Of a stretch of 64,000 nucleotides of DNA, positions 1-64,000 are shown piece by piece. Below the pieces are notes generated by a model. That model was not told where the DNA came from and ran no database searches. It saw nothing but the letters and a program-made list of their open reading frames with translations. The position numbers were made by a program, and so were the translations under genes. Positions within the stretch are counted from its first letter, which is position 1. Each line of letters opens with the position of its first letter. The stretch is from Planctomycetota bacterium (GTDB taxonomy: Bacteria > Planctomycetota > B15-G4 > JADJEK01): assembly GCA_044225365.1 (NCBI GenBank), contig JBGAIQ010000017.1, forward strand, positions 1 through 64,000, written 5' to 3'.

Positions 1-1824
1 CTCGAGATCTCGGGCAAGCGCAGTCTCAATGTCGCGATCAACGGCGAAGAGCAGGACATGTCGGCGCTCGAGTGGTTGCTCGACACCTTGTTCTTCCCGC
101 GCCAGGCCGCGGATTATCCCGTGTTCCTCGTCGAGGACTACGACGTCCTCTCCGATGTCGGAATGAAGATCGACGGCCTGAAGAAGCGCGATCGCTACTC
201 GTACGCGTTCCTCGCGAAGAACAGGAAGGCGATCTACGAGAAGGCCACCGAGTACGCGGACCTTGAGAACGACAAGGGAGAAAAAGCGCTTGCCCCCGTC
301 CAGAAGCAGGTAATGCGCCTTGCGAGTCTCGTCTCCCAGTTCGAGCGGCTCTCGTACGCGTTCCTTCCCGCTCGCACCGGCGTCGATCTGGAGCAGACAT
401 ATGCGACGCTCGCTCCCGAATTCCCGGGCCGCAAGGTCGTGCCGCTCGTCGAATTCGTCGATCGATTGCCGAAGCTCTCGAAGCGTCACGAATCGCTCGT
501 CGCCGATGGCGGCGACAAGCCCGCGTCCGATGAGTTGCTCCAACTCTCCGGCGTCCTTTCCGACCTGAAGGCCTACGCGGGAGCGCGAATCGATCTGCGT
601 CTCTTCCCATCGCCCGCCGGTGACGAGGACTGGTTCTCGCCGAGCGATCTCGTGATGCGCGGATTCCTGTCGACCGAGGGTCTCGAGCCGCAGTTCGCGG
701 CGATGAAGACGCTCTACGACTGCGTGCCGAGCAATCTCCGCGGCGTCGAGATGGCGGCGATCGAGAAGGGCATCGCCGACTTCGGCGCCGCGACCCGCCA
801 ACTCGCCGATGCACGCGGCCAAGCCGGCAAGATCGACATGGAAGTGAGTTATTACAAGGCGCAGTACTTCACGATCGCGCAGTGGACGTTCGTGTTCGCG
901 TTGATGATCGGCTGTTTGCTGTGGCTCGCGCCGCGCTCGAAGCTGCTCTACGGCGCGACTTGGCTGCTCACCTCATTACCATGGGCGGTGCTCGTCGTCG
1001 GTATCGCCGTGCGTTGCGTACTGCGGCATCGTCCTCCCGTCACGAATCTCTACGAGACGACTCTGTTCATCTCCGCGATCGTCGTGTTCGCGGCGCTCAT
1101 CATGGAGTTCATCACGCGCCAGCGCATCGCGCTGTTCGTCGCCACGATCGCGGGCTCGGCGGGGCTCTACCTGTCGAGTTGGTACGAGGAGATCGGCCGG
1201 CAGGACACGATGCCCCAGCTCCAGGCCGTGCTCGACACGAACTTCTGGCTCTCCACGCACGTCACGTGCGTCACGATCGGCTACGCCGCGGCGTTCCTGG
1301 CGGCCGCGATCGCTCACGTCTTCATCCTCGGGAAGGCGACCGGACTGAACAAGGGACAGCCCGAGTTCTACCGGACGCTGACGCGCCTCACCTACGGCGC
1401 GATCGGTTTCAGCGTCGTGTTCTCGACCGTCGGCACGATCCTCGGCGGCGTGTGGGCGAACGACAGTTGGGGGCGATTCTGGGGCTGGGACCCGAAGGAG
1501 AACGGCGCACTGATGATCGTGCTGATGAACCTGATCCTGCTGCACGCGCGGCTCGGCGGGTACATCCGCGAGTTCGGACTCGCCCTCGGCGCGATCCTGC
1601 TCTCGATCGTCGTGACGTTCTCCTGGTTCCACACCAATCAGCTCGGCATCGGTCTTCACGCCTACGGCTTCGACGAGAACATCCGTGACCTGGTGTGGAG
1701 CACGTACATGACCGAAGCGCTGATCTTCGGAATCGGATGCCTCGCATGGCTCCGAGACCGCAGCACCTCATCGAGTCTCGTGATAAACACCGCCACACCA
1801 GCTCGACCCGCAAAGGCACGCTGA
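1..1824 (+). CDS. ccsA: Cytochrome c biogenesis protein CcsA/ResC (system II), 5'-truncated by the window edge
   Basis: WWD motif WANDSWGRFWGWDPKENG, many TM segments and the LDTNFWLSTHV motif. The frame is open from base 1, so the true start probably lies upstream. Confidence 0.9.
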   Translation, partial: LEISGKRSLNVAINGEEQDMSALEWLLDTLFFPRQAADYPVFLVEDYDVLSDVGMKIDGLKKRDRYSYAFLAKNRKAIYEKATEYADLENDKGEKALAPVQKQVMRLASLVSQFERLSYAFLPARTGVDLEQTYATLAPEFPGRKVVPLVEFVDRLPKLSKRHESLVADGGDKPASDELLQLSGVLSDLKAYAGARIDLRLFPSPAGDEDWFSPSDLVMRGFLSTEGLEPQFAAMKTLYDCVPSNLRGVEMAAIEKGIADFGAATRQLADARGQAGKIDMEVSYYKAQYFTIAQWTFVFALMIGCLLWLAPRSKLLYGATWLLTSLPWAVLVVGIAVRCVLRHRPPVTNLYETTLFISAIVVFAALIMEFITRQRIALFVATIAGSAGLYLSSWYEEIGRQDTMPQLQAVLDTNFWLSTHVTCVTIGYAAAFLAAAIAHVFILGKATGLNKGQPEFYRTLTRLTYGAIGFSVVFSTVGTILGGVWANDSWGRFWGWDPKENGALMIVLMNLILLHARLGGYIREFGLALGAILLSIVVTFSWFHTNQLGIGLHAYGFDENIRDLVWSTYMTEALIFGIGCLAWLRDRSTSSSLVINTATPARPAKAR

Positions 1825-1832
1825 CCGTCCGT

Positions 1833-2912
1833 GGACCGCCGGGCTCTGCCCGGCATCTTCTTCGGGAACGTGCCATCGTCGACTGGACCGCACGTCGGGC
1901 GCGCCCGGGGGATCCTGCGCTCGCTCGCGCATGGGCGCTCGGCTCCGCTCCGGATCCCCCGAGCGCTTCTGTCCCTTCGAGGGGAACGTGAGCAGCAACC
2001 AACTTTGAAATAGATCGAGGCGCATTGCCTGGAGTGCCGCGGACGGCACCCCAGCCAATGCTTTCCCCACGTGTCTTCGCGACGAACCTTATGGGGTAGG
2101 TAGGAACACGGTCACCTTGCGCGCCGGTAGCACGGCCGTCTTTGAAGACGCCCCTTGTGCCGGGATCTACCCTTTGGTCCGATCGGACCGCCGGGCTCTG
2201 CCCGGCATTTTCTTTCAGGCGCCAAGCCGAGCCTGGCCGTCTCGGACGACAAACCTCATGACCGCGCCACCGCGCAAGCCCGCGTTCCAGGGCGATGGAG
2301 CACGACTCTCCTGAGCCGAGAGCACTTTCGTCCTCAGTAACGCTTCGACGATTGTCGGTGAGTCTCACTACTCCCGCATGGACGATGCGTCTTTCTGAGC
2401 CGCACTCGAGTGGCGGTGCTCGGGCGAACTGCGGGCGGACGGGCGCTCTGGATGTGCTGTCCATTCCGCGGTGGCACGATCCCGAAGTTGTCGGTCCGCG
2501 ATCCGACATCACCGGGCGCTTCTCGTCGGCCTCAAGAACATGCCGGGCAGAGCCCGGCGGTCCGATCCGAACGGTAAAGGGGCCGCCTTCAAAGATGACC
2601 GTGCTACGGGCGCGCAAGGTGACCGAGTTCCTACCAACCCCATAAGGTTCGTCGCGAAGACACGTGGGGAAAGCCATGGAGGGTGTGCCGTCCGCGGCGC
2701 AACCGCCATGGCTCCTCGATCCATTTCAAAGTTGGTTGCTACTCACGTTCCCATCGAAAGGACAGAAGCGCATCGGGGAGTCCGTTCGCGCAGCATGCGC
2801 GGTCCTCCGCGCGCGGAGTCGAACGGAGCTCCCCGGGCGCGCCCGACGTTCTGTCCTCTCCATGGTGGCACGATCCCGAAGTCCGAAGATGCCGGGCAGA
2901 GCCCGGCGGTCC
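1833..2912. repeat. Composite palindromic element: four 24-nt REP-like units and two ~375-nt inverted arms
   Basis: GGACCGCCGGGCTCTGCCCGGCAT occurs at 1833-1856 and 2185-2208, and its reverse complement at 2540-2563 and 2889-2912. Arm 1833-2208 is the diverged reverse complement of 2540-2912 (exact 38-nt match 2060-2097 vs 2637-2674). Confidence 0.92.
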
Positions 2913-2917
2913 GCGGG

Positions 2918-3682
2918 TCATAAGCGTATGAGCAGTGCCTCGAGCGAATCGTCGTAGGACATCTTCCAGCGTGGGATGCGAAACCGTGGGGACGAGTCCG
3001 TCGCGTTCGTGCCGTCGGCGAGGAGGCCGAGATGGTATCCCGCGTCCTCTGCCGCGTGGTCGACGCGCGGGTCGTCGAGGCCGAACGGGTAGGCGATCGC
3101 TTCGACGGGGTGACCGAGCTCGCGTTCGAGCGTTGCCTTCGATTCGCGCATTTCGCGAGCGAGTGATTCGTCGTTCAGGGTGCGAAGGTCGGGATGCGAG
3201 ATCGTGTGGCTCTCGATCTCGTGGCCTTCCGAGTCGAGCGCTTTCACTTCGCTCCACGAAAGGTACGGCGAGCCGACCACGGCGCCGGTGTAGACGAAAA
3301 ACACTCCCTTCATCCCGCGCGGCTCGAGGTATTGCCGCGCGATGCCGAGGTCCTCGCCCCAGCCGTCGTCGAACGTGAGGACGACGGGCTTTTCGGGGAG
3401 TGGCGCGTCGTGCTCGCGGTGCGCGATGAGCTGATGCAAGGTGATCGTGTGATAATCGTGCGTGCGAAGCCAATCGAGTTGCGCTTCGAAGTCCTTCGGC
3501 TTCACGACCCACGGTGCCCAGTCGTCACGACTCGGACCCCAGTCCCCGACGTGGTGGTACATCAGGATGGGCACATCGGGCGAGTGAACGCGGTGCGCGA
3601 GCGCCGAGAACGCGACGAGCTGGAGCGTCGCGCCGAGGATGGTGGTCCAGAACGAACGGAGTCGAGTGCGATCGCGATGCAT
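2918..3682 (-). CDS. Polysaccharide deacetylase (NodB/CE4 family)
   Basis: Motifs PILMYHHV, LTFDDGW, IESHTISHP and AIAYPFG; N-terminal signal-like segment. Confidence 0.88.
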   Translation of the reverse strand: MHRDRTRLRSFWTTILGATLQLVAFSALAHRVHSPDVPILMYHHVGDWGPSRDDWAPWVVKPKDFEAQLDWLRTHDYHTITLHQLIAHREHDAPLPEKPVVLTFDDGWGEDLGIARQYLEPRGMKGVFFVYTGAVVGSPYLSWSEVKALDSEGHEIESHTISHPDLRTLNDESLAREMRESKATLERELGHPVEAIAYPFGLDDPRVDHAAEDAGYHLGLLADGTNATDSSPRFRIPRWKMSYDDSLEALLIRL

Positions 3683-3685
3683 GGG

Positions 3686-5110
3686 TCAGTCGGCCATGCG
3701 CTCGGCGCGATGATCCTCGCCGTTCTGATGAAGGACCACGGCGGAAGCGACGCCGTCTTTCGACTCGAACGAGAGCTGGGCGTCGACGGCGCGATAGCGA
3801 TACTTCGACTCCGATTCGGCGTAGACGCGAAACGCCGGTTGGCCGGTGAGCTGTGCGTAGAGACCTTTGCTGCGCGTGGCGCTCCCGGGCTCGAACGTGA
3901 TCGTGAACACGAGCGTGGGGGAGAGCTTGTAACGGCCGACGAGCCGCTTCAAGAGTTCGTCCTCCACCTTCGCGGGTCGGAACGGCGCAGGGGTCGGCGG
4001 CTCCTTTCCGAGCAGCAGCGCCATCGCGAAGTCCGCGAGGGTGTCGACCTCGCGCGTGGGAGCGTTGGCGAGCACGACGACCGCGCAGTGTTGCGATTTC
4101 GAGATCGCGACGAACGAGTGGTAACCACCCGTCTCGCCGTTGTGCCAGTGCACGTCGGCGGGCGAGATGTGCCAGCCGAGCCCGAGGCGCACCTTCGATT
4201 TCGGATCCTCGTAGTGCTGGGTCTGCGTGAGCGCGACGGCTTTCTCGAGCTCGGCCGGCGGGTCGAGCTCCCGGGCGCAGAATTCGAGCATGTCGCGCGC
4301 GGTCGACCGCAGGGCTCCCGCGCCCGCGAAGCCGAAGAGGTTCCAATTCGCATTGAGAGTCAGATCCGCATCGTAGGGCAGGGCGAGCCGCGCTTTCGCG
4401 GCTTCGTCGAGCGCCACGTGGGTGTCCTTCATCCCGAACGGCCCGAGCACGCGCTTCGCGACGAGGCTCTCGTAGTCGGCTTCTCCCTCGATATCGACGA
4501 GAACTTGTCCCAGCAGTGCCATGGCGAAATTGCTGTACTCGTATGCGACTCCCGGCGCGCGGGCGGGAGTCGTCAGGGAAAGCCCGGCGTAGAGTCGCTT
4601 GGCGTCGTAGTCGGAGTACGGATCCGTGGGATTGCGCGGCGCGAAGTTTCCGGGCATTCGCGGCAACCCGGAGCTGTGCGTTGCGAGATGGACCAATTCG
4701 ATGTCGATGTCGTCGTCGGCCGGGACTTCGATCCCCTTCGGCACGACGTCCTTCAACTTGGTGTCGAGGGCCACCTTCCCGTGAGTGATCGCGTCGGCGA
4801 AGACGAGCGACGTGAAGACCTTCGTGACCGACCCGATCTCGTAGAGCGTGTCGGGAGTCGGCTTGGATGCGGCATCCTGGAGTCGGGTCCTTCCGAACGT
4901 ACGGAACTCGCGCTTTCCATCCTTCAGGATGCCGATCGCTAGCGATGGGACGACTTCGGCATCGATGTAATTCGTCGCCGCAGCCTCGATCTTCTCGAGC
5001 GGGGTGAGGGTCGCAGGCGTAGGCGCTTCGCTCTCTTTGTTCTGCGCGCGCGCGGGTGCGGCGAGGAACAGGGCGAAGAGGGGAAGGACGATCGAACGAG
5101 GCGACTTCAT
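3686..5110 (-). CDS. Serine hydrolase, beta-lactamase class C-like, with C-terminal DUF3471-type domain
   Basis: SxxK (GSVTK), YxN (YSN) and HNG motifs; signal peptide MKSPRSIVLPLFALFLAAPARA. Confidence 0.88.
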   Translation of the reverse strand: MKSPRSIVLPLFALFLAAPARAQNKESEAPTPATLTPLEKIEAAATNYIDAEVVPSLAIGILKDGKREFRTFGRTRLQDAASKPTPDTLYEIGSVTKVFTSLVFADAITHGKVALDTKLKDVVPKGIEVPADDDIDIELVHLATHSSGLPRMPGNFAPRNPTDPYSDYDAKRLYAGLSLTTPARAPGVAYEYSNFAMALLGQVLVDIEGEADYESLVAKRVLGPFGMKDTHVALDEAAKARLALPYDADLTLNANWNLFGFAGAGALRSTARDMLEFCARELDPPAELEKAVALTQTQHYEDPKSKVRLGLGWHISPADVHWHNGETGGYHSFVAISKSQHCAVVVLANAPTREVDTLADFAMALLLGKEPPTPAPFRPAKVEDELLKRLVGRYKLSPTLVFTITFEPGSATRSKGLYAQLTGQPAFRVYAESESKYRYRAVDAQLSFESKDGVASAVVLHQNGEDHRAERMAD

Positions 5111-5177
5111 GGAGGGCTCCTGCGGCGGGAAGCCCATTATGCCGTCATTCTGTCGAACGAGCGCTGGATCCGAGAAG

Positions 5178-8108
5178 CTACGGAGACTCTGAACCGTGCG
5201 CGGCCCGCTGCACCATGATCCGACCGATCGCCGTCTTCAGTGCCTCGATCTGGACGGGCTTCGTGAGGAATCCGTTCATGCCGGCGTCGAGGCAGCGAGT
5301 CTCGTCCTCCTTCATCGCGTTCGCAGTGAGGGCGATGATCTCGGGCTGGCGATTCGGTGGCAGTAGTTCACGGATCCGCTGCGTCGCTCCGATCCCGTCG
5401 AGCACGGGCATCTGGATGTCCATGAGGACGATGTCGTATCCGCGCTCGAGAACGGCGTTCACCGCTCGTTCGCCGTCGGTCGCGATGTCGGCGCGAAAGC
5501 CGATCTTCTCGAGCATCTTGGCGATCACGCGTTGATTGACCGGATTGTCCTCGGCAATGAGGATCCGAGCGAGCTCGTTCGAAGCGGCAGGGGTGGGATC
5601 GGCGGCGCGTGGGCTCTCGCGATTCGTCACGCTCTTCGACGAAGCCGGCGAAGGCTGACCGGTCGACCGTATCTCGGTAAGCAGTTCGGTGATCGTGCGC
5701 TCGAGCACGCGCACTTTGGCCGGCTTCAGCACGATCGAATCCACTCGTGCCTGCCGTTGGTCGAGTGCGGCTTGGGGCGATTGCACCGACGACAGAAGGA
5801 TGAGCGGCAGATCGGGACTCTCGCGATTCAGCGTCGCGGCGAGCTCGGCGCCGTCCATGCTCGGCATGTGGAAGTCGAGGATCGCGAGGTCGAAAAGCGA
5901 CCCGGAGCGCAAGGCCCCGATTGCATCCTCTCCGGACTCGAACACGATCGGCTTCATGCCGAGACGACGGAGCTGCTGCTCCAGGATCCGACGGTTCGTC
6001 GGATTGTCGTCGACCGCCATGACCACCTTGTCTCGCAGGAGGGGATTCACGTCGGCGTGCCGATCCAGTGCCGGCGAGGTAGCTTCGTCCGCGAGCAACG
6101 TGAAGTGAAAGGTCGCTCCCTTGCCGGAGATGCTTTCGACCCAGATCTTCCCGCCCATCAGTTCGACGATCTGGCGACAGATCGCGAGGCCGAGCCCCGT
6201 GCCGCCAAATCGCCGCGTGGTCGAAGCATCGACCTGGGAGAACGGCTGGAACAGTCGTGAGACGCGGTCCTCCGGGATTCCGATTCCCGTGTCGCGCACG
6301 GAGACATGAAGTTCGTGCGTGACGATTTCGCCGGAGTGAACGACTCGCGAGTCGATCTTGAGTTCGACTTCGCCGTGCTCGGTGAACTTGACCGCGTTTG
6401 CGAGCAGATTGGTCAGGACCTGCTGGATGCGGAATTCGTCGCCCAATACCTGCTCGGGCGTTTCCTGCGACAAGTCGAAGAGGAGCTCGATCCCGCGTTC
6501 CGCGGCGCGAGCGCCGACGAGATCGAGACAGCGTTCGGCGCAGGAACGGAGTTCGAACGGGAGTCGCTGCAACTCGAGCTTTCCGGCCTCGATCTTCGAG
6601 AAGTCGAGGATGTCGTTGATCACGGAGAGCAGCGCATCTCCCGAGCTGCGGATCGTCGACACGTATTCCTGCTGATCGCGATCGAGACTCGTGGTGAGCA
6701 GGATCTCGGTCATTCCGATCACCCCGTTCAACGGCGTGCGGATCTCATGGCTCATGTTCGCCACGAACGCGCTCTTCGCGTGATCGGCCGCGAGCGCCTG
6801 ATCCCGAGCGCGGCGAAGGTCCGACGTGCGCTCCTCGACGATGCGTTGCAATTCTCGCTCGCGATGCAGCTCCTTCTTCCTCTCGCGTTTCCACAGCGCG
6901 AGCAGGAGGGCGCAAATCGCGAACAGCGCGCCGTTCCCGAGGTGAGCACCGAAGGCGAGCGTTTGGGCCGCATTCACGTCGGCACGCGACTCGAACGCGA
7001 CGTTGGGCTCGCCGACCCACAGACTCCAGTGTCCCCAATCGTCACGGATCGAGAGCGGCTTCGTCCGGGAGTAGATCAAGTCCGGATCGGGGGCCCCGGC
7101 TCGCGCGAAATCGATCGAGCGAGCCACCTGGTCCGGGGCGCGGGGATCGATGAACAACTCGGACTCGGGGCAGAGGATCGCGACGTTTCCGTTCGGCAGC
7201 CGATCGCGCAGCATGTGTTCCAGCGCGACGATCGATACGCAACCGAGAAGGGCGCCGGCGTCGCTGTAGAACGGGACGGAATAGACGAAGCCCGTGCGAT
7301 CCAAGTCACTGGGATGGCGCGGAGAGTAGCGCGTGTTGTCGCAGGTGATGACGGGTCGGGAGGCTACCGCGACGTAGTGGATCGCGTCCGTCGCATCGAC
7401 CGTCGCCGCATGCGCGGCGAACCAGTCGAGCTGGCGACGCATCTCGCGATATTCGTAGACCTCGATCTCTGCGACCTCTTCTTCGCCTTCTTCGAGCACT
7501 TCGTGCTTCTCATCGTGCTCGGAAGAATTCGGTTCGTCCGCCGTCTTGCCGACGATGAGGGAGTCGAACGTGATGAGCGGCTCGGTGGGGCGAGCGTGAC
7601 TCGGGTCCTGCCCATCGGGATCGAGGGACAGCGGTACCACGTAGACTTCGGAGACCGCGACATCGCTCGCGAGCGTGTTGTAGATCTCCTGGAAGGCGCG
7701 CTTCGTGTTCTCCTCGAATTCCTTGCCACCGCCGTGGAATTCGAGCTCCGCACTGGGGTCGAGCTTCCGAATGCCGGGCATGCGCGCCATCGTGATCGCG
7801 GCGAGGTACATCTTGTCGAAGACCTGTTCGAGCTCGCTCGCCGTCGCATTCACTCGGTCGTTGGCTTCTGCGCAGTAGAGGTCGCGCGCGGCATCGAGAT
7901 CGTGATGCTCCTTCACCGCAATGAGCTTCGCAAGAGTCGCACAGACGAGGACGAGGGCGGTGAATCCGACTGCCAGGAACCAGTTCTCGCGAGGTGTGCG
8001 ATTCGCGGCGCGCGGGAACGGGGCGGATGAATTCTCTCTCCGCGCCACCGGGGGAGCCGCGGGGTTCAGGGGTTTTGCGCCCGACGGCGCGCTGGGGCGA
8101 GATTCCAT
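5178..8108 (-). CDS. Membrane hybrid sensor histidine kinase with two receiver domains
   Basis: Two TM segments, H-box [14 protein letters not shown] box [11 protein letters not shown] boxes DTGIGI and GGTGLGL, REC domains LDFHMP and MDIQMP. Confidence 0.93.
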
Positions 8109-8156
8109 GCATCGCTTGTCGATCGGTCTCAGGCTTGGACTTGAGCGATCCTCCCA

Positions 8157-8207
8157 TTGAATGAGGGGAATGAGGGGAATGAGGGGAATGACGTGAACGA
8201 GGGGAAG
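8157..8207. repeat. 9-bp tandem repeat (GAATGAGGG)n in a divergent intergenic region
   Basis: Three perfect copies followed by two degenerate ones (GAATGACGT, GAACGAGGG). Confidence 0.85.
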
Positions 8208-8268
8208 GCAGCTTTGAGATCGCGCCGCGCTTCCTGTCTACTGACCGACACCCGGCAGAAAGCACTCG

Positions 8269-9108
8269 ATGGCGATCCACTGGTATCCGTCGCACATGGC
8301 GAAGGCCGAGAAGGCCCTCCGCGCCATCATTCCGCAGGTGGACGTCCTGATCGAGGTCGTCGACGCGCGGTTGCCCCGGTCGAGTTCGAATCCGGTGCTC
8401 GCCAAGGTGTCGAAGGGCAAGCCGAGGATCATCGCCCTCAACAAAGCGGACCTCGCCGATCCTGCGATCACCAAGGCGTGGATCGCGGCGCTCGAAGGCG
8501 GCGCCGATTCGACGCCCCGCAAGGTCGTGGCGATCGAAGCGACGAATTCGAAGATGGCGAAGTCGCTGTTCGCCCTCGCGCGGCAACTCGCACCGTTGCG
8601 GAACTCGCCGGTGAAACCGCTGCGCCTCATGGTCGCCGGTATTCCAAACGTCGGCAAGTCGACGCTCATCAATGCACTCGCGGGACGCAAGATCGCGAAC
8701 GTCGGTGATGAACCGGGCGTGACGAAGGGTCAACAGCGCATTCGTCTCGAGCCTTCGCTCTACCTGCTCGATACTCCCGGTCTCTTGTGGCCGAAGATCC
8801 ACGACGAGGATTCGGGGTATCGACTGGCTGCGAGCGGGGCCATCCGCGACACGTCGATGGAGGAGTCCGACGTCGCGCGCTTCGCGATCCTGTTCCTCGT
8901 CGAGAAGTACGCCAAGCGCGTGAAGGAGCGCTACGGACTCGCCGATCTCGATGGCAATTGGAAGGAGCTGCTCCTCGCGATCGGGAGGCGTCGCGGTTGC
9001 CTCGTCGCGGGCGGAGGCGTGGAGATCAACAAAGTCGCGCAGCTCCTGTTGAAGGAACTGCGCGGCGGTGAACTCGGTCGGATCAGTTTCGAGTCGCCGG
9101 GCGACTGA
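8269..9108 (+). CDS. ylqF: Ribosome biogenesis GTPase RbgA/YlqF
   Basis: N-terminal IHWYPSHMAKA; circularly permuted GTPase order NKAD, GIPNVGKS, DTPG. Confidence 0.93.
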   Translation: MAIHWYPSHMAKAEKALRAIIPQVDVLIEVVDARLPRSSSNPVLAKVSKGKPRIIALNKADLADPAITKAWIAALEGGADSTPRKVVAIEATNSKMAKSLFALARQLAPLRNSPVKPLRLMVAGIPNVGKSTLINALAGRKIANVGDEPGVTKGQQRIRLEPSLYLLDTPGLLWPKIHDEDSGYRLAASGAIRDTSMEESDVARFAILFLVEKYAKRVKERYGLADLDGNWKELLLAIGRRRGCLVAGGGVEINKVAQLLLKELRGGELGRISFESPGD

Positions 9109-9114
9109 GGCCCT

Positions 9115-10314
9115 TCACTTCGCACTCGGTCGATCGAGCGCCTGGATCAACCCGAGGATCGCTTCGTGGCGGCTCTTCGGCGCGCGCACGACGAGGCTGT
9201 TGGTGCGCGAGTCCGGGACGATGAAGACGCGGCTCTCGGACGGGGCGTAGATCGGATCTCCATCCTTCTCCTTCCCGATCACCGTATGCGACTTCTCGAC
9301 GAAGAACGCGTTCAGCGTGACCGCGATCTCCTGGGCCGCCGCGTTCTTCATCGCGACCACCGCCGTGTCGAGGGGATCCTCGGGAGCGACGTCGAGTTGC
9401 TTCGTGAGCGCTTCGGCGAAGGCGATGGCGTCGCGCGTGCCCGTCACCACGAGCGAATTCGACAGGGAGTTGGCCGTGACTCCGAGACTCGGGGATTCGG
9501 GGATTGGCGTTGGTTGTGGTGCGCGCAGAACGCCACGGAACTGATCTTCGACGATTCCCGCGACGTCGCTCGCGAGCGCGTGATGGAGTGGGATCACGAT
9601 CGACTTCCGATCGACCGGTTGAGGTTCGACGTCGATCATCCGCACGAGGTCGGCGACCTGCGCGAGGTTCGATCCGAATCCGGTCAACAGCACCGCGTTC
9701 GAAGTCGCGACGGCGCGCACCGATTCGAGCATCGGATCGGTGAAGTAGACCTGCAGCGAATTCGTGGCGTCCTGCGCATTCGCATGCGCAAGTTGGATCG
9801 ACGTCGTGAACAGCAGCGCGCTGTCGAAGCGATGGGACTCGAGCTCGCTCGCGGGAATGAACGGCGCCTCGGTCTTCATCGCTCCCGGACGGCCATTGCC
9901 GCCGAGCGTGGACCGCAGCGAGTAGCTCGGCGTGATGCCCTTGCCCTGGGAGGCGCGGTTTGGAAGCAGCGCCAGCTCGGAGCGCCGCAGGACATCCTGA
10001 TAGAAACTGAAGAACTTCGCCTTCGGAACGCGCTGTGTGCCGACTCGACGCATGCCGCGATCGGCGAGATCGCGTTCGTTGAACTCGAACGCGTAACCGG
10101 TCACCTTCGAGCACAACTCCGTGAGCGCTTCGAGGGAAACGGAATCCCGAGCCGTGAAGTCGAGAACGACATCGTCGCCTTCGATGCGATACGAGGCGTT
10201 CGTCGATTCGGTGTCGACCGGTTGTTGATTCGGTGCGGGATCGACTTGCGCGCGCGCGAGCATGGGAAAAGCGATTCCGGCGAGCAGACTGCAAGACACA
10301 GCGACGTTTTTCAT
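9115..10314 (-). CDS. Secretin N-terminal domain protein (GspD-like N domains, no barrel)
   Basis: Signal peptide and repeated secretin_N-like motifs (IPLHHALASDVA, SNSLVVTG, PDSRTNSLVVRAP...LIQALDRP). The protein ends there. Confidence 0.7.
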   Translation of the reverse strand: MKNVAVSCSLLAGIAFPMLARAQVDPAPNQQPVDTESTNASYRIEGDDVVLDFTARDSVSLEALTELCSKVTGYAFEFNERDLADRGMRRVGTQRVPKAKFFSFYQDVLRRSELALLPNRASQGKGITPSYSLRSTLGGNGRPGAMKTEAPFIPASELESHRFDSALLFTTSIQLAHANAQDATNSLQVYFTDPMLESVRAVATSNAVLLTGFGSNLAQVADLVRMIDVEPQPVDRKSIVIPLHHALASDVAGIVEDQFRGVLRAPQPTPIPESPSLGVTANSLSNSLVVTGTRDAIAFAEALTKQLDVAPEDPLDTAVVAMKNAAAQEIAVTLNAFFVEKSHTVIGKEKDGDPIYAPSESRVFIVPDSRTNSLVVRAPKSRHEAILGLIQALDRPSAK

Positions 10315-10407
10315 CGTTCGTTCCTCGTGGGTTTGCCCGAACGGGCAAGGGATTCGTGCGGCGTGAGACGCTCGCACGACGAATCCTCCTTGCTGCGAAA
10401 TCGAGAT

Positions 10408-11682
10408 TCAGGGTGCGGGATAGCGCCAGAAGTCGGCGGGAGGGACGCGTTCGTTCTTCGGGGCGAGCACGACCGCGAAGCCGATCGCGGTCGGCGCCAG
10501 ATCGCGTCCGCGCTCGTTGAACTGCGTGCCGCCGTAGCGCGTTCCCGATCCCGCGAGATGGAACTCGACGAAACGCTTCGACCCAAGATCGAAGGTCGCC
10601 GTTCCGCCGAGCGCGAGTTCGACGCCTCGCTCCTGATCGGTCGGCTTCCCCGCGTCCTTGAAGTTCGACACCGACCACTTGCCCTTCGCGTGGGTCCGAG
10701 TCGCGCCGGAGAACTCGATCCTCATGCGGTCGCCATCGAGACCGACGACCTTTGCGCGCAGGCTCGCGACCTCGATCTCCTTGTCCTCGTACGCCGGACT
10801 CTGCCCTCGCACGGTGTCGACGAAGTGCAGCGCGGCGAATCGCTTCACCAGCGATTCATCGACATCGCGCGCTGCGCCCATCGCCGCCTCCGGCACGAAT
10901 GCGAGTACCTCGCTGCCGCGAAGCCAAGCGAAGTCGACGTTGTAGGCGGTCGTTCGCCAGTCGTCGCCGACTTGCGGGCGATCGAGATCGCGGCAGAACA
11001 CTTTCAGCACGGTGCTGTCGGTCGGTTGCCGCGAGACGAAATCGGAACCGCCGGTCGGCGCATCGGAATCGAGGTCTGCGAGCCACTTGTCCGCATCGCT
11101 CATCGCGTCCCACTTGGCGATCGCGGCGTCGAGCATCGCGGAGACGCGCTTCACGCTGTTGCTGTTGATCGAGGCCAGCAGCACTCCGCTCGGCGCGCAG
11201 GCGTAGATGCCTTGCCGCGTGTCGCTCGGGAAGACGCGGCCCGCGTAGTGGCCCTGCTCCGCGATCTTGCGGAAGAGATCGCAGTCGCGACCCTTTTCGT
11301 GATGCAGTCGCCACACTTCGTCCGCCACCGGGACGAAGCGCTTCATCTGCTCTGCGATGTGACTGTCTGCCCAGACCGACCGGCGGGCGATGATTCCGTT
11401 GTTTCAGGTACACCCGAGCGGGTGACCGTTCATCGCCCAGAGCAGGATCGGGCGCTTCTCTCGTTGCGCTTCCTTGACCGCGTCCCAGAAGACCGTGCGC
11501 CATCCGAGGGAACGGAATGCCAGTTCTTCGTCGCCCGGAAGGACCTTGCGTTCGATGGCGGCGAAGTCGATCGCGGGATGCGCGTCGTCCCGCGGGAGCG
11601 GAGTCGAAGCGATCACGATTGCGGCTGCGGCGGCGAGGAGAACGAAGAGGATCCTCGTTCTCGAGAGGGCGTAAGCCTTCAC
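10408..11682 (-). CDS. Putative exported thioredoxin-fold selenoprotein, 424 aa, with UGA (Sec) at codon 93
   Basis: GTG start at 11682 overlaps the DUF1501 stop (GTGA). After a signal peptide the frame reads WDAVKEAQREKRPILLWAMNGHPLGCT-TGA-NNGIIARRSVWADSHIAEQ and runs in frame into ORF 10408..11346. Confidence 0.75.
11369..11388 (-). promoter_or_regulatory. Candidate bacterial SECIS hairpin
   Basis: The minus strand reads GCCCGCC-GGTC-GGTCTGGGC at +19..+38 counting from the U of UGA: a GC-rich stem with a GGUC apex. Confidence 0.6.
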
Positions 11683-13094
11683 GCGAGGATCTCCTTCACC
11701 ACCTGACCAGCGACGTCCGTGAGTCGGAAGTCGCGTCCGGCGTAGCGATAGGTCAGCTTCGTGTGTTCGATGCCGAGGATGTGCAGGATCGTGGCGTGAA
11801 GATCGTGGACGTGCACCTTGTCGACGCTCGCGTAGTAACCGTAGTCGTCGGTAGCGCCGTAGTGGAATCCGCCCTTCACGCCGCCGCCCGCGAGCCACAC
11901 GGTGAAGCCGTGCGGATTGTGATCGCGGCCATCCTTGTCTTGCGCGGTCGGCGTCCGTCCGAACTCGCCACCCCACATCACGAGCGTGTCTTCGAGCAGG
12001 CCGCGCACCTTGAGATCCTTGATCAACGCCGCGATCGGCTGATCGACCTCCATGGCGTTCTTCGCGTGATCGGCCTTCAAGTTCGAATGCTGGTCCCACT
12101 TGTAGCTGTGGGTGCATTGGATGAAGCGCACGCCCGACTCGGCGAAGCGACGGGCGAGGATGCACTGTCGCGCAAAGTTGTCGGTCGGGGCCTGATCGAC
12201 GCCGTACATCTGCTTCGTCGCTTCGGTCTCGTTCGAGAGATCGAAGAACTGCGGCGCGACCTTCTGCATGCGGAATGCGAGCTCGAACGAACGGAGTCGC
12301 GCTTCGAGCGCCGAGTCGTTCTCATGGAGTTCGAGGTGCTCGGCGTTGAGGTCCTTCACGAGATCGAGCTGCATGCGTTGGACCGCGTCATCGATCTTCT
12401 CGTTCTTCAGATGCCGAATGCGGGCGTCCTTCGCGGGCACGCTTGCGTTACCGATGGGCGTGCCCTGGTAGACGCCGGGCAGGAAGGCCGACGACCAGTT
12501 GTTGACGCCGCCATGACCGAGCGTCGGGCAGATCGTGAGGAAACCGGGAAGGTCGCGGTTCTCGCTGCCCAGGCCGTAGAGGATCCAACTGCCCATGCTC
12601 GGGCGAACGAACGTGTCCGATCCCGTGTGCATCGCGAGCAGCGCGCCGCCGTGCGCCTCGTTCGTACCCCAGAGGGAGTGGATGAAGCAGAGGTCGTCGA
12701 CGACCTCACCCACCTTCGGAAAGAGGTCCGACACCGGAGTGCCCGACTCTCCGTAGCGCTTGAACTTCCACGGCGAACGCAGCAGGTTTCCTGTCTGCGC
12801 GAACTGGATGCGCGGCTTGGGGAACGGGAGCGGCTTACCGTCGTCGCGTTCGAGCAATGGTTTGTAGTCGAAGGTGTCGACCTGCGATGGCCCACCGTGC
12901 ATGAAGAGGAAGATCACCCGCTTCGCGCGCGGCGCGAACATCGGCATGCGCGGGGCCATGGGATCGAGCGCCCCGGCCCTCGCCATCTCGGGAAGCAGCG
13001 CTTGTGCAGCGAGCCAACCGAAACCGCCCGACACCGCCTTCAAGAGACTGCGCCGACTTGGACCGCAGCACGGGTCGCGAGGATCAGTCGACAT
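11679..13094 (-). CDS. DUF1501 family protein (Tat-exported, sulfatase-like fold)
   Basis: Tat motif SRRSLL; AKRVIFLFMHGGPSQVDTFDYKP; WGGEFGRTP; GRDHNP; HDLHATILH. Confidence 0.92.
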   Translation of the reverse strand: MSTDPRDPCCGPSRRSLLKAVSGGFGWLAAQALLPEMARAGALDPMAPRMPMFAPRAKRVIFLFMHGGPSQVDTFDYKPLLERDDGKPLPFPKPRIQFAQTGNLLRSPWKFKRYGESGTPVSDLFPKVGEVVDDLCFIHSLWGTNEAHGGALLAMHTGSDTFVRPSMGSWILYGLGSENRDLPGFLTICPTLGHGGVNNWSSAFLPGVYQGTPIGNASVPAKDARIRHLKNEKIDDAVQRMQLDLVKDLNAEHLELHENDSALEARLRSFELAFRMQKVAPQFFDLSNETEATKQMYGVDQAPTDNFARQCILARRFAESGVRFIQCTHSYKWDQHSNLKADHAKNAMEVDQPIAALIKDLKVRGLLEDTLVMWGGEFGRTPTAQDKDGRDHNPHGFTVWLAGGGVKGGFHYGATDDYGYYASVDKVHVHDLHATILHILGIEHTKLTYRYAGRDFRLTDVAGQVVKEILA

Positions 13095-16000
13095 AGACGA
13101 ACTCCGAACTCGCGAAGAGCGCCTGGCAGAACGTCGCGAAGGCGTGAAGTGGACGGTCGTCCTGTGCGGGCAGACTCGATGCGACCGAATCGAGATACCG
13201 CACGATGCGATCGCGCTCGACGCTCGTGGGATCGCGAAGCAGGATGCGCTGGAACGCGAGAGCGATTCGCGCGTCGCGATCCTCGTTCGCGGCGAAGATG
13301 CTCTTGGCGAGCGCCATGCTCTGCTCGATCGCGAACGGGCTGTTCATGAGCCACAACGCCTGACTCGCGATCACCGACTGCGGGCGCTGATCGAGCGGCA
13401 CGCTCGGATCGGCGTAGTCGAAGGTCGAGAGGAACTCGTACATCGCGTTGCGAATGACCGGCAGGTAGAGCGTGCGCCGTGGGATCACGTATTCGCCGCG
13501 ATCGGCGGACTGATCGTTCGTGACGTAGTCGCGATCGTTCGTCTTCAGCACGGTTCCGCCGATCGTGCGGTCGAGCGTGCCGGCGATCGCGAGCATCGAA
13601 TCGCGAATCTGCTCGGCGTCCATTCGCCTCCGCGGAAAGCGCGAGAGCATGCGATCGTCGACGTCCTTCTCGAGCGACTCCTTCGATGCGGTCGGCGCCG
13701 CGCGATACGTCGTCGAGAGGACGATCCGTCGATGCACCGCTTTCAACGACCATCCGCTCCGCATCAGTTCCCGCGCGAGGTAGTCGAGCAGTGCGGGATC
13801 GGACGGCTCTTCGCCGCGGAACCCGAAGTTGGAGGGCGTGTGCGACAGACCGCTCCCGAAATGGAACTGCCAGAGGCGATTCGCGATTACGCGAGAGGTG
13901 AGGGGATTGTCCTTCGACGTCAGCCAGTGCGCGAACTGCAGTCGCCCGCTCTGACCCTCGGGAATGGGCTCGAGTGTCGCGAGATCGGCGAAGACCGCGG
14001 GCACGGCGCGAGACTGCGCAGTCGCTTCCTTGTTCAGATGGCTGCCGCGAATGTGGACCGGCAGTTCGACGACCTTGTCGTCCTTCACGCCCATCACGCG
14101 ATCGAACTCGGGCGGCTTCCTCGCGTCGATCCCGGCGAGGACGGCGACGGCTTTGTCGATGTCCTCGCGTTCCTTCGCAAGGAACGCGCTCGGGTCCTCG
14201 ACCTGCGATTTCCCGATCGGGCCGCGCTCGGAGATCAGGGACTTCACGGCTTCCTGATACGAAGCGTCCGCGAGGAGGGCTTTCTTCGCTTCATCGGCTT
14301 GCGCGGGGGTTTGCGCGGCGAGAGCAGTTTCGACTCGCTTGGAGAGTTCGATCGCGCGAGCCTTGTCGGCGCCGCCTCGGGCGAGCCACTCCGCGGTGCT
14401 CCGGAGCAAGCTCGGGTCGAGGCCATTCGAGTTCGAAGCGGGCCAGGACTCGCCGCCCTTCGTCTCGGGATGGAGCAAGAGCGTGTTGACGTGCGGGAAG
14501 TGCTGCGGCTCGTTCGGGATGCGTTCGAGGCGCAAGGTGACCCTCGTCGCAGCGGCCTCGAAGGATCCCACGGTCGCCCACTGGCGATGCTCGGACTTGA
14601 ATCCGCCGGTCGCGACTTCGAGCGCTCGCTCTGCGATCGGCGCCCCGTCCGCGAACACGCGGATCGGTCGCGACTCCCCGCTCGCGTAGCGGATCTCGAG
14701 CGCATAACGGCCCGGCGCGGGGAGGTCGATCGCGTACTCCGCGAACTGCTGCCCGGCCTGATGGGTGTGGATGAAGCCCACATCGGCGTTGCCGAACTGC
14801 TCGTGATCGATTCGGAGGTTGCTCGACGCGAATTTCTCGGCGTCGAGCACGACGGCGTGCGAGGCCGCGTCGGCGACGGCTTCGATCGCCTTGCCGAGAC
14901 CGCGCAGCAGCGCGAGTTCGCGATTCGTTCGCGCCTCGCCGCGCAGGTGTTGCAATGCGCCATCGGCATCGCCTCGTTCCTTGCGCCACGCGTCGCGTGC
15001 GGCGATCGCACCGGTTGTCGCGAGCTCGCGCTCGCGCCAGCGCGACAGGAATCCCAGGTCGTCGAAGGTACTCGTGCTGCGGAAGATCCCGCCGAGTGCG
15101 TAGTAATCGCGCTGCGTGAACGGGTCGAACTTGTGATCGTGGCAGCGAGCGCAGGCGAGGGTCACGCCGAGGAAGGTCTTGCTGACGACGTCGATCTGCT
15201 CGTCGACGGTGTCGATGACGAGCTTCTCCTTGTCCTGTTCGGCGAGCATCTTCGGCCCGAGCACGAGGAAGCCCGTCGCGGCGAGCTGTTCTCGCAACTG
15301 CTTCGTGTCCACGGATGAACCGCTCGCGCTCTGCGAAGGCTCGGGGAGGAGGTCGCCCGCGAGCTGCTCGGTGATGAAGCGGTCGTAGGGTTTGTCGTCG
15401 TTGAAGGACTGCACGACGTAGTCGCGGTAGCGATAGGCCAGCGAGTACGCCAGGTTCTCGTCGACGCCGTTGCTGTCGCTGTAGCGGACGAGATCGAGCC
15501 AGAAGCGAGCGAAGCGTTCACCGTACTGCGGCGACGCGAGGAGCCGATCGACGACTCGCTCGAACGCATCGGGAGCCTCGTCCTTCAGGAACGCGGCGCA
15601 CTCCTCCGGCGTGGGCGGCAGTCCGGTGAGGTCGAGCGTCACGCGGCGCAGCCATGTGCGTCGATCACAATCGTTGGGAACGGCGATTCCGCTCTTCTCC
15701 AGTCGATCGATCACGAAGCGGTCGATCGGATCGCGCACCCGCGAGGCTGCGGCGCCGTTCGCGAGACTTGGGGGAGTCGGGTCGGCGATCGGACGGAATG
15801 CCCAATGCTGGCGGCCCGCAACGAGATCGATCTTGCGCGGAGCGGAGGGACTCGACGTCGATCGGAACTCCGGCGCCTTGTCGCGCGGGTCCGGCGCTCC
15901 CATCGCGATCCATTTCTCGAGATCGTCGATCTCCGGATCGGGCAGCTTGCCGCGCGGCGGCATGTGGACGTCGGGATGCGTGTAGCGCACGGCCTTCACG

Positions 16001-16272
16001 AGGAGGCTGTCCGCGGAGTGGCCGGGAACGATCACGGGTCCCGACTCGCCGCCTCGTTCCCAGCCCGGACGGGAATCGAGCGCGAGCCCGCCCTTCGTCG
16101 TGCCGGCGGACTCGCTGTGGCACTCGAAACAGTTCTGGACCAGGATCGGTCGGATCTTCGATTCGAAGAACTCGTCATCGGTCCTCGCCCACGCTGAGGG
16201 CGGCGCGACTGCAATGGCGGCGAGCATTGCGACGTCGATGCTCGAGCGGTGCGATCGAGTGGGAGTCGGCAC
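13084..16272 (-). CDS. Planctomycete cytochrome c / DUF1549 (PSCyt2) / DUF1553 (PSD1) protein with a CBM-like insert
   Basis: FFESKIRPIL..CFECH, HWAFRP, LRRVTLDLTGLPPT, CARCHDHKFDP, NPLTSRVIANRLWQFHFG and RRMDAEQIRDSML. The start codon is uncertain. Confidence 0.92.
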   Translation of the reverse strand: MPTPTRSHRSSIDVAMLAAIAVAPPSAWARTDDEFFESKIRPILVQNCFECHSESAGTTKGGLALDSRPGWERGGESGPVIVPGHSADSLLVKAVRYTHPDVHMPPRGKLPDPEIDDLEKWIAMGAPDPRDKAPEFRSTSSPSAPRKIDLVAGRQHWAFRPIADPTPPSLANGAAASRVRDPIDRFVIDRLEKSGIAVPNDCDRRTWLRRVTLDLTGLPPTPEECAAFLKDEAPDAFERVVDRLLASPQYGERFARFWLDLVRYSDSNGVDENLAYSLAYRYRDYVVQSFNDDKPYDRFITEQLAGDLLPEPSQSASGSSVDTKQLREQLAATGFLVLGPKMLAEQDKEKLVIDTVDEQIDVVSKTFLGVTLACARCHDHKFDPFTQRDYYALGGIFRSTSTFDDLGFLSRWRERELATTGAIAARDAWRKERGDADGALQHLRGEARTNRELALLRGLGKAIEAVADAASHAVVLDAEKFASSNLRIDHEQFGNADVGFIHTHQAGQQFAEYAIDLPAPGRYALEIRYASGESRPIRVFADGAPIAERALEVATGGFKSEHRQWATVGSFEAAATRVTLRLERIPNEPQHFPHVNTLLLHPETKGGESWPASNSNGLDPSLLRSTAEWLARGGADKARAIELSKRVETALAAQTPAQADEAKKALLADASYQEAVKSLISERGPIGKSQVEDPSAFLAKEREDIDKAVAVLAGIDARKPPEFDRVMGVKDDKVVELPVHIRGSHLNKEATAQSRAVPAVFADLATLEPIPEGQSGRLQFAHWLTSKDNPLTSRVIANRLWQFHFGSGLSHTPSNFGFRGEEPSDPALLDYLARELMRSGWSLKAVHRRIVLSTTYRAAPTASKESLEKDVDDRMLSRFPRRRMDAEQIRDSMLAIAGTLDRTIGGTVLKTNDRDYVTNDQSADRGEYVIPRRTLYLPVIRNAMYEFLSTFDYADPSVPLDQRPQSVIASQALWLMNSPFAIEQSMALAKSIFAANEDRDARIALAFQRILLRDPTSVERDRIVRYLDSVASSLPAQDDRPLHAFATFCQALFASSEFVYVD

Positions 16273-16388
16273 GCGCGGTCTCGCAGGGAGGGGTGGGTCG
16301 GCGAGGGAACGGGGTCAAGGATATTCGATCGCGACCGCTCGGACAATCGAACCCAGAAGAAGGTGTGCGATCTGATAAAGAGGATCAC

Positions 16389-17498
16389 GTGACACCTCGC
16401 GCCAAGAAGGTTCTCGTCTTCGCCCCGCTGTGGATCGTCCTCTGCGCCGTGCTCTTCGCGACGGTTCGATTCGTGCGCACCAGGAACGCCCCGCGCATTC
16501 CGCCGCCGTTTCCCGTCTGTACGCCCGACGCCGTCTTCGGTCGAGTCCTGAAACCGGGTTTCGCTGGACGACACGTCACCGATGAGTTCGCGGTCGGAGT
16601 GCGCGTCAATTCGCTGGGAATGCGCGGCCCGGAGATCTCGAAAGAGAAGCGGAAAGGGACGTTTCGCGTCGCGTTCGTCGGCGATTCGTTCACTTTCGGC
16701 TGGGGCGTCGAAGTCGAGCAGTCGTTCGTGGGGCAACTGCGCGAGCAATGGCAGGACCGGATTCCGAGGGTCGAGGTCCTCGATTTCGGAGTGCCCGGGT
16801 GGAGTGCGGATCAGGTCCTCGTACTCCTGCGTCGGCAGCTCTTCGACTTCGAGCCCGATCTCGTCGTCCTGCAGATGTGCGTGAACGACCTACCGGGTCT
16901 TTGCGATCATGTCTGCGAGATCGACGACGACAAGCTGCCGCTCGCGGTGCAGATGAAGCCAAAACTCACGCAGGATGAACTGCGCGAAGCCTTGCTCGAA
17001 CTGAAGCGGGAGCGCGGCGTCGAACTCGCCGACATGCAGAAGGAGATGACCGAGCAGCAGATCGACGACTACGTGCGCACGATGCTGGAGAAGGCGAAGC
17101 GCAAGCGCGCCGTCCTCTCGGGCGAGGCGCCCGTCGGCGAGATCGCGCGGCTCTCGAGCGAAGAACTCGCGCGGGCCCTCGACTCCGGGCCCGTCTTCCA
17201 GGCGAGATATCTCGTTCATCTGCTGGAGGCGATGGAGAGCGAGTGCTCGAAGCGCAAAGTCCCTCTGCGCTTCATGCTGATCGATGACGGATCGAGCGAC
17301 GACGGCGAGAAGGCAGCGCTCAGGAGTGTCCGCGCATGGCTCGAGACCAAGGGCGACGCCTACCTCGACGCCGATCGCTTCCTGCCGTTCGCGCGGTCGA
17401 GCGACTTCTTCGAAAGCGATCCGCATTGGACGGTCGAGGGGCACCGCAAGGCCGCGCTCGAGATTCGCGATTGGCTCGAACCTGCCCTGCCGCGATGA
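16389..17498 (+). CDS. SGNH/GDSL hydrolase family protein, membrane anchored
   Basis: N-terminal TM, NSLGMRG, GDSFTFG, CVNDL and DPHW..GH; GTG start after GAGGA. Confidence 0.82.
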   Translation: MTPRAKKVLVFAPLWIVLCAVLFATVRFVRTRNAPRIPPPFPVCTPDAVFGRVLKPGFAGRHVTDEFAVGVRVNSLGMRGPEISKEKRKGTFRVAFVGDSFTFGWGVEVEQSFVGQLREQWQDRIPRVEVLDFGVPGWSADQVLVLLRRQLFDFEPDLVVLQMCVNDLPGLCDHVCEIDDDKLPLAVQMKPKLTQDELREALLELKRERGVELADMQKEMTEQQIDDYVRTMLEKAKRKRAVLSGEAPVGEIARLSSEELARALDSGPVFQARYLVHLLEAMESECSKRKVPLRFMLIDDGSSDDGEKAALRSVRAWLETKGDAYLDADRFLPFARSSDFFESDPHWTVEGHRKAALEIRDWLEPALPR

Positions 17499-17501
17499 GT
17501 C

Positions 17502-17954
17502 TCACATCCGTTCCCAGATCTTCTGGCTGCCGTTCGAGTAGCGCAGCAAGAGATGGGATTCGTCGACGCTGTAGCGCGCGACCGCGATCCAGTCGCCTCC
17601 CTCGGGCTTCAGGTAGAGGATCTTGTCTTCGCATTTCCACGCGCCGTCGGCGCGATCCTCTTCACGATCGACCAGGCTCGAGCCCGAATCACCCGCCGCC
17701 GCGGCGCCGCCCTCGCGATAGGCACCGTCCTCGGCGAGCCACAGCCGATCATCGACCGCGGCGGTGAAGTCTCCGCTCGCGTAGGCGTCGGTGTGCCGCC
17801 AGGCTCCCACGAGCCGACGGTCGATGTCTTCGGTGGCCTCCTCCGCTTGATCGCGATCGTCACGATGCGAACCATGGGAGGACTCGGAATGACAGGCGGA
17901 ACGCAGAACGGCGAAGAGCACGGCAGCGACGCAGAAGACGCGATTGCGGGACAT
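17502..17954 (-). CDS. Hypothetical exported or lipoprotein, beta-rich
   Basis: Hydrophobic N-terminus with Cys, lipocalin-like LVGAW start; fits the gap between neighbouring genes. Confidence 0.6.
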   Translation of the reverse strand: MSRNRVFCVAAVLFAVLRSACHSESSHGSHRDDRDQAEEATEDIDRRLVGAWRHTDAYASGDFTAAVDDRLWLAEDGAYREGGAAAAGDSGSSLVDREEDRADGAWKCEDKILYLKPEGGDWIAVARYSVDESHLLLRYSNGSQKIWERM

Positions 17955-18054
17955 GGGATTCCATCCTCGACGCCGCGGGACTGGGGTGCGGCGATGCCGA
18001 AGGAGGCGGAAGCGGCCTCGGCTTCCGACACGGAATCCAACGTTCGCGGGATGG

Positions 18055-19479
18055 CTACTTCGCGGCGGTATGGAAACGGACGAGCACGGGGATCAGGGGG
18101 ACACCGCCCTTGCTCGCGAAGCCCTTGAACTTTGCGTTGTTCAAGCCGAACTCGTAATCGTGATCCGGTGCCAACGTGACCGGAATCGTGAAGACGCGCG
18201 CCGACGCATCGAAGCCCAGTTTGCGCTTCTTGTCGACCGGCGGAAACGCGTCCCCGCCGCCCGTCACCGAATAGGAGCCCACGGTCATCTCGCGATCGAA
18301 ATGGATCACGATCTCCGTCGTGGTCGGAGGAACGGCCGTATCGCCGTTGGGCGGCGAGATCGACTCCACGTGGGGCGCGGCCGCCGCGGCAGCGGAGGTC
18401 TTCGTGGCGAGGTCGGCGTAGAACTCCGCGATGCGCGGCGCAAAGGCGCCGAGATTCGGATACTTGGCGCGCTGCTGTTCGAACTGGGCGAGGAGCGCCG
18501 AAAGATCGCGAACCCAGGTGAAGCCGCGTTGCTCTTGCTCCGCGAGTTCCTTCTCGACCGCGGCGGCGTCTTCGAACTTCGCGAGGTAGCGGACGACGCT
18601 CGCACGGACCAGCGATTCGTAGAGCACGATCTTCCACGTCGCGTACGCCTGCTGGGCCATCACGGTCGCAACGCTCGGAAAGATCGAATCACCTTGCTTC
18701 TCGAGGTCGGCGAAATGCGCGTCGATCACCGGGTTCGCGTACGAATGGCAGAACTCGTGGACGATCGTGGAAAGGACGTCGTCGGGAAAGATCGGCACCC
18801 CGTCGTCGTCGTACTCCCAGCAACCGATGCACGGTGTGATCTCCTCGGGCGCGTCGACGAGTCGAACGCCTTCACCGTAGTTGCATCCTCCGAGGAGCAG
18901 TCCGGGATGGACCGTGAACGAAGCGCCCGCATTCGAACCAAAGAACTCGGTGAACCACTCCGAGTGGAGCTTGCGGGCGAGCAGGTCGCTCATGCGGGAC
19001 TCGACGGTTGCGAACAACTTCGAGTGCGCGGCGAAGAACTCGTCGAAACCGCTCTCGGTGCGAAACTGCTGGACGACTTTCAGGAACGCGGAAGCGCTCT
19101 CCTTGGTGAAGCGCGAATCGAGGCGCGTCATCCACTCGCCCTTCGGTCCGTCGAGCGACAGCGTCTTCCAATCCCGAACGTGCATCGCGAGGCTTGCGAC
19201 GGCATTGAACGAGACACCGTGCTCCTCGCGCAGCTTCCTCGCCGCTGCGATCGCAGCGTGGTCTTTGAAATTCGAGAAGTGCTTGCGGACGTCTTCGGAG
19301 TAGGGCGACCTCGAGTTGGGCTGGTTGTACTCGTTGTTCCCCGCGAGTCGGAACACCGTGGAGAGCAACTCGAGCCGGGGATCGACCTTCACCGCGATCG
19401 CGACCTCGTCCACCGTGGTGTGCGCGGGAGTGTGGAGCGCGGCGAGAAGCAAGCTCATCGCGATGAATCGAGACAGCAT
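18055..19479 (-). CDS. DUF4932 domain protein with HExxH motif and C-terminal Ig-like domain
   Basis: Signal peptide, VDPRLELLSTVFRLAG, HEFCHSYANP, YESLVRA; C-terminal SISPPNG..IVIHFDREM. Confidence 0.78.
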   Translation of the reverse strand: MLSRFIAMSLLLAALHTPAHTTVDEVAIAVKVDPRLELLSTVFRLAGNNEYNQPNSRSPYSEDVRKHFSNFKDHAAIAAARKLREEHGVSFNAVASLAMHVRDWKTLSLDGPKGEWMTRLDSRFTKESASAFLKVVQQFRTESGFDEFFAAHSKLFATVESRMSDLLARKLHSEWFTEFFGSNAGASFTVHPGLLLGGCNYGEGVRLVDAPEEITPCIGCWEYDDDGVPIFPDDVLSTIVHEFCHSYANPVIDAHFADLEKQGDSIFPSVATVMAQQAYATWKIVLYESLVRASVVRYLAKFEDAAAVEKELAEQEQRGFTWVRDLSALLAQFEQQRAKYPNLGAFAPRIAEFYADLATKTSAAAAAAPHVESISPPNGDTAVPPTTTEIVIHFDREMTVGSYSVTGGGDAFPPVDKKRKLGFDASARVFTIPVTLAPDHDYEFGLNNAKFKGFASKGGVPLIPVLVRFHTAAK

Positions 19480-19547
19480 CGAAAGTCCTCCATTCCGAAA
19501 TGGCGATGGCGGTATTCCAGCCGGTCGACCGGGGGATTCCAAGTTCG

Positions 19548-19964
19548 TCAGTCGATCAGGGCCGGCAGGAGTGCTTGCCGTTCGCGCCACATGAGGAAGA
19601 GGCAGACCGCCGCGAGCGTCGAGACGAGAAGGGTCGCCGGCATGGGGAATCCGAAACACACATCCATCACCGCGATGTTGAGAGCGATGGGGAAGTACAT
19701 GAGATACCCAAGGCGGCGAGTCCTGGGGATCAGCACGAGCAGCGCCGCGACGACTTCGCCCATCCCGATGAAGATCGTGTACGGCCAGGACCACCCGAAG
19801 AACTTCCAAACCATCGTGCTGCCGACGTCGGTGGCGCTGTCGATGTGAAGCGAGTCGCCGTGGATGAACTGCCCGCCCGTGAGCTTGAGAAGACCGTAGA
19901 GAAGAAATGTCGCGGAGAGGAAGAGGCGAAGCAACAGCGCAAGCGGATCGCGAATCGAGCTCAT
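19548..19964 (-). CDS. DoxX-like membrane protein
   Basis: About four TM segments, YGLLKL and FIGMGEVVAALLVLIPRTRRLG; GGAG Shine-Dalgarno upstream. Confidence 0.75.
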   Translation of the reverse strand: MSSIRDPLALLLRLFLSATFLLYGLLKLTGGQFIHGDSLHIDSATDVGSTMVWKFFGWSWPYTIFIGMGEVVAALLVLIPRTRRLGYLMYFPIALNIAVMDVCFGFPMPATLLVSTLAAVCLFLMWRERQALLPALID

Positions 19965-20404
19965 GAGGCTCCTCCGGCCTCAGGAACGACGCGAGGTGGC
20001 GGAGGGTTCCCGTTCGCCACTCGCGAACGAGCTGTCACCAAAATGTGCCAGGCCTCGCGGCGAACCGAAAGGCCTGGCAACCCTATTTGGAGCACGAGTG
20101 GAACTCGGCTCACCCGGATCTTGATGACCGTTCACGATTTGGCGGGTCGCAGGCCCAGCGGAATCGTGAACAGTCATATTGTTCGTGCTTGCTGTGCTGT
20201 CCGTCGTGGGAAGTCGACGGCGGCACAAAGGGCGAAGTCGTGCTGCCGAGGTCGGTCTTCGAGTACGCGGCCACGCGAGTTGCCGAACTCATTGGCGTTG
20301 CATCTGCGTCGAATAGTTTTCGAAAAGTTCCAAAGATCTGCAGCTCTGGTCGCGCTCACGTTTCATTGGCAAAATCTCGGCAGGGAAGTTCGAAAAAGGT
20401 TTTC

Positions 20405-21043
20405 GTGAACTCAAAACCAAACGACCAGTTCAGGACGTCAACACCAGCGGAACTTGCGGCGGACCTCGAGTTCGTTCGGCGAGCTCGTGCTCGGGATGAG
20501 AAGGCTGTGGATCAGATGCTGGTTCGACTCGAATGCGTTCCACGATTCATCGCGAGCATGAATCGCAGATCGGGATCCCGCCTCGATCTCGATGAAGAGA
20601 ACGACTTGATCCAGGACGTGCTGTTCGTCGTGTGGCGAAAGCTCGATCAGTTCGCTGGCGCCTCGCGCTTCGAGAGCTGGGCGTTTCGAGTCTGTCGTCT
20701 CGAGTACTTGAATGCGTTGCGACGGAAGCGACGCAACACTGCAGCGCCCTATTCGGATACCGATCCGATCTGTGCGACGGCACGCGATGGACAGGATGGA
20801 GCCGAGGTGGCGTCACGCAGTCAGCGATCGGAGTGGATCGAAAAAAGCCTGGTACGTTTGCCCCCGGAGGAGGCGGAAGTCGTCGTGCTGAAGCATTACG
20901 AACAGCTCACCTTCGAGGCCATCGCCGCCAGGCTGCAGTGTCCCGCGAACTCCGTGAAGACTCGCTATTACCGCGCGATGAAGCGAATGAAGAACATCAT
21001 GAAGACCATGTCGTCGGGATCCGACGGGGAGGCCGAGGGATGA
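20405..21043 (+). CDS. ECF sigma-70 family factor
   Basis: Region 2 DLIQDVLFVVWRKLDQF..FESWAFRV and region 4 LTFEAIAARLQCPANSVKTRYYRA. The start is approximate. Confidence 0.88.
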   Translation: MNSKPNDQFRTSTPAELAADLEFVRRARARDEKAVDQMLVRLECVPRFIASMNRRSGSRLDLDEENDLIQDVLFVVWRKLDQFAGASRFESWAFRVCRLEYLNALRRKRRNTAAPYSDTDPICATARDGQDGAEVASRSQRSEWIEKSLVRLPPEEAEVVVLKHYEQLTFEAIAARLQCPANSVKTRYYRAMKRMKNIMKTMSSGSDGEAEG

Positions 21044-21777
21044 TTTCGCAGAATCACCAGGACCACGACGAGCTGTTGATGCGCATCGTGACCGGCGACG
21101 AGTCGCCCGAGTCTGAAGCCGCGAGGTCACTCTTCGCGAGCTGCGAGCATTGCCGCGCCGACTACGCGGAAATGAGCGCGGTTCAGGCGGCCCTCGATGA
21201 GGATGCGCTGAACGTCGAGCCTTACGAGGCAGGGCCCAAGGCGCCTTTGAGCGCATCGAATCGCAATGCGCTGGCGGCCCTGCGCGCCAGCATCGGCCCG
21301 ACCGTGAAATCCGAAGTCGCTGTACCCGACAATTCGGAGCCTCTCCGTTTCACCAAGCGCTGGGCGCTTGCTGCCGCGCTCCTCGTCGCCGCGGCCGGCG
21401 CGGCGTTCCTCGGTAAACGCTACCAACTCACGCCGAAGGAGGATGAACCTGGGCGAAGAGGCGATACACTCGGCGGCAAGCGTGAGATGGAATTCGTGTT
21501 CCCCGTCAAGGACGTGGATCGCGTGGATCATTTCACGGTAGCGTTCCGACGTGATCCCGGCTCGATCGTCTTCGTGGTTCGAGATCCGAGAACGGGAGAG
21601 ACGGTAATCAAGAGCGATCCACAGAGAAGCACGACTTGGGAGCCCGCCGAATCGAAATTGAAGTTGCTACCGGCCGAGTTCGAGTGGTCCGTCTCGATCG
21701 TCAATGCGACCGGCGATGCCGAAGAGGGTGAGAATTCGTGGTGTCACGTATCGGTAAGGGGTGGTGGAGATCACTGA
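21040..21777 (+). CDS. Putative membrane anti-sigma factor
   Basis: ATGA overlap with the sigma gene, N-terminal CEHC, one TM (WALAAALLVAAAGAAFLG) and a beta-rich C-terminal domain. Confidence 0.72.
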   Translation: MISQNHQDHDELLMRIVTGDESPESEAARSLFASCEHCRADYAEMSAVQAALDEDALNVEPYEAGPKAPLSASNRNALAALRASIGPTVKSEVAVPDNSEPLRFTKRWALAAALLVAAAGAAFLGKRYQLTPKEDEPGRRGDTLGGKREMEFVFPVKDVDRVDHFTVAFRRDPGSIVFVVRDPRTGETVIKSDPQRSTTWEPAESKLKLLPAEFEWSVSIVNATGDAEEGENSWCHVSVRGGGDH

Positions 21778-24392
21778 GCGCGGCTCTGACTCTTGCGCTC
21801 GCGCTCGATTCGAGCGCAGAGCCACCCAAGTTCCCGGTCGTCCGAGAATTCAAAGACGCGCTGAATCTACTGAACGCTGCCCGCGACGGAGATTCCGAGG
21901 CCCGGGTTCGAGTCATCGAGAGTTTCCGAAGCCTGTCGCGCGAGAGTCTCGATTCGAGCAAAGACGCCGCCGATGCGAAGAGGACTCTCTTCATGTTTGC
22001 TTGCGAGATCGACGCCGCATGGGATCCGTCCCTAGACGAGCTCGAACGTCTCGAAGTCGCGTGCTCCACCGCCCGATCGCTGGGAAACAAACCCTATATC
22101 AGCTACGCCGAGGGGAAGCTGATTGATGTCCTTCGCGTGGTGCGTGGCACGAAGGAGGCTGCGGAGAGAGCAATACGGGTGCTCGAGGAAACCGAGGGAG
22201 ATCGTTCGAGCCAGCGGGCTTTCCTCGAAGTCCTTCGAATCTCGCTGGACACGCAGATGGGGCTCTATTCGCAATCCTGGGAGAGGCTCGCGGAACTGCG
22301 CAATCACTGGGACCCCGAGGAACCTCACAGCCGCGCCGTCACCGAGACCCACATCGAGAATGCCTATGGTCAACTCGATCTCGATGTCGGAAGACCGGAC
22401 AACGCTGTCCGGCATTTCCAACGAGCCCAGGAGTGGCTCAAGCAAACGAAGCCACAGGATTGGCTCCTTCGCGCATCGAGTGGCATCTATCAGCTCAATG
22501 CCGACATCGCGACCGGTAACTTTTCGCAAGCTGTCACCGACGCGAGGGACGCCCTTTCCGACGAGAGGATCTCGAGCAGTCCCCGATTTCGCGCCGAGTA
22601 CGAATCCCGCCGCGCGCAGGCCCTTGCACTGATCGATCTCGCCGCCGACAGGACATCTCGGTCGACGATCGAAGCGCTCGACGAAGCATGCGGGTTCGCC
22701 GCTCTTGCCCAGCCCCAACGCCTAGTGACCCTTTGTTACGCGAGCGATTGGCACCGTCGCGCCGGCGAGTTCGACGAAGCGCGGGCGAAGCTCGCCGATC
22801 TCGACTCGTTCCTCGCGAAGGCCCCAGAGATGAAGACGGGAGGCACGGAGGCTCGGCGCGACGCGATCGCGGTCGAGATTGACCTTGCCGATTCGGCCGC
22901 TTCGGCGTCGCTTCCCGTTGCCGTGAAGGAACTCGAGGCGTCGTACCACTCGATGCTCGGCGAATGGGACAGCGCGCTCCACGAGGCCTCTTCGGTCGCC
23001 TTCCTGAACTACGGTGAGTCCCGCGCCTCGATCGGTTCCTTGCTTTCGGGCATCCTGCGGCTCGCGGACGATGCGAACTCACGGCGCCACTGCGTCGAGA
23101 TCCTGATGGAAGCGCAGGATCGCGGCACGCTCACGCGATACCTCCACTGCAATCCGGTGACGTTCGAACAACTGCGCGATGTCGTCGCGGCGAATCAGGG
23201 AGTGGGACTGATCTACTTGCCCGCGCCGGAACGATCGCATCTCTTCCTGATCGACGCCGACTCGATCGACCACTACGACCTTCCTGGGACGTACCGAATC
23301 GACGCGGCGCGTAATCAATTCACGCCCGCGGCGGTCCTGCGTCCGGCCGAGCGCGACAAATCCCAGGACGTGCGGGCGAGAGCGAAGGCTCTCGGCACGC
23401 TCCTCCTCCCCGACGCCGTGCTCGCTCGCCTCGCGACCGCGGGCCGGATCTCGATCGTCGGTGGAAACGTGCTCGGGTTCGTCCCCTTCGAGTTCTTGCC
23501 CGGCCAGGATTCGAAGCCCCTCTGTCTCACGCACGAGATCGTGTACCTGCCGTCCGCGAGCGTCGGCGGGATGCTCGCGAACAAGGTGCGCGAGGACGGG
23601 GCGACGTCGTACGACTTCGACTTGAAACTCGTCGACTCTCCGGTGGTATCGAGAGTCGCGCAAGAGCGATTCGACCCGGCCCCGTTGAAGCCCGATCCAG
23701 TGACGCGAAAGTGCCTCGAAGAGTACTTCGACTCCAAGCGGCTGCGCATCGTCGAAGGTGAGAGTGCGACCGTGGAGCAACTCACGAACGAGGCGAAGAT
23801 CCTCGAGATCGTCGCGCACGGCGACAGCGATCTCGACGCGCCCTTCCCGCCTTGTGTCCTATTGACCGCTTCCAGCGGATCCCCGAACGGAATCGTTCAT
23901 TGCGACGAGATCCTTGGTCGAAGGGCGTCGCCGCTCGTGATCCAGCTCTCGTGCTCGGCGAGCAAGACGGCGTCCCTGCGCGGGGAAGACGGTCTCTCGA
24001 ACTTCAGCGGCACCTGGCTCGCGAACGGCGCGCATGCCGTGATCGTCCCGAGTCGAGAGGTCGAGATCGAAGCGACTCGCCGCCTCTTCGATCTCGTCCA
24101 TGAGAATCTACGCATGAAGGGTGAGACGATCGCGCGAGCGCTGCTCGAGGCTCGCAACGCGCTCGCGCTTCGGCCCGGCTTCGAGGACCCTTACTACTAC
24201 GCGCTCATCCATCTCTACGGCTGCGGGGACGAACAGCCGTTTCCCGGCGGAAGGGCAGCCTCTCCCGCCGGGCCCGCCGGACCCCCCGACGGCCCAAAGG
24301 CGAGGAGGCCGCCCCTCTCGATCTTCGTTCTCGCCGTCGTCGTCGCGATCATCACCGCTCTCGTCGCGGGCGGTCGGCGAAGGAACGTCTGA
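21738..24392 (+). CDS. CHAT (caspase-like) domain protein with TPR-like helical region
   Basis: Helical N-terminal half; CHAT-type segments LGFVPFEFL, IVYLPSAS, EIVAHG (His), IQLSC (Cys) and DPYYYA; signal-like N-terminus and C-terminal TM. Confidence 0.82.
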   Translation: MVSRIGKGWWRSLSAALTLALALDSSAEPPKFPVVREFKDALNLLNAARDGDSEARVRVIESFRSLSRESLDSSKDAADAKRTLFMFACEIDAAWDPSLDELERLEVACSTARSLGNKPYISYAEGKLIDVLRVVRGTKEAAERAIRVLEETEGDRSSQRAFLEVLRISLDTQMGLYSQSWERLAELRNHWDPEEPHSRAVTETHIENAYGQLDLDVGRPDNAVRHFQRAQEWLKQTKPQDWLLRASSGIYQLNADIATGNFSQAVTDARDALSDERISSSPRFRAEYESRRAQALALIDLAADRTSRSTIEALDEACGFAALAQPQRLVTLCYASDWHRRAGEFDEARAKLADLDSFLAKAPEMKTGGTEARRDAIAVEIDLADSAASASLPVAVKELEASYHSMLGEWDSALHEASSVAFLNYGESRASIGSLLSGILRLADDANSRRHCVEILMEAQDRGTLTRYLHCNPVTFEQLRDVVAANQGVGLIYLPAPERSHLFLIDADSIDHYDLPGTYRIDAARNQFTPAAVLRPAERDKSQDVRARAKALGTLLLPDAVLARLATAGRISIVGGNVLGFVPFEFLPGQDSKPLCLTHEIVYLPSASVGGMLANKVREDGATSYDFDLKLVDSPVVSRVAQERFDPAPLKPDPVTRKCLEEYFDSKRLRIVEGESATVEQLTNEAKILEIVAHGDSDLDAPFPPCVLLTASSGSPNGIVHCDEILGRRASPLVIQLSCSASKTASLRGEDGLSNFSGTWLANGAHAVIVPSREVEIEATRRLFDLVHENLRMKGETIARALLEARNALALRPGFEDPYYYALIHLYGCGDEQPFPGGRAASPAGPAGPPDGPKARRPPLSIFVLAVVVAIITALVAGGRRRNV

Positions 24393-24396
24393 CCGA

Positions 24397-26190
24397 TCAG
24401 TGACCGCCGGTGTTGGCAGAGGTCACCGGCACGGAGCCCGAGCCATACGGGTCGACACCGCCGCTCGGCGACCCGCCGCCCGCAGATGAGATTTCACAGC
24501 GCATGAGACATCCCAGGAACGGCGCCGGCGCGAGCGGTCCGAACGCGAGAACGGTCGACTGCGGCACGTATGTGACCGGTGTCGTGTTGGCCTGGCCCGG
24601 CGTGGGATCGAGCAAGGCGAGCGTTGCCGCGTCGCCAGAGAAGCAATCGACGCGCGCCGGAAAAGCCTTCGTGATGTTCCCCGAGGAGTCGAGCGTCACG
24701 TAACGGGCGACCACCGTGAGGATCTGTCCCGTGAAATAGGTCGCCGAGTCCGCGTACACGTCCGCGAACCAATTGCCCCCGGAGCTGATCGCGACCAGAG
24801 TGTGCTGGACCGAATCGGAGACGTTCGTTCCGCCGAAGGACGCCTTCTGCCACACGGTGAGCTCGATGTGCGTCGCGCCGGTCGGAATCGTCGACGTGCT
24901 GTCGTTCGTCAATTCGATGCGGCCCGGCGTCGTCGGGACGGCGTCGGACGTATGGTCGGTGGGATTCAGCCAGTTGAGAGACGTCGGGTAGTGCGGGACC
25001 TGCGTCGTGTAGTCGATCCGTGGGTTGCGGAACGATCGGGCGTTGTTCGTCGGGAGGACCGGGTACATCACGTCGATGTCGGTGTCGTCGTCGAAGTCTG
25101 CGCAGATCGGGACGGCCGAGTTTCCGGGATCGGGATTCGCCGGCGTGTTCGAACGCGCCATCGTGAGCGTGCCGGGGTTCGTGGGATCGAAGGTGCGGGC
25201 GCCGCCGCCGCTCACCGAGCCCGGCGTCGAGCCGCGGTTGATCAGGACGAGCGCCTGTTGACTCGAGCGAAGGCTGAGAACCAAATCGTCACGACCGTCT
25301 CCGTCGTAGTCGCCGTTCATCGCCGTGCCGACCGTCGTCGATCCAAGGCTCAGGATCGTCTCGATGCCGGTGGAGTCGACGGTCGTCAACGTCTGGCCGG
25401 ACGTGTTCGCCGCGGGCGACACCCACGCGAGTCGATCTCGCCCGCCGAGCGACGAGTCCTTGATTGGGACGATCAGGTCGCCCGTGGTCGTGCCGCGGAA
25501 GTACGTGATGCGATTGCCCGCGAGGTCGTAGATCTCGACCCCGAGCGTCGTGAGCAGCGCGAGTTCGGGAGTCGCATCCGTGTCCCAATGCAATGGAACG
25601 ATGTCGAGGACGTCGCGCGGCGACGTGAATCCCGGGCCCGCGGTTTGGCTGGATGCGGTGAGCGACGACGCCGTCACCGTGAAGCTCGCGATCGTGCGCT
25701 TGTCCGCGCCGAGCGCGATGACGTCGTTCGCCGAACCGTCGCCTGCGAGATCCGCGACCCGAATTCGCGTCGCGTTCACGAACGCGCCCGTTCCCGCGAG
25801 CGAGTTGGTTTGGAAATGCGACGTTCCTCCGATCCACCAGAGGCCCACGACCGCGCCCGATTCGGCGAGCACGACCACGTCGCTGCCGCCCGGTGCGAGG
25901 CCGCGAAGAGTTGCGACGTCGTTCGAGAAGGTGTTGACGAGCGAAAACGACTGCCGATACGCGCTCGGTCCGAACACGGCGATCGGGATGTTGTTCTCGA
26001 GCACGATGGCATCGAGCACGCGATCCGGGTCGAGATGCGCAGCCGTCGAGTGGGTCAGCGTCGAGGCCTGGTTGATCGGGAGCGAGGTGTCGGTGGGTCC
26101 GGTACCGTCGGGCGACGGCGCGAATGCGCGTGAGATCGGGGCCACGGACGAGACGATGGCGAGCGAAGCTGCGATCCTGACGTAGTTCAT
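24397..26190 (-). CDS. Secreted FG-GAP/VCBS repeat protein
   Basis: Signal peptide; DxDxDG-type repeats (ADLAGDG, GDYDGDGRDDL, ADFDDDTDID). Confidence 0.75.
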   Translation of the reverse strand: MNYVRIAASLAIVSSVAPISRAFAPSPDGTGPTDTSLPINQASTLTHSTAAHLDPDRVLDAIVLENNIPIAVFGPSAYRQSFSLVNTFSNDVATLRGLAPGGSDVVVLAESGAVVGLWWIGGTSHFQTNSLAGTGAFVNATRIRVADLAGDGSANDVIALGADKRTIASFTVTASSLTASSQTAGPGFTSPRDVLDIVPLHWDTDATPELALLTTLGVEIYDLAGNRITYFRGTTTGDLIVPIKDSSLGGRDRLAWVSPAANTSGQTLTTVDSTGIETILSLGSTTVGTAMNGDYDGDGRDDLVLSLRSSQQALVLINRGSTPGSVSGGGARTFDPTNPGTLTMARSNTPANPDPGNSAVPICADFDDDTDIDVMYPVLPTNNARSFRNPRIDYTTQVPHYPTSLNWLNPTDHTSDAVPTTPGRIELTNDSTSTIPTGATHIELTVWQKASFGGTNVSDSVQHTLVAISSGGNWFADVYADSATYFTGQILTVVARYVTLDSSGNITKAFPARVDCFSGDAATLALLDPTPGQANTTPVTYVPQSTVLAFGPLAPAPFLGCLMRCEISSAGGGSPSGGVDPYGSGSVPVTSANTGGH

Positions 26191-26468
26191 GACGAACTCT
26201 CCGCCTTCGGGGATGGATTCGCCGCGAACACGACTTCCGCGAGCCGGAAAGTTTTGCCTTTTCAGTGAAGATGCGCGGAAAGCGGATGAACCCCCGAACC
26301 GAGCGCGTCTCGCAAACGCGTCGTCGCGAACGGTGTGATCGCTCGTATCTCCCGGTCCATTACGGAAAAACGGATCCACGAAGCGTCGAACCCGATCTGC
26401 CGTCGGGCGTCGCGAAAGTGAAAACCGAATTCGGTTCCTGCGCCCGTGGAGAACACGGGCGTCGATCC

Positions 26469-26903
26469 TCAGCGGCCGAGCGCGCGCATGAAGACGCGCC
26501 GCAACTCCATCGCGCAGCACTGGCCATCCGGCGCCGCCGTCGCACAGCGGCCCTCTCCGCGCTCGATCCTCGCAAGGAGGGCCTTCAACTCGGTCTTTTC
26601 ACCCGAATGCGCCCATTCCTCGATCGCATCGGCCGTGACGCCAAAACACGAGCAAACCGGACCCTCCGCATCCTTCGGCCACGCCACGAGCCGCAGGGAA
26701 TCCCGATTCACCCGCGAGCCATACGCATCGAAGTACGCGACTTGGCACTCGGGGTTCGAGCAGTAGAGAGGGTCGCCGTGGAAGGAAGGCGGGGAGGAGA
26801 GATTCGCCGCGACCGTCGCGAGAGAGACGGCGGACCCGAACATGCCGCAGGCGGGACAGCGGGGCTCGGGGGAGTCGGATTCCTTGATGAAAGCGCGGCT
26901 CAT
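26469..26903 (-). CDS. Cys-rich CopZ-N/BFD-like Zn and Fe-S binding protein
   Basis: CPACG, YCSNPECQVAYF, VCSCFG and C-terminal RC....PDGQCC. Confidence 0.75.
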   Translation of the reverse strand: MSRAFIKESDSPEPRCPACGMFGSAVSLATVAANLSSPPSFHGDPLYCSNPECQVAYFDAYGSRVNRDSLRLVAWPKDAEGPVCSCFGVTADAIEEWAHSGEKTELKALLARIERGEGRCATAAPDGQCCAMELRRVFMRALGR

Positions 26904-26922
26904 TAGGAGAGTGTAGCCCCGG

Positions 26923-27017
26923 CGGTCTCGGTCTCGTACGTCGGTCTCGTACGTCGGACTCGGTCTCGTACCTCGTACCTCGTGCGTCGGGTTCGTACAT
27001 CGGGCCTCGGGTTCGGG
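26923..27017. repeat. Degenerate 6-7-mer tandem micro-repeats (left arm)
   Basis: Units such as TCGTACG, TCGGTC and TCGTACC; complementary to 27545-27631. Confidence 0.8.
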
Positions 27018-27019
27018 TG

Positions 27020-27403
27020 TCACGGCGGTGGGTCGTCCGGTCGTTTCTTGGGGAATTCGACGAGCGCCAGGCGCGCGAGCATCGAGCCGAGTCGATCGAG
27101 TGGTTCGCGGGCGAAGTCGACGTCCGAGCGAGCGGCGGAATCGATGCCCTAGATCACGTCGAGGATCGCCGCGCACTCCGCTGCGGAACGCAGCGACATC
27201 CGGAAGAACCGTCGTCGCTCCAACGGTTGCGTTTCCGCGGCGCCCTCTGCCAGATTCAGAACGATCGAGATGGACGCGCGACTCGACGGGTCACTCAGTT
27301 CGCCCCGCCCTTTGGCGAGCCGCGCGAGGACGCGTTGCGCCCGCATCAAGAAGTCGATTGCGGCCTGATACGCATCGAGCCGCGTGTGAGCGAAGTAACC
27401 CAT
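27020..27403 (-). pseudogene. Four-helix bundle protein (23S rRNA IVS-type / Avd-like) with a premature TAG
   Basis: LDAYQAA, RASISIVLNLAEG and RMSLRSAAECAAILD. An in-frame TAG lies at 27149-27151; the frame then continues with the expected last helix (DRLGSMLARL) to a TGA at 27020. Confidence 0.78.
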
Positions 27404-27544
27404 GACGAACCCGCGAGCCAAATGCCTCGTTCGCTGCTGCAATGCTCGCGGACCCGGCGCGTATCACCGTTCCCCCCGATTCCGCCCGCCTTTTCCGCCA
27501 TCCCGTTCCCGCACCAAGTACGCCGTCCAATAAACGACGCACAA

Positions 27545-27631
27545 GCCCGACGCCCGACGTCCGAGTCCGATGTTCTAGCCCGACGTACGATGTACGACGT
27601 ACGACGAACGATGTCCGAGACCGACGTACGA
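27545..27631. repeat. Degenerate 6-7-mer tandem micro-repeats (right arm)
   Basis: Units CGTACGA, CCCGACG and GTCCGA; 27616-27631 is the exact reverse complement of 26934-26949. Confidence 0.8.
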
Positions 27632-27654
27632 TCCCTTCTTCCTCTTCCTCCCTC

Positions 27655-29055
27655 CTACACCGCGGCGAACCTCTCCACGGGCCCGTTCCCCAGCAGTTCT
27701 GCGAGTATCTCGCATCCGCGCTCGAGCATTTCGAACTCCCCCGGTGCGCTGAGGCTGATCCGGACCGCGTGCGGTCCTTCTCCTCTCCCCACGAGGAAGG
27801 TCTCCGCCGGCGCGACGGCGACTCCCATCTCCGCCGCGGCCTGTACGAAGTCGTGCGTGCGCCACGGGTCGGGGAGTTCGAGCCAGAGGTGAGGACTCGC
27901 TTCGCCGCATCCCTTGCTGATGTACTTGCCGAGTCGTTCGCGAGCCATGCGATTGCGTTTGCTCGTTTCCGCGCGGATGCGCGCGATGAGCTTCTTCGCC
28001 GAGCCGTCTTCGAGTGCGAGCGTCGCGATCTCGCCGGCGAGGGGCGATGCGTTGTGGGCGGTCGTCATCACGCCGTTCACGAGGGCGGGGTGCATCGTCA
28101 TCGGCGCGCGGAGGTAGCCGATGCGCAGGCTGGGCGCGAGGCATTTGCTGAGGCCGACGACGGCGAGCGTGATGTCGGGGGCGAGCGCCGCGAGCGGCGG
28201 TGGGGCGTCGGTCAGGTAGGTGGCGTAGATGTCGTCTTCGACGAGCATCACCCGATAGCGGCGAGCGACCTGGACGATTACGGCGCGCCGCTTCGCGCTC
28301 ATGCAGCGCCCCGTCGGATTCTGCACCGAGGGGACGAGGTAGAATGCCTTCGGCGCGAGCCGCCGGCACGCGTTCTCGAACGATTCGGGTGTCGCTCCCT
28401 CTTCGTCCATCGCGATCGGTTCGAGCTTGAGGTCGAGGAAGCGCGCGACGGAACGCACGCCGGGATACGTCAGCGCTTCGGTCAGCACGGTCTCGCCCGG
28501 GCGAGCGAGCGCGGACAACGCGAGCAGGACGCCGTGTTGGGCGCCGCAGGTGACGATGATCTCGTCCGCTGTCGCTGGGATGTTCAGTAATTCGAGCCAG
28601 CCGACTCCCGCTTCACGATGTCGCAGCGACCCGGCGTGGGGGCCGTATTGGAGCAACTCGTCGATATTCTCCATGCGCGGCAACTTCGTCATCGCCTTGC
28701 GCATCGTCGACTCGGCGAGGTGCACCGTGGGGAGGTTGCGGGAGAGGTCGATCGCCCCTTCGGGCCGCGCGAGCCCACGCGTGAGCAGGCGCGACGCCTG
28801 CTCGATGTCGGCGACGAACGTGCCACGGCCGACCTCGCCCGCGAGCAATCCGCGGCGCGCCGCCTCGGCGTAGCCTCGCGTCACCGTTCCCACGGTGACT
28901 CCGAGCGATTCCGCTAGCTCGCGATGGGTGGGTAGCCGCGCACCGGGCTTCAGTTTCCCGCCGCGGATATCCTCGCCGAGGACGTCCGCGAGTGCGAGAT
29001 AGAGCGGCCCGCGCTTGCCGCGGTTCTTGAAGAGGTCGGGAGTCCAGATCGTCAT
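27655..29055 (-). CDS. MocR/GabR family (GntR HTH plus PLP aminotransferase-like) transcriptional regulator
   Basis: LPTHRELAESLGVTVGTVTRGY, QNPTG, VEDDIY and GLSKCLAPSLRIGY; divergent from the pdxST-containing operon. Confidence 0.92.
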   Translation of the reverse strand: MTIWTPDLFKNRGKRGPLYLALADVLGEDIRGGKLKPGARLPTHRELAESLGVTVGTVTRGYAEAARRGLLAGEVGRGTFVADIEQASRLLTRGLARPEGAIDLSRNLPTVHLAESTMRKAMTKLPRMENIDELLQYGPHAGSLRHREAGVGWLELLNIPATADEIIVTCGAQHGVLLALSALARPGETVLTEALTYPGVRSVARFLDLKLEPIAMDEEGATPESFENACRRLAPKAFYLVPSVQNPTGRCMSAKRRAVIVQVARRYRVMLVEDDIYATYLTDAPPPLAALAPDITLAVVGLSKCLAPSLRIGYLRAPMTMHPALVNGVMTTAHNASPLAGEIATLALEDGSAKKLIARIRAETSKRNRMARERLGKYISKGCGEASPHLWLELPDPWRTHDFVQAAAEMGVAVAPAETFLVGRGEGPHAVRISLSAPGEFEMLERGCEILAELLGNGPVERFAAV

Positions 29056-29057
29056 GT

Positions 29058-29160
29058 TGTCACGGTGACATTGAGTTGCGTTGACGGGTTCAATCGATCA
29101 GCGTACTTTGCGATTGTATCGAAGCAATCGTTCACGTGACTCGAGTGTATCGAAACATTG
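29058..29160 (+). promoter_or_regulatory. Sigma70-type promoter with candidate MocR operator sites
   Basis: TTGACG (29081-29086), a 17-nt spacer, TACTTT (29104-29109); palindrome TGTCAC-G-GTGACA (29058-29070); direct repeat TGTATCGAA at 29115 and 29146. Confidence 0.6.
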
Positions 29161-29182
29161 CCCTTCGCGGCAGGGAGATTCG

Positions 29183-30340
29183 ATGGAACCCTCGCTCTCG
29201 CTCCTGACGACCGCGGTCCATGCCGGCGAGCCCGATCCCAAGACGTATGGCTGCAGCACGACGCCGATCTTCCAGTCGTCGGTGTACGAGTTCCGCGGGA
29301 CGACCGACGAGAAGCTGCGCTACCCGCGTTACGGCAACACGCCGAACCACGACGTGCTGGCCAAGAAGCTCGCGGCCCTCGAAGGTGGCGAGGACGCGAT
29401 CGTGGCGGCGACGGGCATGGCGGCGATCACGGGCGCGATCCTCGCGTCGCTCGGCCGCGGCGGGCACCTGCTCCTGCAGCAGGGCGCGTACGGCGGTCTC
29501 AGCTCCTTCGTCCTGCAGTGGTTCGACACGCTTGGATTCGAGTACGACCTCATCGACGGCACGCGCCCCGAGACCTGGGCCGCGAAGTCGAAGCCGAACA
29601 CGCGGGCGATCTACGTCGAGTCGATGAGCAATCCGTGTTGCGACGTGCCCGATCTCGAAGCGGTCGTCGCGTTCGCCAAGAGCCGTGACCTCGTATCGCT
29701 CGTCGACAACACCTTCGCGAGTCCCGTGATCTATCGGGCCGCGGCGAGTGGCTTCGATCTGTCGCTCCACAGCGCGACGAAGTACTTGAACGGCCACGAC
29801 GACCTCGTCGCCGGCTGTGCGATCGGTCGCGCCGACCTCGTCGCCAAGGTTCGCGCGCAGCTCAAGCTCTTCGGCGGCGCGCTCGACCCGCACGCCTGCT
29901 GGCTGCTCCACCGCGGCATCCGTACCGTCGGACTGCGCGTTCCGCATCAATCGGCGAGCGCGCTCGCGATCGCGCGCTTCCTCGAGGGCCACGCCCGCGT
30001 GGAGTCGGTGCGCTATCCCGGACTCGAATCGAGTCCGCACCATGCTCGAGCGACGCGCGCGTTCCGCAACGGATTCGGCGGCGTCGTGGCGTTCGAGCTG
30101 AAGGGCGGCGAGGACGAGGCGCGACGGCTCCAGGATCGCGTGCGGATCCCGATCGTGGCGCCGAGTCTCGGCGGCGTCGAGACGCTCATGTCGATGCCAG
30201 CCTTCGTATCGCACCGCGACGTGCCGAAGGAGCAGCGACTCCAGGTCGGAATCAGCGATGGCCTGATCCGCTTGTCGGTCGGCATCGAATCCAAGGACGA
30301 TCTCATCGCCGATCTCGAGCACGCGCTCGGCGGCGGATGA
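29183..30340 (+). CDS. PLP-dependent Cys/Met metabolism enzyme (cystathionine gamma-synthase/lyase family)
   Basis: [41 protein letters not shown] and IRLSVGIE. Confidence 0.9.
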
Positions 30341-31296
30341 AGAAGTACGGACTCAACTCATCGGAGACGACTCGAATGATGCGCAATGAACTGAAGGAAG
30401 ACCCGACCGCGCCGCTCGATGCTCGCGCGTTCGAACTCAAGGTTGGCCTCGCGAGGATGATCGTGGGTGGCGTCATCCTCGACGTCACTTCGGCGGCGGA
30501 GGCGAAGATCGCCGAAGACGCCGGAGCGGCGGCCGTGATGGCGCTCGAGCGCGTTCCCGCCGACATTCGGCGCGAAGGCGGGGTCGCGAGGATGGCGAAC
30601 GTCGCGCGGATCCGCGAGATCCGCGACGCCGTCACGATCCCCGTCATGGCAAAGGCGCGGATCGGCCATTTCGTCGAGGCCCAGGTCCTCGAGCATCTCG
30701 GGATCGACTTCATCGACGAGAGCGAAGTGCTCACGCCCGCCGACGAAGCGCATCACATCGAGAAGCACCCGTTCCGCACGCCGTTCGTCTGCGGCGCGAC
30801 GTGCCTCGCCGAGGCGCTGCGCCGGATCGGCGAAGGCGCCGCGATGATCCGCACCAAGGGCGAAGCGGGCACCGGCAACATCGTCGAGGCCGTGAAGCAC
30901 CTGCGACGGATCCATCGCGAGATGCGCGAACTCGCCGCGGCTCCGAAGGAAGAGCTGATGGCGCGCGCAAAGGAGTTGAACGCGCCATACGACCTCGTGC
31001 GCGCCGTCGCGGCAACCGGAAAGCTCCCGGTGCCGAACTTCGCGGCGGGCGGCGTTGCGACTCCCGCGGACGCGGCGCTCGTCATGCAGCTCGGCGCCGA
31101 AGCGGTCTTCGTCGGATCGGGCGTCTTCAAGTCGTCCGATCCGAAAGCGACGGCGGCCGCGATCGTGAAGGCGACGGCGCGCTACGCGGACGCGGCGATC
31201 GTCGCCGAGGCTTGCGCCGAGGCCGGTGCGCCGATGCGTGGTCTCGAGCTCTCCGCGATTCCCGCGGATGAACGGCTCGCTGTTCGCGGTTGGTGA
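30337..31296 (+). CDS. pdxS: Pyridoxal 5'-phosphate synthase lyase subunit
   Basis: [32 protein letters not shown] and [14 protein letters not shown]. The start may be a downstream Met. Confidence 0.96.
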
Positions 31297-31321
31297 TTTC
31301 GTCCGCCCTCGGAGTTCCACG

Positions 31322-31930
31322 ATGTCCATCGGAGTCCTTGCCCTCCAGGGCGCGAGCGACCCGCATCTGGCGACGCTTCGATCCCTCGGCCTGTCGCCCA
31401 TCGCCGTGCGGCGGGCCGAGGAGGTCGCTGCGCTCACACATCTCGTGATCCCCGGCGGCGAATCGACGACGATTCGGCATCTTCTCGATCTCTTCGATCT
31501 CAGCGCGACGATCGAACGCCGCGCGAGTCAAGGCGAACTCGCGATCTTCGGCACGTGTGCCGGAGCGATCCTGCTCGGAAACAATGATGGAACCAAGCCG
31601 CGCCGTTTCGGACTGCTCGACGTCGAGTTCGAGCGCAATGCGTTCGGCTCGCAGGTCGACTCGTTCACGAGTGAGATCGCTCTCGCGCACGACCCGCGGC
31701 CGTTTCGGGGCATCTTCATTCGTGCTCCGCGCATCCGCTCCGTCGGTGCCGACGTGCGGATCCTCGCCACGTGGAACGACGAACCCGTACTCGTCGCGAA
31801 GGGGGCCTTCATGGCGGCGACGTTTCATCCCGAACTCGCGAACGATGCTCGGATCCACGAGATCTTCCTCGCCTCGAGGCCCATGACCGTGGCGACCCGG
31901 GTAACGAAAGACGCCTCGAAATTTCTTTAA
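31322..31930 (+). CDS. pdxT: PLP synthase glutaminase subunit
   Basis: GVLALQG, PGGESTT, GTCAG, RNAFGSQVDSF, FIRAP and FHPE. Confidence 0.95.
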   Translation: MSIGVLALQGASDPHLATLRSLGLSPIAVRRAEEVAALTHLVIPGGESTTIRHLLDLFDLSATIERRASQGELAIFGTCAGAILLGNNDGTKPRRFGLLDVEFERNAFGSQVDSFTSEIALAHDPRPFRGIFIRAPRIRSVGADVRILATWNDEPVLVAKGAFMAATFHPELANDARIHEIFLASRPMTVATRVTKDASKFL

Positions 31931-32183
31931 TCCCTCGTCCGAGGCGGGATTCGTCGCGACCTCCGTGTTTCGTCCCAGACTCGTAAGCGGCACCAAAACG
32001 CTGCCTTGTGGATAATTCCTGCGTCCGGATTCCCGCGCGCCGGAGTTTGAGGTATTTTTAGGGCGTATCGTGCGCGCCCGCTTCGACGGATCGTCCTTCC
32101 ACACGAGCCTGTCCCTCCAGTTCGGCGCGCGAATCCGTTCGAGCCTGTCCCCAACATCCCCGATGCTTTCCGATGGAGGAACC

Positions 32184-34481
32184 ATGGCGCGCTCTCCCGA
32201 AGTGAGTCGCCTCTTCGTTTGTGGTGCGTTGACGATCGCAGCGGCGCTGGCGGCGCCCGCGATGGCACGCACGATCACCCCGACCGAACAGATCAAGGCC
32301 GCGCTGAACGTCTCGAAGTTCTCGGTGCAGTCGATCGCCCTTCCCGCGTGGAATGGCGGCGACGTCCAGGTCTTCGTCGAGCTCGGAAACGGCCCGGCCG
32401 TTCTCGCGCTGCATCCGCACACGATCCGCTCGGACTCGTTCAAACTCCTGATCGACGACGGCCATGGCCCGAAAGCGGTCGAGCCCCCGACGTCGCGGAC
32501 CTTCAAGGGCGACGTCTTCCAACTCGTCGGCGGCCAGACGCTGCTCGGCCATGTCCGCGCGTCGCTCCTCGATGACGGGCTCTACGCCCGGATCTGGATG
32601 GACGACGGCCGCGACTACGGCATCCAGCCGTTGTCGACGGCGCTTCCCGGCGCGCAATTCGGATTGCATGTCAGCTACGAGAAGTCCGACCTCGTGCCCG
32701 GTGATTGGAAGTGCGGCAACGACATGCTCGGAATGAGCGCGAGTCCGACCGGGACCACGCTCGGCCCCGCGGGCAAGTCACAGTTCAAGGCGACCGGCCT
32801 CAAGGTCGTCGAGATCGGCGTCGATTCGGACTTCGAGTTCTTCCAGAAGAACGCGAGCAATGCGACGACTGCCGCCTTCGACATCGAGAACGTCCTGAAC
32901 GCCGTCGAAGGCATCTACGAGACGGAGGTCCAGATCACCTTCGAGCTCACGGTCAGCATCGTCCGCACGAGCGCGGCCGATCCGTACACGCTGACCAATG
33001 CGACGGGTAGCCCGAGCATCCTCAGCGAATTCCAGAGCTACTGGCAGAGTCAGTACAGCGGCATCAAGCGCGACCACGCTCACCTGATGTCCGGCAAGAA
33101 CTGGACGAGCGGCGGTGTCATCGGTGTCGCGTATCTCAGCGGCGTCTGCGGCGGCACGCTCGGCTACGGCACGGTGGAGACGAAGTTCACGACGAACTTC
33201 ACCTATCGCCAGAGCCTCTCGGCGCACGAGATGGGCCACAACTGGAACGCGCAGCATTGCGATGGTCAGGCCGATTGCGGGATCATGTGCTCCGGCATCG
33301 GTGGCTGCTCGGGCCAGCTCACGAAGTTCGGCGTGCAGGAGACGACGCAGATCACGGGCTGGAAGAACGGCCACTCCGGCTGCCTGCCCGATCTTCCGGA
33401 TTCGGTCGCTCTTCCGCTGAACGATCCGTTCCCGACGACGACGCTCTCGACGACCAACTGGGTCTACAACGACGGCGGCCTCGTCAACGCGGTCGGCGTC
33501 AACGAGCCCTCCAGCCCGAACGCGCTGAATCTCGACTCCGTCGGTGCGGGCGCTGCCGATTTCGACGACGACGAGGACGAAGTCCGCACGGGCTTCCTGC
33601 TCGCCGCCGCCGCGCCCAATACGACGAACATCAGCTACAAGGTCGAGCACATCGGCGTCGAGTCCGGTGAGCAGCTTCTCGTCTACTACTGGAACAACGC
33701 GCTGACGTGGAAGCTCCTGAACACGATCACCTCCGACGGGATCGATCAGACTAGCTTCACCACGTTCTCGCATCCGATTCCGACGGACGCGAAGCACAAC
33801 GAGCTACGCCTGCGGTTCAAGACCAACGGCAATGAGACGAACGACGATTGGTACATCGACGACGTGGCGGTGAGCCAGCCGGCGTCCGGTCCACCCATCC
33901 TGACGTCGGTCTCGCCGAGCACCGCGCAGATCCTCCTCGATGGCACGATCACGCTCACCGGCTCGAACTTCAGTGGTTCGACGCAGGTGACGATCGGATC
34001 GAACGTGCTGACCGCGGGTGGATTCACGATCGTGAACGACACGCAGATCACGGTTTCCGGTCTGATTCCGAGCTCGCTCGGAACGAAGGCCGTCACCGTG
34101 ACCAATCCGAGCGGCACGAGCGGTTCTCAGAATCTCACGTACAACGCGGCGGATCCAACGCTGTTGATCGTCCCGGCCCTGACCAACAACGGCGGGAACT
34201 TCGATCTGCAGGTCGCGGGTCAGCCGAACTGGCAGGCATTCCTGATCGTGAACCTTTCGTTCTCGACCTTCCAGTTCAACGGCTCCACGTGGCTGTCGTC
34301 GCTCGTGCTGATCCCGTTCGGCACGCTGAACTCGGTCGGCTACCAGGCCATCTCGATCCCGCTCTCGGGCGTCCCGGGCGGCCTGCCGATCTACACGCAG
34401 TACTGGACCTTCCCGCCGGGCGCGACGAGCGCGACGCAGGGCAAGGTGTCGAACATCGGCTCGACGCTGAATCTCTTCTAA
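32184..34481 (+). CDS. Secreted M12 (reprolysin-like) zinc metalloprotease with IPT/TIG domain
   Basis: GGAGG Shine-Dalgarno, signal peptide, prodomain WKCG, HEMGHNWNAQH, Met-turn GIMC and TIG-like ITLTGSNF. Confidence 0.87.
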   Translation: MARSPEVSRLFVCGALTIAAALAAPAMARTITPTEQIKAALNVSKFSVQSIALPAWNGGDVQVFVELGNGPAVLALHPHTIRSDSFKLLIDDGHGPKAVEPPTSRTFKGDVFQLVGGQTLLGHVRASLLDDGLYARIWMDDGRDYGIQPLSTALPGAQFGLHVSYEKSDLVPGDWKCGNDMLGMSASPTGTTLGPAGKSQFKATGLKVVEIGVDSDFEFFQKNASNATTAAFDIENVLNAVEGIYETEVQITFELTVSIVRTSAADPYTLTNATGSPSILSEFQSYWQSQYSGIKRDHAHLMSGKNWTSGGVIGVAYLSGVCGGTLGYGTVETKFTTNFTYRQSLSAHEMGHNWNAQHCDGQADCGIMCSGIGGCSGQLTKFGVQETTQITGWKNGHSGCLPDLPDSVALPLNDPFPTTTLSTTNWVYNDGGLVNAVGVNEPSSPNALNLDSVGAGAADFDDDEDEVRTGFLLAAAAPNTTNISYKVEHIGVESGEQLLVYYWNNALTWKLLNTITSDGIDQTSFTTFSHPIPTDAKHNELRLRFKTNGNETNDDWYIDDVAVSQPASGPPILTSVSPSTAQILLDGTITLTGSNFSGSTQVTIGSNVLTAGGFTIVNDTQITVSGLIPSSLGTKAVTVTNPSGTSGSQNLTYNAADPTLLIVPALTNNGGNFDLQVAGQPNWQAFLIVNLSFSTFQFNGSTWLSSLVLIPFGTLNSVGYQAISIPLSGVPGGLPIYTQYWTFPPGATSATQGKVSNIGSTLNLF

Positions 34482-34546
34482 CGAATCTCGGCCGCTGCCA
34501 CGCCTGGCCCGCTCTTCGGCGAGCGCGCCGGGCCTGATTCGGGAAC

Positions 34547-34590
34547 CTCGGGGTGGATGTCGTACCGGCGTCCACCCCGAGCTCTTTTCC
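34547..34590 (+). terminator. Candidate intrinsic terminator
   Basis: Perfect 11-bp stem CTCGGGGTGGA / TCCACCCCGAG followed by CTCTTTT, between convergent genes. Confidence 0.6.
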
Positions 34591-34679
34591 GGGACGTGCA
34601 ATGAGACGTGCAATGAAACGAGCGGCCGCGCGATCCCCCGCGCTGGCCGCTCGTCGTTCGTCTCGATTCGGTCGGAGGC

Positions 34680-34973
34680 TCAGCCGTGGTGCGTGCCGCC
34701 GCCGCCGCTACCGCCGCCTCCGCCTGCCGGCTTCTTCGGACCCGGATTGCCCTTGCCCGGCCCGCCATGGTGACCCGGCGTCGAACCGCCATGCGGCCCG
34801 TGTCCGCCACCATTCGGTTTGGGTGGGGGCGGCGGCGGCGCGTGTCCCGCACCGCCGTGGGAACCCGAGCCCGCGGCGAACGCGAACACTCCGGCCTCTG
34901 CCGAGGGAATCGCCGGCGCCGCCTGCGCGGGCATGGTCTGCATCGACAACGAAAGGACGAGAACGCTCAACAT
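34680..34973 (-). CDS. Small Gly/Pro/His-rich hypothetical exported protein (97 aa)
   Basis: AGGAGG 7 nt before the ATG, hydrophobic N-terminus ending AQA, low-complexity tail. Confidence 0.55.
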   Translation of the reverse strand: MLSVLVLSLSMQTMPAQAAPAIPSAEAGVFAFAAGSGSHGGAGHAPPPPPPKPNGGGHGPHGGSTPGHHGGPGKGNPGPKKPAGGGGGSGGGGTHHG

Positions 34974-35237
34974 ACTGCTGCCTCCTGACGACCGGAGGCT
35001 CCCGGATCCGGGGTCCTCACCTCGATCGCCATTCTCTCTCTTCGAACGGTTTTTCGATTCTTGCCCGGTACACGCACTCGATGGCAGTGAGCCGTCCAAG
35101 TCGGCCCGAGACTCCATCGAGTCAGCGATCGATCGCACGCTCCTCACGGCGCCCGTGGGGGACATGGAGCGACTCGCCAAACGGGATCGTAGCACGGCTC
35201 GCGATCGCGACAATCGCCGCGGCTTCGGCCGCCGCCG

Positions 35238-35585
35238 TCACTCGCCCCACACCTCGATCGTGTCGCGCCGGAACAAGTCGCCGAGAAAGGACTCGGTGTG
35301 TTGATCGGCGAAGTAGATCACCTTCAGGCCCTTCGCCCTGGCGGCGTCGCCGATCGCGCGGGAGAAGAGCTCGAAGTCGACGAGGTCGTCCGTGTAGGGG
35401 ATCTGGACGTGAACGGAGTTCAGCTCCGCCTTGCGCGTGCCGCGCGGCGTGTTGCGCATGTCCGTGACGACGGGGACCGTGTAGTTCTCGTAGAGCCAGC
35501 CGTGGAGGCAACCGGGCAGCGCCGACACGAGCGCCCCAAGCGCGAGGAAAGCCGCGGCGCGAGGGCGGCTGCGAAGGAGCGCCAT
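35238..35585 (-). CDS. TRL-like family lipoprotein
   Basis: Lipobox LPGC; AIGDAARAKGL..IYFAD; ends VWGE. Confidence 0.7.
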   Translation of the reverse strand: MALLRSRPRAAAFLALGALVSALPGCLHGWLYENYTVPVVTDMRNTPRGTRKAELNSVHVQIPYTDDLVDFELFSRAIGDAARAKGLKVIYFADQHTESFLGDLFRRDTIEVWGE

Positions 35586-35587
35586 CG

Positions 35588-35890
35588 TCACTCTCCGTAC
35601 GCGATCGTGGTGCGGCGGAGGTAGAGACCCCAGAGGATCACCTTGTACTCGATGTCGAGGTGACGGATGTTCTTGATCCCGCCGTGGTCGGCGGCGGCGG
35701 CCGTGCCGGCGTCGCCCCACGAGACGAGGAACATGATCGAGTAGGCGTCGGCGCGGCCCACCTTGCTTCCGAGTTCCGTGCGATCGACGTCCTCGTCGAG
35801 CGGGAGCCTCAGGTCGGAGTACATGCACCCGGTCTGGGAGAGCAATGTCGAGGCGGTGAGAAGGAGGGTGGCGAGTACGGGTCGGCGCAT
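35588..35890 (-). CDS. TRL-like family lipoprotein
   Basis: Lipobox QTGC; KVGRA..SIMFLVSWGDAG..AAA..GGI; ends TIAYGE. Confidence 0.75.
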   Translation of the reverse strand: MRRPVLATLLLTASTLLSQTGCMYSDLRLPLDEDVDRTELGSKVGRADAYSIMFLVSWGDAGTAAAADHGGIKNIRHLDIEYKVILWGLYLRRTTIAYGE

Positions 35891-36103
35891 CGTCGGGGCG
35901 GCTCCGGGATTCGAGAGAGGACGGTTCGCGATCTGCAAGGGCGTCGAGTGTACGCGGCGGATCGACCTCGGCAATGAAGCCGGTCCCGCGATTTCGGCGT
36001 GCCCCCTTGCCGCGGATGCACGGATGGCCAGAATCGCCCCACTTGCGAGGCCGCGGCGCGCGATGTCGTGCGCGACGCGATCCTCGACGACGGAGCGCTC
36101 ACG

Positions 36104-37012
36104 ATGAAACTCGGCTGGATCGGCTGCGGCGTGATGGGACACTCGATGGCGGGCCACCTGCTCTCTGCGGGTCACGAAGTCGTGATCCAGACGCGGACGC
36201 CATCGAAGGCGGCGACGCTGGTCGAGAGGGGCGCGCGGCTCGTGAAGACGCCCGCGGAGGCGGCGAACGGGGTCGACGTCGTGTTCTCGATGGTGGGGTA
36301 TCCGAGCGATGTGGAAGCCGTGCATCTCTCCGGTGACGGCACGCTCGCGGCGTCGAAGCTTCCGCGCGTCCTCGTCGACATGACGACGAGCGAGCCGAGT
36401 CTCGCCGCGCGGATCCACGCGGCGGCCGCGAAGAAGGGCGTGCAGAGCCTCGATGCGCCGGTCTCGGGCGGCGACATCGGCGCCCGCAACGCGACGCTGT
36501 CGATCATGGTGGGTGGCGATGCCGCCGCGTTCGAGATCGTCCGACCGCTCTTCGACAAACTCGGCAAGCACGTCCACCTGCAGGGCGGGCCGGGCGCGGG
36601 GCAGCACACGAAACTGATGAACCAGATCCTGATCGCGAGCAACATGATCGGGGTCTGCGAAGCGCTGCTCTACGCCCGCAAGTCGGGGCTCGATCCGTTG
36701 AAGGCCCTGGAGTCGGTATCGGTCGGCGCCGCCGGGTCGTGGTCGCTCTCGAATCTCGCACCGCGCATGCTGCGACGCGACTTCGCGCCGGGATTCTTCG
36801 TCGAGCACTTCCTGAAGGACCTCGGCATCGCGCTCGACGAGGCTGCGCGGCTCGGGCTCTCCTTGCCGGGCCTCGGGCTCGCGCGTCAGCTCTACCTCGC
36901 GGTCGCGGCGCAGGGGCACGCGCGTCAGGGTACGCAGGCCTTGCTGCTCGCGCTCGAGCATCTGAACGCGCTTCCCGCGTCCGCACCCGTCGAATCCGTC
37001 GCTGGGCGGTGA
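36104..37012 (+). CDS. NAD(P)-dependent beta-hydroxyacid dehydrogenase (3-hydroxyisobutyrate dehydrogenase family)
   Basis: GWIGCGVMG, LDAPVSGGD, GAGQHTKLMNQ and FLKDLGIA. Confidence 0.92.
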   Translation: MKLGWIGCGVMGHSMAGHLLSAGHEVVIQTRTPSKAATLVERGARLVKTPAEAANGVDVVFSMVGYPSDVEAVHLSGDGTLAASKLPRVLVDMTTSEPSLAARIHAAAAKKGVQSLDAPVSGGDIGARNATLSIMVGGDAAAFEIVRPLFDKLGKHVHLQGGPGAGQHTKLMNQILIASNMIGVCEALLYARKSGLDPLKALESVSVGAAGSWSLSNLAPRMLRRDFAPGFFVEHFLKDLGIALDEAARLGLSLPGLGLARQLYLAVAAQGHARQGTQALLLALEHLNALPASAPVESVAGR

Positions 37013-37173
37013 CCTGGCCGACGCTTCAAAGTACAATCGACGCCCGCATCGGGGGCATCTCGTTCTCCCCTCGATTCGATACTCGACCCCGAAGTCCGAT
37101 ATTCCGATTCCCCCAAGTCGAAGCGCTCGCATCGCGGGCGTCGTCGATCCCACCCGACGGAGGAAGCGATCCC

Positions 37174-38856
37174 ATGCGCACTCGCCTCGCTGCACTGGCC
37201 GTTCTCTCGATCCTCGTCGCCGATGCGTCGGCCGGCAGTCTCGCGCCGCGGCGCGCATTCCCCCTGATCGCGGTGGGTGCGAGGAGCGGGGCGACGGCCT
37301 TTCGGCTCGCGCCGGATGCGTTGAAGCAGCTCGGCTCGATGCGCGAAGTGCGCTTCGACGGCGTCGCGATCCCACGGCTCGGCAAGCTCGATCTCGACCT
37401 GCATGCGGTGAAGGTGCGCCTCACGAGCGATGCGGTCCGCGTCGACGGAATCGTTTCCCACGATTCCGCGCTCGACGGCCTCTCGATGTGGTCGGGCAAG
37501 GTGGTCGGGCACGACGATTCGGAAGTGTTCCTCGCGTTCTCGCGAGCGGGCAGCCGCGGGTTCGTCGCCATCGGATCGCAGCGAGTGCAGCTCGACGCCG
37601 CGCCGGAAGCGGGCAACGATTGGTCGCATTCGTTCTCGGTCTGGCGCGTCGAGGATGGCACGCCGCTCCCCGGCCAGTCGGCGACGGCGCCCTACTGCGC
37701 GGGCGGCATCGCGCGACCGATCGTGGGCGGCAGCAAGGTCGCGGCGCGAACGCCCGTCGGTGGGCCGCAGAAGTCGACGAGCGTGACGCCGATCTACGAA
37801 GCGCACGTCGCGATGGAGACGGACACGCAGTACTACGCGTTGTTCAACGATCTCACGGCCGCGCAGAACTATCTCTTCCAGCTCCTCGGCGCGATCTCGA
37901 ATCGCTACCGCGAGCAGATCGGCGCGATCCTCACGTTCCCGTACGTCGGCTTTCATACGGCGACCGACAATTGGGTCGCGGAGGAGAATGGCGGCGGCTC
38001 GATCGGCCTGCTCTTCGAATACCAGGCTGCATGGCAGAACGGTCAGGGCCCCGTGAATGCCGACGTCTACCACTTCGTCTCCGGCGCTTCGCTCGGCGGC
38101 GGCGTGGCGTACCTCCCCGGACTCTGTGATCAGACCTATGGCTTCGGCGTGTCGGGCAACATCGGTGGCAACACGCCGTTCCCGATCGCCGTGGGCCCGC
38201 TCAACTGGGATTTCATGGTGATCGCTCACGAACTCGGACACAATTTCGGCGCGCCGCATACGCACGACTACTGTCCGACGCCCGCCGACGAATGTGCGCC
38301 GAATGGCTACTTCGGGGCGTGCCAGACCCAGCAGACCTGCACGTCCGCCGGCACGATCATGAGCTACTGCCATCTGTGCTCGGGCGGCCTCTCGAACATC
38401 TCCACCTACTTCCATCCGTGGAGCGTGTCCGATTGCCGCGCGCTCGTCACGGCGAGCTGCCTTCAGTTCTACGAGGGCATCGCGTACTTCGCGAATCTCG
38501 GCTACGCGCTCACCGGCACGAACGGCACGCCGTCGCTCGATGTGAACTACGACGCGCCGACCGACGTGATCTCGTTCGACGTTCAGCACGCGCCGCACAA
38601 CCGTCCGGGCACGCTGTTCATCGCGGCCTCGACCGCGATGCTGCCGCTCTACGGCGGAACCCTCGTTCCCGCGGTACAGATCATGGTCCCGATGAACTCG
38701 AACGGCACGGGCAACGCAACGATCGCCGCCGCGCTTCCGCCAGGATCCGTCTCGCTGCCGGGCGGCGCGACCTTCTACTCGCAGGCATGGTTCTCGGACC
38801 CGCTGAAGTTCGTCGCCGCGACGAACGGCGCGGAGTTCGAGCTGATCCTGCCGTGA
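37174..38856 (+). CDS. Secreted M12 family zinc metalloprotease
   Basis: GGAGG Shine-Dalgarno, signal peptide, GGVAY, HELGHNFGAPHTH and GTIMSYCH. Confidence 0.87.
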   Translation: MRTRLAALAVLSILVADASAGSLAPRRAFPLIAVGARSGATAFRLAPDALKQLGSMREVRFDGVAIPRLGKLDLDLHAVKVRLTSDAVRVDGIVSHDSALDGLSMWSGKVVGHDDSEVFLAFSRAGSRGFVAIGSQRVQLDAAPEAGNDWSHSFSVWRVEDGTPLPGQSATAPYCAGGIARPIVGGSKVAARTPVGGPQKSTSVTPIYEAHVAMETDTQYYALFNDLTAAQNYLFQLLGAISNRYREQIGAILTFPYVGFHTATDNWVAEENGGGSIGLLFEYQAAWQNGQGPVNADVYHFVSGASLGGGVAYLPGLCDQTYGFGVSGNIGGNTPFPIAVGPLNWDFMVIAHELGHNFGAPHTHDYCPTPADECAPNGYFGACQTQQTCTSAGTIMSYCHLCSGGLSNISTYFHPWSVSDCRALVTASCLQFYEGIAYFANLGYALTGTNGTPSLDVNYDAPTDVISFDVQHAPHNRPGTLFIAASTAMLPLYGGTLVPAVQIMVPMNSNGTGNATIAAALPPGSVSLPGGATFYSQAWFSDPLKFVAATNGAEFELILP

Positions 38857-38886
38857 TCGCGCGGATCGCCGAACGGGCGGCCGCGC

Positions 38887-39570
38887 TCACGCGCCCGTCG
38901 AGACCCTTCGCAGGTACTCCGCGATGTCCTTGCCCGGTTCGTCGGTGAACGACTGATCGAGCACCCGCAGGCTCGCGATGCGCTCGGGGCGGAAGTTCCG
39001 GAAGTCGCCGCGCAGCTCGCACCACGCGGTCAGCGTCCAACTCGACCCCCAGAACGCGAGGGCGAGCGGTCGCACGGTGCGTGAGCTCTTCTTCGAGTCG
39101 GCGTCGCTGTAGGCGAACGCGACCTTCCTGTGGTCCGTGATCGCGCGCCGCAGCTTCTCGAGCGCGGCCTTCATCGGCACCGGGACGTGGAACGCGGGGA
39201 CGTAGAGATCGACCCGATCGGCGTCGCGCCGACGGAGCTCGGGCAACGCGGCCCGGACTTTCTCGACCGCCTGCTTCGCGTGCCGCGCGAGTTCGGCATC
39301 GGCCCAGGCGGATACCATGCGCGCGCCGAGGACGAGGGCTTCGAGTTCGTCGCGGCTGAACATCAGGGGCGGGAGGTCGAAGCCCGCCTTCAACGCGTAG
39401 CCGACGCCCGCCTCACCGTCGATCGGGATGCCGCTCTTCACGAGATCGGCGACGTCGCGGTAGACGGTGCGTTGCGAGACCTCGAGCTCGAGCGCGATCT
39501 CGGCGGCCGTCGCCGAGGCTCGCGCTCGCAGCAACTGAACGATCTGGAAGAGTCGATCCGCGCGACGCAT
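38887..39570 (-). CDS. YafY-family HTH-WYL transcriptional regulator
   Basis: MRRADRLFQIV, LEVSQRTVYRD, LPPLMF and WTLTAWCELRGDFRNFRPERI. Confidence 0.92.
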   Translation of the reverse strand: MRRADRLFQIVQLLRARASATAAEIALELEVSQRTVYRDVADLVKSGIPIDGEAGVGYALKAGFDLPPLMFSRDELEALVLGARMVSAWADAELARHAKQAVEKVRAALPELRRRDADRVDLYVPAFHVPVPMKAALEKLRRAITDHRKVAFAYSDADSKKSSRTVRPLALAFWGSSWTLTAWCELRGDFRNFRPERIASLRVLDQSFTDEPGKDIAEYLRRVSTGA

Positions 39571-39671
39571 GGTGTCGAAAATCCTACGGACCGCCACGCT
39601 CCAGCGTGGCATGTTCTGCCATCCGATGGGACCGCCCGGACCGCCACGCCCCTTTGTGGCATCCCATTCTG

Positions 39672-39730
39672 ATGCCGGGCAGAGCCCGGCGGTCCAGGAG
39701 AGCCGGATGCCGGGCAGAGCCCGGCGGTCC
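39672..39730 (-). repeat. Tandem pair of the same 24-nt REP-like unit
   Basis: ATGCCGGGCAGAGCCCGGCGGTCC at 39672-39695 and 39707-39730, identical to the units at 1833-2912. Confidence 0.92.
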
Positions 39731-39740
39731 CGGAGCCTTC

Positions 39741-40205
39741 CTAGTCGACGCGCCGGTACGAGCCCTCGAGCACGGTCATCCACTTCGCGCCGTCCTGCGA
39801 CATCTCCATCTTGAACGTGCTCTTCCCCGGGACGCTGTGGTCGCTGACGCAGCGGCAATGCCCCTCCGGGCCCTTGTTCGTGAGATCGAAGACGCCGTTC
39901 TCGAACGTGCCGCGGAACAGCGAGCCCTGCCCGCCCGCGGAGTCGACCCAGAACATGGTGTACTCGTTCGCCTTGGGATCGAAGCCGTAGACGCCATGGC
40001 CGGTGAACGTCACCTTGCCGTCGCGCTTCTGCTCGTACTCGTGAAAGACGCAGAAGCCGTCGAGCACGATCCTGTTCTCGAAACTCCCCTCCGTTCGCGC
40101 TCCCTTCGCATCCCAGGGCCCGGGGGGCATGGTCTCGCTCCCCGCGAAGCGACCGGCGAGTGCGTGCAGTTTCAGATGTCCTGGCGTGGGCTTGGGCATT
40201 TCCAT
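39741..40205 (-). CDS. DUF1579 family protein
   Basis: PKPTPGHLKLHALAGRF, GVYGFDP, YTMFWVDSAG; ends EGSYRR. Confidence 0.78.
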   Translation of the reverse strand: MEMPKPTPGHLKLHALAGRFAGSETMPPGPWDAKGARTEGSFENRIVLDGFCVFHEYEQKRDGKVTFTGHGVYGFDPKANEYTMFWVDSAGGQGSLFRGTFENGVFDLTNKGPEGHCRCVSDHSVPGKSTFKMEMSQDGAKWMTVLEGSYRRVD

Positions 40206-40288
40206 GGGTTTCGCGTTCCTTGCGACTTGGAGGTTGCGGCAGACGGTTTCGTCCGCCGAGCACTTCGGGTGCGATGGTACGAAGGCGC

Positions 40289-40310
40289 TGCTGACACCGT
40301 CGTGGCAGCA
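40289..40310. promoter_or_regulatory. Candidate WYL-regulator operator (imperfect palindrome)
   Basis: TGCTGACAC-CGTC-GTGGCAGCA (8/9 inverted match) in the divergent DUF1579/addB intergenic region. Confidence 0.45.
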
Positions 40311-40371
40311 TGCTGGCAGGAGCCGCAGATCGCGGTAAGGTGATCGACGACGAACGGCGAGAAGGAGTTCC

Positions 40372-43300
40372 GTGGAGCGGATCCTCATCCAAGGCGATTT
40401 CCAGCCGACGCTCGAAGCGGCGTTGATCGAGCGCGTGCGTCTCGCGCGAGGCTCCGATCCCCTCGCGCCGATTCGAATCGTCGTTCCGTCGAACCTCCTG
40501 CGTGTTCATCTGCGGCGGCTGCTTGGCGGCGCGTTTCCGCACTTGAACGTTCGAGTCGAGACTCTCACGAGTCTCGCGTCCGACCTGTCGTTCGCCGGTC
40601 GCGCGGAGCGCGGCTGCGTTCCGCTACCGCCTCTCGCCGCCCAGTTGCTGGCCGAGAGCGTCGTGCGAGCTGCTGCGAAGGACTCCACCTTTGCGCCGCT
40701 GCGCACGATGCCCGGTTTCGCAACGCGCCTGCTCGCCACGATCCGCGATCTGCGCGACGCGGGGATCGCGCCGTCGTCGCTCGTCGCGGCGATCGACTCT
40801 CCCAAAGTTCGCGATTTCGCGGCGTTGTACTCGGAATTCGAACGGCGGCGCAGCGCGGCGAATTTCTGCGACGACGCGGAGATGTTCACCCTCGCGATCG
40901 AGGAGATTCGAAACGACTCGCGACAGCGCGAGGGCGCCGCACTCTTCGTCTACGGCTTCTACGACTTCGTCGTCGTCCAACGCCGCCTCGTCGAAGCGCT
41001 CCTCGAAGGGAGCGGCGGCGTCGTCCTCACACCGATCTCGGATTCGAGGAATGACCGTTTCGAGTACGGGAGACCCTTCCTCGAGCGATTCGCGCAGTTG
41101 GGCTTCGAGAACGAGTCGCCTCCCGGCGAGACGGCGAGTCTCACGCGAAGGCGCGTTCGAATCCTCGCGCCGCGATTCTCCGGCTCAGAGCCGCGAGAGG
41201 TGATGCGTGAAGTGCTCGCGCTGGTCGACGAAAAGCTCGCACCGCACGAGATCGGCATCCTCTTTCGGCAGCGCGCGGGAACGGAAGGGATCGCGGCCGA
41301 AGCACGACGTCTCGAGCGCACTTGCCCCGGATCGACGCTCGCGTTCTTCCAGCAGGGCGGCAGTCGCATCGCGCTCCGCGCCGACGCTCGAGCTCTTCTG
41401 CTGTTCGTCGATGTCCTCGTGTCGCGAATCGCGCGCAGAGAGACGATGGCGTATCTCGATGCGGTCGACGATTCGTCGCGCGCCAGCGCCTACGCGCGCC
41501 TGGCTCGCAAGGCGAACATTCGCGGCGGCATGGACGTGGAGGAATGGCGCATCGCGTTGTCGCATTTCGAAGCGCGTGCACGGCGGAACGATCTCGATCG
41601 TGAATTCGACGTGGACGAGGACGATGGCGACGTCCGGCGCGCCGTCGTCGAGCGCGAAGCGCGCGATGCGACGAAGCTGCGGGTGATCATCGACGACCTG
41701 GCGAAGGATGCCGACCGTCTGCACGCGGCGAAGGACTTCGCGGCCGCCACGGCTGTCGTGCGCGATGCGTTCCGCGCCAGGATGGCGGGCGCGGGATCCC
41801 ATCGCAAGGAGAGCCGCGAGTCGCTCGGCGCGCTCGACGCGATCTTCTCGCAACTCGCCGTTCTCGACCTTCCCGGTGTCGCGTACGAGCTCGAGACGTT
41901 TCAACGACTCATGGCGAGCGCGGTCGAGGCCGCGACCGAGCGATGCGGCGCGTTCGAGAACGGACTGTTCGTCGGCGGCCTGCTCGGTTCGCGTGGCTTG
42001 CCGTTTCGCGCCGTGATCCTGCCGTCGCTCGAAGAAGGCGTGTTTCCGCGACGGGCCGCCCCCGATCCGATCCTCTCGGATTCCGAGCGTCGCGCGATCG
42101 CACGGAGTGCGGCGCTGCCCGATGTCCGCCTCCCGCTCGCCGAGACGGCGGCGTCCGAGGAGAAGCTCCTGTTCCACCTGGCGTGCGCCGCGAGCCAGGA
42201 GTGCCTCGTCCTTTCGTGTGCGCGGTTCGAGGACGCGAGCGACAAGCCGGTCGTGCCTTCCTCCGCGTGGCGCGGAGCCCTCGAGGAGATCCATGGCGGT
42301 CCCCTGCCCGAGGGTCCGCCGTGGCAGGTGCCCGATCTCGCTCCGCTCTTCCGAATCGGGTCCGCCCTGAGCGAGACGGGAGCGGCAGCGTCGAGCCTTC
42401 CGATCGATCTCGAGGAATGGGACCGAGTCACCGTTGCCCGCGCCGCGCGGACGAACGATGCGGAGCGCGCGCGCTTCATCGCCGAGGTGTCGCCCACGCT
42501 CGTCGATGCTCTAAGGGGCGAGACGGCTCGCAACGGCAAGACGTTCGGGGCGAACGACGGAATGCTGACGACGAAGCGCGCAAGGGAGCGAGCGTCCCTC
42601 GTGCTCGAATCCGCTGTGGCTCCGACCACGCTCGAGAACTACGCGAAGTGTCCGTTCACCGTCTTCGCTCGCCACGTCGTAGCGGTCGATCCTTCGGATC
42701 CGCGCGCTCGGGAGGAGATGGATTTCCGCCAGCGGGGGCGCGTGATCCACAAGGCCGCGCAGCTCTTCTTCACCGCGTTGCGCGATCGCAAGGAGCCGTG
42801 GCCACTCGCGAGATCTCGTCGCATGGAATTGCGTCGCGAACTCCTCGCCTTCCTGGATTCGGCCCTGAAGGACAGTCTCGCGGACTCTCCGGTCCCGGCG
42901 GTGATCGTCGAGGGCGAACGTCGTCGACTCGTCGACGACATGACGGCATTGCTCGACTACGAGATCGCCGCCGCGCGTCCCGCGAGGCCCGCCGCGTTCG
43001 AGGCCCGTTTCGGCGACGCGGGTCAACCCGAGTTCGTGCTCGACATCGAGGGTCGTCCGCTGCGCCTCCGCGGCTCGATCGATCGAATCGACTTCGACCC
43101 GAGTTCGGGGAAGGCGATCGTCGTGGACTACAAGACGGCGAAGAAGGCGCTCCGTGACGTCAGCTCGATCGATGGCGGTCGGAGAATGCAGCTCCCGATC
43201 TACGCGCTCGCCGTCATGGCGATGAAACCGAATCTCTTCGTCGAACGCGCGGAGTACTTCTTCTGCACGGAGGAAGCCGGAGGTCGTCGCGCCGCGATCG

Positions 43301-43605
43301 ATGCGCAAGGCTACACCGGAGCGGCTCGCGAGAAGCTCGACGCGACGCTCGCGGAATTGGCGCGGGGAATGCGCGACGGCGCTTTCTTCGCCGACCCTTC
43401 CGACGGGAACAACTGCAACCAATGCGACTACGACCTCGCGTGCGGGTTGTCCCCGATCCTCGAGGCGCGTTACGCGAAGAAGCAGGACGATGCGAGTGTC
43501 GCGGCTCTCCAGCGCCTCCGTCAGGATCGGCCGAAGACTGCCAAGAAGGGCAAGGGACGGGAGTCGAAGGACGAAACGGCAACGCCGACCGGAGGCGAGT
43601 CGTGA
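40372..43605 (+). CDS. addB: AddB-like PD-(D/E)XK nuclease subunit
   Basis: Degenerate helicase body; nuclease motifs LRGSIDRID, VVDYKT and QLPIYA; Fe-S staple cysteines YAKCPF and CNQCDYDLAC. Confidence 0.85.
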   Translation: MERILIQGDFQPTLEAALIERVRLARGSDPLAPIRIVVPSNLLRVHLRRLLGGAFPHLNVRVETLTSLASDLSFAGRAERGCVPLPPLAAQLLAESVVRAAAKDSTFAPLRTMPGFATRLLATIRDLRDAGIAPSSLVAAIDSPKVRDFAALYSEFERRRSAANFCDDAEMFTLAIEEIRNDSRQREGAALFVYGFYDFVVVQRRLVEALLEGSGGVVLTPISDSRNDRFEYGRPFLERFAQLGFENESPPGETASLTRRRVRILAPRFSGSEPREVMREVLALVDEKLAPHEIGILFRQRAGTEGIAAEARRLERTCPGSTLAFFQQGGSRIALRADARALLLFVDVLVSRIARRETMAYLDAVDDSSRASAYARLARKANIRGGMDVEEWRIALSHFEARARRNDLDREFDVDEDDGDVRRAVVEREARDATKLRVIIDDLAKDADRLHAAKDFAAATAVVRDAFRARMAGAGSHRKESRESLGALDAIFSQLAVLDLPGVAYELETFQRLMASAVEAATERCGAFENGLFVGGLLGSRGLPFRAVILPSLEEGVFPRRAAPDPILSDSERRAIARSAALPDVRLPLAETAASEEKLLFHLACAASQECLVLSCARFEDASDKPVVPSSAWRGALEEIHGGPLPEGPPWQVPDLAPLFRIGSALSETGAAASSLPIDLEEWDRVTVARAARTNDAERARFIAEVSPTLVDALRGETARNGKTFGANDGMLTTKRARERASLVLESAVAPTTLENYAKCPFTVFARHVVAVDPSDPRAREEMDFRQRGRVIHKAAQLFFTALRDRKEPWPLARSRRMELRRELLAFLDSALKDSLADSPVPAVIVEGERRRLVDDMTALLDYEIAAARPARPAAFEARFGDAGQPEFVLDIEGRPLRLRGSIDRIDFDPSSGKAIVVDYKTAKKALRDVSSIDGGRRMQLPIYALAVMAMKPNLFVERAEYFFCTEEAGGRRAAIDAQGYTGAAREKLDATLAELARGMRDGAFFADPSDGNNCNQCDYDLACGLSPILEARYAKKQDDASVAALQRLRQDRPKTAKKGKGRESKDETATPTGGES

Positions 43606-46600
43606 GCGTGGAGAAGCAACCGCTTCCGGACGCCGCAGTCCGCGCCGAGCTCGTGGAGCGACTCGACACGTCGTTCGCGGTCGAGGCCGGCGCGGGAACG
43701 GGCAAGACGACGTTGATCGTGCGGAGGATCGTTGCGCACGTCCTGCGGGGCGATCCCATCGATTCGATCGTCGCCATCACCTTCACGAAGAAGGCCGCCG
43801 CCGAACTGCGCGTTCGAGTGCGCAATGCGCTCGAGGAGATCGTCGCGGCGAACGAAGCGGTCGTGAAGGCGGCTGCTGCGGCTGCGCTGCGTCGGATCGA
43901 CTCGGCGCCGATCCAGACCTTTCACTCGTTCTGCGACTCGCTCTTGCGCGAACATCCCGTCGAGGCCGCGATCGATCCGCTCGCGAAGACGCTCGAGGAG
44001 GCGAAGAACGGTCCTCTCTTCGTCGAAGTGTTCGAAGACGCGATCGCCGCGTCGGAGAACGACGACGACCTCTCCGAGCTCTTCGCCGCGGGCATTCAGC
44101 GCGCGGATCTCGAGCGATTCGCTCACGCGCTGATCCGCGTCCGTGACCTCGAGATCGCGGAGCCGGAAGCGCCCGAATTGCCCTCGCTCCAGCGGTTCAT
44201 CGAAGCCGCACTCTCCAAAGCGGAGGCCGCCGCCTCGATCGCAAGGGTGAGCTGCAAGGATCCGATGGACAAGCTCGCGGAGGCCATCTCCGAGAGGGTC
44301 GACTTCTTCGAGTCCTTGCGCCAACTCGAGCCGAGCGCACAAGAGCGCGCTCTCTTCCGCGGCTGCGGAAGAGTACGGCGGACAAATCTCGGTACCGCGA
44401 AGAACTGGCGGAAGGAAGAGAAGGACGAAGCGCACGAGCGGATTCTCGCGATCGACGACGAACTCACGGTCTTGCAGATTGCGATCCGCAGGCGAAGGGC
44501 GCGCAGTGCGTTCCGTTTCGCGCGTCTCGCCGCGGAGATCTACGAGAAGAAGAAGACGCGCGACGGAGTTCTCGACTTCGAGGACCAGTTGCTCCGTGCT
44601 CGGAATCTCGTGCGCGATCACGTCGACGTGCGCTCGCGGATCGCCGCGCGCTACACGACGCTCATCGTCGACGAGTTCCAAGACACCGACCCCTTGCAGG
44701 CGGAGATCGCGTTCTTCCTGGCGGAGGATCCGGGCTCGAAGACCCGCGCGAAGCGCTGGGACGAGGTGAGGGTCGGAGCCGGTCGCCTCGTCGTCGTCGG
44801 AGATCCGAAGCAGTCGATCTACCGATTCCGTCGCGCCGACATCGAGATCTACGAGTTCGCGAAGCAACGAATCGTCGAGTCGGGAGGGGAGTTTCGCAAG
44901 ATCCAGGTGAACTTCCGATCGGAGGCCTCGATCCTCGCGTTCGTGAATGCGAGGTTCTCCGCGTTGATCGCGCCGCACTCAACCATCCCGCGGATCCAAC
45001 CCGAGTACGTCCCGCTCCTCGCTTCGCCGGAGAACGCCGCACGCGAAGAAGAGCACGGCGGCAGGCGCCGCGTCGTCGTTCTCGCCGACGAGGGCGAACT
45101 CGCGGCGGAGGGCGTCGGCGACATGCGCGAGCACGAGTTCAGCGCCATCGCGGCCTATCTCGGGTCGCTCCTGCGCGGTCCCAAGCCGTTCATGGTGCGA
45201 GACGCCAAGACGAAGCAAGATCGCGCGGCGAGACTCTCCGACGTCGCGATCCTGTTCCGCTCGTCGACGGACATCGAACTCCTCGAGGACGCGCTCAAGA
45301 ACGAATCGCTGCCGTATCGGTTGTACGGCGGCAAGCGCTTCTATCGCCGAGTCGAGGTGCGGACGGCGATCGCATTCTTCCGCGCGCTCGACGACGCCAC
45401 GGACGAAGTGGCTCTGCTCGCGACACTGCGCGGCGTGCTGTTCGCCATCCCGGACGACGAACTCGCGACCTTCGTCGCGACGGGGGGCTCGTTCGAGAAT
45501 CCCTTCACGACGGGGACGCCGTCGCCGCGGCTGCGCGCCGCGCTCGAGATCCTCGGAGCGCTGCGGAAGCGACGGCATGCGGGTTCGCTGCCGAGTTTCG
45601 TCGAGGAGGCGCTCGCCAGGACGAGGGCCTACGAGATCTTCCTTCTGTTCCGCGAGGGAACGCAACGCGCGGCGAATCTCGACAAGATCGTCGCGGTCGC
45701 GCGCGCGTTCGAGGGCGGCTCGGGGACCACCTTCCGGCAATTCGTCGCGGAGATCGACCGCATGGCGGCCTCCGCCGAGCGCGAACCCGAAGCCGAGTAT
45801 CAGGACGAGTCGGACGACACGATCGCGTTGCTCACGATGCACTCGTCCAAGGGTCTCGAATGGCCGATCGTGGTCCTCGCGAACCTCGCCGGCCAGCCGC
45901 CGACACGACCCGTTCCCATCGTCACTCGCGGCGCCGAGAATCGACTCGAGTTCGTGAAGGGGAGTGCCGGAGAGCGGGTGCTCGAAACGGCTCGCTACGA
46001 AGAAGCCGAGCTCGGAGAGATCGCTCGCGAGGAGTGCGAGCGACGGCGTCTCCTCTACGTCGCCACCACGCGCGCTCGGGACCTGCTCGTGCTTCCCCGT
46101 TATCTCCTCGGCAAGAAGACCAAGGAGAAGGAAGCGGACGTATCGGGCAAGGGCGACGGCAATGACGACGAGCGTTCCCACGGAACGAACAAGCGCGCGC
46201 CGCTCATCGCCGATCTGCTTCCGGATCCGCTCTACGCGAAGGACGGCGAGGGCGCGCCCTACGGCATTCGGATCGACGCGGGCGCACTGCCGCGAAGCGA
46301 GCCCAGCGAGAGTCCGTTCCGGTTGTCGCTCGATCTCGATGGGGCGCCGCCCGAGGCGGCGATGCGGGCGCTCGCCGATCGCGATTCGTTCGCTTCACAC
46401 GTGCGGGAGCGACTCGCCGCGACGCGAGTCGGAAGGCCGGTACGATCGGCCACGACGGAGAAGGCCGCGCGTGCTCGCGAGGAGGAGGGCGACGAGGGGG
46501 ACGGGGTTTCGGCTTCGAACCGCGGCGTTCACGTGCCCGGCGAACTGCGCGGCGCCGAATTCGGATCGTTCGTCCATCGCGTCTTCGAGCGACTCGATCT

Positions 46601-47024
46601 CCTCCGCGAGGGCGATCGCGCCCTCCCCTCGAAGGCGGCGCTGAGCGCGCTCGCCCTCGAGAGCGGGGTTGCTGTCACCGCCGTGCCGGAAGCCGAGCGC
46701 ATCGCGCGCGCGTTCCTCGCGTCGCCGCTCGCCGCGGAGCTGCGGCTCGCGAAACGGTTGCATCGCGAGGTGCCGTTCGCGTTCTCGAGCGGCGGCATTC
46801 TCTACGAAGGCGCGATCGATCTGCTCGTCGAGTTTGGCGACGGCCGTACGTGGATCGTCGACTGGAAGACCGATGACGTGACCGGCGCGGCGCTCGATGT
46901 CCGGCTCCAGGATTACGAACCGCAGGGCGAGCTCTATCGACGAGCGGTCGAAACCGTGTCGGGTCGGCCCGTGGAGCGCGTATGCTTCCACTTCCTTCGG
47001 AGCGGCACGAGCCGCGATCTGTGA
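43602..47024 (+). CDS. addA: AddA-like UvrD helicase-nuclease
   Basis: GTGA overlap with addB; AGAGTGKT, VDEFQDTD, VGDPKQSIYRFR, TMHSSKGLE, LLYVATTRAR; nuclease GAIDL..VDWKT. Confidence 0.9.
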   Translation: MSVEKQPLPDAAVRAELVERLDTSFAVEAGAGTGKTTLIVRRIVAHVLRGDPIDSIVAITFTKKAAAELRVRVRNALEEIVAANEAVVKAAAAAALRRIDSAPIQTFHSFCDSLLREHPVEAAIDPLAKTLEEAKNGPLFVEVFEDAIAASENDDDLSELFAAGIQRADLERFAHALIRVRDLEIAEPEAPELPSLQRFIEAALSKAEAAASIARVSCKDPMDKLAEAISERVDFFESLRQLEPSAQERALFRGCGRVRRTNLGTAKNWRKEEKDEAHERILAIDDELTVLQIAIRRRRARSAFRFARLAAEIYEKKKTRDGVLDFEDQLLRARNLVRDHVDVRSRIAARYTTLIVDEFQDTDPLQAEIAFFLAEDPGSKTRAKRWDEVRVGAGRLVVVGDPKQSIYRFRRADIEIYEFAKQRIVESGGEFRKIQVNFRSEASILAFVNARFSALIAPHSTIPRIQPEYVPLLASPENAAREEEHGGRRRVVVLADEGELAAEGVGDMREHEFSAIAAYLGSLLRGPKPFMVRDAKTKQDRAARLSDVAILFRSSTDIELLEDALKNESLPYRLYGGKRFYRRVEVRTAIAFFRALDDATDEVALLATLRGVLFAIPDDELATFVATGGSFENPFTTGTPSPRLRAALEILGALRKRRHAGSLPSFVEEALARTRAYEIFLLFREGTQRAANLDKIVAVARAFEGGSGTTFRQFVAEIDRMAASAEREPEAEYQDESDDTIALLTMHSSKGLEWPIVVLANLAGQPPTRPVPIVTRGAENRLEFVKGSAGERVLETARYEEAELGEIAREECERRRLLYVATTRARDLLVLPRYLLGKKTKEKEADVSGKGDGNDDERSHGTNKRAPLIADLLPDPLYAKDGEGAPYGIRIDAGALPRSEPSESPFRLSLDLDGAPPEAAMRALADRDSFASHVRERLAATRVGRPVRSATTEKAARAREEEGDEGDGVSASNRGVHVPGELRGAEFGSFVHRVFERLDLLREGDRALPSKAALSALALESGVAVTAVPEAERIARAFLASPLAAELRLAKRLHREVPFAFSSGGILYEGAIDLLVEFGDGRTWIVDWKTDDVTGAALDVRLQDYEPQGELYRRAVETVSGRPVERVCFHFLRSGTSRDL

Positions 47025-47032
47025 GCTCGACC

Positions 47033-48241
47033 ATGGCGGTACGTTCGACGGTGCGGCCTCGCCGCGATCTCCTCGGTTGCATTCTCCTTGCGACGATCGT
47101 CGCCTGCGGCACTCCCATCGATCCGCCGGTGCGAGATCGCGAGCGCTACGCGGAGATGCCGGACTTGCCGGCGCCCGGTTTCTGGCCGAATGCGGGAGAT
47201 TCCGCGACGGTCGATCGATTCGTCCAGCGGATCCGAACGACGCGCGAACCGTTCGCTCTCGGCGACATGCGATTCAAGGCAGTGGGGGCGGAGAAAGCGG
47301 GAGTCGGCGCGGTGATCGCGATTCGGCCCGTCGCGAAGGACGGCTCCCTCCTGGAGCCGAAGGAACCGCCGAAGGTCCGCTATGCCTCCGCTCCGACGAT
47401 CGCTGCGAACGCGATGGACAAGGACTGGCTCGCCGCGACGTTCGGAGGCAGCCGCGAGGTGGCGTGGACGGAACCGAACAAGCCCCTCGTCGGCGTCGTG
47501 ATCGCTCTTCACGGTGGGGATTCCGCAAGCGCCGATTGCTCGCAGGCCTTGATCGACGCGATGATGGACCGCGGCTTCGCCGTGTTGTCGACCACCGTCC
47601 CAACGATCCCGGATCACATCGAATTCGCCGCAACGACGATGGACGAAGTGACGAAGGGCGCCGAGCAGCTCGCGCGGGTCGTCACGCTCGCGATCGCGGA
47701 CCAGGTCTACGCCGTCGAAGGCATGCTCGAGTACCACTCGCGTCAGCATCCGGAATTGAAGGACGGATCGCTCGTTCTCATCGGAGTGACGGAGGGCGTC
47801 GCCATCGTGCCCGCACTCGCGCTGCGCCTGCATGGGCACGTGCGAGGGGCGCTGCTCGTCGGAGGCGGTGCGGACCTGTTCGCGCACGACCAGGATCGCG
47901 CCGAGGGCGGCGGAAACGTGAAAGTCTCGCTCGAGGGAGAGGCGAGCGCGAAGGACGGCATGCGATGGATGCATGACATCTACGCTCGGGACTCACGCCT
48001 CGATCCGTTTGCGATGGCGGTCTGGTTGCGAGCCACCCGTACGGCGATGGTCGACTTCGAGGGCAGCTCGACGGGCGACGTGCTGTTCCGCCGGCTCGAT
48101 CATCCCCTCCGTACGTTCCTCGGTGACGATCGCGGGGAACTGCTCTCGAAGGTGCGGAAGAACGCGCTCTCGGTGCTCGCGTTCTTGTGGGACGACGCTG
48201 CGTACTACACCCCGATGGCGAAGAAACCGACCGAGGACTGA
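47033..48241 (+). CDS. Hypothetical lipoprotein with an alpha/beta-hydrolase-like C-terminal half
   Basis: Lipobox IVAC; VIALHGG; elbow-like LIGVTEG. Confidence 0.6.
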   Translation: MAVRSTVRPRRDLLGCILLATIVACGTPIDPPVRDRERYAEMPDLPAPGFWPNAGDSATVDRFVQRIRTTREPFALGDMRFKAVGAEKAGVGAVIAIRPVAKDGSLLEPKEPPKVRYASAPTIAANAMDKDWLAATFGGSREVAWTEPNKPLVGVVIALHGGDSASADCSQALIDAMMDRGFAVLSTTVPTIPDHIEFAATTMDEVTKGAEQLARVVTLAIADQVYAVEGMLEYHSRQHPELKDGSLVLIGVTEGVAIVPALALRLHGHVRGALLVGGGADLFAHDQDRAEGGGNVKVSLEGEASAKDGMRWMHDIYARDSRLDPFAMAVWLRATRTAMVDFEGSSTGDVLFRRLDHPLRTFLGDDRGELLSKVRKNALSVLAFLWDDAAYYTPMAKKPTED

Positions 48242-48409
48242 GTCCGCGAGATCCCGCACGACGCGGCGCGCAGTGATTCGGCGTTCGGGTCAAAAGAGCG
48301 TTTCAGGATTGGGTAGCGGGGCTGCTATGCTCCGGACTACGTGGGTCGCGACGATTCATCGACGCGACCTCCTTGAAGTATCTTCGGCGGCTTCGATCGT
48401 CTGGATCGT

Positions 48410-50344
48410 ATGGGCGAGCAGAACCTCAACAAGAACTCCGACGATCGCGAACTCCGCGAATTCATGCGGGCGATCCTCGACGACGTCCGCGCCCTCGAAC
48501 GCATGATCGAGGCGGGGATGATCGAGAAGGGCGTGCGTCGCATCGGCGCCGAGCAGGAGATCTTCCTGGTCGACCGGGCGTACCGTCCGGCGAACCTCGC
48601 GATGGAGATGCTGCAGAAGCTGAACCATCCCCAGTTCGTGACGGAGCTCGCGCAGTTCAACCTCGAGTGCAATCTCTCGCCGCAGATGCTCGCCGGTCGA
48701 GGGCTCTTCGAGCTCGAGAAGGAGATGAACGAACTCCTCGAGAAGGCGCGCCTCGCAGCGCGTGAACTCGGGGCCTTCACGGTGATCACCGGCATCCTCC
48801 CGACGGTACAGCAGACCGATCTCGGCATGGACGCGATGACGCCGAAGATCCGCTATCGCCAGCTCAACGATGCAATGCGGGCGATGCGTGGCGGCAAGTT
48901 CCGCGCCGTCATCAAGGGACTCGACGAGCTCAACGTCACGCACGACAACGTGCTGTTCGAGGCCTGCAATACGAGTTTCCAGGTGCACTTCCAGTGCGCC
49001 GCGGACGAGTTCGCGCGCTTCTACAACCTCGCGCAGACGATCACGGGGCCGATCATCGCCTCGGCGGGCAACTCGCCGATCGTGCTCGGCCATCGATTGT
49101 GGCACGAGACGCGGATCGCGCTGTTCCAGCAATCGGTCGACGAGCGTTCCGACGCGATGCAGCATCGCGGCCGGCGCCCGCGCGTCAGCTTCGGCGACGC
49201 CTGGGTGAAGGATTCGGTCCTCGAGATCTTCCGTGAAGACATCGCGCGCTTCCGCCTCGTGCTCACCACCGAACTCGGCGAACCCTCGACGCAGATCCTC
49301 GATCGCGGAGGCATTCCGGAGCTGACCGCGCTGCGCCTGCACAACGGAACGGTGTACCGCTGGAATCGGCCGTGCTACGGCGTCCGCGACGGCAAGGCGC
49401 ATCTGCGTATCGAAGCGCGCGCGCTGCCCGCCGGGCCGACCGTGCTCGACGAGATGAGCAACGGCGCGTTCTTCTTCGGGCTCATGTCGGCGATCGCCGA
49501 GGAGCACAAGGACATCACGAAGGTGATGAAGTTCGAGGACGCGCAGAACAACTTCTTCCTGTCTGCGCGACACGGTCTCGATGCCCGCCTCAACTGGTTC
49601 GGCAGTCGGCCGGTGATCGCCCGCGACCTCATCCTCAACGAACTCCTGCCGCTCGCCCGCTCCGGGCTCGAACTGCAGAAGGTCCACGGTCCCGACATCG
49701 ATCGCTATCTCGGCACGATCGAGCAGCGCATCCGCCGCAATCGAACGGGCGCGCAGTGGATGCTCGATTCGTACGCCTCCATGGATCAGGTTCACGCCGG
49801 CTCGCGCGACGAGCGTTGCCGCTCGCTCGTCCAGTCGATCATCGAGCAGCAGGGCAGCGGCAAGCCCGTCCACGAGTGGGAGCTCGCGAAGATCAGCGGC
49901 GCGGACTGGCGCGGAAGCTACCGCACCGTCGAACAGGTGATGACGCGCGATCTCTTCACGGTGCATCCCGAAGACGTCGTCGACCTCGTCGCGAGCCTCA
50001 TGGACTGGAAGCACGTCCGTCACGTCCCGGTCGAGGACAACGAAGGTCGCCTTATCGGACTCGTCTCGCACCGCACGGTGCTGCGCCTCGTCGCGAACGG
50101 ACTCCTGACGCCGGACGCGAAGGCCGAGCCCGTCGCAGTCCGTGAGATCATGAAGCCGTCGCCGATCTCGATCCGCCCCGACACGCCGGTGCTCGATGCG
50201 ATCGCCGAGATGCGCCGTCATCGAGTGAGCTGTCTGCCCGTCACCAACGAAGACGGCAAGCTCGTCGGCATCGTGACCGAGCGCGATTTCCTCGACGTCG
50301 CCGCGCGGCTGTTCGAACAGCAATTGCGCGAAGGAAGCCTCTGA
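48410..50344 (+). CDS. Glutamate-cysteine ligase (GCS2)-like protein with a C-terminal CBS pair
   Basis: IGAEQE, TELAQFNLE, EACNTSFQVH, LHNGTVYRWNRPCY, LRIEARALPAGPT; two CBS repeats. Confidence 0.85.
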   Translation: MGEQNLNKNSDDRELREFMRAILDDVRALERMIEAGMIEKGVRRIGAEQEIFLVDRAYRPANLAMEMLQKLNHPQFVTELAQFNLECNLSPQMLAGRGLFELEKEMNELLEKARLAARELGAFTVITGILPTVQQTDLGMDAMTPKIRYRQLNDAMRAMRGGKFRAVIKGLDELNVTHDNVLFEACNTSFQVHFQCAADEFARFYNLAQTITGPIIASAGNSPIVLGHRLWHETRIALFQQSVDERSDAMQHRGRRPRVSFGDAWVKDSVLEIFREDIARFRLVLTTELGEPSTQILDRGGIPELTALRLHNGTVYRWNRPCYGVRDGKAHLRIEARALPAGPTVLDEMSNGAFFFGLMSAIAEEHKDITKVMKFEDAQNNFFLSARHGLDARLNWFGSRPVIARDLILNELLPLARSGLELQKVHGPDIDRYLGTIEQRIRRNRTGAQWMLDSYASMDQVHAGSRDERCRSLVQSIIEQQGSGKPVHEWELAKISGADWRGSYRTVEQVMTRDLFTVHPEDVVDLVASLMDWKHVRHVPVEDNEGRLIGLVSHRTVLRLVANGLLTPDAKAEPVAVREIMKPSPISIRPDTPVLDAIAEMRRHRVSCLPVTNEDGKLVGIVTERDFLDVAARLFEQQLREGSL

Positions 50345-50359
50345 TCGAGTCGCGACTCG

Positions 50360-51118
50360 TCAGCGTTTCTTGTGCTTCGAACCCTTGAAGATCGACTTGA
50401 GGCCGTCGAGGTCGATCGTCTCGCCGCTGAGGACGTTGCCCAGGTCCGTGGGGAGGCCCGCTCGGGTCGACGCGCTCGCGGAGATCGCGCCGAACACTTG
50501 CTCGAGGATCCCCGCGAAGTCGACGGGCTGGCGCTCGCCGTTCGCGCCGGTGTTTCCGATGTCCTCGAGGGTGATCGTCGGAAGAGTGAAGGTCAGGTCG
50601 GCCTTCAGAAACGCGTCGGCCGACACATGGACCTGCGCTTCCTCGATGACGATGCGTTCGACGAGGAACTGTCGTTTCTCATCGGGCTCGCGGTCCGCAC
50701 GCGCGCGGCGAGGTTCGTGCGCACGCTTTTCGCGCCGTGATTCGAGCCGCTTCAGGAAGTGGCCGAGGTTCGAACCACCCTTGCCGATCTCGAGCGTGAT
50801 CTCGGGGCGCTGGACGTGGATCTCGTCGAGCGTGATGACGTCGGAGAGGAGCGACGTGATCTTGCAGTCGACGCCGACGTCCTCGATGCGGACGCACTTC
50901 ACCGTCTTGAATCCTTGAGGCCCGGACACTTCGATGCCGCCGATGTCGAGTTGCCCCGCGAGCAGCCCGACGGTGATCGACTGGCACGAGAACGGTACAC
51001 CGAGCGCGGCGGTGCCCGCGGCGGAGATGCCGTCGACGATCAACTTGCCGATGAAGGTCTTCGCGCCCCAGGTCGTACCGATGAGCACGAGAACGAGGGT
51101 GATGAAGAATCGTTTCAT
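50360..51118 (-). CDS. AsmA/DUF748-like protein
   Basis: N-terminal anchor and beta-rich pattern (SLLSDVITLDEIHVQRPEITLE..SNL). Confidence 0.7.
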   Translation of the reverse strand: MKRFFITLVLVLIGTTWGAKTFIGKLIVDGISAAGTAALGVPFSCQSITVGLLAGQLDIGGIEVSGPQGFKTVKCVRIEDVGVDCKITSLLSDVITLDEIHVQRPEITLEIGKGGSNLGHFLKRLESRREKRAHEPRRARADREPDEKRQFLVERIVIEEAQVHVSADAFLKADLTFTLPTITLEDIGNTGANGERQPVDFAGILEQVFGAISASASTRAGLPTDLGNVLSGETIDLDGLKSIFKGSKHKKR

Positions 51119-51157
51119 GGGGCCTTTCCGGAGACGGCGATACGGCGCGACGGGCGA

Positions 51158-52795
51158 TCAGCGCGTCAGCTTCACGACCTTGACGTCGGAGCGACTCTCG
51201 TTTCCGGCGGTGTCGCGGGCGACGATGCGGATGCCGAGGCGCGTTGCGTTCGCGGGCGCGGCGTCCTTGATGACGCAACGCCATTGCGAGCCGCCCATGA
51301 AGCGCGCCTCGCCTTCCTGGCTGGGCTCGAGCGTGGCGTCGGCGTCGGTTCCGAAGGCGAACAGGCAACGCAGAGTGAGCCAGGTGCGGCCGTCGTCGAG
51401 CGAGTCATCGCGCGCGCGCACGCGCAGGACGAAGGGGCCCGCGGCGGGAGATGGATCGGGCAACGACTCGATCGCCTGGATGCGCGGGGCGAGGTGGTCC
51501 TTCGGGCCTTCGTTCACGTAGAGGCCGCAGGGAGGTTGTTTCGCGCCGATGCGCTCGAGGCCGTTCGCCGTGACGAGATCGTAGTCGCCGTCGTTGTCGA
51601 GATCGGCGACGCCGATGTCGAGCGTCGGATCCTTGACGGCTTCGATGACGCCGTCGGCGAGTTCGAACTTCAGGTCGCCCGAGTTCTTCAGGAGTTTCTC
51701 GCGCGGGCCGAGGGAGCCGACGACGACGTCGAGGTCGCCGTCCTGGTCGTAGTCGAGGAAGACGAGGTCGTTGTCGTCGTCCTGCGTGATCGCGGCGCCG
51801 GATTCGAACTTCGCGTGGCCGGTTTCCTTCAGCAGGTTCTTCGCGGGGCCTTCGCCGAAGGGGAAGTTTCGGTCCGGGCCGTCGACCTTGGCGAGACTGA
51901 TGAAGAAGAGGTCCTCGTCGCCATCACCGTCGAGGTCGGCGTCGTCGGCTTCGTACACCTCGCCGCTCGTGACGGGGAGCGCGTCGCTGCCGTCCGTGAA
52001 GTTGCCCTTGCCGTCGTTCCACATGAGGTAGTGGCCGAGTCCGCGATCCTCCGCCTTGTTCGGACCGAAGAAGTCGAGGTCGAAATCGCCGTCGAGGTCG
52101 CAGAGATTGATGCCCTGATGCGTCGTCTTCACGGTGGCGGGGAACTGCTCGTGGGTCGATTCCTTGAAGAAGCCCTTCCCATCGTTGAGGTAGAGGCGCG
52201 GTTTGCCGCCCGGGAAGTCCGCCCACTTCGGGCCGGTGTCGGCGATCAGGAGGTCGAGGTCGCCGTCGTTGTCGATGTCACCGAAATCGGCGCTGGCCGA
52301 GGAGAGCGCCTCGGTGAGGCCGCGCTCGTCGCTCTGCATCGAGAAGAAGCCGGGCTTCTTGGCGCCGCGATTGATGTACAGGTAGGGCGGAGCGCGGTTG
52401 AAACCGTTGCAGTAGAGGAGGTCGAGGAAGCCGTCGGCGTCGACGTCGGCGGTGAGGACATCGCGTGCGTTCGATTCCTCGTTGCCGAGGCGGGCGACGC
52501 TGACGTCTTCGAACGTCATCGGGCCCTTGTCGAGGGCGTTCAGGAAGAGCGCGTTCTGGTGGCGCCGACCCGGGCGGTCCCAACCCTCGCCGCGCGCGAA
52601 GAGGACGTCGATGTCGCCGTCGTTGTCGATGTCGCCGAATCCGACTCCTTCCGTCCAGAAGGTCTCGGTTCCGAAGGCGTCCTTCACGAAGCGAAACTGA
52701 GGCTTGGCGGGCCCCGGCTCGGGCGGCTTCTCCGTGGCGGGGGCTTGGAACACGACGAAGAGGAACGGCGCGGCCGCGCCAAGGAGTGGGCTCAT
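51158..52795 (-). CDS. VCBS/FG-GAP repeat protein
   Basis: About seven GD(I/L)DNDGDxD repeats, each followed by L(Y/F)LN. Confidence 0.85.
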   Translation of the reverse strand: MSPLLGAAAPFLFVVFQAPATEKPPEPGPAKPQFRFVKDAFGTETFWTEGVGFGDIDNDGDIDVLFARGEGWDRPGRRHQNALFLNALDKGPMTFEDVSVARLGNEESNARDVLTADVDADGFLDLLYCNGFNRAPPYLYINRGAKKPGFFSMQSDERGLTEALSSASADFGDIDNDGDLDLLIADTGPKWADFPGGKPRLYLNDGKGFFKESTHEQFPATVKTTHQGINLCDLDGDFDLDFFGPNKAEDRGLGHYLMWNDGKGNFTDGSDALPVTSGEVYEADDADLDGDGDEDLFFISLAKVDGPDRNFPFGEGPAKNLLKETGHAKFESGAAITQDDDNDLVFLDYDQDGDLDVVVGSLGPREKLLKNSGDLKFELADGVIEAVKDPTLDIGVADLDNDGDYDLVTANGLERIGAKQPPCGLYVNEGPKDHLAPRIQAIESLPDPSPAAGPFVLRVRARDDSLDDGRTWLTLRCLFAFGTDADATLEPSQEGEARFMGGSQWRCVIKDAAPANATRLGIRIVARDTAGNESRSDVKVVKLTR

Positions 52796-52838
52796 GGGCG
52801 CAGAATCTACGGATCCAAGGTGAAAACCGCGACGACTT

Positions 52839-52942
52839 TGACCCGCGGCGGCGGCGGCTGCGATCCGTGACCGCCGGCGGCGGCGGCTGCGATCCGTGAC
52901 CGCCAAAGGCCGGCGGCGGCGGCTGCGATCCGTAACCGCCGG
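52839..52942. repeat. Tandem ~29-bp repeat (three copies plus a partial)
   Basis: Unit TGACCGCCGGCGGCGGCGGCTGCGATCCG at 52839 (variant), 52868 and 52897 (with a 7-nt insertion), partial at 52933. Confidence 0.88.
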
Positions 52943-53071
52943 TTCGCGGGGGCGGTTTCGCAGGCCGAGATGGGCAGGATTGCGAAACTGGGTTATTTAT
53001 ACTGGATTGGCGGGTGCCCGGCGGCGATCGCTGCGAGTCCCGACCCGAATGCCTGCTTGCGGAGAACGTCC

Positions 53072-54445
53072 ATGGTCTCGAGTCTCATGATGCTCGCACT
53101 TCTCCTGGCTCCGACCGAACCTGCCGCGGCGGCGAAAGCGCGCGTCGCGCTCGAGGGCGAGTACCTCGAGGTTCGAACCTGCGACGTCTACACAGGGCCC
53201 TGCTTCGCCAACGCCGAAGTGAACGAAGTCGGCAAGGAAGCAACCGTCGCCTGGAAGTTCACCGCTGGCGATCGCGACGGCGTGGCGCTCGATGGCAAGA
53301 GCGTCGTCGCCGTGATTCGCAATCTGAACACGCTCGGGAAGCCACGGACCGAAGTGAAGGCGCTGGAAACGGCGATCTTCGTCGATTCGACGGCGACCGG
53401 GGCGCAGCAGGCCGCGCTGGCTGCATTCGCGAAGGAGCGTCTCGGGGCCTATTCCACCGCCGAACCGTCGGTACGCGCCGTTCCGATCGAGATGGAGACC
53501 GGCTGCTGCGCGAAGAAGGGTTGCGCGAAGATGCGGGCCGGCACCGAGCTCGCGATCGACACGCGCTGCGTGTGCGAACTCGACAAGCACTGTGGTAACG
53601 AGACCCTCTTCTATCCCCCGTTGACGCAAGGCGTCGAAGTCATCCCGGCGGTAGCGACCGAGCACACCGTTCGCACCGACCTCATCTCGGTTCAGTTCTC
53701 CGATCGCGAATCGCGCGGCGCGATGACCGGCCACTTCCAAGTGATCGCGGACGACACGAAATCGGGCACGCCAACGAGCCAGCAGGCCGACACCGACAAG
53801 AAGGTCGCTCCCGCGAGCGGCACGTTCGAACTCCAGTCGCTCGACACCGAAGCGCTGCCGAAGGAAGTCCCGGACGCGTTCCAAAAGGTCGTGGGCAAGC
53901 AATGCCTCCGGCTCGTCGGCGCGGACAAGAAGCCGGTCTACGACCTCTGGCTGCGCTCGGAGATCGCGTTCAACGACAAGGTGAAGCCCAGCCTCGCGAT
54001 CAAGTTCGGGCAGATTCCGCTCGGCGAACTCGTCGGGGTGATCCGCACCTACGGCGGAACCAAGGACTTTCGAGACGACGCGGTGAAGGCCGGCGTCTTC
54101 GCGCTGCGCTACGCCATCCAGCCCGAGAACGGCAACCACATGGGCACGGCGCCGAATCGCGATTTCTTCCTGTGCACGTCGTTCGCGGACGACACCAGCG
54201 TGGACGCGATCTCCGACATGAAGAAGCTCGGCGAGATGTCGATCGACGCCGGCGGGGAGCACCCCATCTGCTTCCACATGCGACCCGTCGACGGCGAAGC
54301 GCCCAAGACCGCGACCCTTCGCCACGACGAGGAGAAGAACCTCTGGATCGCCGACCTCGTGCTCGCCGGCAAGGCGGGCGAGAAGAAGGAGGCGACGAAG
54401 GTTCGTTTCGGTCTCGTCTTGATCGGAGTCTCCGAGAGTCTGTAA
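53072..54445 (+). CDS. Exported DUF1326-like Cys-rich protein fused to a second domain
   Basis: GEYLEVRTCDVYTGPCFAN; further Cys clusters; linker, then a domain containing QPENGNHMG. Confidence 0.7.
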   Translation: MVSSLMMLALLLAPTEPAAAAKARVALEGEYLEVRTCDVYTGPCFANAEVNEVGKEATVAWKFTAGDRDGVALDGKSVVAVIRNLNTLGKPRTEVKALETAIFVDSTATGAQQAALAAFAKERLGAYSTAEPSVRAVPIEMETGCCAKKGCAKMRAGTELAIDTRCVCELDKHCGNETLFYPPLTQGVEVIPAVATEHTVRTDLISVQFSDRESRGAMTGHFQVIADDTKSGTPTSQQADTDKKVAPASGTFELQSLDTEALPKEVPDAFQKVVGKQCLRLVGADKKPVYDLWLRSEIAFNDKVKPSLAIKFGQIPLGELVGVIRTYGGTKDFRDDAVKAGVFALRYAIQPENGNHMGTAPNRDFFLCTSFADDTSVDAISDMKKLGEMSIDAGGEHPICFHMRPVDGEAPKTATLRHDEEKNLWIADLVLAGKAGEKKEATKVRFGLVLIGVSESL

Positions 54446-54452
54446 TCGCGGA

Positions 54453-55358
54453 GTGATGTTCCGCGCCCGAGGTCTCTTCGCCATCCTCGTGTCGTTCGTG
54501 CCGTTCGCCGCCTGCTCGAATCGGCCGGACGACGTCTCGTACGGCCCCTATCGTTCATTGATCGAGATCGTCGCGGAAATCGATTCCGCGCGCGACGCGG
54601 ACATCTATCGCTTCGAGCCGCCGCGCGATGTCACCGGGGAGAACCTGTTCCGAGCCAGCCTTGCTCGCCTTGCCAAGCTCGAAGAACTCGTCGCGGATCC
54701 CGCCTTGAAGCCTGCGATCTCTTTCGCACGGGCTGAGGCCTCCGAGCGACTCCTCGATTTCGGAACCGCGGCGAAGCTCTACGCCGAAGTCGCGAACGGG
54801 AAGAGCGGTCTCGCCGCGAAGTCCGCGAAGGCGCTGCCGTTCGCGAAGCGCCTCGCCGAACTCACCGAGCCATTCCCCGAACAGGCGACGCCTGCGGACA
54901 TCTTGGGCCCCATCGAGCGAAGGCGTTCCGATCTCGTCGCGGAGCGCGACGCATGGAAGTCGGATCCTCGCAAGTGTCTCGTCGACGTCGCGATCGAACA
55001 GCTCGACGTGCGGCGTCGAGAGTTCCTGTGGAAGTTCCGAGCCGCGCTTCCGGATGGCACGAATCAGGCCATCGACGCCGGGGAGAAGGTCGCGAGGAAT
55101 CACGCCGAGAGTCGTCGACTGCTCGAGCATCTGCTTCGACTCGGCGACATGTATGCCGAACTCGTCAACTCACAACTCTCGATCGTCGACCCGCACGATC
55201 ACGCGTTCGATGCCTCACGAGCCCGAAACCTGATCCAGGCCGCGGCGCAGGTCTATGCCGAGGTCGCCGCCGTCGATGGTCGGATCGAACGCGAGGAGGC
55301 TCGCGCGAAACTCGCTGCCCTCGACGCGCTCGAAGCGAGATTCAAACCGGGAAAGTGA
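54453..55358 (+). CDS. Hypothetical helical (TPR-like) lipoprotein
   Basis: Lipobox FAAC, alanine-rich helices; 7 nt downstream of the previous gene. Confidence 0.65.
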   Translation: MMFRARGLFAILVSFVPFAACSNRPDDVSYGPYRSLIEIVAEIDSARDADIYRFEPPRDVTGENLFRASLARLAKLEELVADPALKPAISFARAEASERLLDFGTAAKLYAEVANGKSGLAAKSAKALPFAKRLAELTEPFPEQATPADILGPIERRRSDLVAERDAWKSDPRKCLVDVAIEQLDVRRREFLWKFRAALPDGTNQAIDAGEKVARNHAESRRLLEHLLRLGDMYAELVNSQLSIVDPHDHAFDASRARNLIQAAAQVYAEVAAVDGRIEREEARAKLAALDALEARFKPGK

Positions 55359-55388
55359 CACGAGACGTCGTGGCCGAGCCGACGTCTC

Positions 55389-57395
55389 TCAGGCCCCGGC
55401 GAATACCGTGACGCGATTTCGCCCGTTGTGCTTGCTCGTATAGAGCGCCTCGTCCGCGGCCTTCAGGAGGTCGTCGTAGTGGCGCATCGAGTGCACTCGT
55501 TCAGCGACCCCGACGCTGATCGTCACGCACTGATCGAAGGTCTTGAACTGGATCTTGTGAGCCGCGACGGTTGCGCGGAGGCGCTCCGCGATCTGCGTCG
55601 TGCTCGGAAGATCGGCACCGGGACAGATCACGACGAATTCTTCGCCGCCGAGTCGGCACACACGATCGCTCGCGCGCAGGTTTCGGGCGAGCGTCTGACT
55701 CACTTCCTTGAGGACGATGTCGCCGACGTCGTGGCCGAAGCCATCGTTGACCTTCTTGAAGAAGTCGATGTCGATTCCGATCACGCAGCAGCGGTCCTCG
55801 GAAGCCGGATTGACGAACACTTCCTCGAGCAGCTTGATCGCGAATCGACGATTCGGGAGGTTCGTGAGTGCGTCCGTGACGGCCGTTTGTCGCAACTTGC
55901 GATTGAGGATCGCCATCTGCGCGAGTTGGTCGCGCATGCGGACGTGATCGCGTTCGACGCGATCCTGAAGGCGCGCGAGTCGCTCGCCGGCGGTAACTCG
56001 AGCGAGGAGGACCGGCGGATTGATCGGCTTCGACACGTAGTCGTCGGCGCCGGCCTCGAATGCCTTGATGACGTGGGCTTCGTCGTCGATTCCCGTGAGC
56101 ACGAGCACGTACATCTTGCGCCCGATCTCGGTATCGCGGAGTCGGGCGCATACGGCCACGCCGTCGAGTTCCGGCATCTGCCAGTCCGTCACGACGATGT
56201 GCGGATTGTGTTCGAGAGCCTGAGCAAGGGCCTCCTTGCCGTCCTTCGCCTCGATGACCTGGAAGCCGACCTTCTTCAGGTGGGAACCCAGGACTCGGCG
56301 CGTGATCGGATCGTCGTCCGCGATCAGTACGGTCATCTGATTGCGCGTGAGCTCTTCGTTCTTCCAGCGCTCGAACGTGGCTTCGATCGACTGATCGGTG
56401 GACTTGCGAGCAGAAGTCGGTGCCGAGGCGACGGTCTTCGCCGCGGGCGTCGCGGCGGCCGGCGGGACCGGTGCGCTCGCGTTCTGCTTCGCGACCTCGG
56501 CGAGTTCCTTCAGCGCCGAAACTCGTTGCGTCGTGAGGCCGAGCAGCTTGCCCCAGTCCTGCCACTCGCGGGCAGCGATATCGCAGATTCGATACAGCTC
56601 GTCGAGTTCCAGGCCCGGCTCTTCGCGGCAAACCGCATGGAGGCGTTCGATGGGGGGCGCGATGTCCTTCAGCTGCGCCATGAAGACCTGTGCTGCCGGG
56701 AAGGCGAGGCGCAGGATGCGCCGGAGCTTGGCGGCAAGCGGGGGCCCTCCGACCTTGGGCACCGAGCGTTGTCCGACCGACGCGACCGCTTCGCGATGAG
56801 GTTCCGGCAAGCGCCAGTCCTGGAGCATCGCGGCCGCGACTTCGCGGTGATTGATGCCGAACCGTTCGGACTCGAGTGTTGCGATCTGATCGTCGGTCGC
56901 CGTGCTCTGCGCGAGGATCATCTCGCCGTAGGGTTGTGGATGCACCGTTGCGAGCGCGAGCTTGCCGATCGTGGCGAGCAATCCGCAGATGTAGGCCTCG
57001 GCCGGCTGCGCCATTCGCGTCTCGCGCGCAATCGTCTGCGCGATGATCGCGCGGGCGAGCGCTTCGGACCAGAATCGATTGAAGTCGAAGTTGTTGCAGC
57101 GACCCGTGCGGTAACTCGAGACGAGCGAGAATCCGAGCGCCACGTTGCGTACCGCGGAGACGCCGAGACGCACGACCGCCTCGCCGACCGTCGCGATCTC
57201 CTTGACGCCGCCGACCTGTGCACTGTTCGACATCTTGAGGAGTCGGCCCGTGAGCGCCGGGTCCGACTGGATCGTCTGCGCCAGTTGCTCGGCGGAGAAG
57301 TCCTCGTTCTGTGTGAGTTGGAGGATCTGCAGTCCCACGCCGGATGGCGACGGCAGATTTCCGGTGAGCTTGAGTTCGTCGAAGGTCGGATTCAT
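55389..57395 (-). CDS. HDOD-REC-GGDEF diguanylate cyclase
   Basis: HDOD (LPSPS, DPALTGRLLKMSNS), REC (TDWQMP), GGDEF domain (DIDFFKKVND, RASD I-site, RLGGEEF). Confidence 0.92.
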   Translation of the reverse strand: MNPTFDELKLTGNLPSPSGVGLQILQLTQNEDFSAEQLAQTIQSDPALTGRLLKMSNSAQVGGVKEIATVGEAVVRLGVSAVRNVALGFSLVSSYRTGRCNNFDFNRFWSEALARAIIAQTIARETRMAQPAEAYICGLLATIGKLALATVHPQPYGEMILAQSTATDDQIATLESERFGINHREVAAAMLQDWRLPEPHREAVASVGQRSVPKVGGPPLAAKLRRILRLAFPAAQVFMAQLKDIAPPIERLHAVCREEPGLELDELYRICDIAAREWQDWGKLLGLTTQRVSALKELAEVAKQNASAPVPPAAATPAAKTVASAPTSARKSTDQSIEATFERWKNEELTRNQMTVLIADDDPITRRVLGSHLKKVGFQVIEAKDGKEALAQALEHNPHIVVTDWQMPELDGVAVCARLRDTEIGRKMYVLVLTGIDDEAHVIKAFEAGADDYVSKPINPPVLLARVTAGERLARLQDRVERDHVRMRDQLAQMAILNRKLRQTAVTDALTNLPNRRFAIKLLEEVFVNPASEDRCCVIGIDIDFFKKVNDGFGHDVGDIVLKEVSQTLARNLRASDRVCRLGGEEFVVICPGADLPSTTQIAERLRATVAAHKIQFKTFDQCVTISVGVAERVHSMRHYDDLLKAADEALYTSKHNGRNRVTVFAGA

Positions 57396-57454
57396 GTTCA
57401 CTTCGGGTGCCCTACACGACGTTGGCGGTTTCAGAACGGGACCGGCGCGGAATC

Positions 57455-57835
57455 TCAGCCATCGATCTTGCGAAGCGCGGCTCCCGCGCTCTCGAACTCT
57501 CGCATCGCTTTCATGACGAGGGGTTCGACGCCTTCGAGGTTGCCCGTGCGACCGCGTTGTTCGAGTTCCTTGCAGAGCTCGGCGAGGATGCGAGCACCCA
57601 TGTTCCCAGCACTCGACTTCAAGCCGTGAGCGGCTCGCTCGAGCGCCTCCGCTTGCGCAGCCTTCGCGGCAAGGCTCATCGCCTCGAGGCGCGGGGGAGA
57701 ATCGGCGAGGAACGTTTCGACGAGCTCTTTGAAGAGCGTCGGATCCGAATCTCCAAGGTCGAGCAGCGACTTGATGACCTCGGCGTCGAGACACTCGGGA
57801 AGAGTCGACAGAGCAGGGTATTCTTTGTCCGACAT
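57455..57835 (-). CDS. Stand-alone Hpt phosphotransfer protein
   Basis: AHGLKSSAGNMGA motif; GGAGG Shine-Dalgarno. Confidence 0.88.
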   Translation of the reverse strand: MSDKEYPALSTLPECLDAEVIKSLLDLGDSDPTLFKELVETFLADSPPRLEAMSLAAKAAQAEALERAAHGLKSSAGNMGARILAELCKELEQRGRTGNLEGVEPLVMKAMREFESAGAALRKIDG

Positions 57836-58054
57836 TGCTCGGCTCACCTCCGTCGGGGTGGATCTCCCTCTCCTATCGGCGATCGAAGTCCTTGAACTCG
57901 ATCGGAACGATTCAGGAAAGATCCTCACGCCACTCGCATTCTCTCGAGTTGCATCGCTGAAACATATCGACGCGAATCGGGCGCTTCCTGAAGACGCGAT
58001 CGCGATGGTGAGAACTTTTCTGCCGAATCGGGACGCGTCGGTCGCAGCAGCCGT

Positions 58055-59572
58055 TCAGAGGTCGAACTTCACGCCTTGGGCGAGGGGCAACGCCGTTCCG
58101 TAGTTGATCGTGTTGGTCTGGCGCCGCATGTAGGCCTTCCAGCTGTCCGACCCCGATTCCCGACCACCGCCGGTCTCCTTCTCACCGCCGAAGGCCCCGC
58201 CGATCTCCGCACCCGATGTGCCGATGTTGACGTTCGCGATGCCGCAGTCGGATCCCGCCGCCGACAGGAAGAGCTCGGCCCGTCGCAGATCGGTCGTGAA
58301 GATCGCGGAGGACAGACCTTGATCGACGTCGTTCTGTAGTGCGATCGCCTCGTGCACGTCCTTCACCTTGAACGTGTACAGAATGGGAGCAAAGGTCTCC
58401 TCGCGCCAGATCGACATCGAAGCATGGGATGCGACGATCGCGGGTTCGACGAAGAATCCCTTGCGTGTGACGCGTTTTCCGCCGACCAGGACCTTGCCGC
58501 CTTGGTGGGTCGCCTTCTCGAGCGCCGCCATCATCTGATCGATCGCGCGTTCGCGGATCAGTGGGCCCATGAGCGTGCCGCTCTCCATGGGATCGCCGAT
58601 CCGGACCGAGCCGTACGCTTTCACGAGCCGTGCGACGAATGCGTCGTGGATCTTTTCGTGGATCAGCAGACGGCGCGTCGTCGTGCACCGTTGACCCGCC
58701 GTTCCGACCGCGCCGAAAGCGACGGCCCGCAATGCGAGATCGAGATCGGCGTCCTCCATGAGCAGGATCGCGTTGTTGCCACCGAGCTCGAGCAGCGTGC
58801 GGCCGAGCCGGCCGTGCACCACCGAGGCGACGCGCTTGCCCATGCGGCAACTGCCGGTCGCGGAGACCAGCGGGATGCGCTTGTCCTGCGCCATCGCTTC
58901 GCCGAGGGATGCGCCCCCGAGAGCGAGATTGAAGACGCCCGCGATGTCGTGGCGCTTCACGATCGGCTCGATGATCTTGTGCACCGCGAGGGCGGTGAGG
59001 GGCGTCAATTCGGACGGCTTCCAGATCATCACGTCGCCGCACACGGCTGCGAGCATCGCGTTCCAGGCCCACACCGCGACCGGGAAGTTGAACGCCGTGA
59101 TGATCGACACGATTCCGAGCGGATGCCACTGTTCGTACATCCGATGCATCGAGCGTTCGCTGTGCATCGAGAGTCCGTAGAGTTGGCGTGACAGGCCGAC
59201 CGCGAAGTCGGCGATGTCGATCATCTCCTGGACCTCGCCTTCGCCCTCCGACAGGACCTTTCCGACTTCCAGCGAGACCAACTTGCCGAGGGCGCTCTTC
59301 TTCTCGCGCAGGGCGTCGCCGATCTGCCGCACGATCTCGCCGCGCTTCGGCGCCGGCAGGAGCCGCCACTTCAGGAACGCCTGCTCCGCGCCTTTCATGA
59401 GGCGCTCGTACGTGGCCGCGTCGCAGTCGCGGATCCTCGTGAGCGAGCTGCCCGTGGAGGGGTCGACGGATTCGGAGAACGTCTCGCCGCGCGTCTCGTA
59501 GGAGTTCATCCCGTCGTGCGCCGCGAAGGTGAGGTCTCCGAGTCCGAGTTCGGTCAGCACGGGATGAGTCAT
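58055..59572 (-). CDS. Aldehyde dehydrogenase, ALDH7/piperideine-6-carboxylate dehydrogenase type
   Basis: GEVQEMIDIADFAVGLSRQLYG, LELGGNNA, GQRCTT, EETFAP and GGRESGSDSWKAY. Confidence 0.92.
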   Translation of the reverse strand: MTHPVLTELGLGDLTFAAHDGMNSYETRGETFSESVDPSTGSSLTRIRDCDAATYERLMKGAEQAFLKWRLLPAPKRGEIVRQIGDALREKKSALGKLVSLEVGKVLSEGEGEVQEMIDIADFAVGLSRQLYGLSMHSERSMHRMYEQWHPLGIVSIITAFNFPVAVWAWNAMLAAVCGDVMIWKPSELTPLTALAVHKIIEPIVKRHDIAGVFNLALGGASLGEAMAQDKRIPLVSATGSCRMGKRVASVVHGRLGRTLLELGGNNAILLMEDADLDLALRAVAFGAVGTAGQRCTTTRRLLIHEKIHDAFVARLVKAYGSVRIGDPMESGTLMGPLIRERAIDQMMAALEKATHQGGKVLVGGKRVTRKGFFVEPAIVASHASMSIWREETFAPILYTFKVKDVHEAIALQNDVDQGLSSAIFTTDLRRAELFLSAAGSDCGIANVNIGTSGAEIGGAFGGEKETGGGRESGSDSWKAYMRRQTNTINYGTALPLAQGVKFDL

Positions 59573-59923
59573 GGTCGTTCCGTTGTAGGCGATTCGTGCC
59601 CGGTGTTCGTCCGCGACGGATCTCTCGCGCGACGGAGCAAGAGACTCTCGCAGGAATTCGCCCGTCAATCAATCCAATTGGGGTAGGGCAAGTGGGGATG
59701 GCGTTGGACTCGCGACACGGTACGATGACCTCGCCGGAGCCGCGGCGCAGAGAACCTTCCCTCCAAGAAAGGGATTGCCTCGAACGCAGCGCGATCGACA
59801 GCACGAGTCGGTTGCATTCCTTCTTCCTTTCCACGGAACGCGAAGAAGGCCCCTGTCGGGAAGGCACGCGACGCAGCTCCGGCCCCTTCTCGTTCGCATC
59901 ATCGATGAATCGCGGGATCGAGC

Positions 59924-61348
59924 ATGACGCTCTCGCGTCGGGCCCTCAGCAGCGCCGTTCTCCAGATCGCGGCGCGGTTGTGCTCCGCCGTCGTTTCGTT
60001 CGTCATCACGGCCGTCGCGCTCGCGAGGGTCCTGCCGCCGACCGAGTACGGTCGCTGCAGCTTCTACCTCACGCTCTTCCTCCTCGTCCTCCAGCTCGTC
60101 GACTTCGGAGCGAACCGAGCCGCGATCCGCATGATCGCGAGCAAGGAGATCGCGACGGGGCCCGCATTCCGTGCAGCGTTCGTGCTGCGCACGATCGTGG
60201 GGGTGCTCGCCTTCGGCATGATCGCTTCGATCGTGTTCGCGATGGAAGGCCGCGGGGGATCGCGAGCGCTCCTCCTCATCGCTGCGTCGCACGTCCTCAC
60301 GCACGGCTTCGGTGCCGGGTCGATCCCGTTCGAATCCGAGGTCGATTTCAAGATGCCTTCGCTCTCGGTCGTCGCGGGTTGTCTCGTGTTCCTCGTCGTC
60401 GGTCTCCTTCTCGCGGCCAAGAAGGTGGCGACCGCGGAGCCGTACCTGATCGCGTACGGCGCGGGATTCCTGGTCCAGAATGGTTGGATCTACCTCGCGG
60501 CGCGAGGGCGGCTCCGCGGAGATGCGCAGCGAGTCGATCGCACGTTTCTCGCGCGGTTGTTCCGCGAGGCGCTCCCACTCGGTCTCTCCGCGATCTCGAT
60601 CGCGATCTACTACTACTGCGATACGCTCCTCCTGCGACCGCTGCGCGGCGAGGCCGACGTCGCCGCGTACTCCGTGGCCTATCGTCTGATGTCGTTCGCT
60701 CTCATGGTTCCGGTGCTCGTCTCGCAGGTCTTGTTCCCGGTGTTCGCGCGGTGCGCGGGAGCTGCGCCGGAGATCCTCGGGAAGGCGGTCCGGCGCGCAA
60801 CGTTCTACATGGCTTATGGCGCCGCGGCTGTTTCCGCCGTTCTCTTCGTCCTGGCCGAGCCGATGCTCGGATTCGTATACGGCGAGGCCTATCGCGGCTC
60901 CGCTCCCGTCCTGCGCGTCCTCGGTGTCGCGATCGTGATCGTCTATCTCACTTATCCGCACACGACGGCCCTCATCGCGATCGGGCGCGCGAAGCAGTTC
61001 ACGGCGATCACGGTCGCCTCGGCGGTCCTCAACGTGGCGTTGAACCTGATCGTGCTTCCGCGATTCGGTCCCATCGGCGCTGCCGGGACGACGCTCGTGA
61101 CCGAGGTCTTCGTCTTCGTCTGCGGAGCCTATCTCCTGTGGCGGGCGGCGGGCGTGCATGGACTGCATACGGGACTCCTGCCCGCGCTCGTCGTGTTCGG
61201 CGCGAGCTTCGTCGCGATGACGCTGCTCGCGTCGCACTGGCCGTTCCTCGCACTCCTCGGGGTCGGCGTGATCGTTCCCGTCCTCCTTCTCGTGCCCCTG
61301 CGCGCGTGGCCGTTCGATCTGCGCGTCGAGGAAGGAGACCTCGCTTGA
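59924..61348 (+). CDS. Wzx-like oligosaccharide flippase
   Basis: 12-14 TM segments with the typical ARVL..EYG and LNVALNLIVLPRFG..GAA patterns. Confidence 0.85.
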   Translation: MTLSRRALSSAVLQIAARLCSAVVSFVITAVALARVLPPTEYGRCSFYLTLFLLVLQLVDFGANRAAIRMIASKEIATGPAFRAAFVLRTIVGVLAFGMIASIVFAMEGRGGSRALLLIAASHVLTHGFGAGSIPFESEVDFKMPSLSVVAGCLVFLVVGLLLAAKKVATAEPYLIAYGAGFLVQNGWIYLAARGRLRGDAQRVDRTFLARLFREALPLGLSAISIAIYYYCDTLLLRPLRGEADVAAYSVAYRLMSFALMVPVLVSQVLFPVFARCAGAAPEILGKAVRRATFYMAYGAAAVSAVLFVLAEPMLGFVYGEAYRGSAPVLRVLGVAIVIVYLTYPHTTALIAIGRAKQFTAITVASAVLNVALNLIVLPRFGPIGAAGTTLVTEVFVFVCGAYLLWRAAGVHGLHTGLLPALVVFGASFVAMTLLASHWPFLALLGVGVIVPVLLLVPLRAWPFDLRVEEGDLA

Positions 61349-62505
61349 GGATCGGGATCGACTTCCGCCCCGCGATGTTCACGCGAACCGGTTTCGGCCG
61401 CTACGTGCTCGAACTCGCGCGCGCGCTCGGAGAACACGAATTCGCGGGGCACGAGATCAAGTTGTTCGGGGACGCATGGCGTCGGTTCGAGTACGAGCAA
61501 CGAGTGCGCGAGGTGATCGAAGGATCGCGAGCGCGATTGTTTCGCGCGCGATTCCCGGGCCGTCTGCTCGAACTGCTGGCGCGCGTCGGATACAGCGTCG
61601 AATCGCGACTCTCCGGTATCGACGTCTTCCACTACACCGACTTCGTGTTCCCGCCGGTGAAGCGCGCGGCGGTCGTGACCTCGATCCACGACGTCTCGTT
61701 CGAGGTGGACACCGCGTACCACGGACCCGAGTTCCAGCGGCACGTGCGCCCGCGCGTCGAGCGAGTCCTCGCGCGAGCGCATGCGGTCATCGTGCCGGGC
61801 GACGAGACGCGGCAGCGGCTCGCGATGCATTACGGATTCGATCCATCACGCGTCCACGTGGTGCCCTACGGTTCGGAGCACCTCCTCGCGATCCCACCGC
61901 GCGAGCAACTCGCGGACGCGCGACTTACTCGCCTTCGAATCGCGGCGCCGTTCATCCTGTGCGTGGGCACCATCGAACCTCGGAAGAATCACGCGCGCCT
62001 CCTGCGCGCCTTCCAGACCTTGTTGCGAACGATTCCGCATCATCTCGTCGTCGTGGGAGGATTCGGTTGGTTGTGCGACGACGTCCGCACGGAACTCGCC
62101 GCGCTCTCCGGATCGAAACGGGTCCACGTGATCGAGGATTGCGAGGATGGCGAACTGCGCGCGCTCTACGCGCGCTGCGAGTTCGCGGTGTACCCGTCGC
62201 TCTACGAGGGATTCGGATTCCCCGCGGTCGAAGCGCTCGCGCTCGGCGTACCGCTCGTCACGACGCGCGGTGGCTCGCTCGGCGAAGTAGTGGGGGACGC
62301 CGCCGAATTCTGTGACCCACTCGACGAGCGATCGATCGCGGAGGCGATGCTTCGCGTTGCGACGTCGCCGGAGCGTCGAGACACGGCGAAGCGTCGCGGC
62401 CTCGCGCGAGCGGCCGAGTTGTCGTGGGCGATCAGTGCTCGCGGTCACCTGCGCGCGTACCGCGCCGCCATCGAACGCTGTGATTCGGGCGACGGGTCTC
62501 GATAG
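61345..62505 (+). CDS. Glycosyltransferase family 4
   Basis: TTGA overlap with the flippase; VGTIEPRKN and YPSLYEGFGFPAVEA. Confidence 0.9.
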   Translation: MRIGIDFRPAMFTRTGFGRYVLELARALGEHEFAGHEIKLFGDAWRRFEYEQRVREVIEGSRARLFRARFPGRLLELLARVGYSVESRLSGIDVFHYTDFVFPPVKRAAVVTSIHDVSFEVDTAYHGPEFQRHVRPRVERVLARAHAVIVPGDETRQRLAMHYGFDPSRVHVVPYGSEHLLAIPPREQLADARLTRLRIAAPFILCVGTIEPRKNHARLLRAFQTLLRTIPHHLVVVGGFGWLCDDVRTELAALSGSKRVHVIEDCEDGELRALYARCEFAVYPSLYEGFGFPAVEALALGVPLVTTRGGSLGEVVGDAAEFCDPLDERSIAEAMLRVATSPERRDTAKRRGLARAAELSWAISARGHLRAYRAAIERCDSGDGSR

Positions 62506-62550
62506 AAACGATTTCGGGACGCCGCGCAATGGTGGCTTCGAGCCGATAAG

Positions 62551-63729
62551 ATGAAGCGCATGCGCATCGCGCTCGACGTCTCGATCCAAGAGACGCCCTA
62601 CGTCACTGGCGTGGAGCGAGTTCAACGGTCGTTGATCGAAGCTCTCGCGGCGTACGACCGCGAGAACGAGTATCTGCTCGTCAGCAAGAAGCCGGTCGCG
62701 TTCGGCACGCCGCTTCCCGCTCGCTGGCGGTCCGTGCCCCTGGTGAAGCAGGGTTCGCCCTACCTGTGGCGCGAGCGCTACGTGCCCACGATCCTCGATC
62801 GCGAGAAGATCGACGTCTTCCACTCGCCGGTCTCCGCGACGCCGATCCTCGGTCGCGCGAAGAAGATCGCGACGATCCACGAGCTCCCGTGGGTCGAGCG
62901 CGGCAAGAAGAGCGATGCATCCGAGAGCGCGCCGACCGCGCACCGCGTGTGGTTGTTCCTCAACGTGCGCTACGCCGCGCGGATCGTCTGCGTATCGGAG
63001 CGCACGAAGGAGAACGTTCTTCAGCTCTATCCCGAAGCCGCGCCACGGCTCTGCGTCATCCCGCACGGGATCGATTCCCGGTTCACGCGCCTCGATCCGC
63101 CGCCTCCCCGCAAGGAGATCCTCGCTCGACTCGGGATCGCGGATCGGCCCTTCGTCCTCTTCGTCGGGACGTTGCGTCGCAAGAAGAACCTCCGCCTCCT
63201 CCTCGAGGCCTTCGCCGAGTTCAAGGCGGCCGATCGCAAGAAGTACGCGCTCGTGCTCGCGGGCGTGCGCGGCACGACGTTCGGCGAGATCGAGACTCTC
63301 TTGAACGACCCACGGCTCACCGGGCGCGTCTTCCTGCCGGGCTACGTCGCCGACGACGATCTCGTCGCGTTGTACAACCTCGCGAAATGCGTGGTGTATC
63401 CGTCGCTGTTCGAGGGATTCGGACTGCCGCCGCTCGAAGCGATGGCTTGCGGCGTGCCTGTGATCGCATCGCGAGGCGGTGCGATTCCAGAGATCGTGGG
63501 CGACGCGGCCCTCGACTTCGCTCCGGACGACAAGAAAGCGCTCTCCGATGCGATGCTCTCGATGCTCGAGGACGAAGCGCTCTGCGCGCGATTCGTCGCG
63601 AAGGGGCTGGATCGCGTGAAGGCATTCACCTGGGAGCGCACCGCGAGGCGCTATCTCGAACTGTATCGCGAAGTCGGCGGGGTTGAGGACGGCGTCGCAG
63701 TCTCGAAGGAAATGGCGCACGGGGGATGA
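62551..63729 (+). CDS. Glycosyltransferase family 4
   Basis: VGTLRRKKN and YPSLFEGFGLPPLEAMACG. Confidence 0.92.
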   Translation: MKRMRIALDVSIQETPYVTGVERVQRSLIEALAAYDRENEYLLVSKKPVAFGTPLPARWRSVPLVKQGSPYLWRERYVPTILDREKIDVFHSPVSATPILGRAKKIATIHELPWVERGKKSDASESAPTAHRVWLFLNVRYAARIVCVSERTKENVLQLYPEAAPRLCVIPHGIDSRFTRLDPPPPRKEILARLGIADRPFVLFVGTLRRKKNLRLLLEAFAEFKAADRKKYALVLAGVRGTTFGEIETLLNDPRLTGRVFLPGYVADDDLVALYNLAKCVVYPSLFEGFGLPPLEAMACGVPVIASRGGAIPEIVGDAALDFAPDDKKALSDAMLSMLEDEALCARFVAKGLDRVKAFTWERTARRYLELYREVGGVEDGVAVSKEMAHGG

Positions 63730-64000
63730 AGTTCCTGCTCGACGCGACCGCGATCGATCCGGGCCCGTCCGGAGCGCGAACTCGACTCCTCCATCTCCTC
63801 GCCGAATACGTCCACCTGCCGCGGCGACACGACATCGTCGTGCTCACTCCCAAGGGTCGCGGGCTGACGACCGAACTCGGTGAAGTCGGCGTCGAGTGCG
63901 TCGAGACCGATCCCGCACCACCGCCCTTCCAGCGCTGGAGGAGGGATGCGTCCTACTTCGACGAATGGCTCGAGAGGACCGAATCGGACGCCCTGCAGGC
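63726..64000 (+). CDS. Probable glycosyltransferase, N-terminal part (3'-truncated by the window edge)
   Basis: ATGA overlap; MKFLLDATAIDPGPSGARTRLLHL resembles a GT4 N-terminus; open to the window end. Confidence 0.6.
   Translation, partial: MKFLLDATAIDPGPSGARTRLLHLLAEYVHLPRRHDIVVLTPKGRGLTTELGEVGVECVETDPAPPPFQRWRRDASYFDEWLERTESDALQ

Follow-up and report, generated by a model that had tools for sequence, protein, structure and literature searches.

On the reverse strand of the window, which is the whole stretch of 64,000 nucleotides analysed here, a short reading frame with a hydrophobic N-terminus ends at a TGA, and a longer frame continues in the same register. This raises the question whether the locus holds two genes or a single gene in which the TGA encodes selenocysteine (Sec), and what kind of protein it would then produce. 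It is very probable, judging from the sequence comparisons, that a single gene encodes an exported selenoprotein of 424 residues, with the UGA of codon 93 standing for Sec. We infer that Sec is incorporated because the TGA column is conserved, Sec/Cys pairs occur, a hairpin downstream covaries and the genes of the Sec machinery are present.

Layout of the gene

The gene occupies positions 10408..11682 (- strand) and comprises 424 codons followed by a TGA stop at 10410-10408, with residue 93 as Sec. Its start codon is the GTG at 11682-11680, from which the N-terminus reads MKAYALSRTRILFVLLAAAAAIVIAS..., and a Shine-Dalgarno-like AAGGAG (11691..11696, - strand) lies upstream with an 8-nt spacer. 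The GTG shares bases with the TGA that ends the DUF1501 gene upstream (as GTGA), whose reading frame covers 11679-13094. The part before the internal TGA ends with ...WDAVKEAQREKRPILLWAMNGHPLGCT, directly followed by the TGA at 11406-11404. Between this TGA and the ATG of a 312-aa ORF (11346) there are nineteen open in-frame codons (NNGIIARRSVWADSHIAEQ). An earlier note on this DNA had joined the GTG at 11682, the in-frame TGA, the 19 codons and the 312-aa ORF into 424 codons, and the sequence agrees with this layout. Moreover, homologs were aligned through the TGA within single tblastn high-scoring segment pairs (HSPs). That 11682..10408 (-) is a single 424-codon gene with an in-frame TGA is thus confirmed.

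Residues 1-26 (11605..11682, - strand) form a candidate signal peptide or membrane anchor, with a basic start and then ILFVLLAAAAAIVIA. In the predicted structure they build a helix (residues 2-26) of low pLDDT. The N-termini of the homologs are hydrophobic as well, and in several of them a Cys follows as in a lipoprotein signal.

Predicted fold, active site and possible role

Structure models were computed with Cys substituted for Sec. They place a thioredoxin-fold domain at residues ~57-197 (11092..11514, - strand), in which U93 is predicted to lie between strand 79-84 and helix 94-101, which puts the redox residue at the N-terminal end of the helix that follows strand 1. The predicted fold is thioredoxin-like, of the Thioredoxin_7/DsbD-gamma/AGR type, and structure prediction together with fold comparison bears out the thioredoxin fold that had been proposed from the letters alone. 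Compared with the C-H-W-C motif of PDB 3ira, U aligns to the first Cys and Gly to the second; the motif is C-T-U-N-N-G and neither CxxC nor CxxS. Residues ~220-410 (10453..11025, - strand) are predicted as a C-terminal beta-rich domain of long antiparallel strands, for which there is no clear solved relative. Polar residues conserved in this domain are R231, D250, W253, E258, R281, H286, D289 and R391.

Searching the PDB with the single window protein gave nothing at E <= 10, and no Pfam model, including Thioredoxin_7 (Pfam: PF13899), and no NCBIfam model matched it at E <= 0.01. Across 50 members, PF13899 was found in five at E <= 1, with a best E-value of 0.0031, which is far below the threshold. 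NCBIfam gave only stray matches at E <= 1 in the same number of members, NF041382 in 1 of 50 (E 0.021) and NF041199 in 1 of 50 (E 0.12).

The nearest structures are the DsbD-gamma-type periplasmic thioredoxin domains (PDB 3f9u, 1vrs chain D, 2fwf and 6dnu) and DsbH (2ju5 and 7tkv), with sequence identities of only 10-17%. In place of their CxxC, the window protein carries C-x-U-x-x-G, in which Sec replaces the first Cys and Gly the second. Unlike DsbD, it is without the DsbD membrane domain and carries the extra beta domain of ~200 residues. Further relatives belong to Thioredoxin_7, namely AGR2/AGR3, ERp19/TXNDC12 and the DUF255-type domain 3ira, which differ in active-site motif and domain architecture. 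The likeness to UAS-type thioredoxin domains is at the fold level only. Like the window protein, catalogued bacterial thioredoxin-fold selenoproteins (PMC13188914 Table 1) carry Sec within a redox motif and have their SECIS in the coding sequence; they differ in motif and C-terminal domain, and no PF13192 or PF13098 match was obtained.

Eukaryotic SELENON, to which the earlier note had likened the Sec region, has the motif S-C-U-G (PMC12839072) and not the C-T-U-N-N-G found here. Its architecture, with an EF-hand and a transmembrane anchor before the redox domain, is not that of the window protein, in which Pfam annotates no EF-hand and a hydrophobic helix is found at the N-terminus. SELENON is also not among the best 50 rows of the PDB fold searches. 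We treat as doubtful the joint reading in which the protein is the founding member of an unrecognised Sec-dominant family, with a C-x-U DsbD-gamma/UAS-like domain and a new substrate-binding beta-meander, whose thioredoxin module would be bacterial kin of the SELENON Sec domain and whose members would occur in Planctomycetota, Verrucomicrobiota, Armatimonadota and sporadically in other phyla.

From fold and motif we infer a function as periplasmic Cys-x-Sec oxidoreductase. In the proposed mechanism, UGA93 would be read as Sec by SelB with Sec-tRNA(Sec), steered by a SECIS hairpin in the coding region that begins 14-18 nt past the UGA. Sec would stand at the N-terminus of the first thioredoxin helix, where CxxC has its attacking Cys, with Gly at the position of the resolving Cys and a Cys two residues upstream (C-T-U). 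In a periplasmic or membrane-tethered oxidoreductase of this kind, the selenolate would attack a disulfide, sulfenate or peroxide-type substrate, and resolution would proceed via a Cys91-Sec93 selenenylsulfide. The beta-meander domain, roughly 200 residues long and C-terminal to the thioredoxin domain, is presumed to bind the substrate or a partner.

The Cys upstream of Sec is common in the family. A degenerate DNA pattern of the motif with the TGA was scanned over GTDB species genomes and gave at least 120 further loci. All 120 of 120 examined loci are tblastn homologs, with U93 spanned in one HSP in 119. Cys is at -2 of U in 109 of the 119 pattern hits, which makes C-x-U the commonest motif and agrees with the C-x-U site that had been predicted. 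Four 'N-T/V-U' variants have the Cys at -3, giving Cys at -2 or -3 in 113 of 119.

The Sec could be real and the protein nevertheless non-catalytic, for example a selenium or metal binder, a redox sensor or a chaperone-type binder like AGR, and we regard this as rather unlikely. It would fit the Gly at the position of the resolving Cys, the lack of Cys at -2 in about 8% of members, and the AGR2/AGR3 and UAS domains among the structural neighbours in the PDB fold search. It would also fit the versions without a redox residue that persist in the family. Eight called full-length relatives have Ser (2), Ala (1), Arg (1), Asp (1) or Cys (P0008, P0055 and P0067) at the Sec column. Asp is found there in L050 copy 2 and P0015, and the loop at the Sec site is remodelled in L052, L053 and L054 copy 2. 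The scaffold hence also occurs without a redox residue, and versions such as P0015, which is fused to a Ser/Thr kinase and Kelch repeats, suggest that it can have a role in sensing or binding. On the other hand, Sec is costly and in catalogued families is mostly found within redox motifs (PMC13188914), in the window protein it stands where the fold has its nucleophilic Cys, and the nearby Cys is kept in the large majority of members counted above.

For the Pfam survey of the flanks we used 72 ORFs of ~230 aa or more from 18 loci, out of 214 ORFs, and for clustering 923 ORFs from about 125 loci. None of the clusters was present in more than five loci, so an operon-based function was rejected, and neither survey contained a conserved neighbour gene that would back a pathway. 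A nearby reductase partner was likewise absent from the clustering of about 125 loci, which is compatible with a non-catalytic role. DUF1501 is a neighbour at four loci (L020, L023, L046 and L056), and a radical-SAM gene at four loci of one family. The fusion partners, which are kinase with Kelch, PQQ propeller, DJ-1/PfpI, EF-hand and SecDF head, were each found once and therefore give no consistent clue to function. A C-terminal EF-hand is present in the relative P0142.

Conservation and proposed decoding of the TGA

The TGA at 11404..11406 (- strand) is the candidate Sec codon U93 within the motif G-H-P-L-G-C-T-U-N-N-G. Among 61 relatives searched, one TGA was found in 26 of the 35 listed places. 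Of the nine without it, only two reach residue 93, and both have Cys. Translation of the loci gave U at the column in the same motif in 23 of 25 cases, and in 18 of 23 further phylum-wide matches; all 41 loci confirmed in this way carry U in G-H-P-L-x-C-T-U-N-N-G. A profile search run on 401 genomes from the phylum matched 127 of them, often with several paralogs. The TGA is present in 140 of the 150 matches listed there (one TGA in 135, two in three, TGA and TAG in two, none in ten). Second TGAs in three relatives were considered as a second Sec and rejected, as they are true stops or, in L066, replace the near-invariant Trp253. Cys at the Sec column was found in L046, L040, L051, P0008, P0055, P0067, P0082, P0183 and P0227; Sec/Cys pairs thus exist, and the Cys forms are rare. 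In homologs, codon 93 is accordingly a TGA and less often a Cys codon, and the sequence is conserved to either side of it, as had been expected of a selenoprotein.

The best hairpin of the window after the UGA is located at 11369..11388 (- strand; +19..+38) and reads GCCC-GCC / GGUC loop / GGU-(CU)-GGGC. When the 45 nt that follow the TGA are folded, this hairpin, GCCCGCC-GGUC-GGUCUGGGC (11388-11369), has the lowest energy (-9.9 kcal/mol), and its sequence is identical in the close kin L021, L022, L026 and L169. [quoted passage not shown] With its 4-nt loop GGUC, 22-nt spacing and energy, the window hairpin falls within them. Its energy is unexceptional against shuffled sequences (z = +0.53; 131 of 200 shuffles equal or better). 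As a family-wide SECIS this register is not supported, with 46% of cells paired vs 37-51% when slid. The family-wide covarying helix instead sits 4 nt further 5', at 11374..11392 (- strand) and 14-32 nt past the UGA, where columns 15-21 pair with 27-33 around loop 22-26. It has 7 bp, the loop C-G-U-G-N and an 18-nt spacing, and the window makes five of the seven pairs. In 23 sequences 89% of cells are paired vs 29-44% when slid, and in 120 sequences 75.5% vs 34-46%. In the 120 sequences both sides change in 7 of 7 pairs, with 103 both-side-change cells vs a shuffled mean of 38.8, which was reached by 0 of 500 shuffles. The hairpin of the earlier note therefore stands as the best fold of the window and as a candidate under the SECIS rules, but not by its energy or as the register of the family. 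The signal is above chance because the TGA column, both flanks and the covarying hairpin are conserved in relatives, not because of the hairpin energy.

The TGA could still be a true stop, either in a pseudogene or between two genes, one for an exported peptide of 92 residues and one for a cytoplasmic protein of 312 residues. Gene callers treat it as a stop everywhere, an ATG follows 19 codons past it, and the hairpin in the window is unexceptional in energy. We nevertheless find this highly improbable. Sequences from several phyla that are only 25-47% identical share the TGA at one column, the 19 codons before the ATG are conserved at the protein level (N-N-G...R..V-W), and full-length Cys forms are found. 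The halves are not independent genes, as both are needed for the predicted thioredoxin fold, which runs across the TGA. Independent assemblies also have the same TGA: contigs from 4 of 4 public runs (11200-11700) span 11404-11406 with no other letter there. One of these contigs, from a different study, has 16 differences over 500 nt (11200-11699), and another has 32 differences with the TGA unchanged. The TGA at 11404-11406 is not a sequencing error.

The Sec machinery, whose presence the earlier note had made a test, was found complete in the same genome: selA (486.6 bits), selB (346.5 bits) and selD (361.5 bits), all above the curated cut-offs, and a tRNA-Sec with 68.5 bits, also over its curated cut-off and called as tRNA-SeC(tca) by ARAGORN. 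The selD gene has a TGA of its own. A selA match is present in 23 of 23 genomes of relatives with the TGA form; since 54 of the 61 relatives overall have selA anyway, its co-occurrence with the gene discriminates little. As the selenoprotein gene and the DUF1501 gene upstream of it both end in TGA, the code is standard. Readthrough of the UGA without Sec, by near-cognate decoding as Trp, Cys or Gly or through a changed code, would explain the two-sided conservation too and has nothing specific in its favour, and it deserves very little credence given the standard code, the sense-codon relatives with mostly Cys and not Trp or Gly, the covarying hairpin at a bacterial SECIS distance and the complete Sec machinery.

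Catalogue status and annotation

We found no family of this motif and architecture in a table of 119 prokaryotic selenoprotein families from 2026 (PMC13188914 Table 1). The model comparison, which gave no match, covered the families for which a Pfam or NCBIfam model is listed. In the published literature searched, we found no account of a thioredoxin-fold family with C-T-U-N-N-G. The GOS paper describes unnamed families GOS_A to GOS_C. GOS_A, with 2 Sec and 155 Cys forms, is unlike the Sec-dominant family described here, and GOS_C has the motif UxxC, so both were set aside. One split "hypothetical" planctomycete candidate with a Cys homolog appears in Table S9 of PMC4807772, which gives no sequence for it. 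A protein-atlas search with the post-TGA fragment P0184 returned only unnamed Planctomycetota clusters. As far as these searches reach, the family is uncatalogued; it is large in Planctomycetota and Verrucomicrobiota and is split by the databases into two hypothetical genes.

About one in three of the phylum's sampled genomes (the 127 of 401 above) carries it, and it also occurs in other phyla. We suspect that its being mostly Sec with few Cys forms is part of the reason why searches for Cys/TGA pairs may have missed it. The protein offers a compact, testable C-x-U redox centre on a predicted thioredoxin fold, joined to a domain without a solved relative, and the family is a clear target for a new NCBI and Pfam model.

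That standard gene callers would split the gene, as had been anticipated, is visible in the public calls for homologs, which mostly lack the part before the TGA: for 140 of the 150 top-ranking representatives, the best match begins no earlier than residue 97. All close database matches (104 of 104) are unnamed or hypothetical, and most span about 72-76% of the query. Because public records hold only truncated "hypothetical proteins", selenoproteome counts and annotation in the PVC group are systematically too low.

The read-through frame and its TGA codon

It is very likely that the 424-codon frame on the minus strand is a real selenoprotein gene of a widespread, apparently uncatalogued thioredoxin-fold family. 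The frame opens with a GTG (11682-11680) 8 nt after AAGGAG (11696-11691), reads MKAYALSRTRILFVLLAAAAAIVIAS...RPILLWAMNGHPLGCT, meets an in-frame TGA (11406-11404) directly after RPILLWAMNGHPLGCT and ends with a second TGA (10410-10408). Between the in-frame TGA and the ATG (11346) of a 312-aa ORF, which is what a gene caller would report, lie 19 open codons. The TGA at 11406-11404 is no read error. It is covered by contigs of 4 out of 4 public runs, none with another letter, and is unchanged both in a contig from another study with 16 differences over the 500 nt covered (11200-11699) and in another contig with 32 differences.

The read-through protein was run as a six-frame search over 61 relatives, of which 26 had matching genomes. 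One TGA was found in 26 of the 35 listed places; the other nine were stop-free, with residue 93 covered in only two of them. In 23 of the 25 translated loci the TGA lies at the identical motif position, the motif being G-H-P-L/I-G-C/A/G-T/V/S-U-N/G/A-N-G with U for selenocysteine (Sec), and the two full-length exceptions have Cys in the TGA column (C-N-C and C-D-C). The earlier note had claimed that an in-frame UGA joins two ORFs and had proposed looking for Cys or TGA at codon 93 of homologs. Both points hold, as a single frame runs through, the TGA column is kept in homologs and both flanks are conserved.

Furthermore, a profile of 50 sequences matched 127 out of 401 genomes of the phylum (E <= 1e-10). 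Among the 150 listed matches, 135 had one TGA, three had two TGA, two had TGA plus TAG and ten had no TGA, three of the latter being partial and short of the N-terminal part. Twenty further regions gave 23 hits, 18 with U in the motif, one with Cys and four with a remodelled loop without Cys. A local alignment of 42 full-length sequences shows U at column 93 in 35 of them, C in three, S in three and D in one. Called proteins with Cys in this column are P0008, P0055, P0067, P0082, P0183 and P0227 (motif G-C-T-C-N-N-G), and other called proteins with a sense codon have Ser, Ala, Arg or Asp.

The 401-genome search also showed several paralogs in many genomes, with up to four matches (e.g. G106, G145, G153, G260 and G384), and two sequence sub-types, W-A-M-N-G...R-R-S-V-W and W-A/E-M-D-G...D-R-E-S-T-F. 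One locus (L050, G345:C321:4700-11900) carries two family copies on the same strand, separated by about 4 kb; the first has Sec (A-G-U), the other lacks a redox residue (T-G-D), and each lies within a very long open frame (1562 and 1998 codons). In another locus (L066, G153:C359), a second in-frame TGA stands in place of the TGG of the near-invariant Trp253; it looks more like a mutation or an assembly error in a contaminated MAG than a second Sec at residue 253.

Selenocysteine machinery and recoding signal

The Sec machinery that the earlier note had suggested looking for is all in the genome, whose completeness is 94%: selA (486.6 bits), selD (361.5 bits) next to it, selB (346.5 bits) and tRNA-Sec (68.5 bits, ARAGORN call tRNA-SeC(tca)). 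The selA/selD locus is G000:C90:85984-88375 (L001, L010). As selD itself contains one in-frame TGA, there is at least one further selenoprotein in the genome. selA was found in 54 of the 61 relatives, including 23 out of 23 relatives' genomes with the TGA form, a co-occurrence that adds little because the selA baseline is so high.

Of all folds of the 45 nt that follow the TGA, the hairpin named in the earlier note (11388-11369) has the lowest energy (-9.9 kcal/mol). On its own it proves nothing, because shuffling this GC-rich sequence gives folds of equal or lower energy in 131 of 200 cases (z +0.53). The 48 nt from the TGA onward align without gaps in 23 relatives and form a 7-bp family helix (columns 15-21 with 27-33, loop C-G-U-G-N), which is paired in 89% of cells compared to 29-44% with the 3' side slid and has both-sided changes in four of its seven pairs. 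RNAalifold independently predicts the same helix. In a larger set, the 120 listed sequences of a pattern scan with at least 120 loci plus the window, 75.5% of cells are paired compared to 34-46% when slid, and all seven pairs have changes on both sides. The 103 cells with both-sided changes compare to a shuffled mean of 38.8 and were reached by 0 of 500 shuffles; pair 18-30, for instance, switches between C-G (51 sequences) and G-C (33). With a spacing of 18 nt and a 5-nt loop with G second followed by U, the helix matches the bacterial SECIS model in spacing, loop and stem length (PMC13188914, section 5). A SelB/SECIS-type recoding signal at the conserved UGA is thereby shown by comparison.

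The window forms five of the seven pairs. The hairpin of the earlier note (loop GGUC, spacing 22 nt) is an alternative, present in the window and its closest kin, that also fits the bacterial SECIS rules. It stands as the window's best fold, but its register has no family-wide support (46% of cells paired compared to 37-51% slid).

Fold, active site and possible function

The window protein has no match in Pfam or NCBIfam; the only Pfam family to turn up repeatedly among weak hits is Thioredoxin_7 (5 of 50 members). At the N-terminus of an AlphaFold2 model from 50 aligned relatives (mean pLDDT 90.5, pTM 0.87) lies a hydrophobic helix (residues 2-26), followed by a thioredoxin-fold domain, with U93 between strand 79-84 and helix 94-101, and by a C-terminal domain rich in beta structure. 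Residues 57-197 match the DsbD-gamma-like domain 3f9u_B (score 13.3, RMSD 1.8 over 105 aa, Foldseek E 2.8e-4), in agreement with the thioredoxin-like fold predicted in the earlier note, and also AGR3 (11.5), 3ira (10.6), DsbH (10.5) and the UAS domains of UBXD7 (9.8) and FAF1 (8.3). Aligning the family profile with 3ira placed U93 on the first and G96 on the second Cys of its C-H-W-C motif (E 0.031), so that the window protein has Sec and Gly where 3ira has its two Cys. Cys is found at -2 from Sec in 109 of the 119 listed pattern hits and at -3 in four N-T/V-U variants; thus the vicinal Cys-Sec couple is the rule, but not universal.

UGA 93 would be decoded by Sec insertion, and the selenolate at the helix N-terminus may then attack the substrate, with Cys91 resolving Sec93 as a selenenylsulfide, while the C-terminal domain might bind substrate or a partner. 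Motifs of the CxC type are known to mimic protein disulfide isomerase, and a role as isomerase or oxidase would therefore be just as plausible as one as reductase. Many relatives have, by sequence reading, a hydrophobic N-terminus followed by Cys resembling a lipoprotein signal, and the window protein is probably exported. The resemblance to SELENON named in the earlier note is a lead to a possible relation with this family.

Database status, gene context and spread

The 104 close database proteins all go without a name or under "hypothetical protein", and a precomputed Pfam domain exists for just one of them (P0217). Coverage of the query is about 72-76% for most, which means that their start was placed downstream of the TGA; in 140 of the best 150 representatives no residue before 97 belongs to the best matched stretch. 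One family fragment has unnamed Planctomycetota clusters as its ESM Atlas neighbours. Among the 119 families of a 2026 review (PMC13188914, Table 1, section 7) there is no entry with the same motif or architecture, and the models listed for them do not match the family. No prior description was found in the literature searched, including the available parts of deep-Sep (PMC12013277), GOS (PMC2398784) and a SELENON review (PMC12839072). The available part of the Porphyra planctomycete paper (PMC4807772, Table S9) has one split "hypothetical" candidate, not assignable to the family.

The gene is preceded on the same strand by genes for a PSCyt1/PSCyt2/PSD1 protein (13084-16272) and a DUF1501 protein (11679-13094), whose TGA stop overlaps the GTG start (GTGA), which suggests co-translation here. 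Downstream, also on the minus strand, are a protein with three secretin-N domains (9115-10377) and a hybrid histidine kinase with two receiver domains (5178-8108). This context is not conserved: the 923 ORFs in the flanks of about 125 loci form no neighbour cluster that is present in more than five of them, and DUF1501 lies beside family members in only four (L020, L023, L046 and L056), in L046 on the opposite strand and beside a Cys paralog. The family module is also carried in fusions by the database proteins P0015, P0217, P0020, P0142 and P0082. In P0015 the module has Asp instead of Sec in the column and is joined to a Ser/Thr kinase plus Kelch repeats; the other partners are DJ-1/PfpI, a PQQ beta-propeller, an EF-hand at the C-terminus (P0142) and a SecDF P1-head domain. 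The partners are diverse and each was seen once. Function has therefore to be read from fold and motif only.

Scanning one genome per GTDB species with the degenerate DNA pattern W-x-M-[ND]-G-H-P-L-x-x-x-TGA-x-x-G gave at least 120 loci; the pattern presupposes the TGA and so gives no information on the Sec:Cys ratio. By tblastn all 120 listed loci are homologous to the window protein, with residue 93 spanned by a single HSP in 119. According to the 80 record titles listed, all of metagenome-assembled genomes, 54 loci are Planctomycetota-type, 14 Verrucomicrobiota-type and five Armatimonadota-type, three are labelled "uncultured bacterium", and Neomarinimicrobiota, Latescibacterota, Gemmatimonas and Paracoccaceae have one locus each.
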